A DNA stretch of 64,000 nucleotides from Thermoproteota archaeon (lineage in GTDB: Archaea; Thermoproteota; Thermoprotei; Gearchaeales; Gearchaeaceae). Positions 1 through 64,000 of this stretch are shown here, piece by piece. Both the position numbers and the translations under genes were made by a program. The DNA lies in the NCBI GenBank assembly GCA_032249235.1, contig JAVVGF010000001.1, positions 32,001 through 96,000 of the forward strand. The letters run 5' to 3'. The notes below the pieces were generated by a model that had not been told where the DNA came from, made no database searches, and worked only from the letters and a program-made list of their open reading frames with translations. Every line of letters begins with the position of its first letter. The first letter of the stretch is position 1.

Positions 1-1
1 A

Positions 2-274
2 GCGACATTAAGAAAAAGGTATGCTAAGATATGGCAAACTTATAAGTCTCCTAAAGTTTGTCCTAAATGCGAAAAAGAGGGATCTGTATATAGAATTAAA
101 ATAGGTATTTGGGCATGCAAAAAATGCGGTACAAAATTCACAGGTGCTGCTTACAATATCTATAGCGAAATGGGTAGAATCGTGAAACTGAGAGCTGTTT
201 TGCCAGTTGAAGAATTAAAGAAAACCAATGAATTTGCTGATAACAACATCGAGAAGACCCTCGAAGAGAACTAG
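2..274 (+). CDS. rpl37ae: 50S ribosomal protein L37Ae (eL43), 5'-truncated by window edge
   Basis: Manual translation from base 2: ATLRKRY...CPKC...YRIKIGIWACKKCGTKFTGAAY, stop TAG at 272-274; C4 zinc ribbon; usual neighbour of Brix/Pcc1/PfdB. Confidence 0.93.
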   Translation, partial: ATLRKRYAKIWQTYKSPKVCPKCEKEGSVYRIKIGIWACKKCGTKFTGAAYNIYSEMGRIVKLRAVLPVEELKKTNEFADNNIEKTLEEN

Positions 275-746
275 GAGTTTCATCAAAGATCTTGCTTTAA
301 TTTTTGGAGGGGTAAAATTCAATAGAGGAAAATACAGTTTAGAAGAATTAATAGCAAGATTGGGAGATGAAGATAGACTTGTTGTAGTAGATACTAAAAA
401 GGGGAATCCTAGTAGAATGCGTATATATGGAAAACATGGTCTTTTAAAGACTTATTTAATAAGAAAGGTTAAACTACTTAGGGAATTTAAAGATATAGAT
501 TATAAAAAAATTAATAAGATATCAATATCAACAGATAACGAATTTTTAAAAAATTTTATAAATATTCTAAATATTAGAACAAATTCTAATAAAGATAGCT
601 TGAAAATTGAAATAAATGAAAGTAAAGATGAAAAATTTCAAGAATACAAAGAATTTGTCCTTAAGAAGAACTCATATATATTAGGTCCTATATTTTTAAT
701 CAAAGAAGCAAATGATAGAAGAAATAAAACTGGAAATCTTATATGA
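228..746 (+). CDS. Brix-domain ribosome biogenesis protein (Imp4-like)
   Basis: N-terminal ITTSRRPSKRTRSFIKDL, NRGK, KKGNPS and late LGP motifs; synteny. Confidence 0.9.
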   Translation: MNLLITTSRRPSKRTRSFIKDLALIFGGVKFNRGKYSLEELIARLGDEDRLVVVDTKKGNPSRMRIYGKHGLLKTYLIRKVKLLREFKDIDYKKINKISISTDNEFLKNFINILNIRTNSNKDSLKIEINESKDEKFQEYKEFVLKKNSYILGPIFLIKEANDRRNKTGNLI

Positions 747-966
747 GGCAAAAAATAGAAGAGAAGCAGAACTAATTTATAATTCTCTTTTACCTGAATT
801 TAAAAAAGGTTTTCCTGGATTATCTAGTTTTGAAATTTCTTTAAGCGAAAATAAGCTTTCTATCGTTTTAATAGGTAGAACAATTGCTAGAATTAGAGCG
901 ATATTCAATGCAATAATGAGATGGCTTATAAGTATAGAAAATCTTAATGATATAATAGGGGTGTAA
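712..966 (+). CDS. pcc1: KEOPS complex subunit Pcc1
   Basis: 84 aa; AELIYNSLLPE and RIRAIFNAIMRWL helix; lies between Brix and prefoldin. Confidence 0.85.
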   Translation: MIEEIKLEILYEAKNRREAELIYNSLLPEFKKGFPGLSSFEISLSENKLSIVLIGRTIARIRAIFNAIMRWLISIENLNDIIGV

Positions 967-969
967 AAA

Positions 970-1341
970 TTGAGTCAACAATTGCCTCCTGAAATTCAAA
1001 ATTTGGTATTGAAAGCGAGGCAACTAGAGGAACAACTTAGATTAGTTGTAACAAGAAGACAACAGATAAAATTAGAATTGCTGGAGATTGAAAGTGTAAA
1101 GGAAGAGTTGGAAAAGCTACCTGATGATAGCGTTGTTCATAAGCAAGTAGGTAATGTTTTGATTAAGAAAGATAAGAAAAGTGTTTATGAAGAAATTAAT
1201 GATAGAAAGGAAACCTTGCAGCTTCAAGATCTAGCACTTGAAAAACAAGAAGCAAATTTAAGAAAACAATTTGAAAGCACTTCAAGAGAATTAGAAAATG
1301 CTATAAGAAGATACCAAAGTGGAGAAGGAGTAATTTCGTAG
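970..1341 (+). CDS. pfdB: prefoldin beta subunit
   Basis: Coiled coil with central VHKQVGNVLIK hairpin; TTG start. Confidence 0.93.
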   Translation: MSQQLPPEIQNLVLKARQLEEQLRLVVTRRQQIKLELLEIESVKEELEKLPDDSVVHKQVGNVLIKKDKKSVYEEINDRKETLQLQDLALEKQEANLRKQFESTSRELENAIRRYQSGEGVIS

Positions 1342-1343
1342 CT

Positions 1344-1357
1344 ACAAATTTTTTTGT
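1344..1357 (+). terminator. oligo-T terminator candidate after pfdB
   Basis: ACAAATTTTTTTGT directly after the stop codon; archaeal intrinsic terminators are T-tracts. Confidence 0.35.
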
Positions 1358-1394
1358 TATATCTTAATAAATAAAGACCAATACTTTGTGTTTT

Positions 1395-2246
1395 ATGAGC
1401 TTAGTCGAATTCATAAATTTCAGTTTCAAGTATTCAAACTCAAACTTTTGGTCTCTTAAAAATATAAATCTAAAGATAGAAGAGGGTGAATTTGTTTTAA
1501 TTACAGGTCAAAGCGGTTGCGGTAAAACAACTTTATTGAGAAGTATAAACGGCTTAATACCTCATTATCATCAAGGAGATTATGAAGGTAAAGTTTTGCT
1601 TGACGGAAAAGAAGTTTCTAAGCATGAAGTATATGAATTAGCGAAGATAGCAGGCATAGTATTCCAAAATCCTGAAGATCAAATTTTCGCGATGACTGTG
1701 GAAAAAGAGATAGCTTTTGGCTTAGAAAACATGGGTTATGAAAGATCATACATGAGGAAAACTGTTGACGAAGTTATGGGATTGATGAGAATAGAGCATC
1801 TAAGATACAAACAGCCTTTCTTTTTAAGTGGTGGAGAACAACAAAAAGTTATTATTGCATCGATACTTGCTTTGAAACCTAAATTGCTTTTGTTAGATGA
1901 ACCCTTAAGTAGCCTAGATCCTATTTCTGCAAAATCTCTTGTTGAAGAACTTGCTAGACTAAATAAAGAATACAAAAAAACTATAATAATCGCTGAACAT
2001 AGGCTTGATCTTCTCTCGAAATATGCTAACAGGATAATAATTATGGAAAAAGGAGAGATTATTTTAGATAAAAGGATAGAAGATGTAATTTGCAAAATTG
2101 ATTTAGAATCGTTAGGAATTAATGAACCGTTGTTTGCTAAGTTTGTAAGAATTTTAGAAAACAAATATAAAATAAATTTAGGAAGATGTCTAAGCATTGA
2201 TGAATTAATTAGTAAATTTAATTATGAAAAAAATAATAGAATTTAA
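1395..2246 (+). CDS. ecfA: ECF transporter ATPase (EcfA)
   Basis: Walker A GQSGCGKT, VFQNPEDQ Q-loop, LSGGEQQ, LLLDEP; ATG at 1395 preferred. Confidence 0.92.
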   Translation: MSLVEFINFSFKYSNSNFWSLKNINLKIEEGEFVLITGQSGCGKTTLLRSINGLIPHYHQGDYEGKVLLDGKEVSKHEVYELAKIAGIVFQNPEDQIFAMTVEKEIAFGLENMGYERSYMRKTVDEVMGLMRIEHLRYKQPFFLSGGEQQKVIIASILALKPKLLLLDEPLSSLDPISAKSLVEELARLNKEYKKTIIIAEHRLDLLSKYANRIIIMEKGEIILDKRIEDVICKIDLESLGINEPLFAKFVRILENKYKINLGRCLSIDELISKFNYEKNNRI

Positions 2247-3051
2247 AAAAGTTAGTTATAGATATCAATTTGAAGAAAAATTTGCGATTGAAGATATAAA
2301 TCTTGAAATTTATGAAGGTGAAGTTCTTGCAATAATTGGTTCTAACGGAGCTGGCAAAACTACGCTCATTAAGCATATGAATGGTCTTTTAAAGCCAACA
2401 ATAGGTGATGTTTATGTAGAAGGTTTAAATACAAAGAATGTTACTGTTGCTGAATTATCAAGAAAAGTAGGTATCGTATTTCAAAATGCTGATTATCAAC
2501 TGTTTGCTCAAACGGTTTACGATGAAATAGCCTTTGCATTAAAGAATTTCGGCTTTGAAGAAGAAGAGATAAAAAAACGAGTTGATAACGTGCTTGAATA
2601 TTTTTCTTTAAAACAATATGTTGAAAATTCACCATTACTATTAAGTGGAGGTGAAAAAAAGAGGGTTGCTTTAGCTTCTGTCTTGGTTTATGATCCTAAA
2701 GTGCTTATTTTAGATGAGCCTACAATTGGATTAGACTTTGTACAAAAAAAGAATTTGAAAAACTTGATTAGCGATATGAAAAACAGGAATAAAACAATTA
2801 TCATTGTAACCCATGATCTAGATTTCGTTGCTGAAATTGCAGAAAGAGTAGTTGTGATGAAAAATGGAAGGATATTGCGCATTGATAGTTCTAGAGAAAT
2901 ATTTTATGATGAAGATTTGCTTACAAACGCTGATTTAATTACCCCTTCAATTGTTAGAATTACAAAGGGTTTAGGAATTAAAGACAAACTATTAAGCTTA
3001 GATGAAGTTTTAGAGAGGATAGATTTTGTAATAAGAAATGTTCAGGGCTGA
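2224..3051 (+). CDS. ecfA2: ECF transporter ATPase (EcfA')
   Basis: GSNGAGKT, VFQNADYQLF, LSGGEKKR, ILDEPT. Confidence 0.92.
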   Translation: MKKIIEFKKVSYRYQFEEKFAIEDINLEIYEGEVLAIIGSNGAGKTTLIKHMNGLLKPTIGDVYVEGLNTKNVTVAELSRKVGIVFQNADYQLFAQTVYDEIAFALKNFGFEEEEIKKRVDNVLEYFSLKQYVENSPLLLSGGEKKRVALASVLVYDPKVLILDEPTIGLDFVQKKNLKNLISDMKNRNKTIIIVTHDLDFVAEIAERVVVMKNGRILRIDSSREIFYDEDLLTNADLITPSIVRITKGLGIKDKLLSLDEVLERIDFVIRNVQG

Positions 3052-3748
3052 ATATTTCTTTTATAGAAGTAAGAATTCCTTCATCCATAAACTCGATCCT
3101 AGATCGAAATTAATCTATGTAATAATAATGTTTATATTGGCGTTGGCTAGAGGAGATTTGATATATTTGTTGATTGTTTTCATTATATCACTAATACCTA
3201 TATTTTTAGGTAAGATATTTCATAACTTCCTAGCATCGCTTAGAGCTTCAATATTTTTTATTTTACTTATTATATTCATTAATTATATATTTAGTTTTAA
3301 TATATATTTAGCAATCTCTTTGGCTCTTCGTTTTCTTATATTAATATCATCTTTTATAGTCTTTTCAATAACTACTTCGCCAGACGACTTAGCTTTAGCT
3401 CTTTATAGGATGCGTTTTCCTTATGATTTCGTTTTAACTTTTAATTTATCCGTTCGCTTTATACCAACAGTCTTTCGCGATGCTATTAATATAATCGATG
3501 CACAAAGATCTAGAGGTCTTGAAACACAGAAAGGATTTTTGAAGAGGATAAGAAACTATTTGCCAGTAATAATTCCTTTAATAGTTGTGGGAATAAGAAG
3601 AGCTATAAATGTAGCAGAATCAATGGAAGCAAGAGGTTTTGGCGCTACGAAAAAACCTACCACGTTATATGAACTTAAGTTTACATTAATAGATTATTTT
3701 TTCATCATCTCTTCTCTTCTTTTATTTTCTCTTATCTTTTTGATTTGA
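3038..3748 (+). CDS. ecfT: ECF transporter transmembrane subunit EcfT
   Basis: IHKLDPRSKL, AQRSRG and MEARGF conserved Arg motifs; hydrophobic. Confidence 0.92.
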   Translation: MFRAEYFFYRSKNSFIHKLDPRSKLIYVIIMFILALARGDLIYLLIVFIISLIPIFLGKIFHNFLASLRASIFFILLIIFINYIFSFNIYLAISLALRFLILISSFIVFSITTSPDDLALALYRMRFPYDFVLTFNLSVRFIPTVFRDAINIIDAQRSRGLETQKGFLKRIRNYLPVIIPLIVVGIRRAINVAESMEARGFGATKKPTTLYELKFTLIDYFFIISSLLLFSLIFLI

Positions 3749-3791
3749 GATGAGAATAATGTTAATATATAAATAATTCATAATAAAAAGG

Positions 3792-4841
3792 ATGAAACCG
3801 AATCAAAATGTAGCCATAATAGGCTATGGCGGTTATGTTCCTTTGAGAAGGATTAAAGCCAGTGAGATTGCAAGGATTTGGGGTAAAAGTGATCGTGCAC
3901 TTCCTATTGAAGAAAAATCTGTTGCATATATCGATGAAGATACTGCAACGATGGCCGTCGAAGCAAGTCTTAATGCATTAAAAAGGGCTAGAATAGATCC
4001 ATCAGAAATAGGTGCGGTATTTGTTGGTACGGAATCAAAAATTTATACAGTCAAGCCCACATCTACAGTTGTAGCTGAAGCTTTAGGGATAACTCCTGCT
4101 ACGTTAGCATCTGATTATGAGTTTGCATGTAAAGCAGGTACCGAAGCTATACAAACATCGATCGGCTTAGTCGCTTCAGGAATGGTGAAATATGCTTTAG
4201 CAATTGGCTCAGATATAGCTCGGGGAAGACCAGGTGATGAACTTGAATATACAGCTGGTGCGGGCGCTGCAGCTTTCATACTTGCTAGAAGTGGTATTCA
4301 TGATGAAATAGCTGTAATAGAAGGTAGTGTTTCTTATGTTACTGATACGCCAGATTTCTGGCGAAGAGAAGGACAAATATATCCAATGCATTATTACAGA
4401 TTTACAGGAGAACCAGCATATTTTAATCATATTAGGAATGCTGTTTTGAGATTGATGGATAATTTAGGATTAAAGCCATCAGATTTCAATCATGTTGTTT
4501 TTCATCAACCAAATGCAAAATTTCCTCAAGAAGTTGCTAGATCTTTAGGTTTCAAACCTGAACAATATAAGACAGGATTACTCGTTCCTTTGATAGGTAA
4601 TACATATGCGGCTGCATCATTATTAGGCTTAGCTGCAGCATTGGATGTTTCAAAACCTGGAGAAAGAATACTCGTAGCCTCTTTCGGTTCTGGAGCAGGA
4701 AGCGATGCTATTTCTTTAGTTGTTAAAGATGGGATAGAGAAAGTTAGAGACTTAGCACCTAAAATAATGGACTACATTTCAAAAAGAATCTATGTTGACT
4801 ATGCATTATATGCGAAATATAGGAATAAATTCAATGAGTGA
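3792..4841 (+). CDS. HMG-CoA synthase (archaeal)
   Basis: DEDTATMA, EFACKAGT catalytic Cys, FHQPN, GNTYAA, SFGSGAGSD; first gene of the HMGCS-thiolase-DUF35 cluster. Confidence 0.95.
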   Translation: MKPNQNVAIIGYGGYVPLRRIKASEIARIWGKSDRALPIEEKSVAYIDEDTATMAVEASLNALKRARIDPSEIGAVFVGTESKIYTVKPTSTVVAEALGITPATLASDYEFACKAGTEAIQTSIGLVASGMVKYALAIGSDIARGRPGDELEYTAGAGAAAFILARSGIHDEIAVIEGSVSYVTDTPDFWRREGQIYPMHYYRFTGEPAYFNHIRNAVLRLMDNLGLKPSDFNHVVFHQPNAKFPQEVARSLGFKPEQYKTGLLVPLIGNTYAAASLLGLAAALDVSKPGERILVASFGSGAGSDAISLVVKDGIEKVRDLAPKIMDYISKRIYVDYALYAKYRNKFNE

Positions 4842-5992
4842 AAGTGAGCGAGGTTTATATAACCGGTATAGGCTATACACAAATTTCTGAGCATTGGAAT
4901 AAATCTATAAAACAACTGGCCTTAGAAGCTAGTATCAATGCAATAAAAGATTCAAATTATTTGAAGCCTGATGTTATTATAGTATCATGTTCTCTTTCAA
5001 GTTTTTTGCAACAACAAGAATCACTAAGCAATTTATTAAGAGACTACCTAGGTTTTACGAAATTACCTAATATAAGAATCGAAGCAGGCGAATGCTCAGG
5101 GGCTGCAGCTTTAGAAATCGCATCTAGTATGATAGAAAGCGGAAGATACAAAAACATATTAGTCATAGGTGTAGAAAAACCATCAGATAGATTGCCTCAA
5201 GAATATAATGCGGCATTATCTTCTCTGCAAGATCGAGATTATTATTATTATAATGGAATAACGCATGCTTCATTATTTGCATTAATTTATAAAATGTACA
5301 TGAAAAAATACGGTTTGAAACAAGAAGATATTGCTTCTTTTGCTGTTCATGATCATAAAATGGCCTTGAATGTCGATTACGCACAATATAGATTTTCTTT
5401 AAGCATTGATAGGATTTTATCTTCTCCCATCGTTGCCGAACCTATAAGATTGTTTGAAATATTTCCTACTTCTGATGGTGCAGCTGCAGTTATGATATCC
5501 TCAAAAGATCAAGTTGAAAATAAAGATTATGCTATAAAGCTTGATGCTATAACTTCAGCAAGTGACATAAATTTTGTATACAGGAATGATTTTCTAACTT
5601 TCTACTCGCTTCAATATGCTTTTGAAGAATTAAGGAAAAAGTCAAAAATAGCTAAAAGCGACATAAATTTCTTAGAAATTCATGATTCCTATACTATTGC
5701 TGCTCCTCTTATTATTGAAAATTTAGGCTTTGCAGATAAAAATGAAGCATGTCGAATGTTAAAAGAAGGAGAATTCGAAAAAGACGGAAGTCTACCTTTA
5801 AATCCTAGCGGAGGCCTTAAGGCTAGAGGGCATCCTATAGGAGCTACACCTTTATATCAAGTATGCGAAGCTGTTCTTCAATTAAGGGGTAAGGCATCGA
5901 ATCAGGTTAAGAATGCAGAGGTTGGCTTAGTTCAATCAATGAATAACGTAGCTGATCAATCTTATTTAATTTTATTGAGGAGATATAAATGA
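4838..5992 (+). CDS. acetoacetyl-CoA thiolase family protein (SCP-x-like)
   Basis: GVEK, SDGAAA, EIHD, NPSGGLKARGHPIGAT; position in the mevalonate cluster. Confidence 0.88.
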   Translation: MKVSEVYITGIGYTQISEHWNKSIKQLALEASINAIKDSNYLKPDVIIVSCSLSSFLQQQESLSNLLRDYLGFTKLPNIRIEAGECSGAAALEIASSMIESGRYKNILVIGVEKPSDRLPQEYNAALSSLQDRDYYYYNGITHASLFALIYKMYMKKYGLKQEDIASFAVHDHKMALNVDYAQYRFSLSIDRILSSPIVAEPIRLFEIFPTSDGAAAVMISSKDQVENKDYAIKLDAITSASDINFVYRNDFLTFYSLQYAFEELRKKSKIAKSDINFLEIHDSYTIAAPLIIENLGFADKNEACRMLKEGEFEKDGSLPLNPSGGLKARGHPIGATPLYQVCEAVLQLRGKASNQVKNAEVGLVQSMNNVADQSYLILLRRYK

Positions 5993-6381
5993 GCGCTCCT
6001 TCATACTGGAGGGAAAAAGTATATAGATATAGGCTTATCGCTACATATTGCGAGAACTGCAACAAGAAGTTTTATCCTCCAAGACCTATTTGTTTATATT
6101 GCAATAATCAAAATCTTAAAGAAGTAAAATTACCTAACACGGGCACTCTTCTCGAATATACACAAGTTTTTCAAACATTTCCTGAATTCTCAAAGCTTGC
6201 ACCTTATTATCTTGGCTTAATAAAATTGGATGATGGAACAATTATAGTTGCTCAATTGACAGACGTTGAACGTTCAGAACTTAAAGAAGGAATAAGAGTT
6301 GAAGCTGTTTTTAGGAAGATGTATGAAGATGGCGAAGCAGGATTAATTTATTATGGCATAAAATTTAGACCTTTAGCTTGA
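5989..6381 (+). CDS. DUF35 Zn-ribbon/OB-fold scaffold protein
   Basis: CENC..YPPRPICLYC plus OB fold ending YGIKFRP; follows the thiolase. Confidence 0.93.
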   Translation: MSAPSYWREKVYRYRLIATYCENCNKKFYPPRPICLYCNNQNLKEVKLPNTGTLLEYTQVFQTFPEFSKLAPYYLGLIKLDDGTIIVAQLTDVERSELKEGIRVEAVFRKMYEDGEAGLIYYGIKFRPLA

Positions 6382-7287
6382 GAGGTATAAAGGTTTAATA
6401 AAATCATTGTGATCTTGAATAACAATTCTATATTCTCCTTCTTTTCCTTTTTCTAAATTTCCTCTAACTAAAGCTATTTCTCCTTTTTTAAGCATCTCGC
6501 AGTATCTAAGTTTAAAGGAAACTATCGTGTATTCTTCGCTGTTTTTACTTCTAGCTGAATAAACAGATGGGAAGAAGAAACTTTTTGAATCGTTAATTAT
6601 TTCAATTTCAATTTCTTTTTTACCGAGAATTCTACTAGGTTCCAAATTTTTTCTCAAAATAAATTTTAAAGAATATATTCTGTCTTTAAACCTTCCTTCG
6701 ATTATTTTTCTTCTTTCTAATAGTTCAAATAAAGGAAATTCTATTATATTTGTTAACTCTCGTTCTTGGTATAGCTTAATCAAATCTTCTCTACTAAGAG
6801 GCATTAATATACCTCTTTCTCTGAGATTTTTTAAAGCTTTATAAACAATTTCAGGGTTTTTTCCATAGTATGCAATATCCATGTCTGAATCCTCTTTATG
6901 TAAACCAACAAGTATAGAACCTCCTATTCCAAAATTTCCCAATTCTTCTTTAGCTTCACTTGCGATTAGTTCGACAAATTCTTTAACTACTTTTTCAACA
7001 TCATCATTAGGTTCCTTGAAGATTCTTTTTAATTTTGCAATAGGATTATAATATACTTTAATCTGGCTTTTTTCGAGAATAATTGCTTCCCTTTTCAAAT
7101 ATTTTGACTTTTTTGTAATATTATAATCAACTTTTTTAATAAATTCTTCTATATTTTTTATTTTATGATATTTTTCATTTTCTTTTATATATTTTGGTAA
7201 AACAAATAATTCATCATATTTTGGATTATAGTAGATTACATAATATATATTATCATATTTATCTTTTATAGCTGCTAATTCTAGCAT
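6373..7287 (-). CDS. Pol-beta superfamily nucleotidyltransferase (COG1665-like)
   Basis: GIGGSILVGL...SDMDI motif; C-terminal OB-like ALVRGNLE segment. Confidence 0.75.
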   Translation of the reverse strand: MLELAAIKDKYDNIYYVIYYNPKYDELFVLPKYIKENEKYHKIKNIEEFIKKVDYNITKKSKYLKREAIILEKSQIKVYYNPIAKLKRIFKEPNDDVEKVVKEFVELIASEAKEELGNFGIGGSILVGLHKEDSDMDIAYYGKNPEIVYKALKNLRERGILMPLSREDLIKLYQERELTNIIEFPLFELLERRKIIEGRFKDRIYSLKFILRKNLEPSRILGKKEIEIEIINDSKSFFFPSVYSARSKNSEEYTIVSFKLRYCEMLKKGEIALVRGNLEKGKEGEYRIVIQDHNDFIKPLYLSS

Positions 7288-8366
7288 TATTTTTTAAAGA
7301 AAGGAGGTTCTTGAATTCTTGCATCATAGAATTTATCTCTAATCTTAATCTGTATTGTTCCTCCAAGATAAAAATAATTTGCTTTAATGTAACCCATCGC
7401 TATTCCTTTTCCTTGACTAGGTGAATAACCTCCGCTAGTTATTTTACCTATCATTTTTTTACCTGCATATACTTCGGAGCCTTTTCTAGGTAGAGGTCCC
7501 TTATCTTTCATGATAAAACAAGCCCTAATTACATCTACTCCTTCTTCAATAATCTCTTCTATTGCTTTTTTACCAATATATTCACCTTTATTCAATGAAA
7601 AAATCCAATATCTTGCTCTTATTGGATCTATTTCCTCATTTATTTCATTACCATAAAGCAAAAAACCTGCTTCTAATCTTAATATATCTCTACTAACGAT
7701 ACCGCATGGTTTGATTCCATTATTTACAAAGTTTAACCATAATTTCTTACCCTCTTCAATACCTGTTATTATTTCAAAGCCGTTTTCTCCAGTCCATCCA
7801 CTTTTGCTTATTAATAGAGTCTTAACGCCCATTATTTCGTAATCTTTAAGAAAGCTTTCTCGCTCGAGATTTAAGGGTAGGAATTCTAATTTCTCTATTT
7901 TTCTGCCTTGAATTGCAAGCATTGCAGTTTTTAAAGTTATATCCTCAACTTCAACATTGCAATTTAAAAGTTTCGACTTTTCTTTAATCCAGTTCAATAC
8001 TTTTATCCTATTAATTGCATTGCATACTATTATAAATTCCTCTTCTTCGAGCATGAATAAGGATAAGTCATCTATAAATCCTCCTTTTTCATTAAGCATG
8101 GCTGCCGGAATGATTATTTTACCTGGTTTTAGCTTCAAAACATTTTTAGTTATGAGATAATCAAGTAAATGCTTTGAATCTTTTCCTTTAACTATTATTC
8201 TTCCCATATGAGAAACATCAAATACTCCCATCTCATTTCTAACAGCGAGACTTTCTTCTATTGAATTTGTAAAGCTCAATGCTACTTCCCATCCTGCAAA
8301 CTCTCCAATTTCTGCTTTTTTACTAACATGTATTTCTTTAAGAGGCGAAGGAATTAAGTTTTCCAT
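7287..8366 (-). CDS. gcvT: glycine cleavage system T protein
   Basis: FAGW, FDVSHMG, GWTGENGFE, LRLEAG, GKITSG. Confidence 0.95.
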   Translation of the reverse strand: MENLIPSPLKEIHVSKKAEIGEFAGWEVALSFTNSIEESLAVRNEMGVFDVSHMGRIIVKGKDSKHLLDYLITKNVLKLKPGKIIIPAAMLNEKGGFIDDLSLFMLEEEEFIIVCNAINRIKVLNWIKEKSKLLNCNVEVEDITLKTAMLAIQGRKIEKLEFLPLNLERESFLKDYEIMGVKTLLISKSGWTGENGFEIITGIEEGKKLWLNFVNNGIKPCGIVSRDILRLEAGFLLYGNEINEEIDPIRARYWIFSLNKGEYIGKKAIEEIIEEGVDVIRACFIMKDKGPLPRKGSEVYAGKKMIGKITSGGYSPSQGKGIAMGYIKANYFYLGGTIQIKIRDKFYDARIQEPPFFKK

Positions 8367-8396
8367 TATGAAAAGAAGGATTTTGTTCGATTTAAC

Positions 8397-8404
8397 TTTA
8401 TTAA
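8397..8404 (+). promoter_or_regulatory. TATA box candidate for tRNA-Gln
   Basis: TTTATTAA ending 26 nt upstream of the tRNA 5' end. Confidence 0.45.
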
Positions 8405-8430
8405 CCTTTTTTTAATTACTAAAAAATAGT

Positions 8431-8504
8431 AGCGCCGTGGTGTAGCTGGTCAAGCATGTAGGGCTTTGGACCCTGAGACCCAGGTTCGAATCCTGGCGGC
8501 GCTA
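8431..8504 (+). tRNA. tRNA-Gln (anticodon TTG), intronless, CCA not encoded
   Basis: Acceptor AGCGCCG/CGGCGCT (A1-U72, typical of archaeal Gln); anticodon arm TAGGG-CTTTGGA-CCCTG; T arm CCAGG-TTCGAAT-CCTGG. Confidence 0.96.
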
Positions 8505-10175
8505 TTTGCGAAGGTATTTTCCTTTGAGTTGATTTAATAAGCTGTCAATTTTTGTTTTAGATTCTTTAAGAGTTTTTGAATGAATCTCTACCATTCTTTT
8601 ATACATTTCGGGCTGTATTTTCTTCATCTTATGTGAATTTCTTGTCTCCTTTAGTGCATTTCGGGCTTTTACTAATTTTGAATATTCAAGGTTGATACCT
8701 GATATGATAGATTTTGTCTCTGGATATTTTGTAATCAAGAAATTAGAAATCTTTTTTAGTTCGTTTTCCTTATTTTCGATTTCTCTTCTTAGATTATTCA
8801 GCCTTGCTGTATAATCATGTTTCTTTATTAATCCTTTATCTAATCGTAAGTCGAGTTGTTCAATTTCTTCATAATCTAATATCAAACTTTCAATAAGATT
8901 TATGAATTTAGGAATTTCAGGAATTGCGACTATCTTTTCTAATACAGGCCTTCTGCTATATCTAGTATATATAAAGACAAAAAATAATAGAATTATTATA
9001 ATTACTAATATTTGATTAACTGAGTTCAAAGAATATATGAAAGGATTTATTGTTGTTTTTAGTGATATATTAAAATTATAATTAGGATAAACATTAGATA
9101 AATAATATATATACTCGTTTCCGTCTTGCTGTGTTACTAATTTATCTGGAATAGGATACAATTCTGCATTAACCAAGTATTTGATAGTTATAATTAGCGT
9201 GAAATTATCTATGATATAAAAGTTGGATTGTAAAGGATTAAATGATAAGTTTATCTGTTGTTGATTTCCGTTTACACTTCCTATTTTGTTAATATCTATT
9301 TCGCTTGTGATTATAATTTTTGCTTTTGTATAGTTCAAGTAAGCGTTAGCATAAATAGTGCTAAAAAGAGGATATCTTAATGAAACCGCGTTGTTAGTAT
9401 AGCTGAGATCTCCAAAATCATCTCTCACAGAGATTATACTTGCATCAGGTAAGATATATGGGATCCATGTTCTTACAGTTTGATTAAAACCTATGTATTC
9501 AATGATAAAAGTATCTATTATCTTTACCTTTTCCAAGTTATCTATTATTATGTTTCTAGTTAAGCTGTTTATTTTTACCCAAGGTAGATCATTTGGAGGG
9601 TTGAAGGAAAGTGTAAAAAGTGTTGTATTATATGGGGATAATGCCGTTGAATTATAATAGATATAGTAAGTACCGTTTTCATATTTTTGAATTGCATTTT
9701 TAGGTGATGATATTATAATGTTTGTTGGTGGGAAAGAAAATTTGACCTTTGTTGTTACAGTTGAAATAGGTAAGTCTGTCATAAGATAAGCGAACATATC
9801 CGTTTTTACACCTGACTGTATTTGATTAAAAATTCTCTGATCATATACCCTAGTTATCGTGATGTTTCCTTCAAAACCATTTATAGGAATTCTGAACCCG
9901 AGATAGTCATCTTTAATCGCTCCCCATTGAATTGGATATTTAGGGTTTGTCTGTAAAGAATAAAGAGATTTGTATTCTTCTGGCGTTAAATAAATTGTTA
10001 AATTAGAAATTTGTCCTTTTATTTCTACATTATCTTGAACAATAATAAATCCTGGGAAGATCTGAATGTATCTGTTCACTTTCAATTGGTTTTGTTGTTC
10101 AGCAGCAACTGTGATGATACAAATCGATAATACTATTAGAGTGAGTAACAAAGTTGCAATGCTTTTTCTTTGCAT
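8502..10175 (-). CDS. secreted type I membrane glycoprotein, ribophorin I (OST1/RPN1)-like
   Basis: Signal peptide, beta-rich ectodomain with ~10 N-x-S/T sequons, LTRNIII...LPDASIISVRDDFGDLS...LRYPLF motifs, one TM helix, cytosolic helical tail. Confidence 0.65.
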   Translation of the reverse strand: MQRKSIATLLLTLIVLSICIITVAAEQQNQLKVNRYIQIFPGFIIVQDNVEIKGQISNLTIYLTPEEYKSLYSLQTNPKYPIQWGAIKDDYLGFRIPINGFEGNITITRVYDQRIFNQIQSGVKTDMFAYLMTDLPISTVTTKVKFSFPPTNIIISSPKNAIQKYENGTYYIYYNSTALSPYNTTLFTLSFNPPNDLPWVKINSLTRNIIIDNLEKVKIIDTFIIEYIGFNQTVRTWIPYILPDASIISVRDDFGDLSYTNNAVSLRYPLFSTIYANAYLNYTKAKIIITSEIDINKIGSVNGNQQQINLSFNPLQSNFYIIDNFTLIITIKYLVNAELYPIPDKLVTQQDGNEYIYYLSNVYPNYNFNISLKTTINPFIYSLNSVNQILVIIIILLFFVFIYTRYSRRPVLEKIVAIPEIPKFINLIESLILDYEEIEQLDLRLDKGLIKKHDYTARLNNLRREIENKENELKKISNFLITKYPETKSIISGINLEYSKLVKARNALKETRNSHKMKKIQPEMYKRMVEIHSKTLKESKTKIDSLLNQLKGKYLRK

Positions 10176-10234
10176 AATCGTTCTTTACTTATAAGGTTAA
10201 ATAAATATTAAATCTTTATTCGACATTAAGAAAT

Positions 10235-11530
10235 ATGACTAGCCTAATAGACACGGTTCCTGAAGAAGTGAAACTTAAGCATAAGGTGGCACTTCCTGAA
10301 GGGATGGGCGAATTTTATTCTTTAAAATTCATCGAAGAAAAGCTTAGCAAGAATAGAATATTTCCTCCAGAAAGGATATTCAGTCCAGATCCTCCCTTTT
10401 TTTCATTCATACCGTCTGCAGTAGATTATGTTTCGTTAAGTAGTGAATTACTTACAGCTTATACACCTTATCAGCCCGAAGTTTCTCAAGGTCTTTTACA
10501 GATTCTTTTTGAATATCAAAGCATGATATGTGAACTGACTGGAATGGATGTTTCAAATGCTTCTCTTTATGATCATTCTACAGCTTTATGCGAAGCTATA
10601 AGAATGGCATTGAAGTATACAGAAAGGAACAAGGTTTTGTTACCTAAATATATGAGGAGGGAAAGAAAGTTAGTCGTTAAAAGTTATATGGAGACGATAG
10701 GTGTAGAATTATACGAATATAAGATTGAAAAAGAAACAGGAAAGATCGATCTTTCAGATATAGAAAATAATTTAAAAAATGCAGCATGTATTTATGTTGA
10801 AAATCCTTCTTATTTCGGCATTATCGATGATAATCTTCCTAAACTTTCCGACATAGTTCATAAAAATGACTCACTTTTCATAGTAGGAGTAGAACCAATA
10901 TCTTTAGGCATAATAAGAGAACCGGGTTCTTATCAAGCAGATATAGTTGTGGGCGATGCTCAACATTTAGCCATACATCCTTTTTATGGGGGGCCTTCTT
11001 TGGGTATAATTGCTTGTAGGGAAGAATTGAAGTTGATTCATCTAATGCCTGGAAGAATAGTAGGATGCACAACAACTTTAGATGGTTCAGAACTCGGTTT
11101 TTCATTAGTGCTACAAGCAAGAGAGCAACATATTAAGAGGGAGAAAGCTACTTCTAATATAACTACAAATCAGTCATGGTTAGCAGTAAGGGCAGCCATA
11201 TATTTAGCTTTGTTAGGTAAAGAAGGATTAAAAAGGCTAGCCGCAAGAATATTACTCAATACACAAAGACTGAAAAAGGTATTAGAAGATTTTGGTTTCA
11301 TATCCAAATTTCCTCGTGCTTTGCATTTTAGGAACTTACTTATGAGCAAAGAGGAAATTCATAAAATTCAAAACGAGATGTTGAAAAAGGGCTATTTCTT
11401 TGGTAAATTATTGAGCAGTGAATTTGAAGGTTTCGAGAATTCAATATTGCTAGGAGTAAGCGAGTATCAAGATTCAAAATCTTTTGAAGAATTAAGAAAT
11501 GCATTATTAGAGGTGACTAGAAATGTATAA
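10235..11530 (+). CDS. gcvPA: glycine dehydrogenase subunit 1
   Basis: TAYTPYQPEVSQG, NASLYD, MPGRIVG, REQHIKREKATSNITTNQ. Confidence 0.96.
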   Translation: MTSLIDTVPEEVKLKHKVALPEGMGEFYSLKFIEEKLSKNRIFPPERIFSPDPPFFSFIPSAVDYVSLSSELLTAYTPYQPEVSQGLLQILFEYQSMICELTGMDVSNASLYDHSTALCEAIRMALKYTERNKVLLPKYMRRERKLVVKSYMETIGVELYEYKIEKETGKIDLSDIENNLKNAACIYVENPSYFGIIDDNLPKLSDIVHKNDSLFIVGVEPISLGIIREPGSYQADIVVGDAQHLAIHPFYGGPSLGIIACREELKLIHLMPGRIVGCTTTLDGSELGFSLVLQAREQHIKREKATSNITTNQSWLAVRAAIYLALLGKEGLKRLAARILLNTQRLKKVLEDFGFISKFPRALHFRNLLMSKEEIHKIQNEMLKKGYFFGKLLSSEFEGFENSILLGVSEYQDSKSFEELRNALLEVTRNV

Positions 11531-13064
11531 TCAAGCTAAGTATAGAGAAAGATTAGTATTCCAATACGAGGATGTTCGAAGTGATCATGCTTACTGGGTC
11601 AATGATGAAGAATTAAGTAAAGCATTATCTTTAATTCCAGAAACGATGAGAAGAAAAGAAGATCCAAACATACCTAATCTTCCTGAGAATTTAGTTGTTA
11701 GACATTATACTAGGTTAGCTAGGATGAATCATGCAATAGATATTTCAACATATCCTTTAGGTTCATGCACTATGAAATATAATCTTAAAAGCATGGAAAG
11801 GCTTGCAACAATTAAAGAGATCGCATTATTACATGATAGTTATCCTGAAGAGTATTGTCAAGGTATTCTTGAGCTTCTTTATTTGCTTGAACAATACTTA
11901 TGCGAAATAACAGGCATGGATAAGTTTTCCTTCCAGCCTTCTGCGGGTGCTCATGGGGAGCTGACTGGTGTATTCATTATTAAGAAATATCACGAAGTAA
12001 ACGGCCAAAAGGATTTAAAAAATGAAATTATCGTGCCAGACTCTGCACACGGTACAAATCCTGCAAGCGCAGCTATGGCAGGATTCAAAGTTGTAGAGGT
12101 TAAATCTAATAAAGAAGGAACTGTAGATATTGAGGATTTGAAATCTAAGGTTTCGAAAAGGACTGCAGGTTTAATGTTAACAAATCCTAACACTTTAGGC
12201 TTATTTGAAAAAGATGTACTCGAGATATCTAAAATAATACACGAAGTTGGAGGATTGCTTTATTATGATGGAGCTAATCTAAATGGTATTTTATGCTATG
12301 CAAGACCTGGCGATATGGGCTTTGATATTGCTCATTTAAATCTCCATAAAACATTTGGTACTCCACATGGTGGAGGAGGTCCTGGTGCGGGTCCATTAGG
12401 TGTTAAATCTTTTCTCAAAGAATTCCTTCCAGTTCCTATAATTGAGAAAAAAGAAAATAAATACGTTCTTAATTATGATCTTAAGTATAGTATAGGGAGA
12501 GTTAAAGAGGGTTTTGGAAATACCCTAGTTCTTTTGAAAGCCTTGCTATATATTTTAACTAAGGGTTATGAAGGATTAAAGGAAGCAAGAGAAAAAGCAG
12601 TAAGGAATACAAGATATTTCCTAGAACAAATGCAAGGTATTGAAGAGATTTCTTTAACACATAATCCTAAGCTTATGAGATATCATGAATGCTTATTGAG
12701 TGCTTCTGTATTAAAGAAAAAAACAGGCATAGATGCAAAAGATATAGCGAAAAGAATTTTTGATTATGGTTTTCATCCTCCCATGATTTACTTCCCATTG
12801 ATCGTAGATGAAGCATTGTTAATAGAATTTACAGAAGATGAGACTGAAGAAAATATAAAACAATATGCTCAAGTTCTTAAAAGAATAATACGCGAAGCAT
12901 ACGAGAATCCTTCTATTTTAAAAAGCGCTCCGCATAAAACAGCTATTGGCAGATTAGATGAAGTAAAAGCTTCACATCCTAGAACTTTAACATTGTCATG
13001 GAAAAAAGCTAAAGAAAGATATGATGAACTTTTGAAAAAACTAGCTAATTATTCTGCCGATTAA
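11523..13064 (+). CDS. gcvPB: glycine dehydrogenase subunit 2
   Basis: PLGSCTMKYN, SAHGTNPASA, HLNLHKTFGTPHGGGGPG PLP motif. Confidence 0.96.
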   Translation: MYNQAKYRERLVFQYEDVRSDHAYWVNDEELSKALSLIPETMRRKEDPNIPNLPENLVVRHYTRLARMNHAIDISTYPLGSCTMKYNLKSMERLATIKEIALLHDSYPEEYCQGILELLYLLEQYLCEITGMDKFSFQPSAGAHGELTGVFIIKKYHEVNGQKDLKNEIIVPDSAHGTNPASAAMAGFKVVEVKSNKEGTVDIEDLKSKVSKRTAGLMLTNPNTLGLFEKDVLEISKIIHEVGGLLYYDGANLNGILCYARPGDMGFDIAHLNLHKTFGTPHGGGGPGAGPLGVKSFLKEFLPVPIIEKKENKYVLNYDLKYSIGRVKEGFGNTLVLLKALLYILTKGYEGLKEAREKAVRNTRYFLEQMQGIEEISLTHNPKLMRYHECLLSASVLKKKTGIDAKDIAKRIFDYGFHPPMIYFPLIVDEALLIEFTEDETEENIKQYAQVLKRIIREAYENPSILKSAPHKTAIGRLDEVKASHPRTLTLSWKKAKERYDELLKKLANYSAD

Positions 13065-14333
13065 ATAATGCGGAGTTGCTTCTTCAATTAATGATTCTTT
13101 GAATTTACCTATCAGGCTATTATCTTCAGTTTTTATAATCACACATCTGTAATCTTGAGCTCTTGCTTCTAAAAATCCTTTTTCTCCTTTTCCTGTAATT
13201 AAGACTTTGAGAATTTTTCCTATAAACTTTTCATTCTTCTTAAGAGTTATTTCATCGCATATCTTTACGAGCTCTTTCGATCTTCTTTTCTTAATTGAAT
13301 CGGGTAGTTGAATTAATGAAGCAGCTTTAGTCAAAGGTCTCTGTGAATATTGGGCAACATGAACCTTGTCGAACTCAATTTCTTTAATTAATTTAATTGT
13401 GTTCTCGAATGCTTCTTCATCTTCACCTGGATATCCTACAATTATATCGGTTGCTATGAACAAATCTGGATGTTCGCTTCTCAGATCTTTTATGAAATCT
13501 TTAAATTCTTTTACTGTATGCATTCTTTGCATATCTTTCAATATTCTATCATCGCCGCTTTGAACAGGAACATGACAGAATTTGTATACGTGTTCATCAT
13601 GATATAGTTTCTTTAGTCCATTAACTATCCTAAAACCGAACCATGGAGTAAACATTCCTATTCTTATTCTATATTCTCCTTTAATCTCTAACAAGCTTTC
13701 AACAAGCTCAATCAAGTTAGTATTAATATCTAAGCCATATACAGCGGTATCTTGGGCAGTTAGATATATCTCTTTAGCTCCTCTTTCAATTGCATCCTTA
13801 AAAGCTTCCTTAATCAGAGAAGGTCTATAACTATAAAGAGTTCCTCTAGTATATTTTACAGCACAGAATGAACATGAGCCTAAACAGCCTGATGCAATAG
13901 GTAATTCATATGGACCTTTACCATCATAACTAGGTATAATTTCATAAGTTCTATCGCTTCCTCCTATGAATAAATTACTTTCTATTTTGTCTTTAGTAAT
14001 TATAATAGGTATCTCCTTTATTAATGAGGGCGTTACAAATATTGCATTTTTGTTCACATTGTATAGCTTGAATGGATTAAGCTTAACCATGCAACCAGTA
14101 ACTATGATCTTAGCGTTGTTTTTTTCAGCAATTTTAGAATATTTCTCTAAAGCGTGAATGGCTTTTAATTCTGATTCATATCTTACTGCACAAGTGTTGA
14201 TTATGATCAAATTAGCTTCTTCAGGATTTTCTGTTTTAATAAATGATAGTGAATCTAAGGATTGAGAAATGAACCTACTATCAGCTTCATTAAACGTGCA
14301 TCCATATGTTTCAATAAAGTACTTGAGTTGCAT
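13041..14333 (-). CDS. tRNA t6A methylthiotransferase (archaeal e-MtaB/CDKAL1-type radical SAM)
   Basis: ETYGCTFN, INTCAV, GCMV, GCLGSCSFC, C-terminal TRAM domain. Confidence 0.9.
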   Translation of the reverse strand: MQLKYFIETYGCTFNEADSRFISQSLDSLSFIKTENPEEANLIIINTCAVRYESELKAIHALEKYSKIAEKNNAKIIVTGCMVKLNPFKLYNVNKNAIFVTPSLIKEIPIIITKDKIESNLFIGGSDRTYEIIPSYDGKGPYELPIASGCLGSCSFCAVKYTRGTLYSYRPSLIKEAFKDAIERGAKEIYLTAQDTAVYGLDINTNLIELVESLLEIKGEYRIRIGMFTPWFGFRIVNGLKKLYHDEHVYKFCHVPVQSGDDRILKDMQRMHTVKEFKDFIKDLRSEHPDLFIATDIIVGYPGEDEEAFENTIKLIKEIEFDKVHVAQYSQRPLTKAASLIQLPDSIKKRRSKELVKICDEITLKKNEKFIGKILKVLITGKGEKGFLEARAQDYRCVIIKTEDNSLIGKFKESLIEEATPHYLIGRIIS

Positions 14334-14359
14334 CAGATTAAATTAACTTAAATCCTTTA

Positions 14360-16027
14360 TTAAATACTTACTCTTCTAATTTCTCTCAATTTGTTTTCTA
14401 TTTCCTCGATTGAATATTTCCTGAAAATGATCTTAGGTTCTGAAATTTTATGTTCCTCTTTGAAAGGATCATAGAAAGCATCTTCCCATTTTATAGCTAG
14501 AGGCAAATTAAGCATTCTTCTTATTTCTTCACATTTCTTAGGCATAATGGGATGAAGAACGATACTCAACACATGAAGTATGCGTGCTAATACATATATT
14601 ATGCGAGCTGTTTCTTCTTTGTTCGTCTTAATTTTTTCCCATGGCTTTTTTTCATTGAAAAACCAATTACCTATTCTAGCTATTTCCATTGCTGAATTCA
14701 GTGCATTCCTTAATTTTACTTCTTTAAAGCTCGCGTCTATTTCCTTTATTAGGTTTTCAACTTTATTCAGGATTTCTTTTTCTTCATCTTTCAATTCTTT
14801 CGGTTTTGAAATAGAATAGTTAAAGTAGTTTTTAACGAATGTTAACACCCTGTAAATTAAATTACCTAATGTATCATTAAGATGTGAATTGACAAGTTCT
14901 ACGAAAATCTTAATTGAGAATTCCGTATCCCTTTCTTCAGGTCTAAGATAAACTAATGTATATCTCCAATAATCAGGTTCAGCGATTTGTAAAGCTTCAT
15001 CTAGCCAAATACCTATGCCTTGACTTTTAGAGAACTTCTTACCTTCATATGTTAAGAATTCAGTTGCTGAAATTATATGCGGTAAGTTGTAATCTTCTCC
15101 TGAAGCCATCAATAAAGCTGGAAATATAACTGCATGGAATGGTATATTATCCTTTCCTATGAAATAATAAGTCAGCGCATTCTTATTGAACCAATATTCT
15201 TTCCATCTATCATCTCTGAAATATTCTATTGTCGCAGAAATGTAACCTAGTACTGCTTCAAACCATACATAAATTGTTTTATTTTCAAAGTTTTCAAACG
15301 GCGCAGGAATTCCCCATTTGTTATCTCTAGTTAAAGCCCTTGCTCTAAATTCATCTTTAATGTATCCGAGGCTTATTGTTTTGATTCTTTTATCGAAATA
15401 AGGATTGTTATTAATGTATTCTATAACTTTATCTCTAAGCTTAGGAAAATCGATGAAACAATGTTCTGTTTCTCTTTTTGAAGGTGGTCTTCCGCATACT
15501 ACGCATTTAGGATTTATAAGTTGGGTAGGTTCCAATAGATTTCCACAATTTTCGCATTGATCTCCTCTAGCTTTCTCATAGTTGCATATAGGGCATGTAC
15601 CGATTACGAATCTATCTGGCAAAAATATTTTATCGTTTTCGCAATAAAGTTGCGTTACTTTTTCAAAGAAGGTAAAACCGTTTTTATGAACTTTTCTATA
15701 AAATTCTCTCACGAATTCTTTATGAACTTCACTTTCTGTTCTTGTATAGTTACTAAAAGAGATTTCAAAATCTTCGAAAATTTTCTTTATTTTAGCATGC
15801 ATTTCATCAGTAAGCTCTTTTGGCTTTTTATTCCTTTGAATTGCTTCAACTTCTATTGGTGTACCATGTTCATCAGAGCCGCTTACGAATACAACATCAT
15901 CTCCTTTGAGTCTGTGATATCTTGCTATAACGTCTGCAGAAAGTACTGAACCTATTAGGTTACCTAGATGGGGTATCGAATATGCATAAGGCCAAGCACA
16001 TGTAACGAGTACTTTTAGAGAGACCAC
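14360..16027 (-). CDS. metG: methionine--tRNA ligase
   Basis: PHLGN, GSDEHG, zinc knuckles, YVWFEA, KFSKS; no C-terminal Trbp111-like domain. Confidence 0.97.
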   Translation of the reverse strand: MVSLKVLVTCAWPYAYSIPHLGNLIGSVLSADVIARYHRLKGDDVVFVSGSDEHGTPIEVEAIQRNKKPKELTDEMHAKIKKIFEDFEISFSNYTRTESEVHKEFVREFYRKVHKNGFTFFEKVTQLYCENDKIFLPDRFVIGTCPICNYEKARGDQCENCGNLLEPTQLINPKCVVCGRPPSKRETEHCFIDFPKLRDKVIEYINNNPYFDKRIKTISLGYIKDEFRARALTRDNKWGIPAPFENFENKTIYVWFEAVLGYISATIEYFRDDRWKEYWFNKNALTYYFIGKDNIPFHAVIFPALLMASGEDYNLPHIISATEFLTYEGKKFSKSQGIGIWLDEALQIAEPDYWRYTLVYLRPEERDTEFSIKIFVELVNSHLNDTLGNLIYRVLTFVKNYFNYSISKPKELKDEEKEILNKVENLIKEIDASFKEVKLRNALNSAMEIARIGNWFFNEKKPWEKIKTNKEETARIIYVLARILHVLSIVLHPIMPKKCEEIRRMLNLPLAIKWEDAFYDPFKEEHKISEPKIIFRKYSIEEIENKLREIRRVSI

Positions 16028-16072
16028 CTCTTCACTTTCTATATCTCATGAAGTATATGAGTTTTAGGAATT

Positions 16073-16879
16073 TTAGCAATTACATTTTTTATCTTCTCCT
16101 AATTTTGCAATTGCTCTAATAATCAAATTGTAAATTCTTTCTTCATTTTTCTTATAAACTTCTTTAACCTCTTCAAGCGAAACTCTTTCTTGCATACCTG
16201 CAGCGTAGTTCGTTATCAATGAAAGCGAGCTGTAACATAAGCCTATTTCTCTTGCAAGTATAACTTCTGGAACAAGCGTCATGCCTACTACATCTGCACC
16301 TATGTTGCGATAAAATTTGATCTCTGCAGGGGTTTCCAATCTAGGACCTTCGGTGCAAACATAACAAACTCCTGTCCGGATCTCATAATTAAACTCTTTT
16401 GCACTTTCTAGCAAGACGTTATTTATCTCAGCACAAAAAGGATTAGTCATATCGACATGTACAATTCTTGAAGAATCACCGAGTATTTCATCTTTTCCTC
16501 TATAAATTCCATCGAAGAAGCTATATTCGCGTCTTTTAGTCATATCTATGAACTGCGTTATTATTGCGAAGCTACCAATATTTAATTCCTTTTTTAATGC
16601 TCCGACAGAATTTATAGCTATTATTCTTCTAGCTCCTAGCTTTGCTAAGCCATAAATTAAGGCTCTTGAATTTATCCTATGCGGCGGTAATGCATGTTCA
16701 AAACTTTTACTTCCAGGTAATGCATGTCTATTAGTAAAAAGCACATCTTTTCCATTTATAGAATAAGTTGCAATTGGTTGAGAAATTCCAAATGGTGTAT
16801 CGACGTGCAATATTTTGCTTTCTGTCTTGAATAAATTCGCTATTCCTGAGCCACCGATTATCGCTATCTTTTTATCCAT
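16073..16879 (-). CDS. mtnP: 5'-methylthioadenosine/methylthioinosine phosphorylase
   Basis: IIGGSG, EGPRLETPAE, VVGMT, TNYAAG. Confidence 0.9.
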   Translation of the reverse strand: MDKKIAIIGGSGIANLFKTESKILHVDTPFGISQPIATYSINGKDVLFTNRHALPGSKSFEHALPPHRINSRALIYGLAKLGARRIIAINSVGALKKELNIGSFAIITQFIDMTKRREYSFFDGIYRGKDEILGDSSRIVHVDMTNPFCAEINNVLLESAKEFNYEIRTGVCYVCTEGPRLETPAEIKFYRNIGADVVGMTLVPEVILAREIGLCYSSLSLITNYAAGMQERVSLEEVKEVYKKNEERIYNLIIRAIAKLGEDKKCNC

Positions 16880-16912
16880 CTTATAAGAAATAGTTAAATA
16901 ACATAAAAGCTC

Positions 16913-17341
16913 ATGAAGAAACAGCTAAGCATTCCAACTTATGAAAAAATGTTAGAGCGATTGTACAGTATCATTGAAGTTAATCCAGAAAAATTTAAGG
17001 GATTTGAAGCTCCTATAGCTGAAATTCAAAACGTGAAGAATCGAACGATAATAACAAACTTTAGAGAAATAGCTTTAGAATTAAATAGGACGCCTGAAGA
17101 GCTTGCATCCTTCTTTTTCAAAGATCTATCTATAAATGGTATGATAGACGAAAATACAAAACAATTGATCCTTTTCGGTAAATTCACGTTTGAAAGAGTA
17201 AATATGAGTTTAAAGTTTTACATCAAGAAATATGTTATTTGTCCAATTTGTTCTAGTGTAGATACTGTTGTTGAAAAAAAAGGCAAGAATATGTTCTTAA
17301 GATGCTTAGCTTGTGGAGCTGTTAGCTCGATAATTGAGTAA
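16913..17341 (+). CDS. eif2b: translation initiation factor aIF-2 beta
   Basis: YEKMLERLY, TIITNF, YVICPICSSVDT..CLACGA zinc finger. Confidence 0.92.
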   Translation: MKKQLSIPTYEKMLERLYSIIEVNPEKFKGFEAPIAEIQNVKNRTIITNFREIALELNRTPEELASFFFKDLSINGMIDENTKQLILFGKFTFERVNMSLKFYIKKYVICPICSSVDTVVEKKGKNMFLRCLACGAVSSIIE

Positions 17342-18018
17342 TGCTAATCTGTGCAGTTTGTGGTAGTTCTAATAAGAAAATCTCTTCAAGACGAGGCATT
17401 TGCATAGACTGCTACATAAAAGATGGCTTAATTGATCACATTAAACCGATAAAGTTAACTGTTTGTCCAAGATGTTATAGAATAAAAAAGCAGAGATGGA
17501 TTAGATTTCCAAGCTTTGAAGAACTGGAAGGCTTTTTAGAAGAAGATTTTAAAAATAAAATCGTAACTAAAGGAGGTGTTTTCATCGATGATATTCAAGT
17601 TTCTCTTTCTCCTAATTTACGTGAAGCAAAGGTCACTCTTGACCTTTATCTTGAAGATTATGGCGAAATTGCTGAAATTAATCTTGATTTGCCCATAATA
17701 TTGAATAAAACGTTATGTGAATCATGCCTTAGATTTAAAACTGAAAATTATGAAGCGTTAATTCAACTTAGAACTACCAACTCTAGGATGGTTAGTGAAT
17801 TCGAGAGTTTATTAGAAGCAATGGATCACGAAGATATCGAGACTTTAATTAAAAAAGTGAGGTTTTCTTATGGAATTGATGCATACTTTACTTCTTTAAG
17901 AGTGGCTAAGAGAGTGGCTAACGAATTTAGGAAGAAATATGGTTGTAAATATAAAGAAACCAAATCAATGGTTTCAGGAATGAAATATAGATACACACTT
18001 TTGCTTGATATGAGATGA
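17341..18018 (+). CDS. NMD3-like ribosome biogenesis protein
   Basis: Four CxxC pairs and YEALIQLR motif; synteny. Confidence 0.85.
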   Translation: MLICAVCGSSNKKISSRRGICIDCYIKDGLIDHIKPIKLTVCPRCYRIKKQRWIRFPSFEELEGFLEEDFKNKIVTKGGVFIDDIQVSLSPNLREAKVTLDLYLEDYGEIAEINLDLPIILNKTLCESCLRFKTENYEALIQLRTTNSRMVSEFESLLEAMDHEDIETLIKKVRFSYGIDAYFTSLRVAKRVANEFRKKYGCKYKETKSMVSGMKYRYTLLLDMR

Positions 18019-18052
18019 AATGATATATACCAATATATTTCAATATATCTTA

Positions 18053-18352
18053 ATGAGTAAAGAGGAATCAGGATCAGTTCGATTTCCTAAAGAAGGAGAG
18101 TTGCTAGGCGAAGTTATTCAATCTTTAGGATATGATAGAGTTAAAGTTAGATGTGAAGATAATGAAATAAGGATATGCAGGATTCCTGGTAAATTTAAAA
18201 AGAAAGAATGGCTTGAAGAAGGTGCGATAGTATTAGTTCTACCTTGGTATGGAATGCAAGAGAAGACAAGAGGCGATATCCTACATATATATAAAAGACA
18301 AGAACTCAAAGAATTAGAAAAGGCTGGTTATTTAAAAAGACTTAAAGGTTGA
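18053..18352 (+). CDS. eif1a: translation initiation factor aIF-1A
   Basis: RICRIPGKFKKKEW, VLPW, RGDI; ATG at 18053 preferred. Confidence 0.95.
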   Translation: MSKEESGSVRFPKEGELLGEVIQSLGYDRVKVRCEDNEIRICRIPGKFKKKEWLEEGAIVLVLPWYGMQEKTRGDILHIYKRQELKELEKAGYLKRLKG

Positions 18353-19052
18353 TTATCTTTTCAAATATTTCATAATCTTCAATTACTTCTACTTTTCTGT
18401 TTCTAAAGAATTTATTTACATTCTTTATATCCCTCAAAAGAAAATTTAATGCATTAGGGTGATTTTTCTTAACAGATTGCCCAAAATCTAGAAAGTATGG
18501 TTCTTTCTTAAAATAAGCGATATTAAATTCAGAAAGATCTGCATGAACTATTCCTGCTTTGTACAATTTCTCAATAAACTCAATTATTCTTTTATATAAA
18601 TACTCAAAATCAGCTTCATTTATAGTATAAATCAAAGGAGCTGGAGCTCCGTTTTCTCCTAGAAATTCCATTACTAATATGTTATTTAGGAAAAAAATCG
18701 GTTTTGGCACATTCACTCCTGCATTATATGCTATGTTTAAATGATTGAATTCTCTCCTACACCATTCGAATACAGCAAGCCTAAAATTTTTTGAATAAAT
18801 CCTATACAATTCATCATCTAAATACATCCTCATACCTCTTTTGAACTCAGCAGAGCTTGTTAAATAGATCTTAACAGCTAGAGGTTCATCATTTTTTGTA
18901 AAGGCTAAATATACTCTAGATTCTTTTCCAGATGAAATAGCACCATTAAATCTATCCAAGATACCCTTTCTTATAATTTTGTATGCTGTCATTACAGTTG
19001 AATAATCAAATACTTCTTCAAGTGTAGCAAAACGCTCGCTATCTTTTTCCAT
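18342..19052 (-). CDS. rio1: RIO1 family serine kinase
   Basis: ISSGKESRVY, AVKIY, VHADLSEFNI, DFGQSV. Confidence 0.95.
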   Translation of the reverse strand: MEKDSERFATLEEVFDYSTVMTAYKIIRKGILDRFNGAISSGKESRVYLAFTKNDEPLAVKIYLTSSAEFKRGMRMYLDDELYRIYSKNFRLAVFEWCRREFNHLNIAYNAGVNVPKPIFFLNNILVMEFLGENGAPAPLIYTINEADFEYLYKRIIEFIEKLYKAGIVHADLSEFNIAYFKKEPYFLDFGQSVKKNHPNALNFLLRDIKNVNKFFRNRKVEVIEDYEIFEKIINL

Positions 19053-19091
19053 ACAAGTTAAAATACGTTTCTTTCAATATTTGTCTATAAT

Positions 19092-19634
19092 ATGTCAACA
19101 AGCATAATAGTTAAGATTTCTCAAAACTTTATTTCAAAAATAAAAAAAGAACCTTCTTTGTTAGAAGAAATTGAAAGATATGCGTATTCAACAATCCAAA
19201 TCGATGAAGCTGCAGGCTCATTAATAATAAAAGGTAAAGATAATAAAAGCGATGTATTGAAAGTAAGAGATTTCGTAATAGCACTGGATAATTGTGTGGA
19301 TGAAAATATAGCTAAAGAAATATTGAAGAAAGATTTGATGCTTTATTTAATAGATCTAAAAGATATTGTGTCAAAAGATGAAGTGAAAAGGATTATGGCT
19401 AGGATAATAGGCGAAGGAGGGAAAATAAAGGCAAAGATTTCAGAAGTAACAGGTTGTCATATAACGATAAATGATTCAAGAATTTTATTAATTGGTAATT
19501 TCGATGAAGTGGAATATGCAAAGCAAGCAATACAAATTATTGTGGATGGTTCCCCTTTTGCAAGATTGTTCAAATACTTAGATAAAGTAAAAAGAGAAAA
19601 ACAATTAAAGCAAATTGAAGAATATACTAAATGA
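19092..19634 (+). CDS. KH-domain RNA-processing protein (Dim2/Pno1-like)
   Basis: RIIGEGGK KH motif; synteny with rio1/top6. Confidence 0.85.
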   Translation: MSTSIIVKISQNFISKIKKEPSLLEEIERYAYSTIQIDEAAGSLIIKGKDNKSDVLKVRDFVIALDNCVDENIAKEILKKDLMLYLIDLKDIVSKDEVKRIMARIIGEGGKIKAKISEVTGCHITINDSRILLIGNFDEVEYAKQAIQIIVDGSPFARLFKYLDKVKREKQLKQIEEYTK

Positions 19635-21142
19635 TCAAATTCGAGGAAATATCACCTTCAGATTTCTTTTATAGAAATAAAGAAATAGCTGGCTTTGAAA
19701 ATCCAGCTAAGGCATGCTATACTATTGTAAGAGAGTTTCTTGAAAATTCTCTAGACGCTTGCGAATTAGGAGGCTTTCTTCCTGAAATCGAAATTTATAT
19801 GAAATCAGTCAATATAGAAGAGAAAAGATTGAGAATAAAAGTTATTGATAATGGAATTGGAGTGCCGCATGACAAGATACCTTTAGCATTCGGAAAAATA
19901 TTATACAGCTCAAAATATGTTTTGAGACAACATCGCGGAATATTTGGCCTAGGAGGAAAAATGGCTGTATTGTATTCACAGATAACGACTAACAATCCAT
20001 TTCGAGTAATTTCTGCAACGCCTAATAATGGGTATATTTCCTTCTATGAATTAAAGATAGATATTTTGAGAAATGAACCTATTATTCTAAAAAGATCAAA
20101 AATAATCAACCAGAATGGTTGGCATGGATTAATTCTTGAATGTGAATTCATCGGGGATTATCTTTTATCAAAGAAGAAGATTTTCGAATATCTTTTCCAA
20201 ACATCTATCGCAGTTCCTTATGCAAGAATTTATTATCAAGATTATGAAGGCAATGCGCTTCTTTTTGAAAGGAAAACAGATAAGATTCCTCCCATTCCTG
20301 AGGAAACTCTTTTACATCCAAAAGGTGTAGATCTTGAAATGCTAAAAAGACTTATAAAAATCAATCCAAATTTACCCTTGAATCGCTTTCTCGCAAAGAA
20401 CTTTCAAAGAATAGGTCAAAAAGCTGCAGAAGAAATATTAAAACTTGCTAATATAGAATTTGAAAAACCTGTTTCTAAATTAACTGAAGAAGAAATTGTT
20501 AGGTTATATAACGTAATGAAATCTTATCCATTTAAAAGACCAAGCGCTAATTCTTTATCTCCTCTCGGCGAAAGTTTCGCTATTGGCATTAAAGAAACTT
20601 TTAATCCTGAATTTTTATCCTATGACATGAGAGAACCTTCAAGTTTTGAAGGTCATCCGTTTATTGTAGAAACTGCTATAGCTTATGGAGGTGATATACC
20701 AATTCCTGAACAAAATGAAATAAATCTATTTAGATTTGCTAATAAAATACCTTTAATATATGATAGCTACAATGATGTATCAATGAAAGTTATAAAAAAT
20801 ATTAACTGGAGTATTTATAAATTAAATATTTATCAAGAACCAATTGCATTTTTTGTTCATATATGCTCTACTAAGATACCATATAAAACATTGGGAAAAG
20901 AATATATAGCAAATCAGCCAGAAATTTATAAAGAAATAGAATTATCTATAAGAAAAAATGCAAGACTATTATCTGCATATATAAATAAAAAAAGGATCAT
21001 TGAATATCAAAAAATCAGATATAAATATTTAAAAGAGTATATTGAGAAAATAGCTAACTTTGCATGCATTTTAGCCAATGAAGATCCCAAAAAGATTAAG
21101 AATAACATTGTGAAGTTGGTCGAGATTAATGATGCCAGTTAA
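19631..21142 (+). CDS. top6B: DNA topoisomerase VI subunit B
   Basis: REFLENSLDA, DNGIG, RGIFGLG GHKL motifs, RFANKIPL. Confidence 0.97.
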   Translation: MIKFEEISPSDFFYRNKEIAGFENPAKACYTIVREFLENSLDACELGGFLPEIEIYMKSVNIEEKRLRIKVIDNGIGVPHDKIPLAFGKILYSSKYVLRQHRGIFGLGGKMAVLYSQITTNNPFRVISATPNNGYISFYELKIDILRNEPIILKRSKIINQNGWHGLILECEFIGDYLLSKKKIFEYLFQTSIAVPYARIYYQDYEGNALLFERKTDKIPPIPEETLLHPKGVDLEMLKRLIKINPNLPLNRFLAKNFQRIGQKAAEEILKLANIEFEKPVSKLTEEEIVRLYNVMKSYPFKRPSANSLSPLGESFAIGIKETFNPEFLSYDMREPSSFEGHPFIVETAIAYGGDIPIPEQNEINLFRFANKIPLIYDSYNDVSMKVIKNINWSIYKLNIYQEPIAFFVHICSTKIPYKTLGKEYIANQPEIYKEIELSIRKNARLLSAYINKKRIIEYQKIRYKYLKEYIEKIANFACILANEDPKKIKNNIVKLVEINDAS

Positions 21143-22190
21143 TGATAAGTTAACTTTAATTGGTAAAGAAATATTAGAACAAATAAAAAGAGAGAATTTT
21201 CCTTCAATAACTTTTCCTTTACGTTCTGTAAGCAATATAATATATGATGAAGAGACAGGCATAGTAAAACTTGGAAACAAAAAAGTCACAAGAAGAGCGA
21301 GTAATGTTAAACAGGCTAAAGTTTTTTCTCAATTACTTTGGATTGCATCTTTTGCAAAGAAGGAATTATTAGAAAAAAATAGATCATGTAGTTTGAGAGA
21401 TCTTTTTTACAACTCTTTCAATGATATAAAGATAAAATTTCAGGATCAAGATGAATCTGATAAACTCGTTGTTGAGCTTGAAACTATACTTGAAGTAGCA
21501 AGAGAACATTTCAATATAATTCCTGAAGAAAAAAGTTCAATATTTGGGGATCTCGTTGTCGAATATACGATGCCTCCAACTCATAAGGGGCAAAGAGTCA
21601 GTCTTACTACAGATCCTGATGGTAAAAATATTGGTTTGTCATTGGCAACAGCAAAGTTCGTTGATGTCAAAGCTTCAATGGTAATAGTCATAGAAAAAGG
21701 AGCTATATTTAGAAGATTTATCGAAGAACAAGTATACAAAAAATTAAATGCAATTTTGATCGATAGCGGCGGCCAAGCTCCTAGGTTTACTAGAATGTTG
21801 ATAAGAAGGCTTAATAAAGAATTGGGTTTACCTGTATATATTTTAACAGATGCAGATCCTTGGGGTATGCATATTGCAAGAGTAATAATATCAGGTTCAG
21901 CTATCTCAGCACATATTCCTGAGCTTGCAACACCAGATGCAAAATGGTTGGGTATTTACGCTACTGATATAAAGAAATACAATTTACCTTCAATTCCTTT
22001 AACTCAACTTGATATTCACAGATTGGAAACGATGAAGAGAGATCCTAGATATAGCAAAGGTATATGGAAGGATCAACTAGAAGAATTTCTAAAAATTAAA
22101 GTTAAGGCTGAGCTTGAAGCTTTCAGCAAATATGGATTGACTGCAATCATTGACAAATATTTAATGAAGAAGATGAAAGAAGTCAAGTGA
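21129..22190 (+). CDS. top6A: DNA topoisomerase VI subunit A
   Basis: SLRDLFY catalytic Tyr, QDESD, IEKGA, TDADPWG Toprim, KAELEA. Confidence 0.97.
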   Translation: MMPVNDKLTLIGKEILEQIKRENFPSITFPLRSVSNIIYDEETGIVKLGNKKVTRRASNVKQAKVFSQLLWIASFAKKELLEKNRSCSLRDLFYNSFNDIKIKFQDQDESDKLVVELETILEVAREHFNIIPEEKSSIFGDLVVEYTMPPTHKGQRVSLTTDPDGKNIGLSLATAKFVDVKASMVIVIEKGAIFRRFIEEQVYKKLNAILIDSGGQAPRFTRMLIRRLNKELGLPVYILTDADPWGMHIARVIISGSAISAHIPELATPDAKWLGIYATDIKKYNLPSIPLTQLDIHRLETMKRDPRYSKGIWKDQLEEFLKIKVKAELEAFSKYGLTAIIDKYLMKKMKEVK

Positions 22191-22229
22191 TTCAATCTTT
22201 TTATTCTTCTATTATCTAATTTTTTATAC

Positions 22230-23381
22230 ATGTCATTTTACGACGTGATAATAGTAGGAGCAGGCCCAGCAGGGGCTGCAGCTGCTAAATCAGCAGCTAA
22301 AAATGGAGCTAAAGTTTTATTGATAGAAAAACATCCTACAATACAAGCAAATAAGCCTTGTGGAGAAGCTGTTAGTGCTAGGACGTTCGAGACTGCAGGA
22401 ATACCTATAAAAGATGAATTCATTGTAAATGTTGCCTATGCTCAGGTTTATTCTCCTTCATTGAAAAGAATAGATATCAAAGAAAAAGGTTTCTTAATAA
22501 ATAAATCGAGATTTATACAAGAGCTAGTTGTTCATGCTGTGGAAAATGGTGCTGAGGTAAAAGTAAGAGAAGAAGTCAAGGAAGCTGGTTTCGATGTTAA
22601 TGATAAATTAGTTAAAGTGAAAACAGTTCATGGAGAATATAAGTGCAAAGTTTTAATAGGTGCTGATGGTTATGCTTCTGTCGTTGCTAGAAGTTTTGGA
22701 ATAAATGAGAAATCTGAGCCTATACCTACTGTTCAATACATAATGGTAGGTAAAAAATTTAGAGATATCGATGCAGTCCGTTTTTATGTAGCAAATAAAT
22801 GGGCTCCAAAAGGCTATGCATGGATATTTCCAAAAAATGAAAAAATGGCTGAGGTAGGCGTTGGGGTAAGAGGCGGACCTGCAAAATTATTTCTAGATAA
22901 ATTCATTCAAGATTTTAAAGAAGAACTAGGAGGAGCTCAAATAATAGATTATAGAGGAGCACCTGTGCCAATAGGAGGTATGATCAATAATGATGTTTCT
23001 GACGGTTTCATACTTATAGGTGATGCAGCAGGTACAGTAATGCCTTTAACAGGTGGAGGAATTCATTCATGTGTTGCTTCAGGAATGATAGCTGGTGAAG
23101 TTGCTGCAAAAGCTGCGTTAGAAGGTAATAATAGTAAAGAAAGATTGATGGGGTATCGCAGAAGATATGATGAGTATTGGGGGGATAGAATCAAGAAAAG
23201 CCTCAAAGCGATGCGCGTTCTTGAAAGATTGAGCGATGAAGAATTGGATGAGCTTGCAGATATTTTAGTTGATAGTGATATCTTAGATTTAGCGAATGGC
23301 TTAGATATTAAAAGAGTAGCTCTTAAGCTTTTATCTCATCCAAGACTTGCTATAAGTGTAGCGAAAGCATTATTAAGTTGA
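22230..23381 (+). CDS. geranylgeranyl reductase family FAD oxidoreductase
   Basis: GAGPAG, KPCGE, GADG, GYAWIFP, GDAAG...PLTGGGI. Confidence 0.88.
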   Translation: MSFYDVIIVGAGPAGAAAAKSAAKNGAKVLLIEKHPTIQANKPCGEAVSARTFETAGIPIKDEFIVNVAYAQVYSPSLKRIDIKEKGFLINKSRFIQELVVHAVENGAEVKVREEVKEAGFDVNDKLVKVKTVHGEYKCKVLIGADGYASVVARSFGINEKSEPIPTVQYIMVGKKFRDIDAVRFYVANKWAPKGYAWIFPKNEKMAEVGVGVRGGPAKLFLDKFIQDFKEELGGAQIIDYRGAPVPIGGMINNDVSDGFILIGDAAGTVMPLTGGGIHSCVASGMIAGEVAAKAALEGNNSKERLMGYRRRYDEYWGDRIKKSLKAMRVLERLSDEELDELADILVDSDILDLANGLDIKRVALKLLSHPRLAISVAKALLS

Positions 23382-23830
23382 AGAGAGGGACATTAGATGA
23401 ATTAGATTTAAAGATTCTCAAAGCACTTGTAGAAAATGGTAGATTATCTGCGCGAAAACTATCTGAAATGTTAAACGTTTCTGTAGGAACGATTATAAAA
23501 AGAATAGAAAAGCTAGAGCAAGATGGTATAATATTAGGATATACTGCTATAGTCAATCATGAGAAATTAGGTTATGATTTAGTATCTATAATTGAAGTTC
23601 GCGTTTCTCAAGGTAAACTGCTCGATGTTGAGAATCAGATAGCTAAATTACCTAATGTTTATGGTGTATACGACATAACGGGAGATTATGATGCCTTGAT
23701 AATTGCGAGATTTAAAAGCAGGAAAGAATTGGATAATTTCATAAAAACTCTATTAGCAATGCCCTATGTTGAAAGAACCAGAACTCATTTTGTTTTAAAT
23801 GTTGTAAAAGAGGATAATAGATTCATATGA
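23378..23830 (+). CDS. Lrp/AsnC family transcriptional regulator
   Basis: LDELDLKIL HTH, LEQDGIILGY, YDITGDYD RAM domain. Confidence 0.93.
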   Translation: MKRGTLDELDLKILKALVENGRLSARKLSEMLNVSVGTIIKRIEKLEQDGIILGYTAIVNHEKLGYDLVSIIEVRVSQGKLLDVENQIAKLPNVYGVYDITGDYDALIIARFKSRKELDNFIKTLLAMPYVERTRTHFVLNVVKEDNRFI

Positions 23831-24579
23831 GTGAAAGAGGAGCAATTTGTCTAGTAAGCGGTGGAGTAGATAGCGTTACATGTTTATATTATGTAAAATA
23901 TCGATTAAAACCAAAAGATTTGAAAATAATATTTTGCAACTACGGTCAAAGGACGTTTGAAGAAGAAGCTTATTGCATCAAGAAAATAGCTAGCTTATTG
24001 AATTCAGAATTAAAGATAATAGATTTGAGATGGCTTGGTGAAATAAGTACTTCATTGCTTACTAAAAAAGACGTTGAGATTCCTGAAACGAAGATAGAAG
24101 ATTTATGGGATCCTGAAAAAGCAAAAGCTAGAATTTTGAGATGGTGGGACCCATGTAGAAACGCAATACTAATATTAGTAGCATTAGCTCATGCAGAAAG
24201 CCTAGATATAAAATATGGAATGAAGTATGATGTATACATTGGCATTAGAAGAGAAACGCCTATAGCTATGAAAGATAATACTCCTGAATTTATAGAGATC
24301 ATGAATAAAGTCGTAGAACATGCTACACATTATGGTGGATATAAAGTTTATGCGCCTTTAATAACTTACGATAAAGATAAAGTAGTTAAGTTAGGTGAAG
24401 AGCTAAAAGTTCCTTGGCAATTTACTTATAGTTGCTATAGAGGCGGTTTAGGTTTTACAGAAATAGAAGGTGAGAAAATACCAATTCATTGTGGATGGTG
24501 TAGTAATTGTAGAAGAAGAATTCTAGCTTTCAAAGATGCTGGTATTAAGGATCCATCATATTATTTAAAAAGTTTTTAA
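23827..24579 (+). CDS. queC: 7-cyano-7-deazaguanine synthase (archaeosine pathway)
   Basis: SGGVDS PP-loop, YGQR, PCRN, TYSCY...CGWCSNC. Confidence 0.9.
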   Translation: MSERGAICLVSGGVDSVTCLYYVKYRLKPKDLKIIFCNYGQRTFEEEAYCIKKIASLLNSELKIIDLRWLGEISTSLLTKKDVEIPETKIEDLWDPEKAKARILRWWDPCRNAILILVALAHAESLDIKYGMKYDVYIGIRRETPIAMKDNTPEFIEIMNKVVEHATHYGGYKVYAPLITYDKDKVVKLGEELKVPWQFTYSCYRGGLGFTEIEGEKIPIHCGWCSNCRRRILAFKDAGIKDPSYYLKSF

Positions 24580-24653
24580 TTAAATTATTAAATATCTAAT
24601 TTTAAATAATATTAATAAAAGTTTTTATCTTTAATTTTAATTATTATTAAATT

Positions 24654-25133
24654 ATGATAGATAGATCTCAGTTTAGAGAGATCATGTCATATTTTGCCAC
24701 AGGAGTTACGATCGTAGCTGTGAACATTAATTCGAAACCTTATGGTCTTACTGTTAATTCTTTTACTTCAGTATCTTTAGAACCACCTTTAATATTGATT
24801 TGTATCCAGAAAGGTAAGAAAGCTCATGATATGATTTCTAGAGCAAAATTTTTCAGTATTAATATATTAACGAGCGAACAAGAGCATTTATCAGTTAGAT
24901 TTGCAGATCCTAAAATTGAAGACATTAGATTTGAAGGTGTAGATTATGAAATAGATGAATATGGTTGTCCTCTTATTAAAAACTGTTTAGCCTATATAAT
25001 ATGCAGAAAATACAAAGAATATGATGGAGGCGATCATACAATTTTCTTAGGTGAAATTGTTGAAATGATTAAAGGTCAAGAGAAACTTCCTTTAATCTTC
25101 TTCAAAAGAAATTATTATACGATTAAAATTTAA
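24654..25133 (+). CDS. flavin reductase (HpaC/RutF family)
   Basis: FATGVT, TVNSFTSVSLEPPL, GGDHTIF. Confidence 0.92.
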   Translation: MIDRSQFREIMSYFATGVTIVAVNINSKPYGLTVNSFTSVSLEPPLILICIQKGKKAHDMISRAKFFSINILTSEQEHLSVRFADPKIEDIRFEGVDYEIDEYGCPLIKNCLAYIICRKYKEYDGGDHTIFLGEIVEMIKGQEKLPLIFFKRNYYTIKI

Positions 25134-25995
25134 TTTGCGGCGTTGCTGGATCTAAATACATTATTAAGAATATTAAAGCGAGATAAGGTGTTGAGAATTT
25201 AAATAATAGCCATGCATTTTTCTTTGTCGGATTCAATAATATTTTCGCTACAATAGCGAAGAAAATTGCATTCAATATGATGCTACCTGTTATGTAAATC
25301 AAGCCTAAGCCACCCACATAACTTATCAGCAGTGATATTATCGGCAAAGGTATAGATGATATAGCTATGTATTTTGCTGCTTTCTTTTCATCTGGGATTG
25401 CTGTAAGCATTTTTATGTTAGCTCTCATATAATCATCGTTTCTTCTCAACGCTAAAGCCCAGATATGCGGGTTTGTCCAAAAATATATTAACATGCCCAA
25501 TAAGAAAGCGAAGAAATTGAAGCTTCCTGTTGCTGCAGCCCATCCTCCCCATGCAGTGCAATTACCTGCAAATCCTCCTATTATTACGTTAAGAGTAGTT
25601 CTTTTTTTCAAAAAGGTATATAGCATATAAATGACAGTCGCTAAAGATATGAAAAAGGAGGTCATGAGATTAACGAAGATATAGGCTAAGGCTATACCTG
25701 AAATAATTAGAATAACTCCTGAATAAAAAGCAAAAGAAGGGCTTATGGTTCCTTTAACCAAAGGTCTTTTCTTTGTCCTATCCATTATTCTATCGCTATC
25801 GACTTCAAAATATTCGTTCAATGCTCCATTACCCATTATTGCAAGAGTTCCTGAAATTATCATAAATGAAAATTTTAATAGATCGAATTCATAACCTACT
25901 TTTATAGCTAGCAAATATGAAAAGATCGCAGTGAATATTAGCAACGTCCATACTCTAAACTTATAGAGCACTATTAGATCCTTAATCTTTTTCAC
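25123..25995 (-). CDS. ctaB: protoheme IX prenyltransferase (heme O synthase)
   Basis: DRIMDRTKKRPL, LKKRTTLNVIIGG, WTNPHIWAL; UbiA fold. Confidence 0.92.
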   Translation of the reverse strand: MKKIKDLIVLYKFRVWTLLIFTAIFSYLLAIKVGYEFDLLKFSFMIISGTLAIMGNGALNEYFEVDSDRIMDRTKKRPLVKGTISPSFAFYSGVILIISGIALAYIFVNLMTSFFISLATVIYMLYTFLKKRTTLNVIIGGFAGNCTAWGGWAAATGSFNFFAFLLGMLIYFWTNPHIWALALRRNDDYMRANIKMLTAIPDEKKAAKYIAISSIPLPIISLLISYVGGLGLIYITGSIILNAIFFAIVAKILLNPTKKNAWLLFKFSTPYLALIFLIMYLDPATPQIKF

Positions 25996-26056
25996 CTTTG
26001 CTTTCTTAATCTATCTATTTTAATAATCTAACTATACCTACTTATATAATTGTATA

Positions 26057-26539
26057 ATGCAAGAAGTTTTCGCTGCAGTAGCAATAATAGTTAGGAGAAA
26101 CAATGAAGTATTATTCGTAAAAAGGAAAAAAAGAGAAGGAGATCCTTGGTCCGGCGATGTAGCTTTACCTGGAGGAATGCATAAAAAAGAAGATTTAGAA
26201 TTGATAAATACTGCAATAAGAGAAGTTAAAGAGGAAGTGGGGATAGATCTTTCCAAGCATGAATATATTGGCTCACTTCCTTTCCTTTCAAGCATTGTGA
26301 GGAAAGAGCTTAAGGTGAAAGCATTTATATTTGCTTTAAAAAACGAGGAATTTCCTGTAAAGAATGAGGAAATTGATGATTTTTACTGGATTTCATTGAA
26401 AAAACTAAAGAGAAAATTTGTGTATATCGAAAAGATTAAAAAAAGAAGAATAGCTTATGTTTATGAAAATATAACGATATGGGGTTTGACTTATAGAATA
26501 CTTACTTTATTGAAGAAACTATATCCTCAATTTTTTTAG
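26057..26539 (+). CDS. Nudix hydrolase, CoA pyrophosphatase-like
   Basis: PWSGDVALPGG, AIREVKEEVG Nudix box, IWGLT. Confidence 0.88.
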   Translation: MQEVFAAVAIIVRRNNEVLFVKRKKREGDPWSGDVALPGGMHKKEDLELINTAIREVKEEVGIDLSKHEYIGSLPFLSSIVRKELKVKAFIFALKNEEFPVKNEEIDDFYWISLKKLKRKFVYIEKIKKRRIAYVYENITIWGLTYRILTLLKKLYPQFF

Positions 26540-26795
26540 CTAGAATGAAATCGAGTTCTGTGATCCCACCTTCATCATGTGTAGTCAATTTTATTGTTAA
26601 CTTATTGTAATCCTTTAATTCTATATCTGGATGATGTTCAAGTTCCTCAGCTATTGGAACAATTTTATTTATGAAATTTACTGCACTTACGAAATCATTG
26701 AATTGTAAGCTTCTTATCAAGTAGTCACCTTCTTTTCTCCAATTCTTAAGCTCCTTTAATCTTTCAACAATCTCTGCTTCTGACAATTTAACCAT
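26502..26795 (-). CDS. pterin-4-alpha-carbinolamine dehydratase
   Basis: AEELEHHPDI, LTTHDEGGITELD. Confidence 0.93.
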   Translation of the reverse strand: MVKLSEAEIVERLKELKNWRKEGDYLIRSLQFNDFVSAVNFINKIVPIAEELEHHPDIELKDYNKLTIKLTTHDEGGITELDFILAKKIEDIVSSIK

Positions 26796-26805
26796 ATTAT
26801 ATAAG

Positions 26806-27216
26806 CTAGAAATAAAGTATTAAATCTGCTTCGCTAATAAGAGAGGAGATTTCGAACAAAGTTGCAAGATCAAAAATTTTATTTAACATTTCAGAATCTC
26901 CAATCCGCTTAGATAGACTTGTTGCAATAGTAGATGTATTGCATACTTTTACTTTAATTTTAAATTTTCTTTTAAGCATCTCTAAAAATTCTATATGATT
27001 TCTTGTATTAGTCAAGTCCAAACCTGTTTGAGTTTGTATAGCTTGCTTAATATCTTCTTTTAATTCAATGAACAAATTCTTCCTTGCCAAATTTACTGCT
27101 TCATCAATTAATATTAAGGAAACTTCATGCGAACGGGAGAAAAAAGCCAAATATGCGAGCGGTACAAAAATTTTCTCGTCTTTATATAATTTATTTAGAA
27201 TAAGGCAAATCTTCAA
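26806..27216 (-). CDS. DsrE/DsrF-like protein
   Basis: EVSLILIDEAVNLA, VKVC..S Cys motif, C-terminal EADLILYF. Confidence 0.65.
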   Translation of the reverse strand: MKICLILNKLYKDEKIFVPLAYLAFFSRSHEVSLILIDEAVNLARKNLFIELKEDIKQAIQTQTGLDLTNTRNHIEFLEMLKRKFKIKVKVCNTSTIATSLSKRIGDSEMLNKIFDLATLFEISSLISEADLILYF

Positions 27217-27449
27217 CCTTCTGCTTCCATTTCAATTACTCTATCCTCACCAGGCTTGAAAGCTTTATCATATACATGTATAATGGCAGCCATGGCGAAA
27301 AGAAGGATTGCAACAAATATACCCGCATTTCTCTGTTGTTCATAGCTTAAAAAAGGATATTGAAGATATATTAGAATCACTAGTATTATCTGTAATATTA
27401 ATAAGCCAATGATTATATAGCTGGCACTTCTTTTATCCATCTTACTCAC
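27213..27449 (-). CDS. small two-helix membrane protein
   Basis: Two hydrophobic segments; overlaps both neighbours by 4 nt. Confidence 0.7.
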   Translation of the reverse strand: MSKMDKRSASYIIIGLLILQIILVILIYLQYPFLSYEQQRNAGIFVAILLFAMAAIIHVYDKAFKPGEDRVIEMEAEG

Positions 27450-27649
27450 CTATTAGACTTATATAATAATGTTATGAAGAACAATGTTAAAAAGCCAACT
27501 AAGAAACCTAAAAATACGCCGCTTGCAAGAGTTAAAATATTCATTCCTCCTGCAATCATGCTTCTTATTAGGCTCACTAATTGGTATGTTGAAATTATGT
27601 ATACCAACATCATAATGCTGAGTAAAAATAACATCTTATTCATATCCAT
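27446..27649 (-). CDS. small two-helix membrane protein
   Basis: Hydrophobic 67 aa; overlaps the cytochrome b stop. Confidence 0.65.
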   Translation of the reverse strand: MDMNKMLFLLSIMMLVYIISTYQLVSLIRSMIAGGMNILTLASGVFLGFLVGFLTLFFITLLYKSNR

Positions 27650-28893
27650 TTCTTCATCTTGTATATTCCATAAGTTACACCGAACATTAAAGCAGCTACT
27701 AATATGCTAAGTCCTGTAACTAATGTGAAATCTGTAGATGTTTCAAAGCTCCAACCAAAAGCTCCTTTTGTATCAAGATATAGTTTGAACAAGAATATTA
27801 TAACGGTATATAATACTGCTTCAGCAACAATAATGTTACCTATTAAGACGAACTTAAATCGTTTTGAAATATGGACTTCTTTTCTTCTATCTATGAAAGG
27901 TAAAAGAAGTATGTATATTCCTACAATAATTAATATTGCTAAAGTAGTAAATGAAGCAACATCTTGTACTCCTAGGCTTCTCATAAAAGAAACATAAGAA
28001 TCTGGAAATCTTAATCTTATTAGAGTATATACAAAATAGAAATACCATTCTGGTAAAGGTATATCAGCTAATGGCGCTCTAGGGTCATATACTTCTCCTA
28101 ATTTTGCTGGAATTAAAGAAGCGAAAAGTATGACGATGCCAGTATGTATTAGAGCCCACTTACTAACGAATACAGCTCCCTTTGGGAACCATGGATAATG
28201 TTTGATTTTCTTCGGATTTCTCTTATCTCTTAGAGGATCGAAAGCCCCATGGTTTTCGAACATGTATAGCTTTATTGCTAAAAGCAAAATAATGCTTCCA
28301 GGCAATATGAAAACGTGTAATATGAAGAATCTCTGAACGATATCCTGGTTTCCAATACCTTCCATTATGAAAGCTATGAAATTGCCTAAGAATGGAACTT
28401 GCAAAGCGAAGTTATATCCAACTTGTGTAGCATAAACTGATTGAGCTGTATAAGGCAAAAGATATCCAGTAAAAGCTTGAGCTAATACAATAAATCCTAA
28501 TATTAAACTAACAATCCACATGAGTTCTCTAGGTCTTTTATATGCTCCACTAATCAATTGCCTGAAGAAATGCAACGCTGCTGTTATAAGCATTCCATAT
28601 GCTGAATACAAATGCAAGGTCCTCAAAGTTAAACCGAAAGGAATATTTTCATCAACGAACTTAACGCTTGAATAAGCTTTAGGTAAGCCATCTGCGCCGA
28701 GTGCTGAAGTTGGCACAAAATAGAATACTAATAATACACCTGTTACAACAAGAATGACAAAGAACGTTAAAACCATTGCACCTAACCAATGAGAAATTTC
28801 TAATGAATATGCAGGTATTGGTCTAAGGAAAGTATTTGTTATTCCTATTCTCTTATCGAACCAATCAAGTATTTTTTTAATTTTCTCGCTCAT
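27640..28893 (-). CDS. cytochrome b of a Rieske/cytochrome b complex
   Basis: RTLHLYSA..LHFFR, AYKRPRELMW, FTGYLLPY, RFFILH, PEWY motif; ATG at 28893 preferred. Confidence 0.93.
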   Translation of the reverse strand: MSEKIKKILDWFDKRIGITNTFLRPIPAYSLEISHWLGAMVLTFFVILVVTGVLLVFYFVPTSALGADGLPKAYSSVKFVDENIPFGLTLRTLHLYSAYGMLITAALHFFRQLISGAYKRPRELMWIVSLILGFIVLAQAFTGYLLPYTAQSVYATQVGYNFALQVPFLGNFIAFIMEGIGNQDIVQRFFILHVFILPGSIILLLAIKLYMFENHGAFDPLRDKRNPKKIKHYPWFPKGAVFVSKWALIHTGIVILFASLIPAKLGEVYDPRAPLADIPLPEWYFYFVYTLIRLRFPDSYVSFMRSLGVQDVASFTTLAILIIVGIYILLLPFIDRRKEVHISKRFKFVLIGNIIVAEAVLYTVIIFLFKLYLDTKGAFGWSFETSTDFTLVTGLSILVAALMFGVTYGIYKMKKWI

Positions 28894-28894
28894 A

Positions 28895-29548
28895 TTAACT
28901 TTGTTCTCCACACGTTCTTGCAGTATTATCATTAACTATTTCTCCACCTAAGAAACCCGGCCTTAAATTATTTGGAAGATCTGTTCCTTCTAATCCTGCA
29001 GGTCCTTTTCCAAGTATTACAGGTCCTTCCATTCCTACAGCATAAATATCTCCTGTAGCTTCGTCATACTCCAATATTACTCTAGGTAATCTTCTAGGCG
29101 CTGGACCTGCAAGTACCCTTGCATTATGAGTTACATCATATACTGAAAGATGGCATAGACAAACCATGACTTTTTGATATTTGTTATAAAACGGTTCAGT
29201 ATTTGGATAATATTGATTTATGATACATCCGAGATGTTGACATATAGCGCTAAATGCAACTATATCTTGATCAGGACCTATGCCATTCTCAACCTTTTCT
29301 CCGACTTTTATTAATAAATTGACTTCACTTGTTAAAGGATAGCAAAAACGTATGAAGCTACCATTTTTTAATTCTTTTATGTTCGCTATCTTAACTCTAG
29401 GATATTTTGGTCCAACCTGTGTAGCTGAAGGATTCAAGTAATTCGCTACTGAACCTACACCAAGAATGGTTGTGATTATTGAAGCTCCTATAATTCCCTT
29501 TATGAGCGTCCTTCTCTTTTCATCTATACTTTCTTTATTCTCTGCCAT
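28895..29548 (-). CDS. Tat-exported Rieske [2Fe-2S] protein (SoxL/AioB-like)
   Basis: RRTLIK twin-arginine signal, CQHLGC and CLCHLSVY boxes, GPAPRRLP. Confidence 0.93.
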   Translation of the reverse strand: MAENKESIDEKRRTLIKGIIGASIITTILGVGSVANYLNPSATQVGPKYPRVKIANIKELKNGSFIRFCYPLTSEVNLLIKVGEKVENGIGPDQDIVAFSAICQHLGCIINQYYPNTEPFYNKYQKVMVCLCHLSVYDVTHNARVLAGPAPRRLPRVILEYDEATGDIYAVGMEGPVILGKGPAGLEGTDLPNNLRPGFLGGEIVNDNTARTCGEQS

Positions 29549-29593
29549 TGTAGGTAAAACAACTTATTTTAAAATAAATCTTCATCTATATTA

Positions 29594-30058
29594 TTATATA
29601 TTTTTATATACCAAATCCGCAATTTTTTCTGCTATTTTAGAAACGAACCATTCATCGTTTTCATTAAATGCACCTAAAGTGTAGCTATCTATATCAATTT
29701 CTCCTATAATTTCACCATTTTTATAAATAGGTACTACCAGTTCAGATTTTGTTTCAGGGAAACATTGTAAATAAACAGGATTGTTGGTTACGTCATATAC
29801 GTTGACTATTCTTTTTTCTCTTACAGCCATTCCGCATAAGCCTTTATCTATAGGTATTATTTTATGTTCTGTTTCTTTATCTCCGCTATATACAAGCAAT
29901 TCTAACTTTTCATTTCTTAATACATATATTCCTATCCAATTGTATTTGCTGAATTCTTTTCGCAACCCATCAAGTATAACCTTTAGTTTTTCTAGATCTT
30001 CTCCTTTTATTTCATCGATATGCTGAAGGAAGTTCAAATATTTTCTCTTAATAGCCAT
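29594..30058 (-). CDS. GAF-domain protein, free methionine-R-sulfoxide reductase-like
   Basis: NWIGIY, GLCG, YLQC..TKSELVVPI, DIDS motifs of the fRMsr/MsrC family. Confidence 0.82.
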   Translation of the reverse strand: MAIKRKYLNFLQHIDEIKGEDLEKLKVILDGLRKEFSKYNWIGIYVLRNEKLELLVYSGDKETEHKIIPIDKGLCGMAVREKRIVNVYDVTNNPVYLQCFPETKSELVVPIYKNGEIIGEIDIDSYTLGAFNENDEWFVSKIAEKIADLVYKNI

Positions 30059-30090
30059 AGTTTATTTATATGGATACTCGATAAAAGTTT

Positions 30091-30408
30091 ATGGAAGTCT
30101 ATAAGATACATTATTCAAATGTTTTCGATCTGATTCTGCATGTGATATCTTTGATGCCATTATCTCCATTCTACACTTTAAATAGATACAAGGATTTCGT
30201 TTACTTCTATGAAGCTATGTCTGATAGCATAACTTTACATTATGCAAAAGCAAATATTGAGCCAGCTATTTACGTTTTTGATACATCGAAATTGGAATTG
30301 AAGAAACAAAATGCTCTTCCTAAGTTCGTTGAACATGGTTGCTACATAGTAATTTTCAAAAAGATAGAAGAAGATAGTTTGCTTTCTGAAACTTTAGAAG
30401 AATCTTAA
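30091..30408 (+). CDS. hypothetical protein
   Basis: 105-aa ORF filling the gap between the GAF gene and guaB; no motif recognised. Confidence 0.65.
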   Translation: MEVYKIHYSNVFDLILHVISLMPLSPFYTLNRYKDFVYFYEAMSDSITLHYAKANIEPAIYVFDTSKLELKKQNALPKFVEHGCYIVIFKKIEEDSLLSETLEES

Positions 30409-30432
30409 ATAACAGCTGTAGGTATTATTAGT

Positions 30433-31875
30433 ATGGGAAGACTAAAAGAATTAAATTTAGAAGAAGACTTTGTTTTCGGCTTTGATGATTTCATATTATT
30501 ACCTTCTTACATAAACATTGAGCCTTCTGAAATTTCTTTAAATACGAAATTCTCACTGAATAATGAATTAAAGGTTCCCTTTGTATCTTCACCAATGGAC
30601 ACAGTTACTGAAGCTGAGATGGCTATAACTCTTGCAAGGAATGGAGGAATTGGTGTTATTCATAGAAATTGTACTATTGAGGAACAAGTAGCCCAAGTTA
30701 AAAAAGTTAAGAGAGCAGAATCCTTTATAATTAAAGATGTAATAACTATAAATCCTGAAGCTACTGTTGGAGAAGCAGCGCGATTAATGGAAGAGCATGG
30801 TATTTCTGGCTTACCTGTAGTTGATGAAAACAACAAGCTAGTAGGGATAATAACTGGTAGAGATGTGAGATTTACTTCTTATAATATAAAAGTAAAAGAG
30901 GCTATGACTAAAGATGTAATCGTAGCTGATGAAAAAATAACGCCAGAGGAATCGATTGAATTGATGAGGAAATATAGAATAGAAAAGCTACCTGTGGTAG
31001 ATAAAGAAGGTAAGCTCATTGGTTTGATAACTTATAAAGATGTTAGCCATCGAGGATTATATAAGGATGCTGTAAGAGATGAACAAGGAAGATTAAAAGT
31101 TGCAGCTGCAATATCACCTTTTGATTTGGAAAGAGCTAAAGCTTTGGAAAAATATGTCGATGCTCTCGTAATTGATGTCGCTCATTTTCATAACGAGAAT
31201 GTAATAAGAGCTACTAAAAAAATAATGGAGAACGTTAGTTGCGATGTAGTAATTGGAAATTTGGGTTCAAAGGAAGGAGTTTTAGATTCATTATCTAAAT
31301 TAGATAAAGTTGCTGGTTTAAGGGTAGGTATTGGTGGTGGTTCTGTTTGCACTACTACGCAAATAACCCGTGCAGGATCTCCAACGTTATATGCAGTAGC
31401 AGTAGCAAGAGAATGTTTAGATGAATTAGGCATGGATATACCTATAATTGCAGATGGAGGTATAAGAAGTGCAGGCGATATTGCTATTGCTATTGCTTTT
31501 GGTGCATCATGTGCAATGATGGGTTATATGTTTGCTGCATGCAAAGAAAGTCCAGCACCTTTGATGATGATCGGCGGTAGATATTACAAATTACATAGAG
31601 GAATGGGGAGTCTAAGTGCTAGACAAAAAAGGCTTACTATTGATAGGTATGCAAAGTTGCCAAAGGAGATTCCAGAAGGAACGGAAGCATGGATACCTTA
31701 TAAAGGTGAGGCATCAGAAGTAATAAGAGAATTGACTGCTGCACTAAAAGCTGCAATGGGTTATGCAGGAGCCAGGAATATAAAAGAACTACAAACAAAA
31801 GCAAAAGTTAAACGTGTTTCGCCTCATGCCTTTGCTAGAGCTTCAGATTTACTTTTCCCTGGCGAAACTAGATAG
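30433..31875 (+). CDS. guaB: IMP dehydrogenase with CBS pair
   Basis: SSPMDTVTE, RVGIGGGSVCTT catalytic Cys, IADGGI, RGMGS. Confidence 0.95.
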   Translation: MGRLKELNLEEDFVFGFDDFILLPSYINIEPSEISLNTKFSLNNELKVPFVSSPMDTVTEAEMAITLARNGGIGVIHRNCTIEEQVAQVKKVKRAESFIIKDVITINPEATVGEAARLMEEHGISGLPVVDENNKLVGIITGRDVRFTSYNIKVKEAMTKDVIVADEKITPEESIELMRKYRIEKLPVVDKEGKLIGLITYKDVSHRGLYKDAVRDEQGRLKVAAAISPFDLERAKALEKYVDALVIDVAHFHNENVIRATKKIMENVSCDVVIGNLGSKEGVLDSLSKLDKVAGLRVGIGGGSVCTTTQITRAGSPTLYAVAVARECLDELGMDIPIIADGGIRSAGDIAIAIAFGASCAMMGYMFAACKESPAPLMMIGGRYYKLHRGMGSLSARQKRLTIDRYAKLPKEIPEGTEAWIPYKGEASEVIRELTAALKAAMGYAGARNIKELQTKAKVKRVSPHAFARASDLLFPGETR

Positions 31876-32538
31876 ATCAGTTTCTTCGTCTATTCTTTTA
31901 TTCAAAACTTCCAAAATTTTCCTTGCTTTTACTTCGCCTACTATTTTAATCAATTCTTTTTCGTTTGCATTAAAAATACTCTTTAGATTTTTGAAGTGTT
32001 CTAAAAGTTTCTCAGCAGTCTTAACACCTACTCCAGGTAAGCTTTGAAGAATGTACAATTGCCAATCTTTTATGGTTTCTAGTTTATGCGGTTTTCCTTT
32101 AACTAAAGGATAATACCCATGACCGTATTTCTTTTGTTCTTGTTTGGCTATCAAAGAAATGAATTCTGCAGTTTCTTCTTTATTTTCAGCATGGAATAAT
32201 TTAATGTCGAAATCTAATATTAAAGAAACTAAAGCTCCTCTTAATACGTTTAAATTATCTAATATTAACGGTAGCTCCGAATAATCTCCTTCTATTATGA
32301 TTATAGGGACTTCATATGCTTCCTTTAATCTAGAACTTTGGTCAAATAATCTTCCATCATAAATTGACTTGACAAAATCTTTTAGAGTTTTTCTTTCTAT
32401 AGCAATCTTATCTGATATCAAATAATCACCGACTGGCAATTGTCTAAATTTTATGCTAACTCCTTTTTTTACAAGCAATTCAGGTATTTCAGAAGCTCTT
32501 TCTCTTTCATCTACTATAACAAGAGGCTTTTCGCTCAT
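31849..32538 (-). CDS. xpf: XPF/ERCC4 nuclease (short crenarchaeal type)
   Basis: VDERE, GDY, ERKT, HhH pair, C-terminal PIP-like ETDLSSF. Confidence 0.93.
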   Translation of the reverse strand: MSEKPLVIVDERERASEIPELLVKKGVSIKFRQLPVGDYLISDKIAIERKTLKDFVKSIYDGRLFDQSSRLKEAYEVPIIIIEGDYSELPLILDNLNVLRGALVSLILDFDIKLFHAENKEETAEFISLIAKQEQKKYGHGYYPLVKGKPHKLETIKDWQLYILQSLPGVGVKTAEKLLEHFKNLKSIFNANEKELIKIVGEVKARKILEVLNKRIDEETDLSSFAREK

Positions 32539-33101
32539 GCAAGGGTTATGAAATTATGTATGATTTTTAATCCAAATTGGGTATGTTCAACTTCAGGATG
32601 GAATAATACACCATAAACTTTTCTCTTAATGTGTTTTGCAGCTTCTATATGACCTTTTTCAGCATATGCTAATATCTTGAATTCTTTAGGTAACTCGCTA
32701 ACAGTATCATTATGGCTCTCCCATGCTAAGAAAACTTCTGGTATTCCTTCAAATAATTCATTTTTTTCTTTAACTATGACTTTTTGCGGTCCGAATGCAG
32801 GTTGAGTTCTAGTTAATTTACCGCCATATGCTAAAGAAATAGCTTGGAAGCCTAAACATATGCCCAATACTGGTTTATCTTTGGTAAATAATAACTCTTT
32901 AATAACCTTTAATTCTTCGCTATTATTCTCTAGCCTTGCGGGGCCGCCTCCTATTATTATCGAATCATATTCTTCGATTTTATCCAGAGTTTTTTCTACC
33001 AAAGGCATCAACTCTGCATAATAACCTAATTCCTTGACTCTTCTTAAGATCAAATGATTATATTGCCCACCCGGTCCTAAGATAGCAATTTTTTTATTCA
33101 T
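32535..33101 (-). CDS. guaAA: GMP synthase glutamine amidotransferase subunit
   Basis: GGQYNHLI, LGICLG, SHND, FHPE triad. Confidence 0.93.
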   Translation of the reverse strand: MNKKIAILGPGGQYNHLILRRVKELGYYAELMPLVEKTLDKIEEYDSIIIGGGPARLENNSEELKVIKELLFTKDKPVLGICLGFQAISLAYGGKLTRTQPAFGPQKVIVKEKNELFEGIPEVFLAWESHNDTVSELPKEFKILAYAEKGHIEAAKHIKRKVYGVLFHPEVEHTQFGLKIIHNFITLA

Positions 33102-34281
33102 ATTCTATTGTAGCAGGCGGTTTAGGTGTTATATCATAGTAAACTTGTGTTATTCTTTTATCTTTCATAACTTCATCAACTATGTTTTGCAATAATTTGA
33201 TATCAACATCAGGAACGCTTGCTGTCATGAAATCACTAGTCTTTACAGCTCTTATTACTATTGCATACTTTCCTGCAGGTCTAGGTTCTGAAACCATAAT
33301 AGCTATTCTTGTATAATTTTTCAATATTTTAGGAAAGGCCTTGACTATTTCGTCTTTAACTCGTAACAATAATTCTGTTTCTTTATAATAAATTCCTAGC
33401 ATTTTAGAATATACTCTACTATCACCTTTAATTCCTGTTACTTTTTCATAAAACTCAAACGTTTTAAATCCTCTACCTCCGATTCCTGTAATGTTCTTTA
33501 CTTCTTTAATTAAATCACTTATCTCTTTAGAAGTTGTCATCCTAGGCTTTTTAAATATAGCTAGGAAACTTTGCGAAGCATCTATTTTCATTAGTAAATC
33601 TTCACAAAGCGCTGTAACATTCTTTAAAGCTTTCAACTTTTCTAATTCGAATTCGCCTACACATCTAACTAGCAATCCTGGGCCAGGAAATGGTTGTCTT
33701 TCTCTAATTTCTTCAGGAATTTTAAGATATTTAGCCAATATTCTAACTTGATCTTTATATAAGTTTGCAAGCGGTTCTATTAAATTAAAGCCATATTTTA
33801 ATTCAGGTTTTATTCCTATTTGAGTTAGTACATTATGCTGAGTTTTTATACCTCCAGTTGTTTCAATCCAATCAGGTGCTATAGTTCCTTGTACTAAAAA
33901 ATCCGCATTTTCTTCTTTTACTAATTTTGCTAATGTTTCATAGAATAGTTCCCTAAATATTTTTCTTTTCTCTTCTGCATCGCTTTTTCCTAGCAAGGAA
34001 TTATAAAACAATTCACTTACATCATGGACCTTAACTTGCAATCCCATGCTTTCAAGCAATGATTTCACTTTTTCTATTTCTCCTTCTCTCATGAAGCCTG
34101 TATCGATGATATAAGCTTTGACTTTATCTCCTACAGCTAGCCATGTTAAGTATGCAGCAACAGTACTATCTACACCACCAGATACTGCGGCTAAAACATT
34201 TTTATCTCCGATAATTTTCCTGAGTGAATTTATTAATTCATCAACAAACTCTTCTATATTTTTATCGTAAATTTTCATCAT
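33094..34281 (-). CDS. guaAB: GMP synthase ATP pyrophosphatase subunit
   Basis: SGGVDS, QGTIAPD, IKTQHN, QPFPGPGL, YDITPKPPATIEYE. Confidence 0.95.
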   Translation of the reverse strand: MMKIYDKNIEEFVDELINSLRKIIGDKNVLAAVSGGVDSTVAAYLTWLAVGDKVKAYIIDTGFMREGEIEKVKSLLESMGLQVKVHDVSELFYNSLLGKSDAEEKRKIFRELFYETLAKLVKEENADFLVQGTIAPDWIETTGGIKTQHNVLTQIGIKPELKYGFNLIEPLANLYKDQVRILAKYLKIPEEIRERQPFPGPGLLVRCVGEFELEKLKALKNVTALCEDLLMKIDASQSFLAIFKKPRMTTSKEISDLIKEVKNITGIGGRGFKTFEFYEKVTGIKGDSRVYSKMLGIYYKETELLLRVKDEIVKAFPKILKNYTRIAIMVSEPRPAGKYAIVIRAVKTSDFMTASVPDVDIKLLQNIVDEVMKDKRITQVYYDITPKPPATIEYE

Positions 34282-34336
34282 CTTATTTTATTTGCTTTTA
34301 AATATTTTTGTTATTTAAAGGAGTTTTGTAACACAT

Positions 34337-35224
34337 TTATATTGTAGTAACTATTACTTCGTTTTCCGTTATGATTACTGTATGTTCTTCTTGTGCTACA
34401 ATTCCTCTATTTTCCTCAACTAAAACGTTGTATCCTATTATTTCTCCTTTTTCTACCTTATCCATGATTACATCTTTTATTTTTTTCAAGTCATATTCAG
34501 GATACCATCTTAAAGAAAAAGGCAAGTTGTATCTTTGTTTCCAAATTTTATTGAAAAATTCTTCAATGGTTTTATCTTTGTGCTTTATTGATTTTTTTAA
34601 AGAAAATATCCTAATATTATCTGAATCATATACGTATCCTTTTCCTAGAGTTAAGAAAGGTTCTATTGCATATACTTCGCCAGCTTTCATTACAATTTCA
34701 ATTCCATCATCATAATTCGGTATGCTTTTACCCGCATGAAGCAAATACCTTTTAATCATATGTCCTGAGAGATTTTTAATTGTTTGAAAACCATATAATT
34801 TCGCTGTATTTTCTACAATCTTACCTATTTTATTCGTTGTAATACCTGGCTTAATGTTTTGAATTGCATTCATTAGAGCTTTTTTAGTTGCATCTACGAG
34901 TTTTTGCATTTTATCATCTAAAGCAATTGTGGTTGCTGCATCAGCTATATAGCCCTCAATATGAACTCCTACATCTACTTTGACGATTGCGTTCTTGGGT
35001 ATTATGCGTTTATCGTATGGCTCGGCTGTATCATGAGCTGCAATCTCGTTTATTGAAATATTACATGGAAAAGCGAGTTGGCCACCATTAGATAAAATGA
35101 AATTTTCAATTAAATTACATAATTCAAGAATTGGCATATCTTCATGTACTTTATTCCTTGCGAGCTCAAGCGCTTTAGAAGCAATTTTCCCAGCTTCTAA
35201 ATAATACTTTATCTCTTCTTGCAC
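34337..35224 (-). CDS. map: type II methionine aminopeptidase
   Basis: AFPCNIS..AAH, DVGVH..GYIAD, NLSGH, AIEPF, QEEHT. Confidence 0.95.
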   Translation of the reverse strand: MQEEIKYYLEAGKIASKALELARNKVHEDMPILELCNLIENFILSNGGQLAFPCNISINEIAAHDTAEPYDKRIIPKNAIVKVDVGVHIEGYIADAATTIALDDKMQKLVDATKKALMNAIQNIKPGITTNKIGKIVENTAKLYGFQTIKNLSGHMIKRYLLHAGKSIPNYDDGIEIVMKAGEVYAIEPFLTLGKGYVYDSDNIRIFSLKKSIKHKDKTIEEFFNKIWKQRYNLPFSLRWYPEYDLKKIKDVIMDKVEKGEIIGYNVLVEENRGIVAQEEHTVIITENEVIVTTI

Positions 35225-35267
35225 AACGATAATGTTTTTAAATTGCTATTAATAATTTGTTATTCAC

Positions 35268-35867
35268 ATGGAAGTTGAGATATTGAAGAAAGATGACATA
35301 ACATTGGAAATTAAAGTTAGCGATGTCTCTCCTCAATTCATGAATTTGTTAAGACGTTGTTTGATAGCAAGGGTTCCAACTATAGCAATAGATGATGTAA
35401 TAATTCTTGAAAATTCTTCAATAATGTATGATGAAATGTTAGCTCATCGCTTAGGATTGATTCCTTTAAAAGCAGATATATTATCTTTGAAAGAAGATAC
35501 TGTTGCATATTTTAGATGTGAAGTCGCCGCAGAAGAAGGCGATAGAATGGTATATTCAAAAGATTTGATTCCTTCAGATCCTAATATTATTCCTGCCTAT
35601 GATACAATACCAATTGTAAAGTTGGCTAAAGGGCAAAAAGTATCATTTGAAGCAGTTGCAAGGGTTAAAAAAGGATATCAACATGCAAGATTTCAACCTG
35701 TCTCAGCTTGTGCATATAAGCAGCTAGATGATGGTAGCACATTTATCTTCAGATTTGACTCAACTGGAATAAGCGAACCTGAAAAAATATTACTCAAAGG
35801 TATTGAAGTAATACTGGAAACTTATGATGATATGTTGAAATCTTTAGATAAATTGAAAAATGGTTAA
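35268..35867 (+). CDS. rpoD: RNA polymerase subunit Rpo3 (RpoD)
   Basis: NSSIMYDEMLAHRLGLIPL, IVKL..GQ, HARFQP. Confidence 0.95.
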   Translation: MEVEILKKDDITLEIKVSDVSPQFMNLLRRCLIARVPTIAIDDVIILENSSIMYDEMLAHRLGLIPLKADILSLKEDTVAYFRCEVAAEEGDRMVYSKDLIPSDPNIIPAYDTIPIVKLAKGQKVSFEAVARVKKGYQHARFQPVSACAYKQLDDGSTFIFRFDSTGISEPEKILLKGIEVILETYDDMLKSLDKLKNG

Positions 35868-36225
35868 AAGAACAGGACCTACAAATCCATTATTGAGAAA
35901 AGAAATTAGATTCCTTTATGAAAGTTATAAGACTCATGGAGCACCGATTTGGAAGGCTGTTGCAGAAAAGTTAAGTGTTAGAAAGCGTTCAAGGGTAGCT
36001 GTTAATGTAATTAAATTAAATAAGCTTACGAGTAATAACGATATGGTAGTTGTTCCAGGTAAAGTGTTAGGCTTCGGTTTTATTGATCATCCTATAATTG
36101 TTGCAGCATATAGTTTTTCTAAAAGTGCAAAGGAAAAAATAGAAAAAGCAGGTGGTAAATGTTTAACGTATAGCGAAATGATAAAGTTAAATCCTAAGGG
36201 AAATAATGTTAAGTTCATAACATGA
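35860..36225 (+). CDS. rpl18e: 50S ribosomal protein L18e
   Basis: TGPTNP, VVPGKVLG, FSKSAKEKIEKAGG. Confidence 0.96.
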   Translation: MVKRTGPTNPLLRKEIRFLYESYKTHGAPIWKAVAEKLSVRKRSRVAVNVIKLNKLTSNNDMVVVPGKVLGFGFIDHPIIVAAYSFSKSAKEKIEKAGGKCLTYSEMIKLNPKGNNVKFIT

Positions 36226-36668
36226 GCGTTGCAACTGAAGTTTTATACGTTGACGCGAGCGACCAAATTTTAGGTAGATTAGCTTCGCATGTAGCCAAGC
36301 TACTCTTGAATGGTTACAAAGTTATTGTTTTCAATGCTGAAAAAGCTGTTATTTCTGGCAATAAGGCGAGAATTGTAGAAAGGTTTAGAGAAAGATATGC
36401 CAGAAGGACTTTGAAAAATCCTGAAAAGCTAGGACATAGAGAACCTAAAACTCCGCACGGTATAGTTAGAAGAGCTATAAGAGGTATGCTTCCTCATAAA
36501 AAACCTAGAGGAAGAGAAGCTTTCAAAAGATTACTCGTATATTCTGGAATTCCTTCTTTACCTGCAAATGCAAAAATAATCAAATTCGAGGATGCAAGTG
36601 TTTCAAAATTAGGTAGAGGTTATGTTTATTTAGGAGAAATAGCTAAAATATTCGGCTGGAAGGGCTGA
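36222..36668 (+). CDS. rpl13: 50S ribosomal protein L13 (uL13)
   Basis: ILGRLAS, RRAIRGMLP. Confidence 0.96.
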   Translation: MSVATEVLYVDASDQILGRLASHVAKLLLNGYKVIVFNAEKAVISGNKARIVERFRERYARRTLKNPEKLGHREPKTPHGIVRRAIRGMLPHKKPRGREAFKRLLVYSGIPSLPANAKIIKFEDASVSKLGRGYVYLGEIAKIFGWKG

Positions 36669-37075
36669 TGTCGCAAATTGTAATCGCTACAGGGAAAAGG
36701 AAAACTGCAGTAGCTAGGGCATATTTGAAATATCCTGGAAGAGGAAGGATTTTGATAAACAAAAAGCCTTTAGAATTAATTGAACCTTGGCTTGTTAGGA
36801 ATACGATAGAAGAACCTTTATTATTTATTAGCGATCAATTAAGATCTTCTATAGATATTATTGTTAACGTCAAAGGAGGAGGTGTTATGGGTCAAGCCCA
36901 AGCTACTAGAATGGCTATAGCAAATGCTTTAGTTCAATTCACAAAATCAGAGGAGCTTAGGCAAGCTTATTTAGCTTATAATCCTGCTCTTTTGAAAGGT
37001 GATCCTAGACAAGTTGAACCTAAAAAGCCAAGAGGCAAAAAAGCAAGAGCTAAAAGGCAGAAATCTTATAGATAA
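36668..37075 (+). CDS. rps9: 30S ribosomal protein S9
   Basis: GKRKTAVARA, GGGVMGQA, QKSYR C-terminus. Confidence 0.97.
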   Translation: MSQIVIATGKRKTAVARAYLKYPGRGRILINKKPLELIEPWLVRNTIEEPLLFISDQLRSSIDIIVNVKGGGVMGQAQATRMAIANALVQFTKSEELRQAYLAYNPALLKGDPRQVEPKKPRGKKARAKRQKSYR

Positions 37076-37078
37076 AAT

Positions 37079-37351
37079 ATGCTAGTACCTGTTAGATGTT
37101 TTACATGTGGTTATCCAATTGCAAGATTTTGGGATGAATATAAAAGAAGAGTAAGTAATGGAGAGCAGCCTGGAGATGTTTTGGACAGTCTTGGAATTAA
37201 AAGATATTGTTGTAGAAGGATGTTTCTCTCAACTTATGAATATATTGATGAATTTTTAATCTATTTCAGACCTCAAGAAGTAAAAGAAGCTAGTGTTAAG
37301 CAATTCCGTGAGGAAGCAGAAACGAGGAGGAGAAGAAGGAAAGAAAGTTGA
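37079..37351 (+). CDS. rpoN: RNA polymerase subunit Rpo10 (RpoN)
   Basis: PVRCFTCG...RYCCRRM. Confidence 0.97.
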   Translation: MLVPVRCFTCGYPIARFWDEYKRRVSNGEQPGDVLDSLGIKRYCCRRMFLSTYEYIDEFLIYFRPQEVKEASVKQFREEAETRRRRRKES

Positions 37352-38586
37352 CTGCTATTAAAGACATAAATTTAAGAATAATTTTTGATAGTAGAGGAGA
37401 TAAAACTGTAGAAGCTGAAGTAATTACAGAAGAATCAAGAGGAATAGCTTCTTGTCCTTCTGGTGCTAGTAAAAGTAGTTATGAAGTTGAAACTATACCA
37501 AAAAGAGGTTTAGAAGAAGCAATTAAAGATTTTATAAGAAACGTTAAACCAAAACTTTTAGGACTTGATTCGAGTAATCAAGAGGAAATCGATAAAATTT
37601 TATTGGAAAGCGACGGCACGCAAAGATTAGAAAATTACGGAGCAGCTATAATTTTGTCAGTATCAATTGCAAATTTAAAAGCAGCATCTATTGCAATCAA
37701 CAAGAAAGTCTTTGAAAAGTTAAATGAAAAAGATCAATATTCTTTACCTTTACCTATAGGTAATATTATTGGTGGAGGTAAGCATGCAAAAGGTAGATCA
37801 ATAGACATTCAGGAAATATTAGTTTTTTGTAATAATGCAAACAATATAAGTGAAGCAATAGAAGCCAACATTCTAATGCATAGAAAACTTTTCAAATTAT
37901 TGTCCATTAATGACCCATATTTTGCAGGAGGTAAAAATGATGAAGGAGCTCTTGTAACTAGAATGCCTCTTAAAAAAATTTTGAGTTTAGTAAATCAAGC
38001 TAGAAAAGAAATGCATGAAGAAAAGGGATATGAAATCTTGTTAGGTTTAGATATTGCGGCTTCTTCTTTATGGGATGGTAAAAGATACGAATATCCATTA
38101 GAAAAACTTTCTTTAAACGAAGAAGAACAATTAAATTTCATGCTTGATTTAATCAATGATTTCAATATATTTTATCTTGAAGATCCTTTCCATGAGGATT
38201 CGTTTGAATATTTTTCAGAATTAACTTCTAGAAATCCTAACATTCTAATTGTAGGAGATGATTTATACGCTTCAAATGAAGATAGATTAAAGATAGGCAT
38301 TGCTAAAAAAGCAAGCAATGGTGTTATAATAAAACCTAATCAGGTTGGTTGCGTAACTAAGATATTACGTGCTATCAATTTAACTATTAATAATGGAATT
38401 AAACCTATAGTTTCCCATAGATCTGGAGAAACAGAAGATGTATTCATTTCTCATTTAGCTGTAGCTTTCGATGCTCCTTTAATAAAAACTGGTACTCTTG
38501 GAGGGGAAAGAATATCTAAATTAAATGAATTGATTAGGATTTCTGAATTTTTGAAAGATAGAGCAAGATTGAATAAACTTAAATAA
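37348..38586 (+). CDS. eno: enolase
   Basis: DSRG, PSGAS, EDPF, VGDDL, IKPNQ, SHRSGETED. Confidence 0.95.
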   Translation: MTAIKDINLRIIFDSRGDKTVEAEVITEESRGIASCPSGASKSSYEVETIPKRGLEEAIKDFIRNVKPKLLGLDSSNQEEIDKILLESDGTQRLENYGAAIILSVSIANLKAASIAINKKVFEKLNEKDQYSLPLPIGNIIGGGKHAKGRSIDIQEILVFCNNANNISEAIEANILMHRKLFKLLSINDPYFAGGKNDEGALVTRMPLKKILSLVNQARKEMHEEKGYEILLGLDIAASSLWDGKRYEYPLEKLSLNEEEQLNFMLDLINDFNIFYLEDPFHEDSFEYFSELTSRNPNILIVGDDLYASNEDRLKIGIAKKASNGVIIKPNQVGCVTKILRAINLTINNGIKPIVSHRSGETEDVFISHLAVAFDAPLIKTGTLGGERISKLNELIRISEFLKDRARLNKLK

Positions 38587-38609
38587 ATGAATAAAAGAAT
38601 AAATCTTCA

Positions 38610-39248
38610 ATGTCTGATTTAGGCTCAGAATTTAAAAAAGAAGAACAATTAATATTAGCACCTACAGAGTTATACATCGAGGCAACTTTACCTTTAGGTA
38701 CAAAGTTCAAATCGAAATACATGAAAAACTTCATTTATAGAACTAGACCTGAAGGTATTCACATAATAGATGTTAGAAGTATTGATGAAAGAATAAGAAT
38801 TGCAGCAAAGTTCATCTCTTACTATGAAAGTGATAAGATATTAGTTGTTGCTTCAAGACCTTTTGCAATAAAACCAGCTACCGTGTTCGCGAAGCTAATA
38901 GGTGCTAAAGCTATTACTGAAAGATTTTTGCCAGGCACATTAACAAATCCAAGTTTAGGTACATATGGAGAAATTGAATTATTATTTCTAAACGATCCTT
39001 ATCAAGATTCGCAAGCTCTAGATGAGGCTACGAAAATAGGTATACCAGTTGTTGCACTTTGTGATACAGAGCATTCATGTGAAAACGTAGATTTAGTGAT
39101 ACCTTGCAACAATAAAGGAAGAAGAGCGTTAGCTACTGTTTATTGGCTCTTGGCAAGACAGGTCTTGAGAGAAAAGAAAATAATACAAAGCCCTGAACAA
39201 TTCACATATTCTATAGAAGATTTCGAAACAGAGTTAGTAGAAGCTTAA
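38610..39248 (+). CDS. rps2: 30S ribosomal protein S2
   Basis: RFLPGTLTNP, IPCNNKGR, YWLLARQVLR. Confidence 0.96.
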   Translation: MSDLGSEFKKEEQLILAPTELYIEATLPLGTKFKSKYMKNFIYRTRPEGIHIIDVRSIDERIRIAAKFISYYESDKILVVASRPFAIKPATVFAKLIGAKAITERFLPGTLTNPSLGTYGEIELLFLNDPYQDSQALDEATKIGIPVVALCDTEHSCENVDLVIPCNNKGRRALATVYWLLARQVLREKKIIQSPEQFTYSIEDFETELVEA

Positions 39249-39253
39249 AAAAA

Positions 39254-39550
39254 TTAACTTAATTCTTTTTCAGTTGTTCTCCTTTTAACTGCTTTATCGA
39301 ATATAATCCAATTGTTATACCATTCTTCGTTTTCTTTTTTCAATAAAGTTAAAGCGTGTTTCATCAATTCTTTTGAAGTAATTTTTTCAGTTTTATTTTC
39401 AAGCAATTTTCCAATAACGATGAATGTAATCCTTCTAGCAACTTCTAAACTAGCTCCTGTTTTTAAAATACTAACGGTTAATTTTTCAGGTATGAAGTCT
39501 TCTTCGCTACCATCTCGTTTTATTACTTTTATATTAAATAGATACATCAT
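39254..39550 (-). CDS. stand-alone ATP-cone domain protein
   Basis: KVIKRDGSEEDFIPEKL ATP-cone signature. Confidence 0.85.
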   Translation of the reverse strand: MMYLFNIKVIKRDGSEEDFIPEKLTVSILKTGASLEVARRITFIVIGKLLENKTEKITSKELMKHALTLLKKENEEWYNNWIIFDKAVKRRTTEKELS

Positions 39551-39577
39551 TTTATTATAAATTATAAATTTTTAAAT

Positions 39578-40432
39578 ATGATGATAAGAAAACCTGCTGT
39601 TGCTGGATACTTTTATGAAAAAGATAAAGAATCGCTATTGAGACAAATTGAAGACTGTTTTAAGCATTCTTTCGGGCCTGGCGAAATAAAATACTTTTCC
39701 AGTTCAAAGGAGTTAAGAATACCTGCTTTTATCGTTCCGCATGCAGGCTATATGTATAGCGGGCCTGTAGCAGCTCATGCATATAAATTACTAGCAGAAA
39801 CTGAGAAGCCAGATACTGTAATAATACTTGGTCCAAATCATACAGGTTATGGTGAATTGGTTTCAGTAATGAATGAAGGAGAATGGGAAACCCCATTAGG
39901 TAGGGTAAAAATAAATCAAGAAATAGCTAATAAAATTCTAGCATCATATAAATTAGCAAGGGCTGATGCTTACGCTCATCTTTACGAGCATTCAATCGAA
40001 GTTCAGCTACCTTTTCTACAATATGTATTGAAGGATTTCGATTTCGTTCCGATATGTATTATGCTCCAAACAGCAGAAGTAGCAAGAGAATTAGCAAAAG
40101 TTTTGCACCAAATTTTAAAAGATTATAATGCAATTGTTCTTGCTTCAACGGATTTGAATCATTATGAGAATAATGAGATTACTTATAAAAAAGATGCCTA
40201 TGTAATTGAATATGTTCAAAAACTAGATGGCGACGGCCTTTTTAAAATCATTGAAGAAAAGGACATTTCCATGTGCGGGCCTTGTCCTGCTGCTACTGTT
40301 TTGAATTATTGCAAGATGAGAAATATTGAGGTTGTTAGAATATTAAAGCATGCTACATCAGGAGACATTGAAGGTAGAAAATCAAGCGTCGTAGGTTATC
40401 TTTCTGTTGCCTTTGAAGCTAAAAAGCTTTGA
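39578..40432 (+). CDS. MEMO1 family protein
   Basis: RKPAVAGYFY, PHAGYMYSG, GPNHTG, EHSIEVQLPF, SMCG. Confidence 0.93.
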   Translation: MMIRKPAVAGYFYEKDKESLLRQIEDCFKHSFGPGEIKYFSSSKELRIPAFIVPHAGYMYSGPVAAHAYKLLAETEKPDTVIILGPNHTGYGELVSVMNEGEWETPLGRVKINQEIANKILASYKLARADAYAHLYEHSIEVQLPFLQYVLKDFDFVPICIMLQTAEVARELAKVLHQILKDYNAIVLASTDLNHYENNEITYKKDAYVIEYVQKLDGDGLFKIIEEKDISMCGPCPAATVLNYCKMRNIEVVRILKHATSGDIEGRKSSVVGYLSVAFEAKKL

Positions 40433-41402
40433 CACCTTCTTCTACAATGCTTGTTTCGAAAACCATTTTTGCTTTTTTACTCATCGCTTCTTTAACTGGT
40501 TCTAAACGATCTTTATCTACCAACGCATACATAACTCCGCCTTTACCTGCTCCTGTTAATTTAGCTCCATAAGCACCTTTTTTTCTTGCAATGTTCACGA
40601 GCAAATCGATTTTGAATGTTGATAATCCTAATGCTGAAAGTAACTCATGATTTATGTTGATTAATCTTCCTGCATTGAGCAAATCTTCATTTTTAAAATA
40701 ATCAACTAGCTTCATAGTTAATGCTCCTGCAGATGTATATAATGGATTGATAATTTCTGGATACGTTTTTTTAAGATTTAACACTTCTTCAACTATTTTT
40801 CCAGTAGGCATTCTTTTTCCTGTATATGCTAATAAGAAAATAGCTTTCTCACTTTTCTTCAGCAACACTGGCTTTTCTCCTTTTTTATAAAGTATCATTC
40901 CTCCGAATGTACTAATTGTAATATCTATTCCTGAGGGATTTTTATGAACAATTCTTTCAGCTTCAAATGCAGCTTTCCATATTAATTCTTTGTTTATTTC
41001 AAAGCCTAAAGCTTTCATAACTGCAGCAGCTGTAGCTACAGAAACTGCAGCAGATGAACCTAAGCCTGCAGAAGGAGGTATCTTTGATTCGATGTATATT
41101 TCCATACCAGTGTTCGCATTTATAAAGTCCATAATCTTCCTAGTAACTCTTAAAATAGGTCTAAGCATCTTTTTCGTCTTCTCCTTACCTGTATAATCAA
41201 TTATTCTCTCATTTAACGTGCTTTTAATTACATGCCTTCTATTATCCAAATCAATGCTCTCTATTCTTATTGCATTTTCATAACTTTCTTCTGCGATGAC
41301 TTCAGCATATAAATTAATTGCCGCAGCTATTGCTGGCTCTCCTTCTACAACGAAATGTTCTCCTGCTATTATGATTTTCGATGGTGCAATTGCTTTAGCC
41401 AC
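40419..41402 (-). CDS. mvk: mevalonate kinase
   Basis: APSKIIIAGEHFVV, PPSAGLGSSAA GHMP motif, PSGID, KLTGAGKGG. Confidence 0.93.
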   Translation of the reverse strand: MAKAIAPSKIIIAGEHFVVEGEPAIAAAINLYAEVIAEESYENAIRIESIDLDNRRHVIKSTLNERIIDYTGKEKTKKMLRPILRVTRKIMDFINANTGMEIYIESKIPPSAGLGSSAAVSVATAAAVMKALGFEINKELIWKAAFEAERIVHKNPSGIDITISTFGGMILYKKGEKPVLLKKSEKAIFLLAYTGKRMPTGKIVEEVLNLKKTYPEIINPLYTSAGALTMKLVDYFKNEDLLNAGRLININHELLSALGLSTFKIDLLVNIARKKGAYGAKLTGAGKGGVMYALVDKDRLEPVKEAMSKKAKMVFETSIVEEGVKAF

Positions 41403-41432
41403 GTTTTAAAAATACAATAAAAGATTAAATCA

Positions 41433-42227
41433 TTGACTACTTTTTCTCATGTGGAAAGCATCGTAATAAAATTGGGCGGATCAGTCATAACTTATAAAGA
41501 TAAGCCTTTAACTGCGAGGATTAACGATATAAACAGGCTTTCGAGAGAAATCGCAGAAGTGCTTGCTGATGTTAGATTGTGCATCGTTCATGGAGGAGGC
41601 AGTTTTGGTCATTACATTGCAAAAAAATATTCAATATATTCTGGAATTCCTCGTATTAAAATAGGTCTTTCCATACTTGAACTCGAAATGCGAAGATTAA
41701 ATTTGATCATAGCAGAATCTATGATAAATCATGGAATACCTGTATTACCTTTTTCTCCTTCAAATATTATCCTAACTAAAGAGAGAACAATATCTCAATT
41801 CTTTAAAGATTCGATCTTGAAGGCTATTGAATGGGGTTATGTACCTTTAATCTATGGAGATTACGTATTCGATGAAGCTTATTCCTGCATAATCTATTCT
41901 GGTGATCAGTTAAGTTTAGAATTATGCAAATTAATGAATGCGAAGAAAATAATTTTTTGTTTAGATGTTGCAGGAGTTTATGATAAAGATCCGAAAAAAT
42001 ATAATGATGCTAGATTGCTCAAAGAAATCAATCATGAAGATATCCCTAAACTTTTAGGAAATATGAGTAAAGGGGAAGATGTTACAGGAGGAATCTACAA
42101 TAAAATAAGTGTAGCTTATGAAGCAGCAAAATTAGGAATAAAATCAATTTTCATCAATGGTCTTTCGCATAATTTATTACAAAGGGTAATTTTAGGAAAA
42201 GACTTTGTTGGGACGATAGTATATTAA
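41433..42227 (+). CDS. ipk: isopentenyl phosphate kinase
   Basis: KLGGSVIT, VHGGGSFGH, SGD, DVTGG. Confidence 0.92.
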   Translation: MTTFSHVESIVIKLGGSVITYKDKPLTARINDINRLSREIAEVLADVRLCIVHGGGSFGHYIAKKYSIYSGIPRIKIGLSILELEMRRLNLIIAESMINHGIPVLPFSPSNIILTKERTISQFFKDSILKAIEWGYVPLIYGDYVFDEAYSCIIYSGDQLSLELCKLMNAKKIIFCLDVAGVYDKDPKKYNDARLLKEINHEDIPKLLGNMSKGEDVTGGIYNKISVAYEAAKLGIKSIFINGLSHNLLQRVILGKDFVGTIVY

Positions 42228-42255
42228 TTTAAAGCTTATTTTTGAATAGAATAGG

Positions 42256-43215
42256 ATGAACGATCTAAAAGATTATGCAGAAAAAATTACAAAATTTCTA
42301 GTAAACTACTTATCAGAATTGCATCCTGAAATTTTAAAGAATTCATCATCTCACATAATAATTTCAGGAGGAAAAAGATTGAGACCATATCTTTTGCTGA
42401 AAGTCGCTGAAAGCTATGGTTGCAATATAAATGAAATTATGTATGCTGCAATTTCTGTAGAATTGATACACAATTTCAGTTTAGTTCATGACGACATAAT
42501 GGATAATGATCAATTCAGACATGGTAAACCAACTGTCCACGTTGCTTATGGTATACCTTTCGCCATACTTGCAGGTGATACTTTGTTCTCTTTGGCTTTT
42601 AACGCAATTAGAAGATTAAAGATAACTAAAGAAAAAAAGCTTAGATTATATGATGAGCTATCTTTAGCTACGCTTAAACTATCAATAGGACAAGCTTATG
42701 ATATGTATTTATCATCATCGAAAATTTTTAGCGAAAGGCTTTATTATGAAACTGTTAAGAACAAAACTGCTGCGCTCTTTGAATGCAGTGCAGTAATGGG
42801 CGCTATATTAGGCGGAGCTAAAAAAGAAGAAATAGAAAATTTGAGAAGAGCAATTCGTTATGCAGGAATTGCTTTTCAAATCAAAGATGATATTTTAGGA
42901 GTATTTGGAGATCCAAAAGTAACTGGGAAGCCTGTAGGTAACGATGTAAAAGAAGGCAAGAAGACTTTAATTACGATCTATGCTAGCAAAAAAGTCAAAG
43001 ATAGACTGTTCAATTTCTTAGGAAATAGGGATGTAAAAGAGGAAGATTTAAAAAATTTCATAAGGGAACTTAAAGAAATAGGCGCTTATGAATATGCATT
43101 GAACAAAGCTAAAAAATTCGAAAATATGGCTTTCTATTATTCAAAACGCATAAATCAAAAATTAAATAATTTCCTAAATTCCTTCATATCTTTCTTAGTA
43201 GAAAGGGAGTTTTGA
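42256..43215 (+). CDS. idsA: geranylgeranyl diphosphate synthase
   Basis: GGKRLRP, FSLVHDDIMD, KTA, FQIKDDIL. Confidence 0.92.
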   Translation: MNDLKDYAEKITKFLVNYLSELHPEILKNSSSHIIISGGKRLRPYLLLKVAESYGCNINEIMYAAISVELIHNFSLVHDDIMDNDQFRHGKPTVHVAYGIPFAILAGDTLFSLAFNAIRRLKITKEKKLRLYDELSLATLKLSIGQAYDMYLSSSKIFSERLYYETVKNKTAALFECSAVMGAILGGAKKEEIENLRRAIRYAGIAFQIKDDILGVFGDPKVTGKPVGNDVKEGKKTLITIYASKKVKDRLFNFLGNRDVKEEDLKNFIRELKEIGAYEYALNKAKKFENMAFYYSKRINQKLNNFLNSFISFLVEREF

Positions 43216-44990
43216 TGGAAGAAGAATTAAAAGATTTAATTTTCAGAAAAGCTTTATCGAATGCTTATAAGCATGAAGGTAAAGCTAGCAAAGATGCTGT
43301 AATAAGAAAAGTTATATTCTTAAAACCAGAATTGAGGCAAAGGATAAGAGAAATCATTCCTTTAATAGAAAAAATCATAGCAGAAGTTAATTCTCTTTCT
43401 TTAGAAGAACAATATAATTATCTTTTAGCTAAGTATCCTGAAGAATTGAAAGAAGAGAAAATAGAAGCCAAGCGCTTTGAGCTACCTGAGCTAGAAGGTG
43501 CTGAATTAGGAAAAGTCGTAACGCGTTTTGCTCCTAATCCAGATGGCCCTTTGCATATTGGTAATATAAGGGCTATGCTATTGTCTCATGAATATGCAAG
43601 AATCTATAAAGGCAAGTTCATTTTAAGGCTTGAAGATACCGATCCTAGAACTAAGAAACCTTTGCTTCATATTTTCAAAGACGAGAAAAAAGATTATGAA
43701 TACATATTAAGAGACTTAGAATGGTTCGAAGCTTATCCTGATGAAATTTATATTCAATCCGACCGCTTGAAAATCTATTATAACATAGCTGAAGAAATGT
43801 TCAAAAAGGGTATTCTTTATGTTTGTTTTTGTAATAAAGAAGAAATTGCTAAAAATAGAGCCATAGGTAAAGCATGTGTTCATAGAGAAAGAGAATTGGA
43901 GAAAAATTTGAGCGATTTCGATAAGATGATCGAAGGAGCATATTTAAATGAAAATGCAGTCGTAAGGATTAAAACAGATCTTTCTCATCCTGATCCAAGT
44001 GTTAGGGATTGGATAGCCTTCAGAATGATAAATCCTAAAGAATATCCTCATCCAAGATTGGATTCGATAATTTCTTATTTGGGTCATTTACCTTACCTAT
44101 GGCCTACCTATAACTTCGCATCAACAGTAGATGATCATTTGATGGGCATCACGCATATTTTCAGAGCTAAAGAACATATGGGAAATACTATAAAACAATC
44201 CTATATTTACAAAGCTATGGATTGGAAGCAACCATATACAATACATTATGGAAGGATAAAATTCGAAGGTGTTGTTTTATCAAAGAGCAAAATAATTGAA
44301 GGGATGAAGAAAGGAATTTATGAAGGATTTCATGATGTCGACTTAGCTACGATAATATCTTTTAGAGAAAGAGGTTTTCTTCCTAGATCGATAAAACAAC
44401 TCATATTAGAGATGGGTACAAAGCCTGTTGAAGCTAAAATTAGCTTCGAAAACTTGCATGCTATAAATAGGAAAATAATTGATCCTATCGCTGATAGATA
44501 CTTTTTCGTCAAAGAACCTGTTTTAGTAAAAATAAAACTTGAATTACCTCAAAAAATTAAAAGACAACTGCATCCTTCAAGACAAGAATTTTTTGAATTC
44601 CAAATAATTCCAGAAAATGGCTATGCGAATATTTTCTTGGATAGAAATGATTTGAAAGAAGATTTTGAAGTTAGGTTAATGGAACTAGGAAATTTCAGAA
44701 TAATTAAAAGAGATTCATTTTATGAAGGTTTTCCTTTAGAAGATCAATCATTAGAATATGCAAGAGAAAAGAAATTGAAGTTAATTCAATGGGTATATCA
44801 AGGATATTCTTTAGATTGCGAAGTAAAAGTTCCTTCGTATATTTTCGGTAAAAAAACTATAACAGGTAAAGTAGAAGCCCAAATTGAAAAACTCAAGCCT
44901 AATACTTTTGTTCAATTTGTGAGATATTTCTTTGCTAAGTTTCATAGCATTAATGAAAAGGTTGCTCGTTTTTATTATTTGCATGATTAA
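43212..44990 (+). CDS. gltX: glutamate--tRNA ligase (archaeal non-discriminating type)
   Basis: RFAPNPDGPLHIGN, LRLEDTDP, WPTYNF, LSKS. Confidence 0.96.
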   Translation: MMEEELKDLIFRKALSNAYKHEGKASKDAVIRKVIFLKPELRQRIREIIPLIEKIIAEVNSLSLEEQYNYLLAKYPEELKEEKIEAKRFELPELEGAELGKVVTRFAPNPDGPLHIGNIRAMLLSHEYARIYKGKFILRLEDTDPRTKKPLLHIFKDEKKDYEYILRDLEWFEAYPDEIYIQSDRLKIYYNIAEEMFKKGILYVCFCNKEEIAKNRAIGKACVHRERELEKNLSDFDKMIEGAYLNENAVVRIKTDLSHPDPSVRDWIAFRMINPKEYPHPRLDSIISYLGHLPYLWPTYNFASTVDDHLMGITHIFRAKEHMGNTIKQSYIYKAMDWKQPYTIHYGRIKFEGVVLSKSKIIEGMKKGIYEGFHDVDLATIISFRERGFLPRSIKQLILEMGTKPVEAKISFENLHAINRKIIDPIADRYFFVKEPVLVKIKLELPQKIKRQLHPSRQEFFEFQIIPENGYANIFLDRNDLKEDFEVRLMELGNFRIIKRDSFYEGFPLEDQSLEYAREKKLKLIQWVYQGYSLDCEVKVPSYIFGKKTITGKVEAQIEKLKPNTFVQFVRYFFAKFHSINEKVARFYYLHD

Positions 44991-45028
44991 AAAATAATGC
45001 TTAAATACCCTGTATTATGTTTAAATTA

Positions 45029-45082
45029 TTACTGATCTAAGCATGTCTAGCAAAAAACCTATGTATGTGAGATTTGAAGTGA
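45029..45082 (+). promoter_or_regulatory. putative kink-turn across the rpl7ae start codon
   Basis: TTACT-GA-TCT pairs with AGA-TTT-GA-AGTGA: tandem G.A pairs plus a 3-nt bulge. Confidence 0.5.
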
Positions 45083-45456
45083 GCCCAGATTTATACAGTA
45101 AAATATATGATTTCGTTAGACAATGTAGAGAAACAGGTAAAATAAAGAAAGGAGTCAATGAAACGACGAAATCTGTTGAAAGAGGCTTGGCAAAATTTGT
45201 GATAATAGCTGAAAACGTAGATCCACCTGAAATCGTTGCACACTTACCTCTGATTTGTGAAGAGAAAGGAATCCCATACTTATATGTCGAAGATAAGAAG
45301 AAACTCGGAGAAGCTGCAGGAATTAATGTAGCAGCTTCTTCTGTTGCTATTTTGGATATAGGCAATGCGAAGAGCCTATATGATGAACTATTAAGTAAAT
45401 ATTCCGAATTTAGAGCTAAAGTTGTACCACAAGAAGCTAAAGCAGCTAAGAAGTAA
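45043..45456 (+). CDS. rpl7ae: 50S ribosomal protein L7Ae
   Basis: [31 protein letters not shown]. Confidence 0.97.
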
Positions 45457-45671
45457 TGAGTGAAAAACAAGAAGCTACACCTGCAGAAGTAATAGAAATA
45501 TTAGGTAGGACTGGAGTAGGAGGAGAAGTTACACAAGTCCGGGCTAGAATACTTGAAGGAAAGGATAAAGGTAGAGTGCTAACTAGAAATGTAATGGGTC
45601 CAGTAAGAGTTGGAGATATATTAATGCTTAGAGAAACTGAAAGGGAAGCTAGGAAATTAACTACAAAGTAA
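45456..45671 (+). CDS. rps28e: 30S ribosomal protein S28e
   Basis: [30 protein letters not shown]. Confidence 0.97.
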
Positions 45672-45856
45672 TGGTAACCGAATACATTTGTAGTTTTTGC
45701 GGTTCAAAGTTCGATAAATCAAGAGGTATTACTTACGTTAAAAAAGATGGAACTATACTTAGATTTTGTTCAAGTAAGTGTAGAAAAAATAAAATGCTTA
45801 ACAGAAATCCCGCAAAACTTAAGTGGACAGCTTTTTATCCAAGGTCTTCTAAATAA
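45671..45856 (+). CDS. rpl24e: 50S ribosomal protein L24e
   Basis: CSFCG...FCSSKC...RNPAKLKWT. Confidence 0.96.
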   Translation: MVTEYICSFCGSKFDKSRGITYVKKDGTILRFCSSKCRKNKMLNRNPAKLKWTAFYPRSSK

Positions 45857-45877
45857 AATTTAATTATTTTTGAATTC

Positions 45878-47629
45878 ATGAGAATAAGACAGCCTATATT
45901 AGTAGTACTAGGTCATGTAGATGCAGGAAAAACTTCATTGTTAGATAAAATTAGAGGTACTGCTGTTCAATTGAAGGAAGCAGGTGGTATAACGCAACAT
46001 ATTGGTGCTTCTTTTTTACCTATTCAAGTTATTGAAAAAATAGCTCATGATCTGATTCAAAAATATAAAATAAAATTAACTATACCTGGAGTTTTAATAA
46101 TCGATACTCCTGGTCATGAGATATTCTCAAATTTGAGAAAAAGAGGAGGATCTGTTGCAGATATGGCTATATTAGTTGTTGATATTCAAAAAGGATTTGA
46201 AAAACAAACATACGAAAGCGTTGAAATCCTTAAGCAAAGGAAAGTTCCTTTTGTTGTAGCCTTGAATAAACTTGATAGATTTGAAGGATATAAAGCAGAG
46301 AAAGAATTTTCTTTTCTTAGTTCTCTTTCAAAACAAACTGAATGGGTAAAAGAAAAATTAGATGAAAGGATTTATGAAATCGTAAGCATTTTAGCAAAAC
46401 TAGGATTCGAAGCTGAAAGATTTGATAGAGTTAGAGATTTTTCGAAGCAAGTAGCTATAGTTCCGACAAGTGCCATTTATGGAATCGGTATTGCAGAATT
46501 GTTGCTCGTTGTTAGCGGAATATGTCAAAACTATCTGAAATCAAGCCTTGCTTATACTGAGGGACCTGCACAAGGTGTTGTTCTAGAAGTTAAGGAAGAA
46601 CATGGATTAGGTACAACTATAGATGCAATAATTTACAATGGAATTCTTAAAAAGAATGATACAATTGTCCTTGCTTCTCTTAACGGTATAATCACAACGA
46701 AAGTAAAAGCATTGTTATTACCAAAGCCTTTAGATGAAATGCGTGCTCCTGAAGATAAGTTCAAGAATGTAGAAGAAGTCGTCGCTGCAGTAGGAGTAAA
46801 AATAGTAGCAAGCGATCTAAATGATGTCATTGCAGGTTCTCCTTTATATGTAGCTACGCCAGAAAATTATGAGAAGATAAAGAAATTGGTAGAAGAAGAA
46901 ATTGAGAGTTTAAGAATTAAATCAGACATAACAGGCGTTGTTGTAAAGACAGATACTTTGGGAAGTTTAGAAGCTTTAACTGGTTATCTTAAATCAATGG
47001 GAATACCGATTAGAAGTGCCGATATAGGACCTGTAACTAAAAAAGATGTTTTCGAAGCGTACTTATCAAAGGAAATGAACGCTGTATATGGTGTGATATT
47101 AGCTTTCAATGTCAAAGTTCTCCCGGAAGCAGAAGAAGAAATAAATTCTAAGAAAATTAAGCTAATTAAAGAAAACGTAATCTATAGATTAGTTGAAGAA
47201 TATCTTGAATGGTCGAAGAAAATTAAAGAAGAAGAAAAAAATGAATTGAAGAAGAAGTTGCCGACTCCTGCTATAATAAAAGTTCTTCCAGGCTATGTAT
47301 TTAGAAGAAGTGATCCTGCAATAATAGGCATTGAAGTCGAATTGGGTAAAATAAAGCCAGGTTTAATTCTTATGAATAAAAACAAAAAAATTTTAGGTTC
47401 GATATTGCAAATTCAAGATCAAGGTAAACCTATACCTGAAGCTGTAAAAGGAATGCAAGTAGCGATTTCAATAAAAGGGGAAGCTTTTGTGGGTAGGAAT
47501 TTATTTGAAGGAGAAGAACTTTTCTCTGTTATACAAAGAGATGAGGCTAAAATCTGGCTTGAGAAGTTAAAAGATGAATTAAATGAAGAGGAAATAAAAT
47601 ATTTGGAAAGATGCATAAGAGAAGGCTAA
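45878..47629 (+). CDS. infB: translation initiation factor aIF5B
   Basis: RQPI..LGHVDAGKT, EAGGITQHIGA, DTPGHE, NKLD. Confidence 0.97.
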   Translation: MRIRQPILVVLGHVDAGKTSLLDKIRGTAVQLKEAGGITQHIGASFLPIQVIEKIAHDLIQKYKIKLTIPGVLIIDTPGHEIFSNLRKRGGSVADMAILVVDIQKGFEKQTYESVEILKQRKVPFVVALNKLDRFEGYKAEKEFSFLSSLSKQTEWVKEKLDERIYEIVSILAKLGFEAERFDRVRDFSKQVAIVPTSAIYGIGIAELLLVVSGICQNYLKSSLAYTEGPAQGVVLEVKEEHGLGTTIDAIIYNGILKKNDTIVLASLNGIITTKVKALLLPKPLDEMRAPEDKFKNVEEVVAAVGVKIVASDLNDVIAGSPLYVATPENYEKIKKLVEEEIESLRIKSDITGVVVKTDTLGSLEALTGYLKSMGIPIRSADIGPVTKKDVFEAYLSKEMNAVYGVILAFNVKVLPEAEEEINSKKIKLIKENVIYRLVEEYLEWSKKIKEEEKNELKKKLPTPAIIKVLPGYVFRRSDPAIIGIEVELGKIKPGLILMNKNKKILGSILQIQDQGKPIPEAVKGMQVAISIKGEAFVGRNLFEGEELFSVIQRDEAKIWLEKLKDELNEEEIKYLERCIREG

Positions 47630-47660
47630 AATTTTTAAATGGTAGCTAAGAATAAAGTTT

Positions 47661-48008
47661 ATGCCTGAATTCAAGGTCGTCGTTTCAAATCCTAAAGATG
47701 GATCTTCAAAAACTATTGAAGTCAAAGATCCGCAGGCAAGAGCATTGATAGGTCTAAAAATCGGAGATGTTTTTGATGGGATGATAATTGGCTTAAAAGG
47801 TGTGAAGCTGAAGATAACAGGAGGTTCAGATAGATCTGGTTTTCCAATGCTTCCTGGAATACCTGGCTCTGTTAAGAAAAGCATAATACTAAGTAGAGGA
47901 ATAGGTATGAAATCAAAAAAATATACAAGAAAGAGGAAAACAGTAAGAGGGAATACAATAAGCGAGGATACTGCCCTCATAAATACCGTTATTGTTGAAC
48001 AGACATAA
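47661..48008 (+). CDS. rps6e: 30S ribosomal protein S6e
   Basis: LKITGGSDRSGFPM, RKRKTVRGNTI. Confidence 0.96.
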   Translation: MPEFKVVVSNPKDGSSKTIEVKDPQARALIGLKIGDVFDGMIIGLKGVKLKITGGSDRSGFPMLPGIPGSVKKSIILSRGIGMKSKKYTRKRKTVRGNTISEDTALINTVIVEQT

Positions 48009-48057
48009 TAGCTCAATCCTTTGTTTTAATAAAAGAAATTCTGGTCCTTACAGAAAT

Positions 48058-48086
48058 GAAAGCGCTGTCCTTTAGGGCGGAGGTCA
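48058..48086 (+). mobile_element. IS200/IS605-like end hairpin remnant
   Basis: GAAAGCGCTGTCC-TTTA-GGGCGGAGGTCA, a GC-rich island in AT-rich intergenic DNA resembling archaeal IS605/tnpB right ends; no transposase nearby. Confidence 0.5.
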
Positions 48087-48169
48087 GATTAAGCAATTTA
48101 AACGACTTGAATAAGCTGTTTCTATAATTTTAGTTTAGTTTTAAATTCTTGTTAATTAGATTAAGAAAT

Positions 48170-49426
48170 GTGTTTGAAGAACTCGGTCAGCCTAAAATTA
48201 ATATTGGAACATTAGGTCATGTAGATCATGGAAAAACTACATTAGTTCATTCTTTAACAGGCGTTTGGACATCAAAATATTCTGAAGAAATAAGAAGAGG
48301 TATGACAATAAAATTAGGATATGCAACTGCTGTTATAATGAAGTGTCCTCGTTGCTTACCTCCAGATAGTTACCAAACTTATGCTTTATCTAATAACGGA
48401 AAATGTATTCATTGTGGTTCAGATTTGATACCTATAAGGAAGGTTTCATTCGTTGATTGTCCAGGTCATGATATGTTAATTGCTACAATGCTATCTGGTG
48501 CTGCTGTAATGGATGCTGCTGTGTTAGTCATCGATGCTACTGTTCCATGCCCTCAACCTCAAACAAGAGAACATTTAAAAGCTATGGAAATCATAGGTCT
48601 TAAAAACATTATAATAGTTCAAAATAAGCTCGATGTCGTAACTAAAGAAAGAGCAATGGAAAATTATAAAGAAATAAAAGACATGATCGCTTCTACATTT
48701 CTTGCAGATATAAATCCGCCTGTTATTCCTGTTTCAGCTCTTCATAAAGCAAATTTAGATTTATTGATTGAAGGCTTTGAGACATATTTCCACACACCTG
48801 TCAAAGATGAAACTTCGAATCCTTTAGTATATGTAGTGAGATCTTTTGATGTAAACAAACCAGGAACAAAATATAATGAGATAAGAGGAGGCGTGATAGG
48901 AGGTTCAATAATAAAAGGAAAGTTGAAAGTAGGAGACGAAATCGAAATAAAACCTGGATTCAGAGTTAAAAAAGAAGGTAAAATAGTCTATGTTCCTCTC
49001 ACAACAAAAGTAGTAAATCTAAAAAGTGATGATTTGAATTTAAAAGAAGCAGTAGCAGGTGGTTTAATAGGTATTGAAACAGAGCTTGATCCATCGATTG
49101 CAAAAGGAGATCAATTAGTAGGTAATGTTGTAGGATTGGTAGGAAAAACACCCCCAGTATGGAATTCTTTAAGAATAAATTACACACTTTTTGATGTAGT
49201 AGTAGGTATTAAAGAGCCAATAAAAGTCGAGCCTATAAAACCTAAAGAAGAACTTGTTTTGAACGTAGGGCCTGCAAGAACAATAGGCATTGTAACTTCT
49301 GTTAAAAATGATTCTTTAACGATTAATTTATCTATACCAGTATGTGCTGAATTGAAAACGAAAGTAGCGATAAGCAGGAAAATAGCTGGTAAATGGAGAT
49401 TAGTAGGTTATGGTGAAATCATATGA
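48170..49426 (+). CDS. eif2g: translation initiation factor aIF-2 gamma
   Basis: NIGTLGHVDHGKT, RGMTIKLGYA, DCPGH, QNKLD, WRLVGYG; GTG at 48170 preferred. Confidence 0.97.
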   Translation: MFEELGQPKINIGTLGHVDHGKTTLVHSLTGVWTSKYSEEIRRGMTIKLGYATAVIMKCPRCLPPDSYQTYALSNNGKCIHCGSDLIPIRKVSFVDCPGHDMLIATMLSGAAVMDAAVLVIDATVPCPQPQTREHLKAMEIIGLKNIIIVQNKLDVVTKERAMENYKEIKDMIASTFLADINPPVIPVSALHKANLDLLIEGFETYFHTPVKDETSNPLVYVVRSFDVNKPGTKYNEIRGGVIGGSIIKGKLKVGDEIEIKPGFRVKKEGKIVYVPLTTKVVNLKSDDLNLKEAVAGGLIGIETELDPSIAKGDQLVGNVVGLVGKTPPVWNSLRINYTLFDVVVGIKEPIKVEPIKPKEELVLNVGPARTIGIVTSVKNDSLTINLSIPVCAELKTKVAISRKIAGKWRLVGYGEII

Positions 49427-49800
49427 GATATTTTTTCTTAGATACGAGTTTCATACTATCTTTAATTGAAAAAGGAAAAGACCTGGTTAATTTGAGTCAA
49501 GATTATTTAAATGAATTACTTATCCCTGCTACTTCACTTTCTGTAATAAAAGAGTTAGAAAATCTATCTAAGAATAAAAGTTATGAAAGGAAGGTTAATT
49601 TAGCTAAGCAAATAATTTCAAAATACAAAATATTCGAAGATGATTCCCAAAACGCCGATGAGAGCCTATTAGAGCTTTGCAAAAAGTATAATGGAATTCT
49701 TGCTACTGCAGATATTGAACTTCTAAACAGAGCACTGGAAAAGGGTATAGCTGTGATGTTTTTAAAACATGGAAGAAAGCTTGTTTATTTTGAGAGTTAA
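49423..49800 (+). CDS. PIN-domain protein (Fcf1/Utp24-like)
   Basis: LDTSF, VIKELE, ADE, LATAD; usual position after eif2g. Confidence 0.85.
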   Translation: MRYFFLDTSFILSLIEKGKDLVNLSQDYLNELLIPATSLSVIKELENLSKNKSYERKVNLAKQIISKYKIFEDDSQNADESLLELCKKYNGILATADIELLNRALEKGIAVMFLKHGRKLVYFES

Positions 49801-49818
49801 TTATTTAAACAAATACTC

Positions 49819-49853
49819 TTTAAATATTAACTCACTAAACTGAAGTGAGTTAA
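49819..49853 (+). promoter_or_regulatory. TATA box plus perfect 10-bp inverted repeat upstream of rpo7
   Basis: TTTAAATA (49819-26), then TTAACTCACT-AAACTGA-AGTGAGTTAA (49827-53). Confidence 0.55.
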
Positions 49854-49854
49854 G

Positions 49855-50418
49855 TTGTTCAGGATAGTTAATGCAAAGGCTACTATAGCCATACCTGCAA
49901 ATTCGCTTAGACCTAAAATAGATCTAGACAAATTGCTTTTAGATTTAGCTAGAGAAGAATATGAAGATCGATATATTGAAGGCATAGGATATGTAATTGC
50001 AGTTACATCTGCTAAATCTCCTAGATTTGCTACAGTATTTCCGAGATCAGGTAATTTATATACTGAAGCAGAAATGGAAATGCTTGTTTGGTATCCATTG
50101 CTTAAAGAAGTAATCTATGCAGAAGTTGTAGATGTTAGAGAATTCGGAGTATTTTTACAAATAGGTCCAATTGAAGGATTGGTGCATATTTCACAAGTAT
50201 TGGATGACTTCGTTAGCTATGATAAAAGAGGAGCAAGAATATTGGCTAAGAAAACTAAGAGGATTTTGAATAAATTTGATGACGTAAGAGCTAGAATAAT
50301 ATCTGTAAGTTCAGGTCAATCTGAATCTTTTAAGCTTGCCTTTACGATGAGACAGCCTTTCTTAGGTAAACTTGAATGGATAAAAGAAGATTTGGAAAAA
50401 ATAGCTAAAAAGAAGTGA
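49855..50418 (+). CDS. rpoE1: RNA polymerase subunit Rpo7 (RpoE')
   Basis: EFGVFLQIGPIEGLVHISQV S1 domain, TMRQPFLGKLEWI. Confidence 0.96.
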   Translation: MFRIVNAKATIAIPANSLRPKIDLDKLLLDLAREEYEDRYIEGIGYVIAVTSAKSPRFATVFPRSGNLYTEAEMEMLVWYPLLKEVIYAEVVDVREFGVFLQIGPIEGLVHISQVLDDFVSYDKRGARILAKKTKRILNKFDDVRARIISVSSGQSESFKLAFTMRQPFLGKLEWIKEDLEKIAKKK

Positions 50419-50419
50419 C

Positions 50420-50629
50420 ATGGTGAGAAAAGCAAGCTATGGCTACAAAGCATGTATTTCTTGCAAGATGTTAGTAGATAAGAAAGAAAAAATCTGCCCT
50501 AATTGTGGAAGTAAAGATTTCTCTGATGAATGGAGTGGAATGATAATAATATTTAATGTCAAAGAATCTCAACTTGCTTCAATCTTAAATATCAAGAAAG
50601 AAGGTATGTATGCAATCAAAGTCAGATAA
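50420..50629 (+). CDS. spt4: transcription elongation factor Spt4 (RpoE'')
   Basis: KACISC..CPNCGS..SDEWSG..YAIKVR. Confidence 0.95.
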   Translation: MVRKASYGYKACISCKMLVDKKEKICPNCGSKDFSDEWSGMIIIFNVKESQLASILNIKKEGMYAIKVR

Positions 50630-51185
50630 ATTATTATTTTTAAAGAAAGCTAAGAAAGAAAGACTTTTTTATTTAAGATCCAATGCTAAATTTAAGTCCT
50701 TAAGAAAAAAATTGAAAAAAACTCTAGGTATGCTAATACCTTTAGAACATCCTTATTCTACAGATTATTTGAAGGAATTAATTTCTTTTCTTAATCCTTC
50801 CCAAATAATAACAGTAGGTGATAAGATAACTTTCTTAGCTATCGAAAGAGGAATAAAGCCTGATCTTGCTATTATTGACAATAAAGTTGAGAGGGAAGAT
50901 TTTATCTTCGAAGCTAGAAAATATTTTAAAAAGATTATTGAAACAGAAAATCCTCCAGGAATGATAACTAATGAAGCCTATGAAAAGATAAAAATTGCAA
51001 TAAAAGATACTGGGAATTTAATAGAAGTTAAAGGTGAAGAAGATCTACTGACTTTGTTAGCTATTAAGGAGAGCAAAATCAATGCACTTGTAATATACGG
51101 AGTGCCTAATTTGGGCATTTCGGTCGTTTATTGCACAAAATATAAAAAGGATTATGTCGATAAGATATTCTTAAGAGGAAGATAA
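50610..51185 (+). CDS. DUF359 GTP-dependent dephospho-CoA kinase family
   Basis: ITVGD, IIDNKVER, NPPG, VKGEEDLL, YGVPN; start codon uncertain. Confidence 0.88.
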   Translation: MQSKSDKLLFLKKAKKERLFYLRSNAKFKSLRKKLKKTLGMLIPLEHPYSTDYLKELISFLNPSQIITVGDKITFLAIERGIKPDLAIIDNKVEREDFIFEARKYFKKIIETENPPGMITNEAYEKIKIAIKDTGNLIEVKGEEDLLTLLAIKESKINALVIYGVPNLGISVVYCTKYKKDYVDKIFLRGR

Positions 51186-51186
51186 A

Positions 51187-51552
51187 ATGTCAATAAGCAA
51201 CATGAATATACTATTCCAATTTCAAAACCCCTATTTAAATAGGACAGAATATTTTCTTGAATTAAATCTTTCAGAAAAGAAGATTTTAATGAGGAATGAA
51301 TTGAGAGAGATATTATCAAAACAATTCAATAAACCTCCTGAACTGATTATAATTAGAAGAATTAGATATGAATATGGTGGCTTACGTGCATATGCAGATG
51401 TTAGGGTTTATGAGGATAAAGAAAGTTTGAATATTGAACCCAAGCATATAATCTTAAGACATTTAAGTAAAGAAGAGAGATCAAAGATAATAGAAGAGAT
51501 GAAGAAAAAGAGATTAGAAGCTAAAAAAGCTAAAGAGGTATCTAAGAAATGA
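51187..51552 (+). CDS. rps24e: 30S ribosomal protein S24e
   Basis: [22 protein letters not shown]; synteny. Confidence 0.88.
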
Positions 51553-51716
51553 GCGTTATACATAAACTTTACGATATTGATTATTCTACAGGTAAAGTAA
51601 AGAGGAAAAATAAAAAATGTCCTAGATGCAACGTATTCATGGCAAGACATAATAATCCTCCTAGATGGGCTTGTGGTAAGTGCGGCTATACAGAGTTCAT
51701 TCCAGTTAAGAAATAA
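51549..51716 (+). CDS. rps27ae: 30S ribosomal protein S27ae (absent from ORF track, 55 aa)
   Basis: Manual translation [55 protein letters not shown]. Confidence 0.95.
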
Positions 51717-52702
51717 TGAATATTTTGGGCATAGAGAGCACTGCGCATACAATTGGTGCTTCAGTAGTCAATGAAGAAGGAATAATATCCAATGTAAATT
51801 CTGTTTACATCCCTCCTAAAGGAAAAGGAATACATCCTAGAGAAGCTGCTATACATCATAGCGAAGAAGGTCCAAGAGTAATAAAGGAAGCTTTAGAAAA
51901 AGCAGGCCTGAAGATAAATGATATCGATGCGATAGCGATTAGCTTAGGTCCAGGTTTAGGCCCTTGCTTAAGAACAGGAGCAACTTTAGCTCGTTTTTTA
52001 TCTCTGAAATTTAATAAAGATCTAGTACCGGTAAATCATGCAATTGCCCATATAGAAATAGCTAGATATTTATGCAAAAAAGAAGATCCTTTAGTTGTTT
52101 ATATTGCAGGCGGAAATACAATAATTTCTACATTTGTAGAAGGAAGATATAGAATATTCGGAGAGACTCAAGATATTGCACTAGGTAATGCTATTGATTA
52201 TTTCGGAAGGATTATAGGTGTAGAATATCCAGAGCTAATAAATGTTGAAAAGCTAGCTATGAAAGGAGAGAAAATTCTTGAGCTTCCATTACCTGTTAAA
52301 GGGCAAGATGTATCATATTCTGGCTTGTTGACTGCTGCTTTGAAATTGATAAAAGAAGGATACAAAATTGAAGATGTTTGTTTAAGCTTTATTGAACATG
52401 CTTATGCTGCACTTTGTGAATCTGTTGAAAGAGCACTAGCATATACTGGCAAGAAATCTATTGTTTTAACAGGAGGAACGGCAAGATCCTTGATATTGAA
52501 AGAAAAATTAAAACTTGTAGCGAGTGAACATAATGCAGATTTTTCAGTCGTTCCTTCAGAATATGCAGGAGATAATGGTGCAATGATTGCTTATACTGGT
52601 TATTTAGCATATAAATCAGGTGTTAAAATTAAAGTTGAAGAAAGTTTTGTGAAACCATTTTGGAGGATAGATGAAGTCGATATACCTTGGCGTTCAAGCT
52701 AG
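51716..52702 (+). CDS. kae1: KEOPS t6A synthase Kae1
   Basis: LGIESTAHT, GPGLGPCL, VNHAIAHIE, GETQDIALGN, DNGAMIA. Confidence 0.97.
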   Translation: MNILGIESTAHTIGASVVNEEGIISNVNSVYIPPKGKGIHPREAAIHHSEEGPRVIKEALEKAGLKINDIDAIAISLGPGLGPCLRTGATLARFLSLKFNKDLVPVNHAIAHIEIARYLCKKEDPLVVYIAGGNTIISTFVEGRYRIFGETQDIALGNAIDYFGRIIGVEYPELINVEKLAMKGEKILELPLPVKGQDVSYSGLLTAALKLIKEGYKIEDVCLSFIEHAYAALCESVERALAYTGKKSIVLTGGTARSLILKEKLKLVASEHNADFSVVPSEYAGDNGAMIAYTGYLAYKSGVKIKVEESFVKPFWRIDEVDIPWRSS

Positions 52703-53343
52703 ATTATTTAATAAAGAAAGGAGCTGAAGCTGAAATTTGGAAAGGTAAATGGTTTAGTATCAATTCTGTTTATAAGATTAGAAAAAGCAAGCCTTGGAGG
52801 CATCCTTTACTTGATAAATTAATTCTAGAGAAAAGAACGATTAAAGAAGCGAGGATAATGTATCATGCTTTTGAAAATAATATAGATGTTCCCTTCATCT
52901 ATGACGTAAACATATCGAAGAATACAATAGTTATGGAATTTGTCGAGGGAATAACTTTGAAAGAACTGATGGAAGCGAAGGATTCAAGAATCTTTATTTT
53001 ATGTGAAAAGTTAGGAAAGCTTGTTGCAAATCTTCATGAGGCATCGATAGTTCATGGTGATTTAACACCTTCGAATGTCATATTAAGGAATGAAGGTGGT
53101 CTTTGCATACTAGATTTTGGCCTTGCAAATTTCAGCAATAGGATAGAAGATATGGGAGTAGATTTGCATTTATTTCTTCGGTCTTTAGAAAGTAGCTTCA
53201 GTTCTTTAACTCATGAATGTTTTCAAAGTTTCATAAAAGGATATAGTCATTTTAAGCATTATAATGAAGTTTTAGAAAAAGTCAAAGAAATTAGAAGAAG
53301 AGGTAGGTATGTTTTGGAAAGGAGAATTTCAAGAAAGATTTGA
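52687..53343 (+). CDS. bud32: KEOPS kinase Bud32
   Basis: KGAEA, HGDLTPSN, DFGL, RRRGRY. Confidence 0.95.
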   Translation: MAFKLDYLIKKGAEAEIWKGKWFSINSVYKIRKSKPWRHPLLDKLILEKRTIKEARIMYHAFENNIDVPFIYDVNISKNTIVMEFVEGITLKELMEAKDSRIFILCEKLGKLVANLHEASIVHGDLTPSNVILRNEGGLCILDFGLANFSNRIEDMGVDLHLFLRSLESSFSSLTHECFQSFIKGYSHFKHYNEVLEKVKEIRRRGRYVLERRISRKI

Positions 53344-53883
53344 ATACCATTCTGCAAACTTACTCACCGCTTTGCTTCTATGTGAAATTTCATTCTTTTC
53401 TTCAACACTCATTTCACCGTATGTTTTGAAATGATTTTGTGGTATGAATATTGGATCGAAACCCCATCCTAAGCCTTTAATGTTTTCAGAAATTTTTCCT
53501 TCTACTTCACCTGTGAATATTTTTTCTATAATTTGATCTTTATAAGCGATTACTGTTTTAAATGTAGCCTTTCTATTCTTTTCATCTTTCATTAATTTAA
53601 TTATTCCTTCATTTCCTATCGTTTTATAAGCATATGAAGTATAAGGACCTGGAAATCCTTTTAAAGCTTCGATGAATAATCCTGAATCTTCGATTATAAG
53701 TGGTTTTTTTAAAATTTGAAAAGCTTGTCTTGCGCAATATAAAGCGATTTCTTCTAGATCATCTGCTTGAATTTCATAAATATCTAAATCAAATGCTTCT
53801 AGTTCAATATCATATTTTTTAAGAATTAAGCTGATTTCTCTTATCTTGTTTTCATTGCCTGAAATTAGCGTGATCCTTTTCAT
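53329..53883 (-). CDS. XTP/dITP diphosphatase (Ham1 family)
   Basis: SGNENK, EDSGL, GFPGPY, GFDPIF, SHRSKA. Confidence 0.95.
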   Translation of the reverse strand: MKRITLISGNENKIREISLILKKYDIELEAFDLDIYEIQADDLEEIALYCARQAFQILKKPLIIEDSGLFIEALKGFPGPYTSYAYKTIGNEGIIKLMKDEKNRKATFKTVIAYKDQIIEKIFTGEVEGKISENIKGLGWGFDPIFIPQNHFKTYGEMSVEEKNEISHRSKAVSKFAEWYSNLS

Positions 53884-53916
53884 AAGTTTATTAATAAGAC
53901 CATATCTATTTCAACT

Positions 53917-54357
53917 ATGCGAAGAGGTAGGGAAAAAGGAAAATCTCATTCGACAAGGCCTTCATCTAGAGATGAAGCTTTAATCGCTGAATTAGATACT
54001 GAAAATATTAAAAATAGAATTATAGAGCTAGCAAAAAAAGGAATTCCTCCTTCAAAAATAGGAATTATCTTAAGAGATGAAGAAGGAGTTCCTTTAGTAA
54101 AGCATGTTTTCGGTAAAAAGTTGGTTCAACTCTTAAAAGAATGGGGTCTTGCACCACAAATACCTGAAGACTTGCAAAATTTGATCAATAGAGCTAATAA
54201 TGTAATTGAGCATTTAAAAGAACATCCTAAAGATTATAGAGCTAAAAGAGGTCTTGAAGAAATAATATCTAAGATCAATAGACTTGCTAAGTATTATAAA
54301 AGAGAAGGAATATTACCTCCAAATTGGGAACACGGTCTTAAAATTCCAAAAACATAA
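53917..54357 (+). CDS. rps15: 30S ribosomal protein S15 (uS15/S13e)
   Basis: GKSHSTRP, IGIILRD, PEDLQNL, SKINRLAKYYK. Confidence 0.97.
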   Translation: MRRGREKGKSHSTRPSSRDEALIAELDTENIKNRIIELAKKGIPPSKIGIILRDEEGVPLVKHVFGKKLVQLLKEWGLAPQIPEDLQNLINRANNVIEHLKEHPKDYRAKRGLEEIISKINRLAKYYKREGILPPNWEHGLKIPKT

Positions 54358-55694
54358 TGCTAAATGAGATAAATTCAAAATTTGAAAACATATCGAGTTT
54401 TTTCGAAGAAGATTTTCTTCCATTTTTAATAGTAGCGCATTATGATGCAGATGGCTTGATATCTTCTTCTATTTTAGCTAAATTATTATTCAACGAAAAA
54501 ATTCCCTTTGTTTTAAGGATATCTGAAAATCTAAAACCGAATGAATTGCTCGAATCTGCTTTTTCTAAAATAATAATTCTAGACTTTCAGTTAAAAGAAG
54601 ATTTAGCAAAGATAGGTGAGGAAAAAAGGATTTTAGTAATAGATCATCATCCAATTAAAGGAGATAAAGAAAAAGTGAACTTGATCCATCCTTCAATTTT
54701 TGGATATGAGAATGAATTCGATGCATGTAGCTCTACTCTTTCTTATTTATTAGCAAAGCATTTCGATGATTCATTCATTGATTTAGCTCCTTTTGTAATT
54801 TGTGGAATGCTTGAAGATAGACATGATAGAGAAGAGAAAAGAAGCTTTAGAGGTTTGAATAAAATAGTTTTAGATGAAGCTGAAGAGGCTGGATTGATAA
54901 ATAAAAAAGAAGGATTGATTAGTTATTGTGAATTCAATGAACCTTTATACAAAGTAGTTTCTTTAATGTTCGATCCATTTATGCCAAATATCTTTTCATC
55001 CAAAGAAAGGACAATAGATTTTCTTAAAGCTTGTGGAATTAGCGAATCTTTAATTAATAAGAATTTCGAAGAATTGAATGAAAAAGATCATGCAGAGATA
55101 TCTCAAAAAATCGCAATTAAGCTCTTAAATGAAGGATTTAAAGCTGCCAAAGTTGAGCGAATTTTTGGTATGAATTATGAATTGCTCGTATATAGCAAAT
55201 CGAAAAATTTACGATTAATAGGTAAATCAATAGATTATTTAGCGAGATCTTTGAATTATGAAGGTTTCATCGAAGCTCTATTTAATGATAAGCTATATAG
55301 ATTCAACTTCAACCAGTATTTTGATGAATGTGTTTCTTTTATTTCTAAGATATTTTTACCTTTATTTCAAGAAAAAAGAATTAAAGAATACAAAAAATTC
55401 GTTCTTCTCAAATTTGAAGGAAAAATCGATAGATTTGTTGGATTGTTCGCAAATTTGATATCTGCTTCAAATATAACAAAACGTGTAGTTGCTGTTTCTT
55501 CTGAATTCAGCAAAGATGAATATAAAATATCTTTCAGGGCTGAAGAAGGATCTAAATATGATTTGGGCTCGATTGTTTCGAACATTGCGAAAAATTATCA
55601 AGGATCTGGAGGTGGCCATAGTTCTGCGGCAGGCGCAATAATTCCTAAAGATTATCTTGAAGATTTTTTAGAAGAGTTCGATAATGCCTTATAA
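54357..55694 (+). CDS. DHH phosphoesterase, RecJ/GAN-like
   Basis: HYDADG, ILD, IDHH, C-terminal SFR..GGGH..AAG (DHHA1). Confidence 0.88.
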   Translation: MLNEINSKFENISSFFEEDFLPFLIVAHYDADGLISSSILAKLLFNEKIPFVLRISENLKPNELLESAFSKIIILDFQLKEDLAKIGEEKRILVIDHHPIKGDKEKVNLIHPSIFGYENEFDACSSTLSYLLAKHFDDSFIDLAPFVICGMLEDRHDREEKRSFRGLNKIVLDEAEEAGLINKKEGLISYCEFNEPLYKVVSLMFDPFMPNIFSSKERTIDFLKACGISESLINKNFEELNEKDHAEISQKIAIKLLNEGFKAAKVERIFGMNYELLVYSKSKNLRLIGKSIDYLARSLNYEGFIEALFNDKLYRFNFNQYFDECVSFISKIFLPLFQEKRIKEYKKFVLLKFEGKIDRFVGLFANLISASNITKRVVAVSSEFSKDEYKISFRAEEGSKYDLGSIVSNIAKNYQGSGGGHSSAAGAIIPKDYLEDFLEEFDNAL

Positions 55695-55917
55695 GACAAG
55701 AATATTGCTAAAGATATCCTTCGACTCAATAAATACAGCAAGCAATGTATTATCTTCTTTAAGTCCAGATAATTTGAATATTCCTCAAGATCTTTACTTA
55801 AATTTCTTTCAGGAAGGAAACGAATTAATAATAGAAGCTAGAAGTGAAAACATAAAAAGATTGAGATCTACATTAGAAGAAATTTTAGTTTTGATTTCTT
55901 CTTTAGAAAAACTTTAA
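55684..55917 (+). CDS. Pcc1 paralog (Pcc2-like KEOPS subunit)
   Basis: SLSPDN...RLRSTLEEIL; conserved position between the DHH gene and rps3ae. Confidence 0.78.
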   Translation: MPYKTRILLKISFDSINTASNVLSSLSPDNLNIPQDLYLNFFQEGNELIIEARSENIKRLRSTLEEILVLISSLEKL

Positions 55918-55943
55918 ATTGAATTCAATAATTAAGAAAGATT

Positions 55944-56528
55944 ATGAGTACTAAAGCTGTCAAGAAGGCACCGCCAAAAATCTTCAATGTCCATGTAGAT
56001 GGTGTTTTCAAAGATAAAATCGCAGGTCAAATTTTGGGAAGAGAGCCAAGCCATATTTTGAAAAGAACTGTAGAAACCACTCTTGCTGAACTTTTCGAAG
56101 ATTACACGAATTTATATTACCAATATGTTAAGTTAAAATTCCAGATCATCAAAGTAGATGGTACAGAAGCTTATGCAAAGTTCAAAGGTTATGAGCTTAC
56201 TAGAGACTATGTGAGGAGTTTAATAAGAGTAGGTACTTCAGCAGTATATGCTATTTATGATGTTGATACAACAGATAACATAAAATGCAGAATACAAACC
56301 CTTGCAATTACTGCTAAACGTGTTTCTCATTCAAAAGAAAGTTTGATAAGAAAATGCATTTGGAAAGTTTGTGAAGAAAAGCTATCTAATTTAAGCTTAG
56401 ATGATCTAGTTCAATATGTTTGCTTAGGTAAGCTTTCTGCAGATATTTTGATAGAAGCAAAGAAAATTTATCCACTTAAAAAAGTTGAAGTTATTAAAAT
56501 TAAAGTATTAACGCCCTATCTTATTTAG
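55944..56528 (+). CDS. rps3ae: 30S ribosomal protein S3Ae (eS1)
   Basis: RTVETTL, GYELTRDYVRSLIR, KKIYPLKKVEV. Confidence 0.93.
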   Translation: MSTKAVKKAPPKIFNVHVDGVFKDKIAGQILGREPSHILKRTVETTLAELFEDYTNLYYQYVKLKFQIIKVDGTEAYAKFKGYELTRDYVRSLIRVGTSAVYAIYDVDTTDNIKCRIQTLAITAKRVSHSKESLIRKCIWKVCEEKLSNLSLDDLVQYVCLGKLSADILIEAKKIYPLKKVEVIKIKVLTPYLI

Positions 56529-57714
56529 CAGCTACAATTTTTATTACATCTCTATGCTTCAATACATACTCTGCACCAATTCTTTGTTTGTTTTTAACAT
56601 CTATTGCATAGATGAAATTTTTACCCAAATCTGTATGAATCATATAAGCTAGTTCTCTTGCAGTGGTATCGCTAGGAACTAAGAAAACGTCAGGCAAAAC
56701 ATTTCCTTGATGATCAGTTAGTCTGTTTTGATCTTCGACAGGGAATACCGCAATGTAATTTAGGAGCTTGAAATAACATACTTCTAAAGCTTCCTGAACA
56801 CCTGTTGAACCAAATTTCTTCAATACGTTTTCTCTAATATAATTTAAAACTGCAAGCCTTTTTTCATCGATATTCTTAAGTATCTTAAAATCAGAATTTC
56901 CAGGCATATAATCGATAATTCCTAAATCGGCAGCTTTTCTTAAAGCTAATTCCGCTTCTGCAGATACTGGAATTACTATTCTATCTTTCATTTCATTCTT
57001 AATCCTTTCGTAATTTATCCAAGACGAAGGTAAATCAATTTTATTAGCCGCAATCAAAATAGGTTTAGCTTCTTTAATTAACAAGCTTACAAATAATTTC
57101 AAATCATCTTCTTTCCATTCTTTAGGATTTTTGTTCATTTTTTGAACTGTTCTCATAATGTGTTTCCTTTTAATTGAAAAGCCGCTTAGTTTTCTTTCTA
57201 AGAAATCAACAATCTTAGAAGATTCTTCATAGATAAGCTTCCTCATCTCTTTCTCAAAATCTTCCTTTAAATGCGAAAATACCCACATAGTTATCTCTTC
57301 CTCAATAAACTTGATATCTTCTAAAGGATCATGTGTTCCAGGCTTAACTATTCTTCCTTCAAAGTCAGTAGAACCAGATGTATCGACGACATGTATTAAT
57401 GCATCGCTCCTTCTTAATTCATCTAAAAATTTATTACCTAAACCTTTTCCTTTCCATGCTTCAGGAACAAGACCTGCAACATCAATAATTTCTATGGGTA
57501 CGTATCTTGTACCATTAATACAAATTGAATTCCTTGGATTATCTTGAACTCCGAGTTCTTTGCAAACGCATTTGACTCGCACGTAACCTATTCCTTTGTT
57601 TGGTTCTATGGTTGTAAAAGGAAAAGGAGCAATTTTTACATTCAGTTTAGTAATAGCGCTAAAAAAAGTACTTTTACCTACGTTTGGTTTACCTATTATA
57701 CCGATTAATGGCAT
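56521..57714 (-). CDS. YchF/OLA1-like Obg-family NTPase with TGS domain
   Basis: GKPNVGKST, PFTTIEPN, DVAGLV, ANKID, IHTDL; ATG at 57714 preferred. Confidence 0.93.
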   Translation of the reverse strand: MPLIGIIGKPNVGKSTFFSAITKLNVKIAPFPFTTIEPNKGIGYVRVKCVCKELGVQDNPRNSICINGTRYVPIEIIDVAGLVPEAWKGKGLGNKFLDELRRSDALIHVVDTSGSTDFEGRIVKPGTHDPLEDIKFIEEEITMWVFSHLKEDFEKEMRKLIYEESSKIVDFLERKLSGFSIKRKHIMRTVQKMNKNPKEWKEDDLKLFVSLLIKEAKPILIAANKIDLPSSWINYERIKNEMKDRIVIPVSAEAELALRKAADLGIIDYMPGNSDFKILKNIDEKRLAVLNYIRENVLKKFGSTGVQEALEVCYFKLLNYIAVFPVEDQNRLTDHQGNVLPDVFLVPSDTTARELAYMIHTDLGKNFIYAIDVKNKQRIGAEYVLKHRDVIKIVAAK

Positions 57715-57827
57715 CCAATGCAATTATTTCAATTTTCACTTAAAATGATATTTGAGGATTATGCATGAATGAGAGCTACTTCAACCATCATAGTTTAAAT
57801 TTTTAAATGTTCTCTTCTTTTATCCTT

Positions 57828-58763
57828 ATGTTCAATGTACTAATCTGCGATCCTATTTCAATAAATTGTGTTGAAAAATTGAAAGAAGAAAAATTCAACG
57901 TCATCTTCAAGCCTAATATTACAAGGGAATTGTTAATTGAAGAAGTTAAAGATAAAGATGCCTTAGTTGTTAGAGGAAGAACAAAGGTTGATGCTACCAT
58001 CATGGATAATGCAACAAAATTGAAAGTTATAGTTAGAGCTGGTGTAGGTTTAGATAATATAGATCTTCAATATGCTCAAATGAAGGGCATTGAAGTTTTC
58101 AACACACCAGAGGCAGTCACTAACGCTGTTGCCGAATTAACAATTTGCTTTATTATATCATTATTACGAAATGTTCATAAAGGAAATTCTTCTCTTAAAA
58201 AAGGAGAATGGATTAAAAATCTTCTCATAGGCAGCGAGTTAAAGAGTAAAACTGTAGGGATTCTAGGTTTTGGTAGAATAGGTATGGAAGTAGCTAAGAA
58301 ATTAAAAGCTTTTGATTGTAGAATTTTATGTTACAGTAGGACAGATAAAAGTGAAATTGCAAAGAAGATAGGCGTCGATTTCACTAATGATTTAGACTAT
58401 TTATTAAGGGAGTCTGATATACTAACCGTTCACTTAACTCTTAATAATGAAACTTATAAGTTCTTGAATAGAGAGAGATTGGCCAAGATGAAAAAAGGAG
58501 CATACTTGATCAACACTTCAAGAGGCGCAATTATTGATGAAGAAGCCTTATTAGAAGTATTAGAGAATGGGCATTTAGCAGGCGCAGCCTTAGATGTATT
58601 CGAATATGAACCTCCTCAAACAGAAATTGAAAAAAGATTATTGAGATTAGAAAATGTTTTAGTTACCCCACATATAGGTGCTCAAACTAAAGAAGCGATG
58701 GAAAAAGAAGGTGAAGAGGTTGCTCGAATATTAATAGATTACTTTAAGAAGATTAAAATATGA
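57828..58763 (+). CDS. D-2-hydroxyacid dehydrogenase (SerA-like, no ACT domain)
   Basis: RAGVGLDNID, GILGFGRIG, INTSRG, LDVFEYEP, TPHIGAQT. Confidence 0.9.
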   Translation: MFNVLICDPISINCVEKLKEEKFNVIFKPNITRELLIEEVKDKDALVVRGRTKVDATIMDNATKLKVIVRAGVGLDNIDLQYAQMKGIEVFNTPEAVTNAVAELTICFIISLLRNVHKGNSSLKKGEWIKNLLIGSELKSKTVGILGFGRIGMEVAKKLKAFDCRILCYSRTDKSEIAKKIGVDFTNDLDYLLRESDILTVHLTLNNETYKFLNRERLAKMKKGAYLINTSRGAIIDEEALLEVLENGHLAGAALDVFEYEPPQTEIEKRLLRLENVLVTPHIGAQTKEAMEKEGEEVARILIDYFKKIKI

Positions 58764-58784
58764 GAAAATTGAGATGATTAGTTA

Positions 58785-59231
58785 ATGGGTCTAGCAAAAT
58801 ACAGCAAACTGATAAAGAAGGTCTATGAAAATGAATTTAAGTTGAGATTAGCTGAATGGAGGAAACAACCTACTGTAGTTAAACTCGAGCATCCTACTAT
58901 AATTTGGAAAGCAAGGATGTTGGGATATAAAGCAAAGCAAGGGATTATAGTAGTAAGGGTGCGTGTAAGGAAAGGAAAATTTTCAAGACAAAGACCTAAA
59001 ACTGGAAGGAGACCTAAAAGGATGGGGACGACGAGATTAACTATAAAGAAAAGTCTAAGATTGATTGCAGAAGAAAAAGCTCAAAGAAAGTTTCCTAATA
59101 TGGAAGTATTGAACTCTTATTATGTAGCTGAAGATGGAATGTATAAATGGTATGAAGTTATTTTAGTCGATCCATATAGCACGAGTATAAAAAAGGATAA
59201 GAGTTTGAATTGGATATATAGAGGAGAATAA
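58785..59231 (+). CDS. rpl15e: 50S ribosomal protein L15e, C-terminally short
   Basis: ARMLGYKAKQG, GRRPKRMG, LNSYYVAEDG.YKWYEVILVDP. Confidence 0.96.
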   Translation: MGLAKYSKLIKKVYENEFKLRLAEWRKQPTVVKLEHPTIIWKARMLGYKAKQGIIVVRVRVRKGKFSRQRPKTGRRPKRMGTTRLTIKKSLRLIAEEKAQRKFPNMEVLNSYYVAEDGMYKWYEVILVDPYSTSIKKDKSLNWIYRGE

Positions 59232-59656
59232 TGGCGCAAGTACCTGAAATAGATGCAGAAAAGCTTGAGTTTGAGGAATTAAGGAAGAAGCTTGTAGCAT
59301 ATGTAAAAACTAAAGAAGGTAAGAAAAGGAAAGCTAGAGGTTTTAGCAGAGATGAATTAAAAGCTGTTAATCTAACTCCTAAGCAGGCATTGAAGCTTGG
59401 AATACCAGTAGATATAAGAAGAAAAACTTCTTATGAAGAAAACATTAGCATTTTGAAAAGCATTGATTTAAAAAGGCTTGAGCAGCTTGCTAAGAAATAT
59501 TTGAAGAAGAAAAAGAAGAAAGTAAAAGGTAAGCATAGAAAGAGAGTATTTAGAGGCTTGACTTCTGCTGGTAAGAAAATGCGAGGTCTTAGAAAAGATA
59601 AACTAATCAATACACACAAGTATAAGTGGAAGAAAAAGAGAAAATGGGAAAAGTAG
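59231..59656 (+). CDS. rpl13e: 50S ribosomal protein L13e carrying an L15e-type tail
   Basis: RGFSRDEL..ALKLGIPVDIRRKT (eL13), followed by RVFRGLTSAGKKMRGL. Confidence 0.9.
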   Translation: MAQVPEIDAEKLEFEELRKKLVAYVKTKEGKKRKARGFSRDELKAVNLTPKQALKLGIPVDIRRKTSYEENISILKSIDLKRLEQLAKKYLKKKKKKVKGKHRKRVFRGLTSAGKKMRGLRKDKLINTHKYKWKKKRKWEK

Positions 59657-59853
59657 CTAAGGGAATTAAATGTAGCGTTATAGGTTGTAATAAGGAAGCT
59701 GAGAAATCTCTTTCTTCACAAAGAGCTTCATTAGCTACTTCTTTGAAGTTTGCTTTGAATTCAAGGCAAGTATACTTATGTAAAGAGCATTATAAAATCT
59801 GGAAGAAAGAAACGAAAGAAATTAGGGAAATTGAAAGAGCTGGATGGGAATAG
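59644..59853 (+). CDS. small CxxxxC..CxxH zinc-binding protein
   Basis: MGKVAKGIKCSVIGC...VYLCKEHYKIWKK; ATG at 59644. Confidence 0.8.
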   Translation: MGKVAKGIKCSVIGCNKEAEKSLSSQRASLATSLKFALNSRQVYLCKEHYKIWKKETKEIREIERAGWE

Positions 59854-60874
59854 CTTAGAAGAACTTTGTATTGTTTTAATCGGAGACTATCCAAGCTTAG
59901 CTGAAAAGGAAGTACTTTATTCTTTAGATTCAGCTGGTTTTTATTATGAATATATTGAAACTAGAGGATTATTGCTCATTTTGAAAACATATGAATTCGT
60001 GGTACCTTATCTTGTTTGGAGATGTGCGAAAATAAGACATGTATCGAAATTAATATTTAAAGGAAAAATTGAAGAAATCAAAAATCTTGAAAAAATTAAT
60101 CTAAATATCAAAGGTAGCTTGGCAGTAAGGATACATTCTTACGATAGAGAATATAAGCAAATAGTGAGAGATTTGGAAAGAAAAATAGGTTCTTATTTCT
60201 ATTATAAAGGCTATAAAATAGATTTAACTAATCCTTCTAACTTAATCACTGGCTATATTAAGGATGGATTAATTTATTTAGGAATACATTTAGCAAGCAC
60301 TAATCGAAAGCTTTTATTTTCAAGAAGACCAAGCAAGAAGCCCGCCTTTCATCCTTCATCTATGATGCCTGAAAATGCTAGGTTAATGGTAAATTTAGCT
60401 AAAGCTCCTTTGAATGAATTATTTGTTGATCCTTTTTGTGGAGTAGGAGGCATCTTGATAGAAGCAGCTTTCATTTCTCAACATTGTATAGGAATAGATA
60501 TAGATAAGAAAATGTTAAAGGGTTGTAAGATTAACGTTAACTATTACGGATTGTATAATGTTGACTTAATTCAAGCTGATGCTCTTAAAATACCTTTAAG
60601 AAGAATTAATAGCATTGCATGTGATACACCATATGGAATTGCTTCTTCTTTGAAGAAGCGTGAACATGAAAAGCTTGTATATGATTTCTTAAGAAACTTG
60701 AAAGAATATGGTAAGTTAAGAATATGCATTGCAACAACTCTAGAAAATCTAGAACCTGAAGGATTTAAAATAATTTTGAAATATCCTCAAAAAGTTAGAG
60801 AATCATTAATAAGATGGCTTTACGTTTTAGAGCTATATGATAGAGATCGTTTTCTTGGGTACATCGGGGAGTAA
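59831..60874 (+). CDS. THUMP + methyltransferase, tRNA m2G10 (Trm11/TrmG10)-like
   Basis: RRPSKKPAFHP, ARLMVNL, DPFCGVGG, DID, DTPYG. Confidence 0.85.
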   Translation: MKELDGNSLEELCIVLIGDYPSLAEKEVLYSLDSAGFYYEYIETRGLLLILKTYEFVVPYLVWRCAKIRHVSKLIFKGKIEEIKNLEKINLNIKGSLAVRIHSYDREYKQIVRDLERKIGSYFYYKGYKIDLTNPSNLITGYIKDGLIYLGIHLASTNRKLLFSRRPSKKPAFHPSSMMPENARLMVNLAKAPLNELFVDPFCGVGGILIEAAFISQHCIGIDIDKKMLKGCKINVNYYGLYNVDLIQADALKIPLRRINSIACDTPYGIASSLKKREHEKLVYDFLRNLKEYGKLRICIATTLENLEPEGFKIILKYPQKVRESLIRWLYVLELYDRDRFLGYIGE

Positions 60875-61739
60875 ACCAACAAAACATAGAGGGCTACCTT
60901 CAATTGCTTTGATATTCGATGGTGATATTTACTTATTAGATTGTGGTGAAGGCACGCAAAGACAAATTTTAAATTCAGGTCTTAATTCTAACAAAATAAA
61001 ATGCGTTTTTATTTCCCATTTGCATGGTGATCATTGGTTTGGTCTTCCAGGTTTAATTTGGAGTACTGGTTTAGACATGAGAAAGGAAGATTTAGTAGTA
61101 TATGCTCCAAAAAGGTTTTCAGAAATTTTTTCAACTTTAGATGAATTTTTGCATCCTTATAGACTTTATAAAGTAATCATAAAAGAAATTGAAGAAGGAT
61201 TGATATATGAAGATAAGAAGATTGAAGTTTATGCAATGAAAGCAAAACATAGCGTTGAAAGTTATTCTTTCAAAATAAAGGAAAAGGACAGACCTCCTAA
61301 AGTATTAAAAGATAAGCTAAAAGAGCTAAACATTCCTGAAGGGCCTCATTTAAGAAAACTGAAAGCAGGATATCCAGTAAAGTTGCCGGATGGAAGAATG
61401 ATATATCCTGAGCAAGTTTTAGGAGAACCGAAAAAAGGAAAGATCATTGTTTATAGTGGTGATACTGCACCAAATGAATCATTGATTGAATTTGCTAAAG
61501 ATGCTGATGTATTAATTCATGAAGCCACTTTCAGCGATGAAGAAGAAGCGATGGCTAGAGAATCGAAGCACTCAACAAGTAGAGATGCTGCGAGAATTGC
61601 TAAGAAAGCAAATGTAAAATTATTGATCTTAACACATGTAAGCGCTAGATATAAAAGTCCTGATTTATTATTAGCTCAGGCTAAAGAAGAATTTGAAAAT
61701 GTAATTATTGCTCAAGATTTCTCTCGCTTTCAGATTTAG
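60837..61739 (+). CDS. rnz: ribonuclease Z
   Basis: FLGT, DCGEGTQ, SHLHGDH, exosite PEGP, SGDT, HEAT, THVSARY. Confidence 0.96.
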   Translation: MIEIVFLGTSGSKPTKHRGLPSIALIFDGDIYLLDCGEGTQRQILNSGLNSNKIKCVFISHLHGDHWFGLPGLIWSTGLDMRKEDLVVYAPKRFSEIFSTLDEFLHPYRLYKVIIKEIEEGLIYEDKKIEVYAMKAKHSVESYSFKIKEKDRPPKVLKDKLKELNIPEGPHLRKLKAGYPVKLPDGRMIYPEQVLGEPKKGKIIVYSGDTAPNESLIEFAKDADVLIHEATFSDEEEAMARESKHSTSRDAARIAKKANVKLLILTHVSARYKSPDLLLAQAKEEFENVIIAQDFSRFQI

Positions 61740-62145
61740 CAGTTTTATATGCTTTTGGTAACGGTGCAATCATATCGATGATTTTCATTGGATCATCTGA
61801 AATGATTTTTATTTCTATCGCACCAAGTGGAGCTTCACCTGCAATTGTTACGAAAGAAATTCTATTCATGTATGCAGCTTGCTTATTTAATTTAAAGCTT
61901 AAGGAATTATTTTCTATGCTTCTCTCAAGAATACTTCTTGCAGTTAGTTCTATCCTTTGTTTCTTTATCAAATTTGCAATTTTATTCAAAGACTTGAGAG
62001 AATAAGACTTCGCAACATAATATTTTGAACCTAATTCTTCTATCAATTCTATTTTTTCGAAATCGAAAACATTTTCTAACGCAATCCTAACTTTTCCTTC
62101 ATCTTCTGTAGGCTTTATTTCTACTTTAGCTATTATTTCAAGCAT
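61705..62145 (-). CDS. UPF0201/COG1931 RNA-binding-like protein
   Basis: PTED..KV..AL.N, LNKQAA, PLGAI. Confidence 0.85.
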   Translation of the reverse strand: MLEIIAKVEIKPTEDEGKVRIALENVFDFEKIELIEELGSKYYVAKSYSLKSLNKIANLIKKQRIELTARSILERSIENNSLSFKLNKQAAYMNRISFVTIAGEAPLGAIEIKIISDDPMKIIDMIAPLPKAYKTAKSESERNLEQ

Positions 62146-62650
62146 TTAATATCTTCTTCAAAATATCTAAAAATTGCTTTCTTAAATCTTCTTCTGTTCC
62201 TTCATTAACGATCATGTAATCAGCTATAGCTATAACATTTCCTATACCTAAAGAAAGTTCTCTTTCGTCTCTCTTTTTAAATTCTTCAAAATTATCAGGA
62301 TCATCATTCCTTTTCCTATTTAATGCTCTTTTGAATCTAGTTAAAGGGCTTGCATGTATTGCAATGAGATAAACTTCTCCAATGGTTTTGAAATATTCTA
62401 CTTCTTCAATATTCCTTATTCCTTCAACTATGACATCTTTATTTAGCTTTTTTATCTCTTCTCCACAAATTCTTGCTATTGCATCTCTTCCATGTTTTTC
62501 TCTTATTTCAAATATTAGCCTTGCTGTATCATGACCTAACTCCCTAACCTTATCTCCCATGCTAATGACATGTATTCCTAGCTCTTTTGCAAAGCTTGAA
62601 GCTAATGTTTTACCTGCCAAAGGCATTCCAGTAATGCAAATTATTTTCAT
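62138..62650 (-). CDS. UPF0200/COG0237 nucleotide kinase-like protein
   Basis: ITGMPLAGKT, SMGD, EGIR, RDERELSLG..IAIAD. Confidence 0.85.
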   Translation of the reverse strand: MKIICITGMPLAGKTLASSFAKELGIHVISMGDKVRELGHDTARLIFEIREKHGRDAIARICGEEIKKLNKDVIVEGIRNIEEVEYFKTIGEVYLIAIHASPLTRFKRALNRKRNDDPDNFEEFKKRDERELSLGIGNVIAIADYMIVNEGTEEDLRKQFLDILKKILNA

Positions 62651-62693
62651 CTTATTCGGTTAAATTTTAATTATACATATTTAAAAATAGATA

Positions 62694-63239
62694 ATGCGCT
62701 GTTTCATAGCTATTGATATATCAAATCCTAATACACTTGAGAATTTAGCTAGGATGGCTAATTTATTCAATCTAGCTGGTGTTAAACCTGTTGAGAAAGA
62801 GAATTTGCATATAACGCTTAAATTCTTGGGAGAAATATCAGAAAAGATTGTTCAAGAATTGATATCCAAGCTTGATGAAGTCAAATATAAGCAATTCGAA
62901 GTTAGAGTAGCAGGCATAGGAGCTTTTCCGAATATGAGAAGACCAAGAGTTATTTGGGCTGGAATAAAGGAAGGACATCAGGAACTAATACAGCTTGAAT
63001 CTTTAATTGAACATGCATTACAAGATTTAAAACTAAGAATAGAAGATGAAAGGTTTCATCCGCATGTAACCTTAGCGAGAATAAAAGATAATCGAAGCAT
63101 AATGCAAGTTTTAGAAATAATTAATTCTAATTTAGATCAAGAATTCGGGAAATTCGAAGTTAAAGATTTCGCATTGAAACAAAGTACTTTAACTTCAAGA
63201 GGTCCTATTTATAGCGATATTAAAAGGTTCAATCTATGA
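62694..63239 (+). CDS. thpR: 2H phosphoesterase (RNA 2',3'-cyclic phosphodiesterase / 2'-5' RNA ligase)
   Basis: HITL and HVTL motifs, RPRVIWAG, STLT..GPIY. Confidence 0.93.
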   Translation: MRCFIAIDISNPNTLENLARMANLFNLAGVKPVEKENLHITLKFLGEISEKIVQELISKLDEVKYKQFEVRVAGIGAFPNMRRPRVIWAGIKEGHQELIQLESLIEHALQDLKLRIEDERFHPHVTLARIKDNRSIMQVLEIINSNLDQEFGKFEVKDFALKQSTLTSRGPIYSDIKRFNL

Positions 63240-64000
63240 GTATTGAAGAAATAATAGAGAAAGCAAAGGAAAAAACTAGCATAAGTCATGAAGAAAGAGA
63301 AAGATTGAATGAAGTAGTAAAAGAAGTAATTGAAAAGCTTGAAGAAAAAAAGAAAGAATTGAACTTAGATCTAATAATAGAAGTCCACGGTTCTTTTGCA
63401 CATGATACATGGCTTAGCGGAGATAAAGATGTAGATATATTCGTTTTGAAGAGGAGCGAGGAAGTTATTGAAGAGGCGATGAAACTTGCAAAATCGACTT
63501 TTAAAGATTATGTTGAAAAATATGCTGAACATCCTTATGTTACAGTGTTTTATAAAGGATATAACTTCGATATCGTTCCTGCTTACTTATTAGAAAAAGG
63601 AGAAAAAATAAAAACTGCTACAGATAGAAGCAGATTGCATACTTTATATTTGAAAGAGGTCTTGAATGATGAACTTAGAAAGGAAATTAGATTGCTTAAA
63701 TTATTCCTTAAGACGCTCGATCTTTATGGTGCAGAAATAAAAACAGGAGGAATGTCAGGTTATCTTTGTGAATTATTAATTGTTCATTATCGTAGTTTTC
63801 TTAATTTAATAAGATCTGCTATAAATTGGAAGCCATACAAAACTATCATAGGAGAATGGAAAGGGCCGCCTGAGCCTTTAGTCGTTGTTGATCCTGTGGA
63901 TTCTACAAGAAATGTTGCATCTTCTTTCAAAAGAGTTGAGGATTTCAAATATGCATGTATTTTATTCTTAGAAAATCCTTCTTTAAGATTCTTCGAAGGT
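63236..64000 (+). CDS. cca: CCA-adding enzyme (class I), 3'-truncated by window edge
   Basis: Manual translation: VHGSFAHDTWLSGDKDVDIF, YAEHPYV, DIVP, TATDRSRLH, YGAEIK.GGMSGYLCELL. Confidence 0.95.
   Translation, partial: MSIEEIIEKAKEKTSISHEERERLNEVVKEVIEKLEEKKKELNLDLIIEVHGSFAHDTWLSGDKDVDIFVLKRSEEVIEEAMKLAKSTFKDYVEKYAEHPYVTVFYKGYNFDIVPAYLLEKGEKIKTATDRSRLHTLYLKEVLNDELRKEIRLLKLFLKTLDLYGAEIKTGGMSGYLCELLIVHYRSFLNLIRSAINWKPYKTIIGEWKGPPEPLVVVDPVDSTRNVASSFKRVEDFKYACILFLENPSLRFFEG

Follow-up and report, generated by a model that had tools for sequence, protein, structure and literature searches.

Does an archaeon outside the Asgard lineages encode a genuine ribophorin I (RPN1, yeast Ost1), and, if so, could that protein serve as a subunit of an oligosaccharyltransferase (OST)? 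Lists of the eukaryotic signature proteins that Asgard archaea carry usually include ribophorin I, and in vitro the AglB of archaea is active without further subunits. The question is raised by an open reading frame in a 64,000-nucleotide stretch of DNA from a Thermoproteota archaeon (GCA_032249235.1, contig JAVVGF010000001.1, positions 32,001 to 96,000), referred to here as the window, for which an earlier note made from the letters alone had proposed an RPN1-like product. A 2016 survey found the non-catalytic subunits to be without prokaryotic homologues, a 2023 Nature paper still calls the Ost1 and Ost3 of prokaryotes "previously reported in Asgard archaea", and a sentence in the 2024 paper PMC11417166 credits both TACK and Asgard archaea with OST1 and OST3/6. 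Since that sentence already places OST1 in TACK archaea, an RPN1-like protein in this host is not new in principle; what the present analysis adds is breadth, proof at the level of structure, and a mechanism that can be tested. A literature search combining ribophorin/Ost1 with TACK lineages found no paper devoted to the subject among titles and abstracts, and the supplements of PMC11417166 and PMC10307638 may list TACK homologues.

The reading frame, as had been claimed, is real: it runs on the minus strand from an ATG start and encodes 557 amino acids. Its parts and its upstream spacer are as follows.

8502..10175, minus strand: RPN1-like gene, 557 aa, with its stop codon at 8502-8504 (open reading frame list and translation).
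10101..10175, minus strand: probable signal peptide, residues 1-25 (R3/K4, hydrophobic core, V-A-A before E26).
9591..10100, minus strand: first extracellular beta-sandwich domain, residues 26-195 (model strands 30-192; sequons N58, N104, N167, N175, N183).
9045..9590, minus strand: second, membrane-proximal beta-sandwich domain, residues 196-377 (model strands 200-376; sequons N231, N281, N309, N324, N369).
8955..9044, minus strand: single transmembrane helix, residues 378-407 (model helix; contains QILVIIIILLFFVFIY).
8505..8954, minus strand: basic cytosolic four-helix bundle, residues 408-557 (net charge +13; helices 421-446, 452-483, 485-516, 522-554).
10176..10234, no strand: 59-bp A+T-rich spacer between the RPN1-like gene and the divergent gcvPA (sequence read).

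The architecture proposed earlier, namely a signal peptide, a beta-rich ectodomain, one transmembrane segment and a helical cytosolic region of about 150 residues, is seen both in the sequence and in an AlphaFold2 model of the 557-residue protein (mean pLDDT 89.7), which has beta strands over residues 30-376, a long helix at 378-407 and four helices within 421-554. For the signal peptide, the sequence itself shows that residues 6-23 form a hydrophobic core and that V-A-A precedes E26, the model has a helix at 3-19 and pLDDT below 50 at 21-25, and structural alignments with mature RPN1/Ost1 begin at residue 26-27. The top two 19-residue hydropathy windows fall at residues 5-7 and 384-386. Upstream of the gene, the 59-bp spacer (10176..10234) contains an A/T-rich, TATA-like stretch some 25-45 bases before the ATG and is presumed to be the promoter region, in a genome of about 31% G+C overall. 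In one hot-spring metatranscriptome run, contigs leave 6300-7888 and 11975-13100 uncovered, which is meaningless either way, and cover four gene pieces at 95% identity or higher, a weak sign given that the library may also contain DNA.

Family membership is not evident from a direct search. Scanning the 557-residue protein gave no relevant Pfam or NCBIfam match, the Ribophorin_I model (PF04597) did not match it at E<=10, the same model found nothing at E<=10 across the whole genome, and members of its clade are annotated as "hypothetical protein" in the only source that names them. Such blanks, together with the many sequons and the beta-rich ectodomain, both common in archaeal surface proteins, are what one would cite for a generic S-layer-type or Ig-like surface glycoprotein whose likeness to RPN1 is due to chance or convergence. 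The relatives of the protein point elsewhere. Among 1.84 billion representatives, 44 proteins match at E<=1e-3, most of them spanning ectodomain and tail, and a Pfam scan of 40 of these (a homologue with 84% identity was set aside, as were three fragments) put 29 over the Ribophorin_I cut-off and one just below it, with ten lacking a match. The ten closest distinct relatives are all negative for PF04597, as are all four other genomes of the order, so that this order-level clade lies below Pfam detection, unlike the PF04597-carrying proteins of Thermoproteota, Bathyarchaeota and Nitrososphaerota, which are about 520-640 aa long and have the same architecture. Identity to these Pfam-positive archaeal proteins is just 14-23%, yet hhalign joins 11 proteins of its own clade, all Pfam-negative, to 23 Pfam-positive archaeal ones with probability 100 and E 6.4e-59, over 521 aligned columns (columns 25-556), which speaks strongly against a surface glycoprotein resembling RPN1 by accident. 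The failure of the Pfam model is best read as a limit of its sensitivity, because 29 of the 40 relatives pass and because it recovers 59 of 401 sampled genomes of the phylum, compared with 231 for a profile of the family. In the earlier note's terms, then, the Pfam check failed for the protein itself and succeeded for most of its relatives. In the ESM Atlas, the nearest clusters are archaeal, PF04597 is present on 35-58% of their members, and one of them is automatically named "Ribophorin I family protein".

Searches of PDB sequences extend the link to solved structures. A profile of the clade alone reaches the cytosolic domain of OST1 from the Lokiarchaeon Ca. Prometheoarchaeum syntrophicum MK-D1 (8whn_A) at E 3.2e-13 and human RPN1 (6s7o_E) at 0.0016 over 187-547, and a wider profile reaches 6s7o_E at full length with E 2.5e-44 and yeast Ost1 with E 4.8e-16; the wider profile does not count as independent evidence, because Pfam-positive rows are included in it. 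The E values obtained for 8whn_A in three profile searches were 3.7e-6, 3.2e-13 (own clade) and 1.1e-28 (wider profile). The fold agrees. When the model was compared with the PDB by Foldseek, the eight best matches were all RPN1/Ost1 chains, from human and yeast (1e-24 to 3.8e-14), and the next match stood at 1.9e-5; VIA gave those eight chains Z scores of 23.6-27.8, whereas 8WHN reached 15.7 and the next unrelated family 13.8. The wide gap below the top eight, and a domain order that matches over the full length, transmembrane helix and cytosolic bundle included, complete the case against a generic surface protein: profile and structure searches, having returned RPN1/Ost1, refute that reading, to which we assign a next to negligible probability. 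The RPN1/Ost1 structures align over residues 26-412, that is, the ectodomain and the transmembrane helix, with residues 26-195 placed on lumenal domain 1 by both Foldseek and VIA and helix 378-407 on the single transmembrane helix by profile and VIA. Pfam Ribophorin_I matches in relatives most often correspond to the second beta-sandwich (profile positions ~250-436), where the conserved motifs LTRNIIIDN, LPDASIISVRDDFGDL and LRYPLF are found. The family link does not depend on the helical tail alone, since residues 26-412 are spanned both by Pfam matches and by structural alignments. The homology proposed in the earlier note is thus upheld by sequence profiles, by the Pfam matches of relatives and by a fold that includes the cytosolic bundle: the protein belongs, with near certainty, to the ribophorin I/Ost1 family, of which it is a very diverged member.

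Comparison with characterised members brings out both likeness and distance. Human RPN1, a component of OST-A (6S7O chain E, 8B6L chain O), has the whole architecture in common with the archaeal protein (profile E 2.5e-44 for 11-564 versus 8-607, Foldseek 1e-24, VIA Z 27.8), with an identity of only 13-16%, and faces the ER lumen where its archaeal counterpart faces the cell exterior. For mammalian ribophorin I, a substrate-selective effect on sequon occupancy is reported. The three motif parallels with RPN1 drawn in the earlier note were borne out by profile alignment with the human protein, in which R-x-I-x-V/I, LP..A....RD..G and R-[YF]-P-L align: the family consensus "leReIvid...veD" pairs with human "MTRVIEVSHWGNIAVEE", "lp.na.nisvrDsfGpl" with "LPAAAQDVYYRDEIGNV", and "slRyplen" with "RPRFPLFG". 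For yeast Ost1 (6EZN chain A, 6C26 chain 1) the ectodomains and transmembrane helix match over about 360 residues (profile E 4.8e-16, Foldseek 3.8e-14 to 3.2e-15, VIA Z 23.6-26.0), and the solved chain stops near residue 476, after the transmembrane segment, without a counterpart of the 150-residue bundle. The closest solved relative of that bundle is the MK-D1 OST1 cytosolic domain (8WHN), from an Asgard rather than a Thermoproteota archaeon, with which it aligns by Foldseek at TM 0.78 and rmsd 2.7, and by VIA at Z 15.7 and rmsd 2.8 A, with 140 residues placed on the 142-residue chain at 24% identity. Both tails are basic, and in the clade studied here the charge of the cytosolic domain is positive in 11 of 11 members (+7 to +16). 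According to PMC11417166, pull-downs with the cytosolic domain of MK-D1 or human OST1 recovered human ribosomes, and those with the extracellular domain failed to do so. By sequence and model, residues 408-557 correspond to the domain through which human RPN1 and Lokiarchaeon OST1 bind ribosomes, and putative ribosome binding by them has indirect support from this homology and from their net positive charge.

Is the gene at home in this lineage? An RPN1-like gene could in principle have entered a Thermoproteota genome by recent transfer, the donor being either an Asgard archaeon or a eukaryote, and we hold this to be very unlikely. The four closest genomic relatives are MAGs assigned to Crenarchaeota, Thermoproteota or Thermoprotei, and in all four the order gcvT / RPN1-like / gcvPA / gcvPB is kept, with flanking genes 60-90% identical; the G+C content of the gene region (0.30) is similar to that of the rest of the window. 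Of the 161 genera sampled within the phylum, moreover, 102 have matches to the family profile. These relatives and this spread within one phylum confirm the host as non-Asgard, as had been supposed. The companion presumption, that a homologue outside Asgard archaea would be a rarity, fared less well: the homologue is there, and it is not unusual, given matches in 231 of the 401 sampled genomes of the phylum and a prior statement of its occurrence in TACK archaea. Within the same class the distribution is uneven, several families having weak matches or none (6 of 23 genomes in family f3, all weak), and in two genomes checked from family f4 (G063 and G119) the weak matches fall in unrelated soluble proteins. 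Because several families of the class have weak matches or none, the RPN1-like protein is not a general requirement for AglB.

If the protein acts in an OST, partners should be considered, and the genome offers two candidates.

G000:C4, locus L001 655-2796, strand not given: AglB/STT3, 713 aa (Pfam matches and WWDYG motif).
G000:C4, locus L007 1420-1824, strand not given: OST3/6-like protein (DC2/OSTC-like short form), 134 aa (sub-threshold PF04756 match).

A single intact AglB is encoded in the genome; it bears the motif WWDYGYW and scores 106.4 bits against PF02516 and above the cut-offs for PF21436 and PF22627, and its W535-W536-D537-Y538-G539 is the same in all 13 aligned sequences. Across the phylum, AglB was found in 356 of the 401 sampled genomes. 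The 134-residue protein, encoded 1.1 kb from AglB, scores 25.2 bits (E 1.3e-5) against the transmembrane part (185-284) of the OST3_OST6 model PF04756, for which the cut-off is 27, and two of its five database homologues carry a precomputed PF04756 match. In three other families (G054, G349, G180/G166) such a gene likewise lies 0.3-3 kb from AglB. A profile search of PDB sequences with this protein gave nothing significant, the best OST-related entry being TMEM258 at E 2.4, and its AlphaFold model, with three helices, is of too low quality for a structure search (pLDDT 63, pTM 0.31). A narrow profile built on it matches 19 of 401 genomes, too insensitive for its co-occurrence with the RPN1-like gene to be assessed. 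Two further OST3_OST6 matches, confined to the thioredoxin part, were rejected because the control matches 12 of 14 genomes, and a TRAP_beta match (34.1 bits), to one beta-sandwich in a 933-aa frame, was set aside as unspecific (control matches in 7 of 14 genomes); TRAP_alpha had no match in the genome. As to the OST genes that the earlier note had suggested looking for, AglB is present, an OST3/6-like gene exists below the Pfam cut-off, and Wbp1/OST48 was not found.

These components allow a mechanism to be drawn, by analogy with the eukaryotic and Lokiarchaeon homologues. After cleavage of its signal peptide, the protein would have two beta-sandwiches outside the cell, one helix in the membrane and a basic four-helix bundle inside, and would sit in the cell membrane next to both the SecYEG channel and catalytic AglB/STT3. 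The bundle on its cytosolic side would hold the translating ribosome while its outer domains face emerging polypeptides, so that sequons would be glycosylated as the chains emerge; AglB, the RPN1-like protein and the 134-residue OST3/6-like (DC2-like) protein would then make up a minimal OST with three parts, of the OST-A type that docks on the translocon. The host may possess a multi-subunit oligosaccharyltransferase. We consider the complete statement, a ribophorin I-family type I membrane glycoprotein acting as a docked OST subunit, reasonably probable, and its mechanistic part, taken separately, to have an even chance or slightly better.

What weighs against the mechanism is that the gene is unlinked to AglB and that several eukaryotic partners (TMEM258/Ost5, OST48, DAD1, RPN2) were not found in the archaeal genome searched. 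The two genes lie on different contigs in this genome, and among the phylum genomes for which both places are listed, comparison by eye puts the nearest pairs at 14.7-16.8 kb, with greater distances in most others. The in vitro activity of archaeal AglB by itself, the uneven distribution of the family within the class and the sub-threshold score of the OST3/6-like protein also count against it. In the 91%-complete genome, Ost5/TMEM258 was not found, the best candidate reaching only E 0.166 and having a stop in its frame, and Wbp1/OST48 (OST48_N), DAD1/Ost2 (DAD) and Ribophorin_II gave no match. The control genomes of these searches include no eukaryote, and for Ribophorin_II, whose control matched nowhere either, the blank says little. 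In the eukaryotic complex, Ost5/TMEM258 bridges Ost1 to Stt3.

That the bridge was not found, and that no linkage with AglB is seen among the genomes listed, lends weight to another account, in which a ribophorin-fold protein works without AglB, either as a ribosome-tethering receptor at SecYEG or as an outer-face chaperone for emerging chains, recruitment into an OST complex being a later step on the Asgard/eukaryote line. Also in its favour, the ribosome-binding tail is what the protein and the characterised homologue from archaea have best conserved in common, and the fold of the beta domains recurs in the N-terminal domain of M1 aminopeptidases and LTA4 hydrolase (Z up to 13.8). Yet the family is an OST subunit in every organism where it has been studied (6S7O, 6EZN, 8B6L), AglB is itself widespread in the phylum sample, and another accessory gene of OST type adjoins it, and we regard an AglB-free role as rather unlikely, if a serious contender.

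Thermoproteota (TACK), the classical crenarchaeal class included, may run a three-subunit OST docked on the ribosome and SecYEG, and co-translational N-glycosylation may predate the Asgard-eukaryote line, a proposal that we advance tentatively, as somewhat short of an even chance. If true, translocon-coupled N-glycosylation of the OST-A type would be older than that line, and this could be tested in archaea whose genomes are closed. Full-length homologues, of 548 and 546 aa, are encoded in two genomes of the same class that are single-contig or near-closed, so that members of the classical crenarchaeal class can be pointed to in which RPN1-like function is open to experiment. Taken with the survey of the phylum, the window presents the RPN1 scaffold as a common Thermoproteota trait and not an Asgard invention, the family being far from rare there by the count of profile matches, and it exhibits a clade that, although missed by standard annotation, keeps the whole RPN1 architecture, including the putative ribosome-binding tail.

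The count of about ten N-x-S/T sequons given earlier is exact: there are ten (N58, 104, 167, 175, 183, 231, 281, 309, 324 and 369), identical to those then listed, all of them in the ectodomain and none in the 150-residue cytosolic part. Shuffled versions of the ectodomain contain 5.1 on average (sd 2.0), and 2% of shuffles reach ten. The ectodomain of the RPN1-like protein probably carries N-glycans of its own, and among close homologues N104 and N281 are conserved in six of six and N183 in five of six.

The 557-residue product of the ORF at 8502-10175 on the reverse strand, which is confirmed as the earlier note had described it and runs from an ATG start through 557 codons to a TAG stop, is supported as a homologue of ribophorin I/Ost1, and represents a diverged branch, invisible to annotation, of a family widespread in Thermoproteota. 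Its N-terminus has the look of a signal peptide, with R3, K4, hydrophobic residues 6-23, and V-A-A preceding E26. A confident AlphaFold2 model (mean pLDDT 89.7, pTM 0.67), with a 40-sequence alignment as input, places beta strands in two blocks from residue 30 to 376, followed by a single long helix (378-407) and a tail of four helices (421-446, 452-483, 485-516, 522-554), whose net charge is +7 to +16 in all 11 clade members. The ten sequons listed in the earlier note are exactly all those of the protein; every one lies in the ectodomain, leaving the 150-residue tail without any, and N104 and N281 are conserved in all six close homologues. Shuffled ectodomains carry 5.1 ± 2.0 sequons, with 2% of shuffles reaching ten.

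Comparison of folds points to the same family. The best eight Foldseek matches in the PDB are RPN1/Ost1 chains of human and yeast oligosaccharyltransferase (OST), at E-values from 1e-24 to 3.8e-14, the first match after them being an integrin (1.9e-5); the S-layer or generic Ig fold lacking RPN1 similarity, named beforehand as the refuting outcome, was not obtained. VIA-align gives Z 27.8-23.6 for these eight chains over residues 26-412 or 26-550, and the next unrelated family, the N-terminal beta domain of M1 aminopeptidase/LTA4 hydrolase, reaches Z 13.8 over one domain only. Because the domains are hinged, global TM-scores reach only 0.41-0.54. The tail resembles 8WHN, the Lokiarchaeon OST1 cytosolic domain (Z 15.7, rmsd 2.8 Å, 24% identity), with 140 residues aligned between model residues 416-556 and the 142-residue chain. 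Beyond RPN1/Ost1, the nearest neighbours of the beta domains (residues 26-377; 9045-10100, reverse strand) comprise, besides these N-terminal domains of M1 aminopeptidases and LTA4 hydrolase, TAF2 chains of TFIID entries, the Z-scores of the whole set going up to 13.8.

Standard annotation misses the protein: a Pfam scan returned one meaningless match (E 1.5), an NCBIfam scan none, and the Pfam profile Ribophorin_I (PF04597) has no match even at E<=10 in the whole host assembly (1.43 Mb, 18 contigs, 91% complete). Six close relatives in a word-indexed database, 44-99% identical and all of 550-561 residues, likewise carry no precomputed Pfam domain (0/6), and the only name given to a member of the 90% cluster, by a single source, is "hypothetical protein". 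Run exhaustively over 1.84 billion representatives, phmmer retrieved 44 proteins at E<=1e-3, most of them 520-640 residues long, with alignments that begin either at the N-terminus or near residue 150-200 and extend to the C-terminus. When 40 of these were scanned with Pfam (omitting the 84%-identical P0003 and the fragments P0017, P0018 and P0034), 29 cleared the gathering threshold of Ribophorin_I with 25.5-91.7 bits, another had 24.5 bits and ten had no match to it, the five nearest relatives (P0014-16, P0019, P0020) included. To avoid circularity, an 11-row alignment of the query, five close homologues and these five Pfam-negative relatives (A3) was kept apart from one of 23 Pfam-positive proteins (A6); hhalign joins the two over 521 columns (25-556 against 23-570), at probability 100 and an E-value of 6.4e-59. 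Searched against all PDB sequences, A3 finds 8whn_A (3.2e-13) and human RPN1 (6s7o_E, 0.0016, 187-547 against 213-607), and for 8whn_A an alignment of six sequences (A1) is already enough (3.7e-6). The 40-row alignment A2, Pfam-positive rows included, reaches human RPN1 over its full length at 2.5e-44 and also matches 8whn_A (1.1e-28) and yeast Ost1 (4.8e-16), a keratin coiled coil (0.0097) coming next below the family; in its alignment with human RPN1, the three motif parallels proposed in the earlier note fall into register.

The description of the host as non-Asgard and TACK-type proves right, since the four genomic relatives in a species-representative collection are Crenarchaeota, Thermoproteota (two) and Thermoprotei MAGs, and the nearest ESM Atlas clusters belong to Thermoproteota, Bathyarchaeota and Nitrososphaerota. 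Across evenly sampled genomes of the phylum, the A2 profile matches 231 of 401 at E<=1e-5 (102 of 161 genera), with 194 of the 231 at E<=1e-20, counted among the matches listed; Pfam Ribophorin_I exceeds its cut-off in 59 of the 401 genomes and in none of the four others of the window's order. Closed single-contig genomes are numerous in the window's class, and full-length homologues occur in several of its families, including in a closed and a two-contig genome (548 residues, E 4.2e-25, in G095; 546 in G157). At least some of the weaker matches are non-orthologues, owing to soluble proteins of 250-276 residues at five loci of the class (L017-L021, in genomes G119, G063, G380, G157 and G095). 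These have no predicted transmembrane helix, bear a motif rich in cysteine (C-P-G-L ... C ... C ... C) at the N-terminus, and match the family profile at positions ~427-555 through a C-terminal helical region (E 1e-7 to 6e-13); they are not ribophorins. The matches in two genomes of family f4 are such soluble proteins (250-262 residues), sharing only a helical motif with the RPN1 family, while three genomes checked in family f5 hold a full-length homologue plus similar proteins of 260-276 residues. Seven family matches contain one in-frame stop each (TAG in G328, G232, G298 and G107; TGA in G159 and G340; TAA in G316), possible causes being gene disruption, misassembly or a pair of ORFs.

The host genome encodes a single AglB, the archaeal STT3-type catalytic subunit, of 713 residues with STT3, STT3-PglB core and AglB core domains, whose WWDYG motif is invariant in all 13 aligned sequences. 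Its surroundings on contig 4 (G000:C4) are as follows:

L001 655-3197: AglB / gcvH locus, AglB divergent from gcvH, then the 192- and 134-residue proteins
L001 3186-3764, reverse: 192-residue predicted membrane protein without Pfam family, between gcvH and the OST3/6-like gene
L007 1420-1824: 134-residue three-helix OST3/6-like protein

The 134-residue protein scores 25.2 bits against the transmembrane part of OST3_OST6, below the cut-off of 27. The arrangement is conserved in all three relatives with a long enough locus, and in genomes of three other families (G054, G349, G180/G166) a distance of 0.3-3 kb separates AglB from a homologue of the 134-residue protein, rising to 7 kb in a fourth (G006); eight further genomes carry the two on different contigs. 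The 192-residue protein is 54-65% identical in the three relatives whose locus reaches it. A TRAP_beta match outside the window (G000:C1:180729-180956, reverse strand, in a 933-residue ORF; 34.1 bits, profile 19-96) was rejected; it is probably a generic beta-sandwich of a large surface protein, as the control was positive in 7 of 14 genomes.

These analyses show the family, the fold, the topology and a basic tail with homology to a domain for which ribosome binding has been demonstrated. Mammalian RPN1 touches the ribosome through its cytosolic four-helix bundle, and DC2, with its three helices, is related to the membrane part of Ost3. By analogy, the protein would sit in the cell membrane next to AglB and SecYEG, its tail holding the ribosome and its outer domains presenting or shielding emerging chains, and together with AglB and the DC2/OST3-like protein it may form a minimal translocon-docked OST. 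Against this model, the RPN1-like gene is unlinked to AglB, lying at least 14.7 kb away in all genomes with both among the matches listed; the family was not found, or was matched only weakly, in much of the class; and Ost5 (TMEM258), the bridge between Ost1 and Stt3, is not detectable in the genome. Archaeal AglB is also active alone in vitro.

Biological novelty is modest, the family being already in print for TACK archaea: passages of one study place OST1 and OST3/6 in eukaryotes, TACK and Asgard archaea, and describe structure 8WHN together with pull-downs of ribosomes by the cytosolic domains of MK-D1 and human OST1 (PMC11417166, J Biol Chem 2024). Excerpts of other papers mention Ost1 and Ost3 only as "previously reported in Asgard archaea" (PMC10307638), assign non-catalytic OST subunits to "some Asgard" (PMC8993221) or, in 2016, found no prokaryotic homologues of them (PMC4973528); a further extract has DC2 and KCP2 mediating OST-translocon contact (PMC5674889).

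Around the RPN1-like gene, the window holds:

3792-6381, forward: three adjacent genes (HMG-CoA synthase-like, thiolase, ChsH2/DUF35-type zinc-ribbon OB-fold)
6373-7287, reverse: 304-residue ORF without Pfam family, immediately downstream of the co-oriented gcvT
7287-8366, reverse: gcvT, flanking the RPN1-like gene
8430-8505, forward: tRNA-Gln(TTG), Rfam score 63.3 bits, between gcvT and the RPN1-like gene
10235-13064, forward: gcvPA and gcvPB, divergent from the RPN1-like gene

The 3' end of the tRNA overlaps the TAG stop codon of the RPN1-like gene on the opposite strand, and that gene is therefore probably transcribed alone, from the 59-bp spacer it shares with gcvPA. One hot-spring metatranscriptome run contains 54% of the gene's sampled words, with contigs of >=95% identity over 8644-9003, 9211-9365, 9542-9918 and 9943-10173, coverage which fits expression, although the library may contain DNA. 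The order gcvT / RPN1-like / gcvPA / gcvPB is conserved in all four relatives, where the RPN1-like protein is 35-52% identical and its neighbours mostly 60-90%, a faster divergence typical of an exposed protein. The 304-residue ORF is also conserved in all four (40-60% identity), and the trio at 3792-6381 is the ordinary archaeal set for acetoacetyl-CoA and HMG-CoA formation. Glycine-cleavage genes are split over two loci, each with an OST-type gene, and both orders are conserved in relatives.
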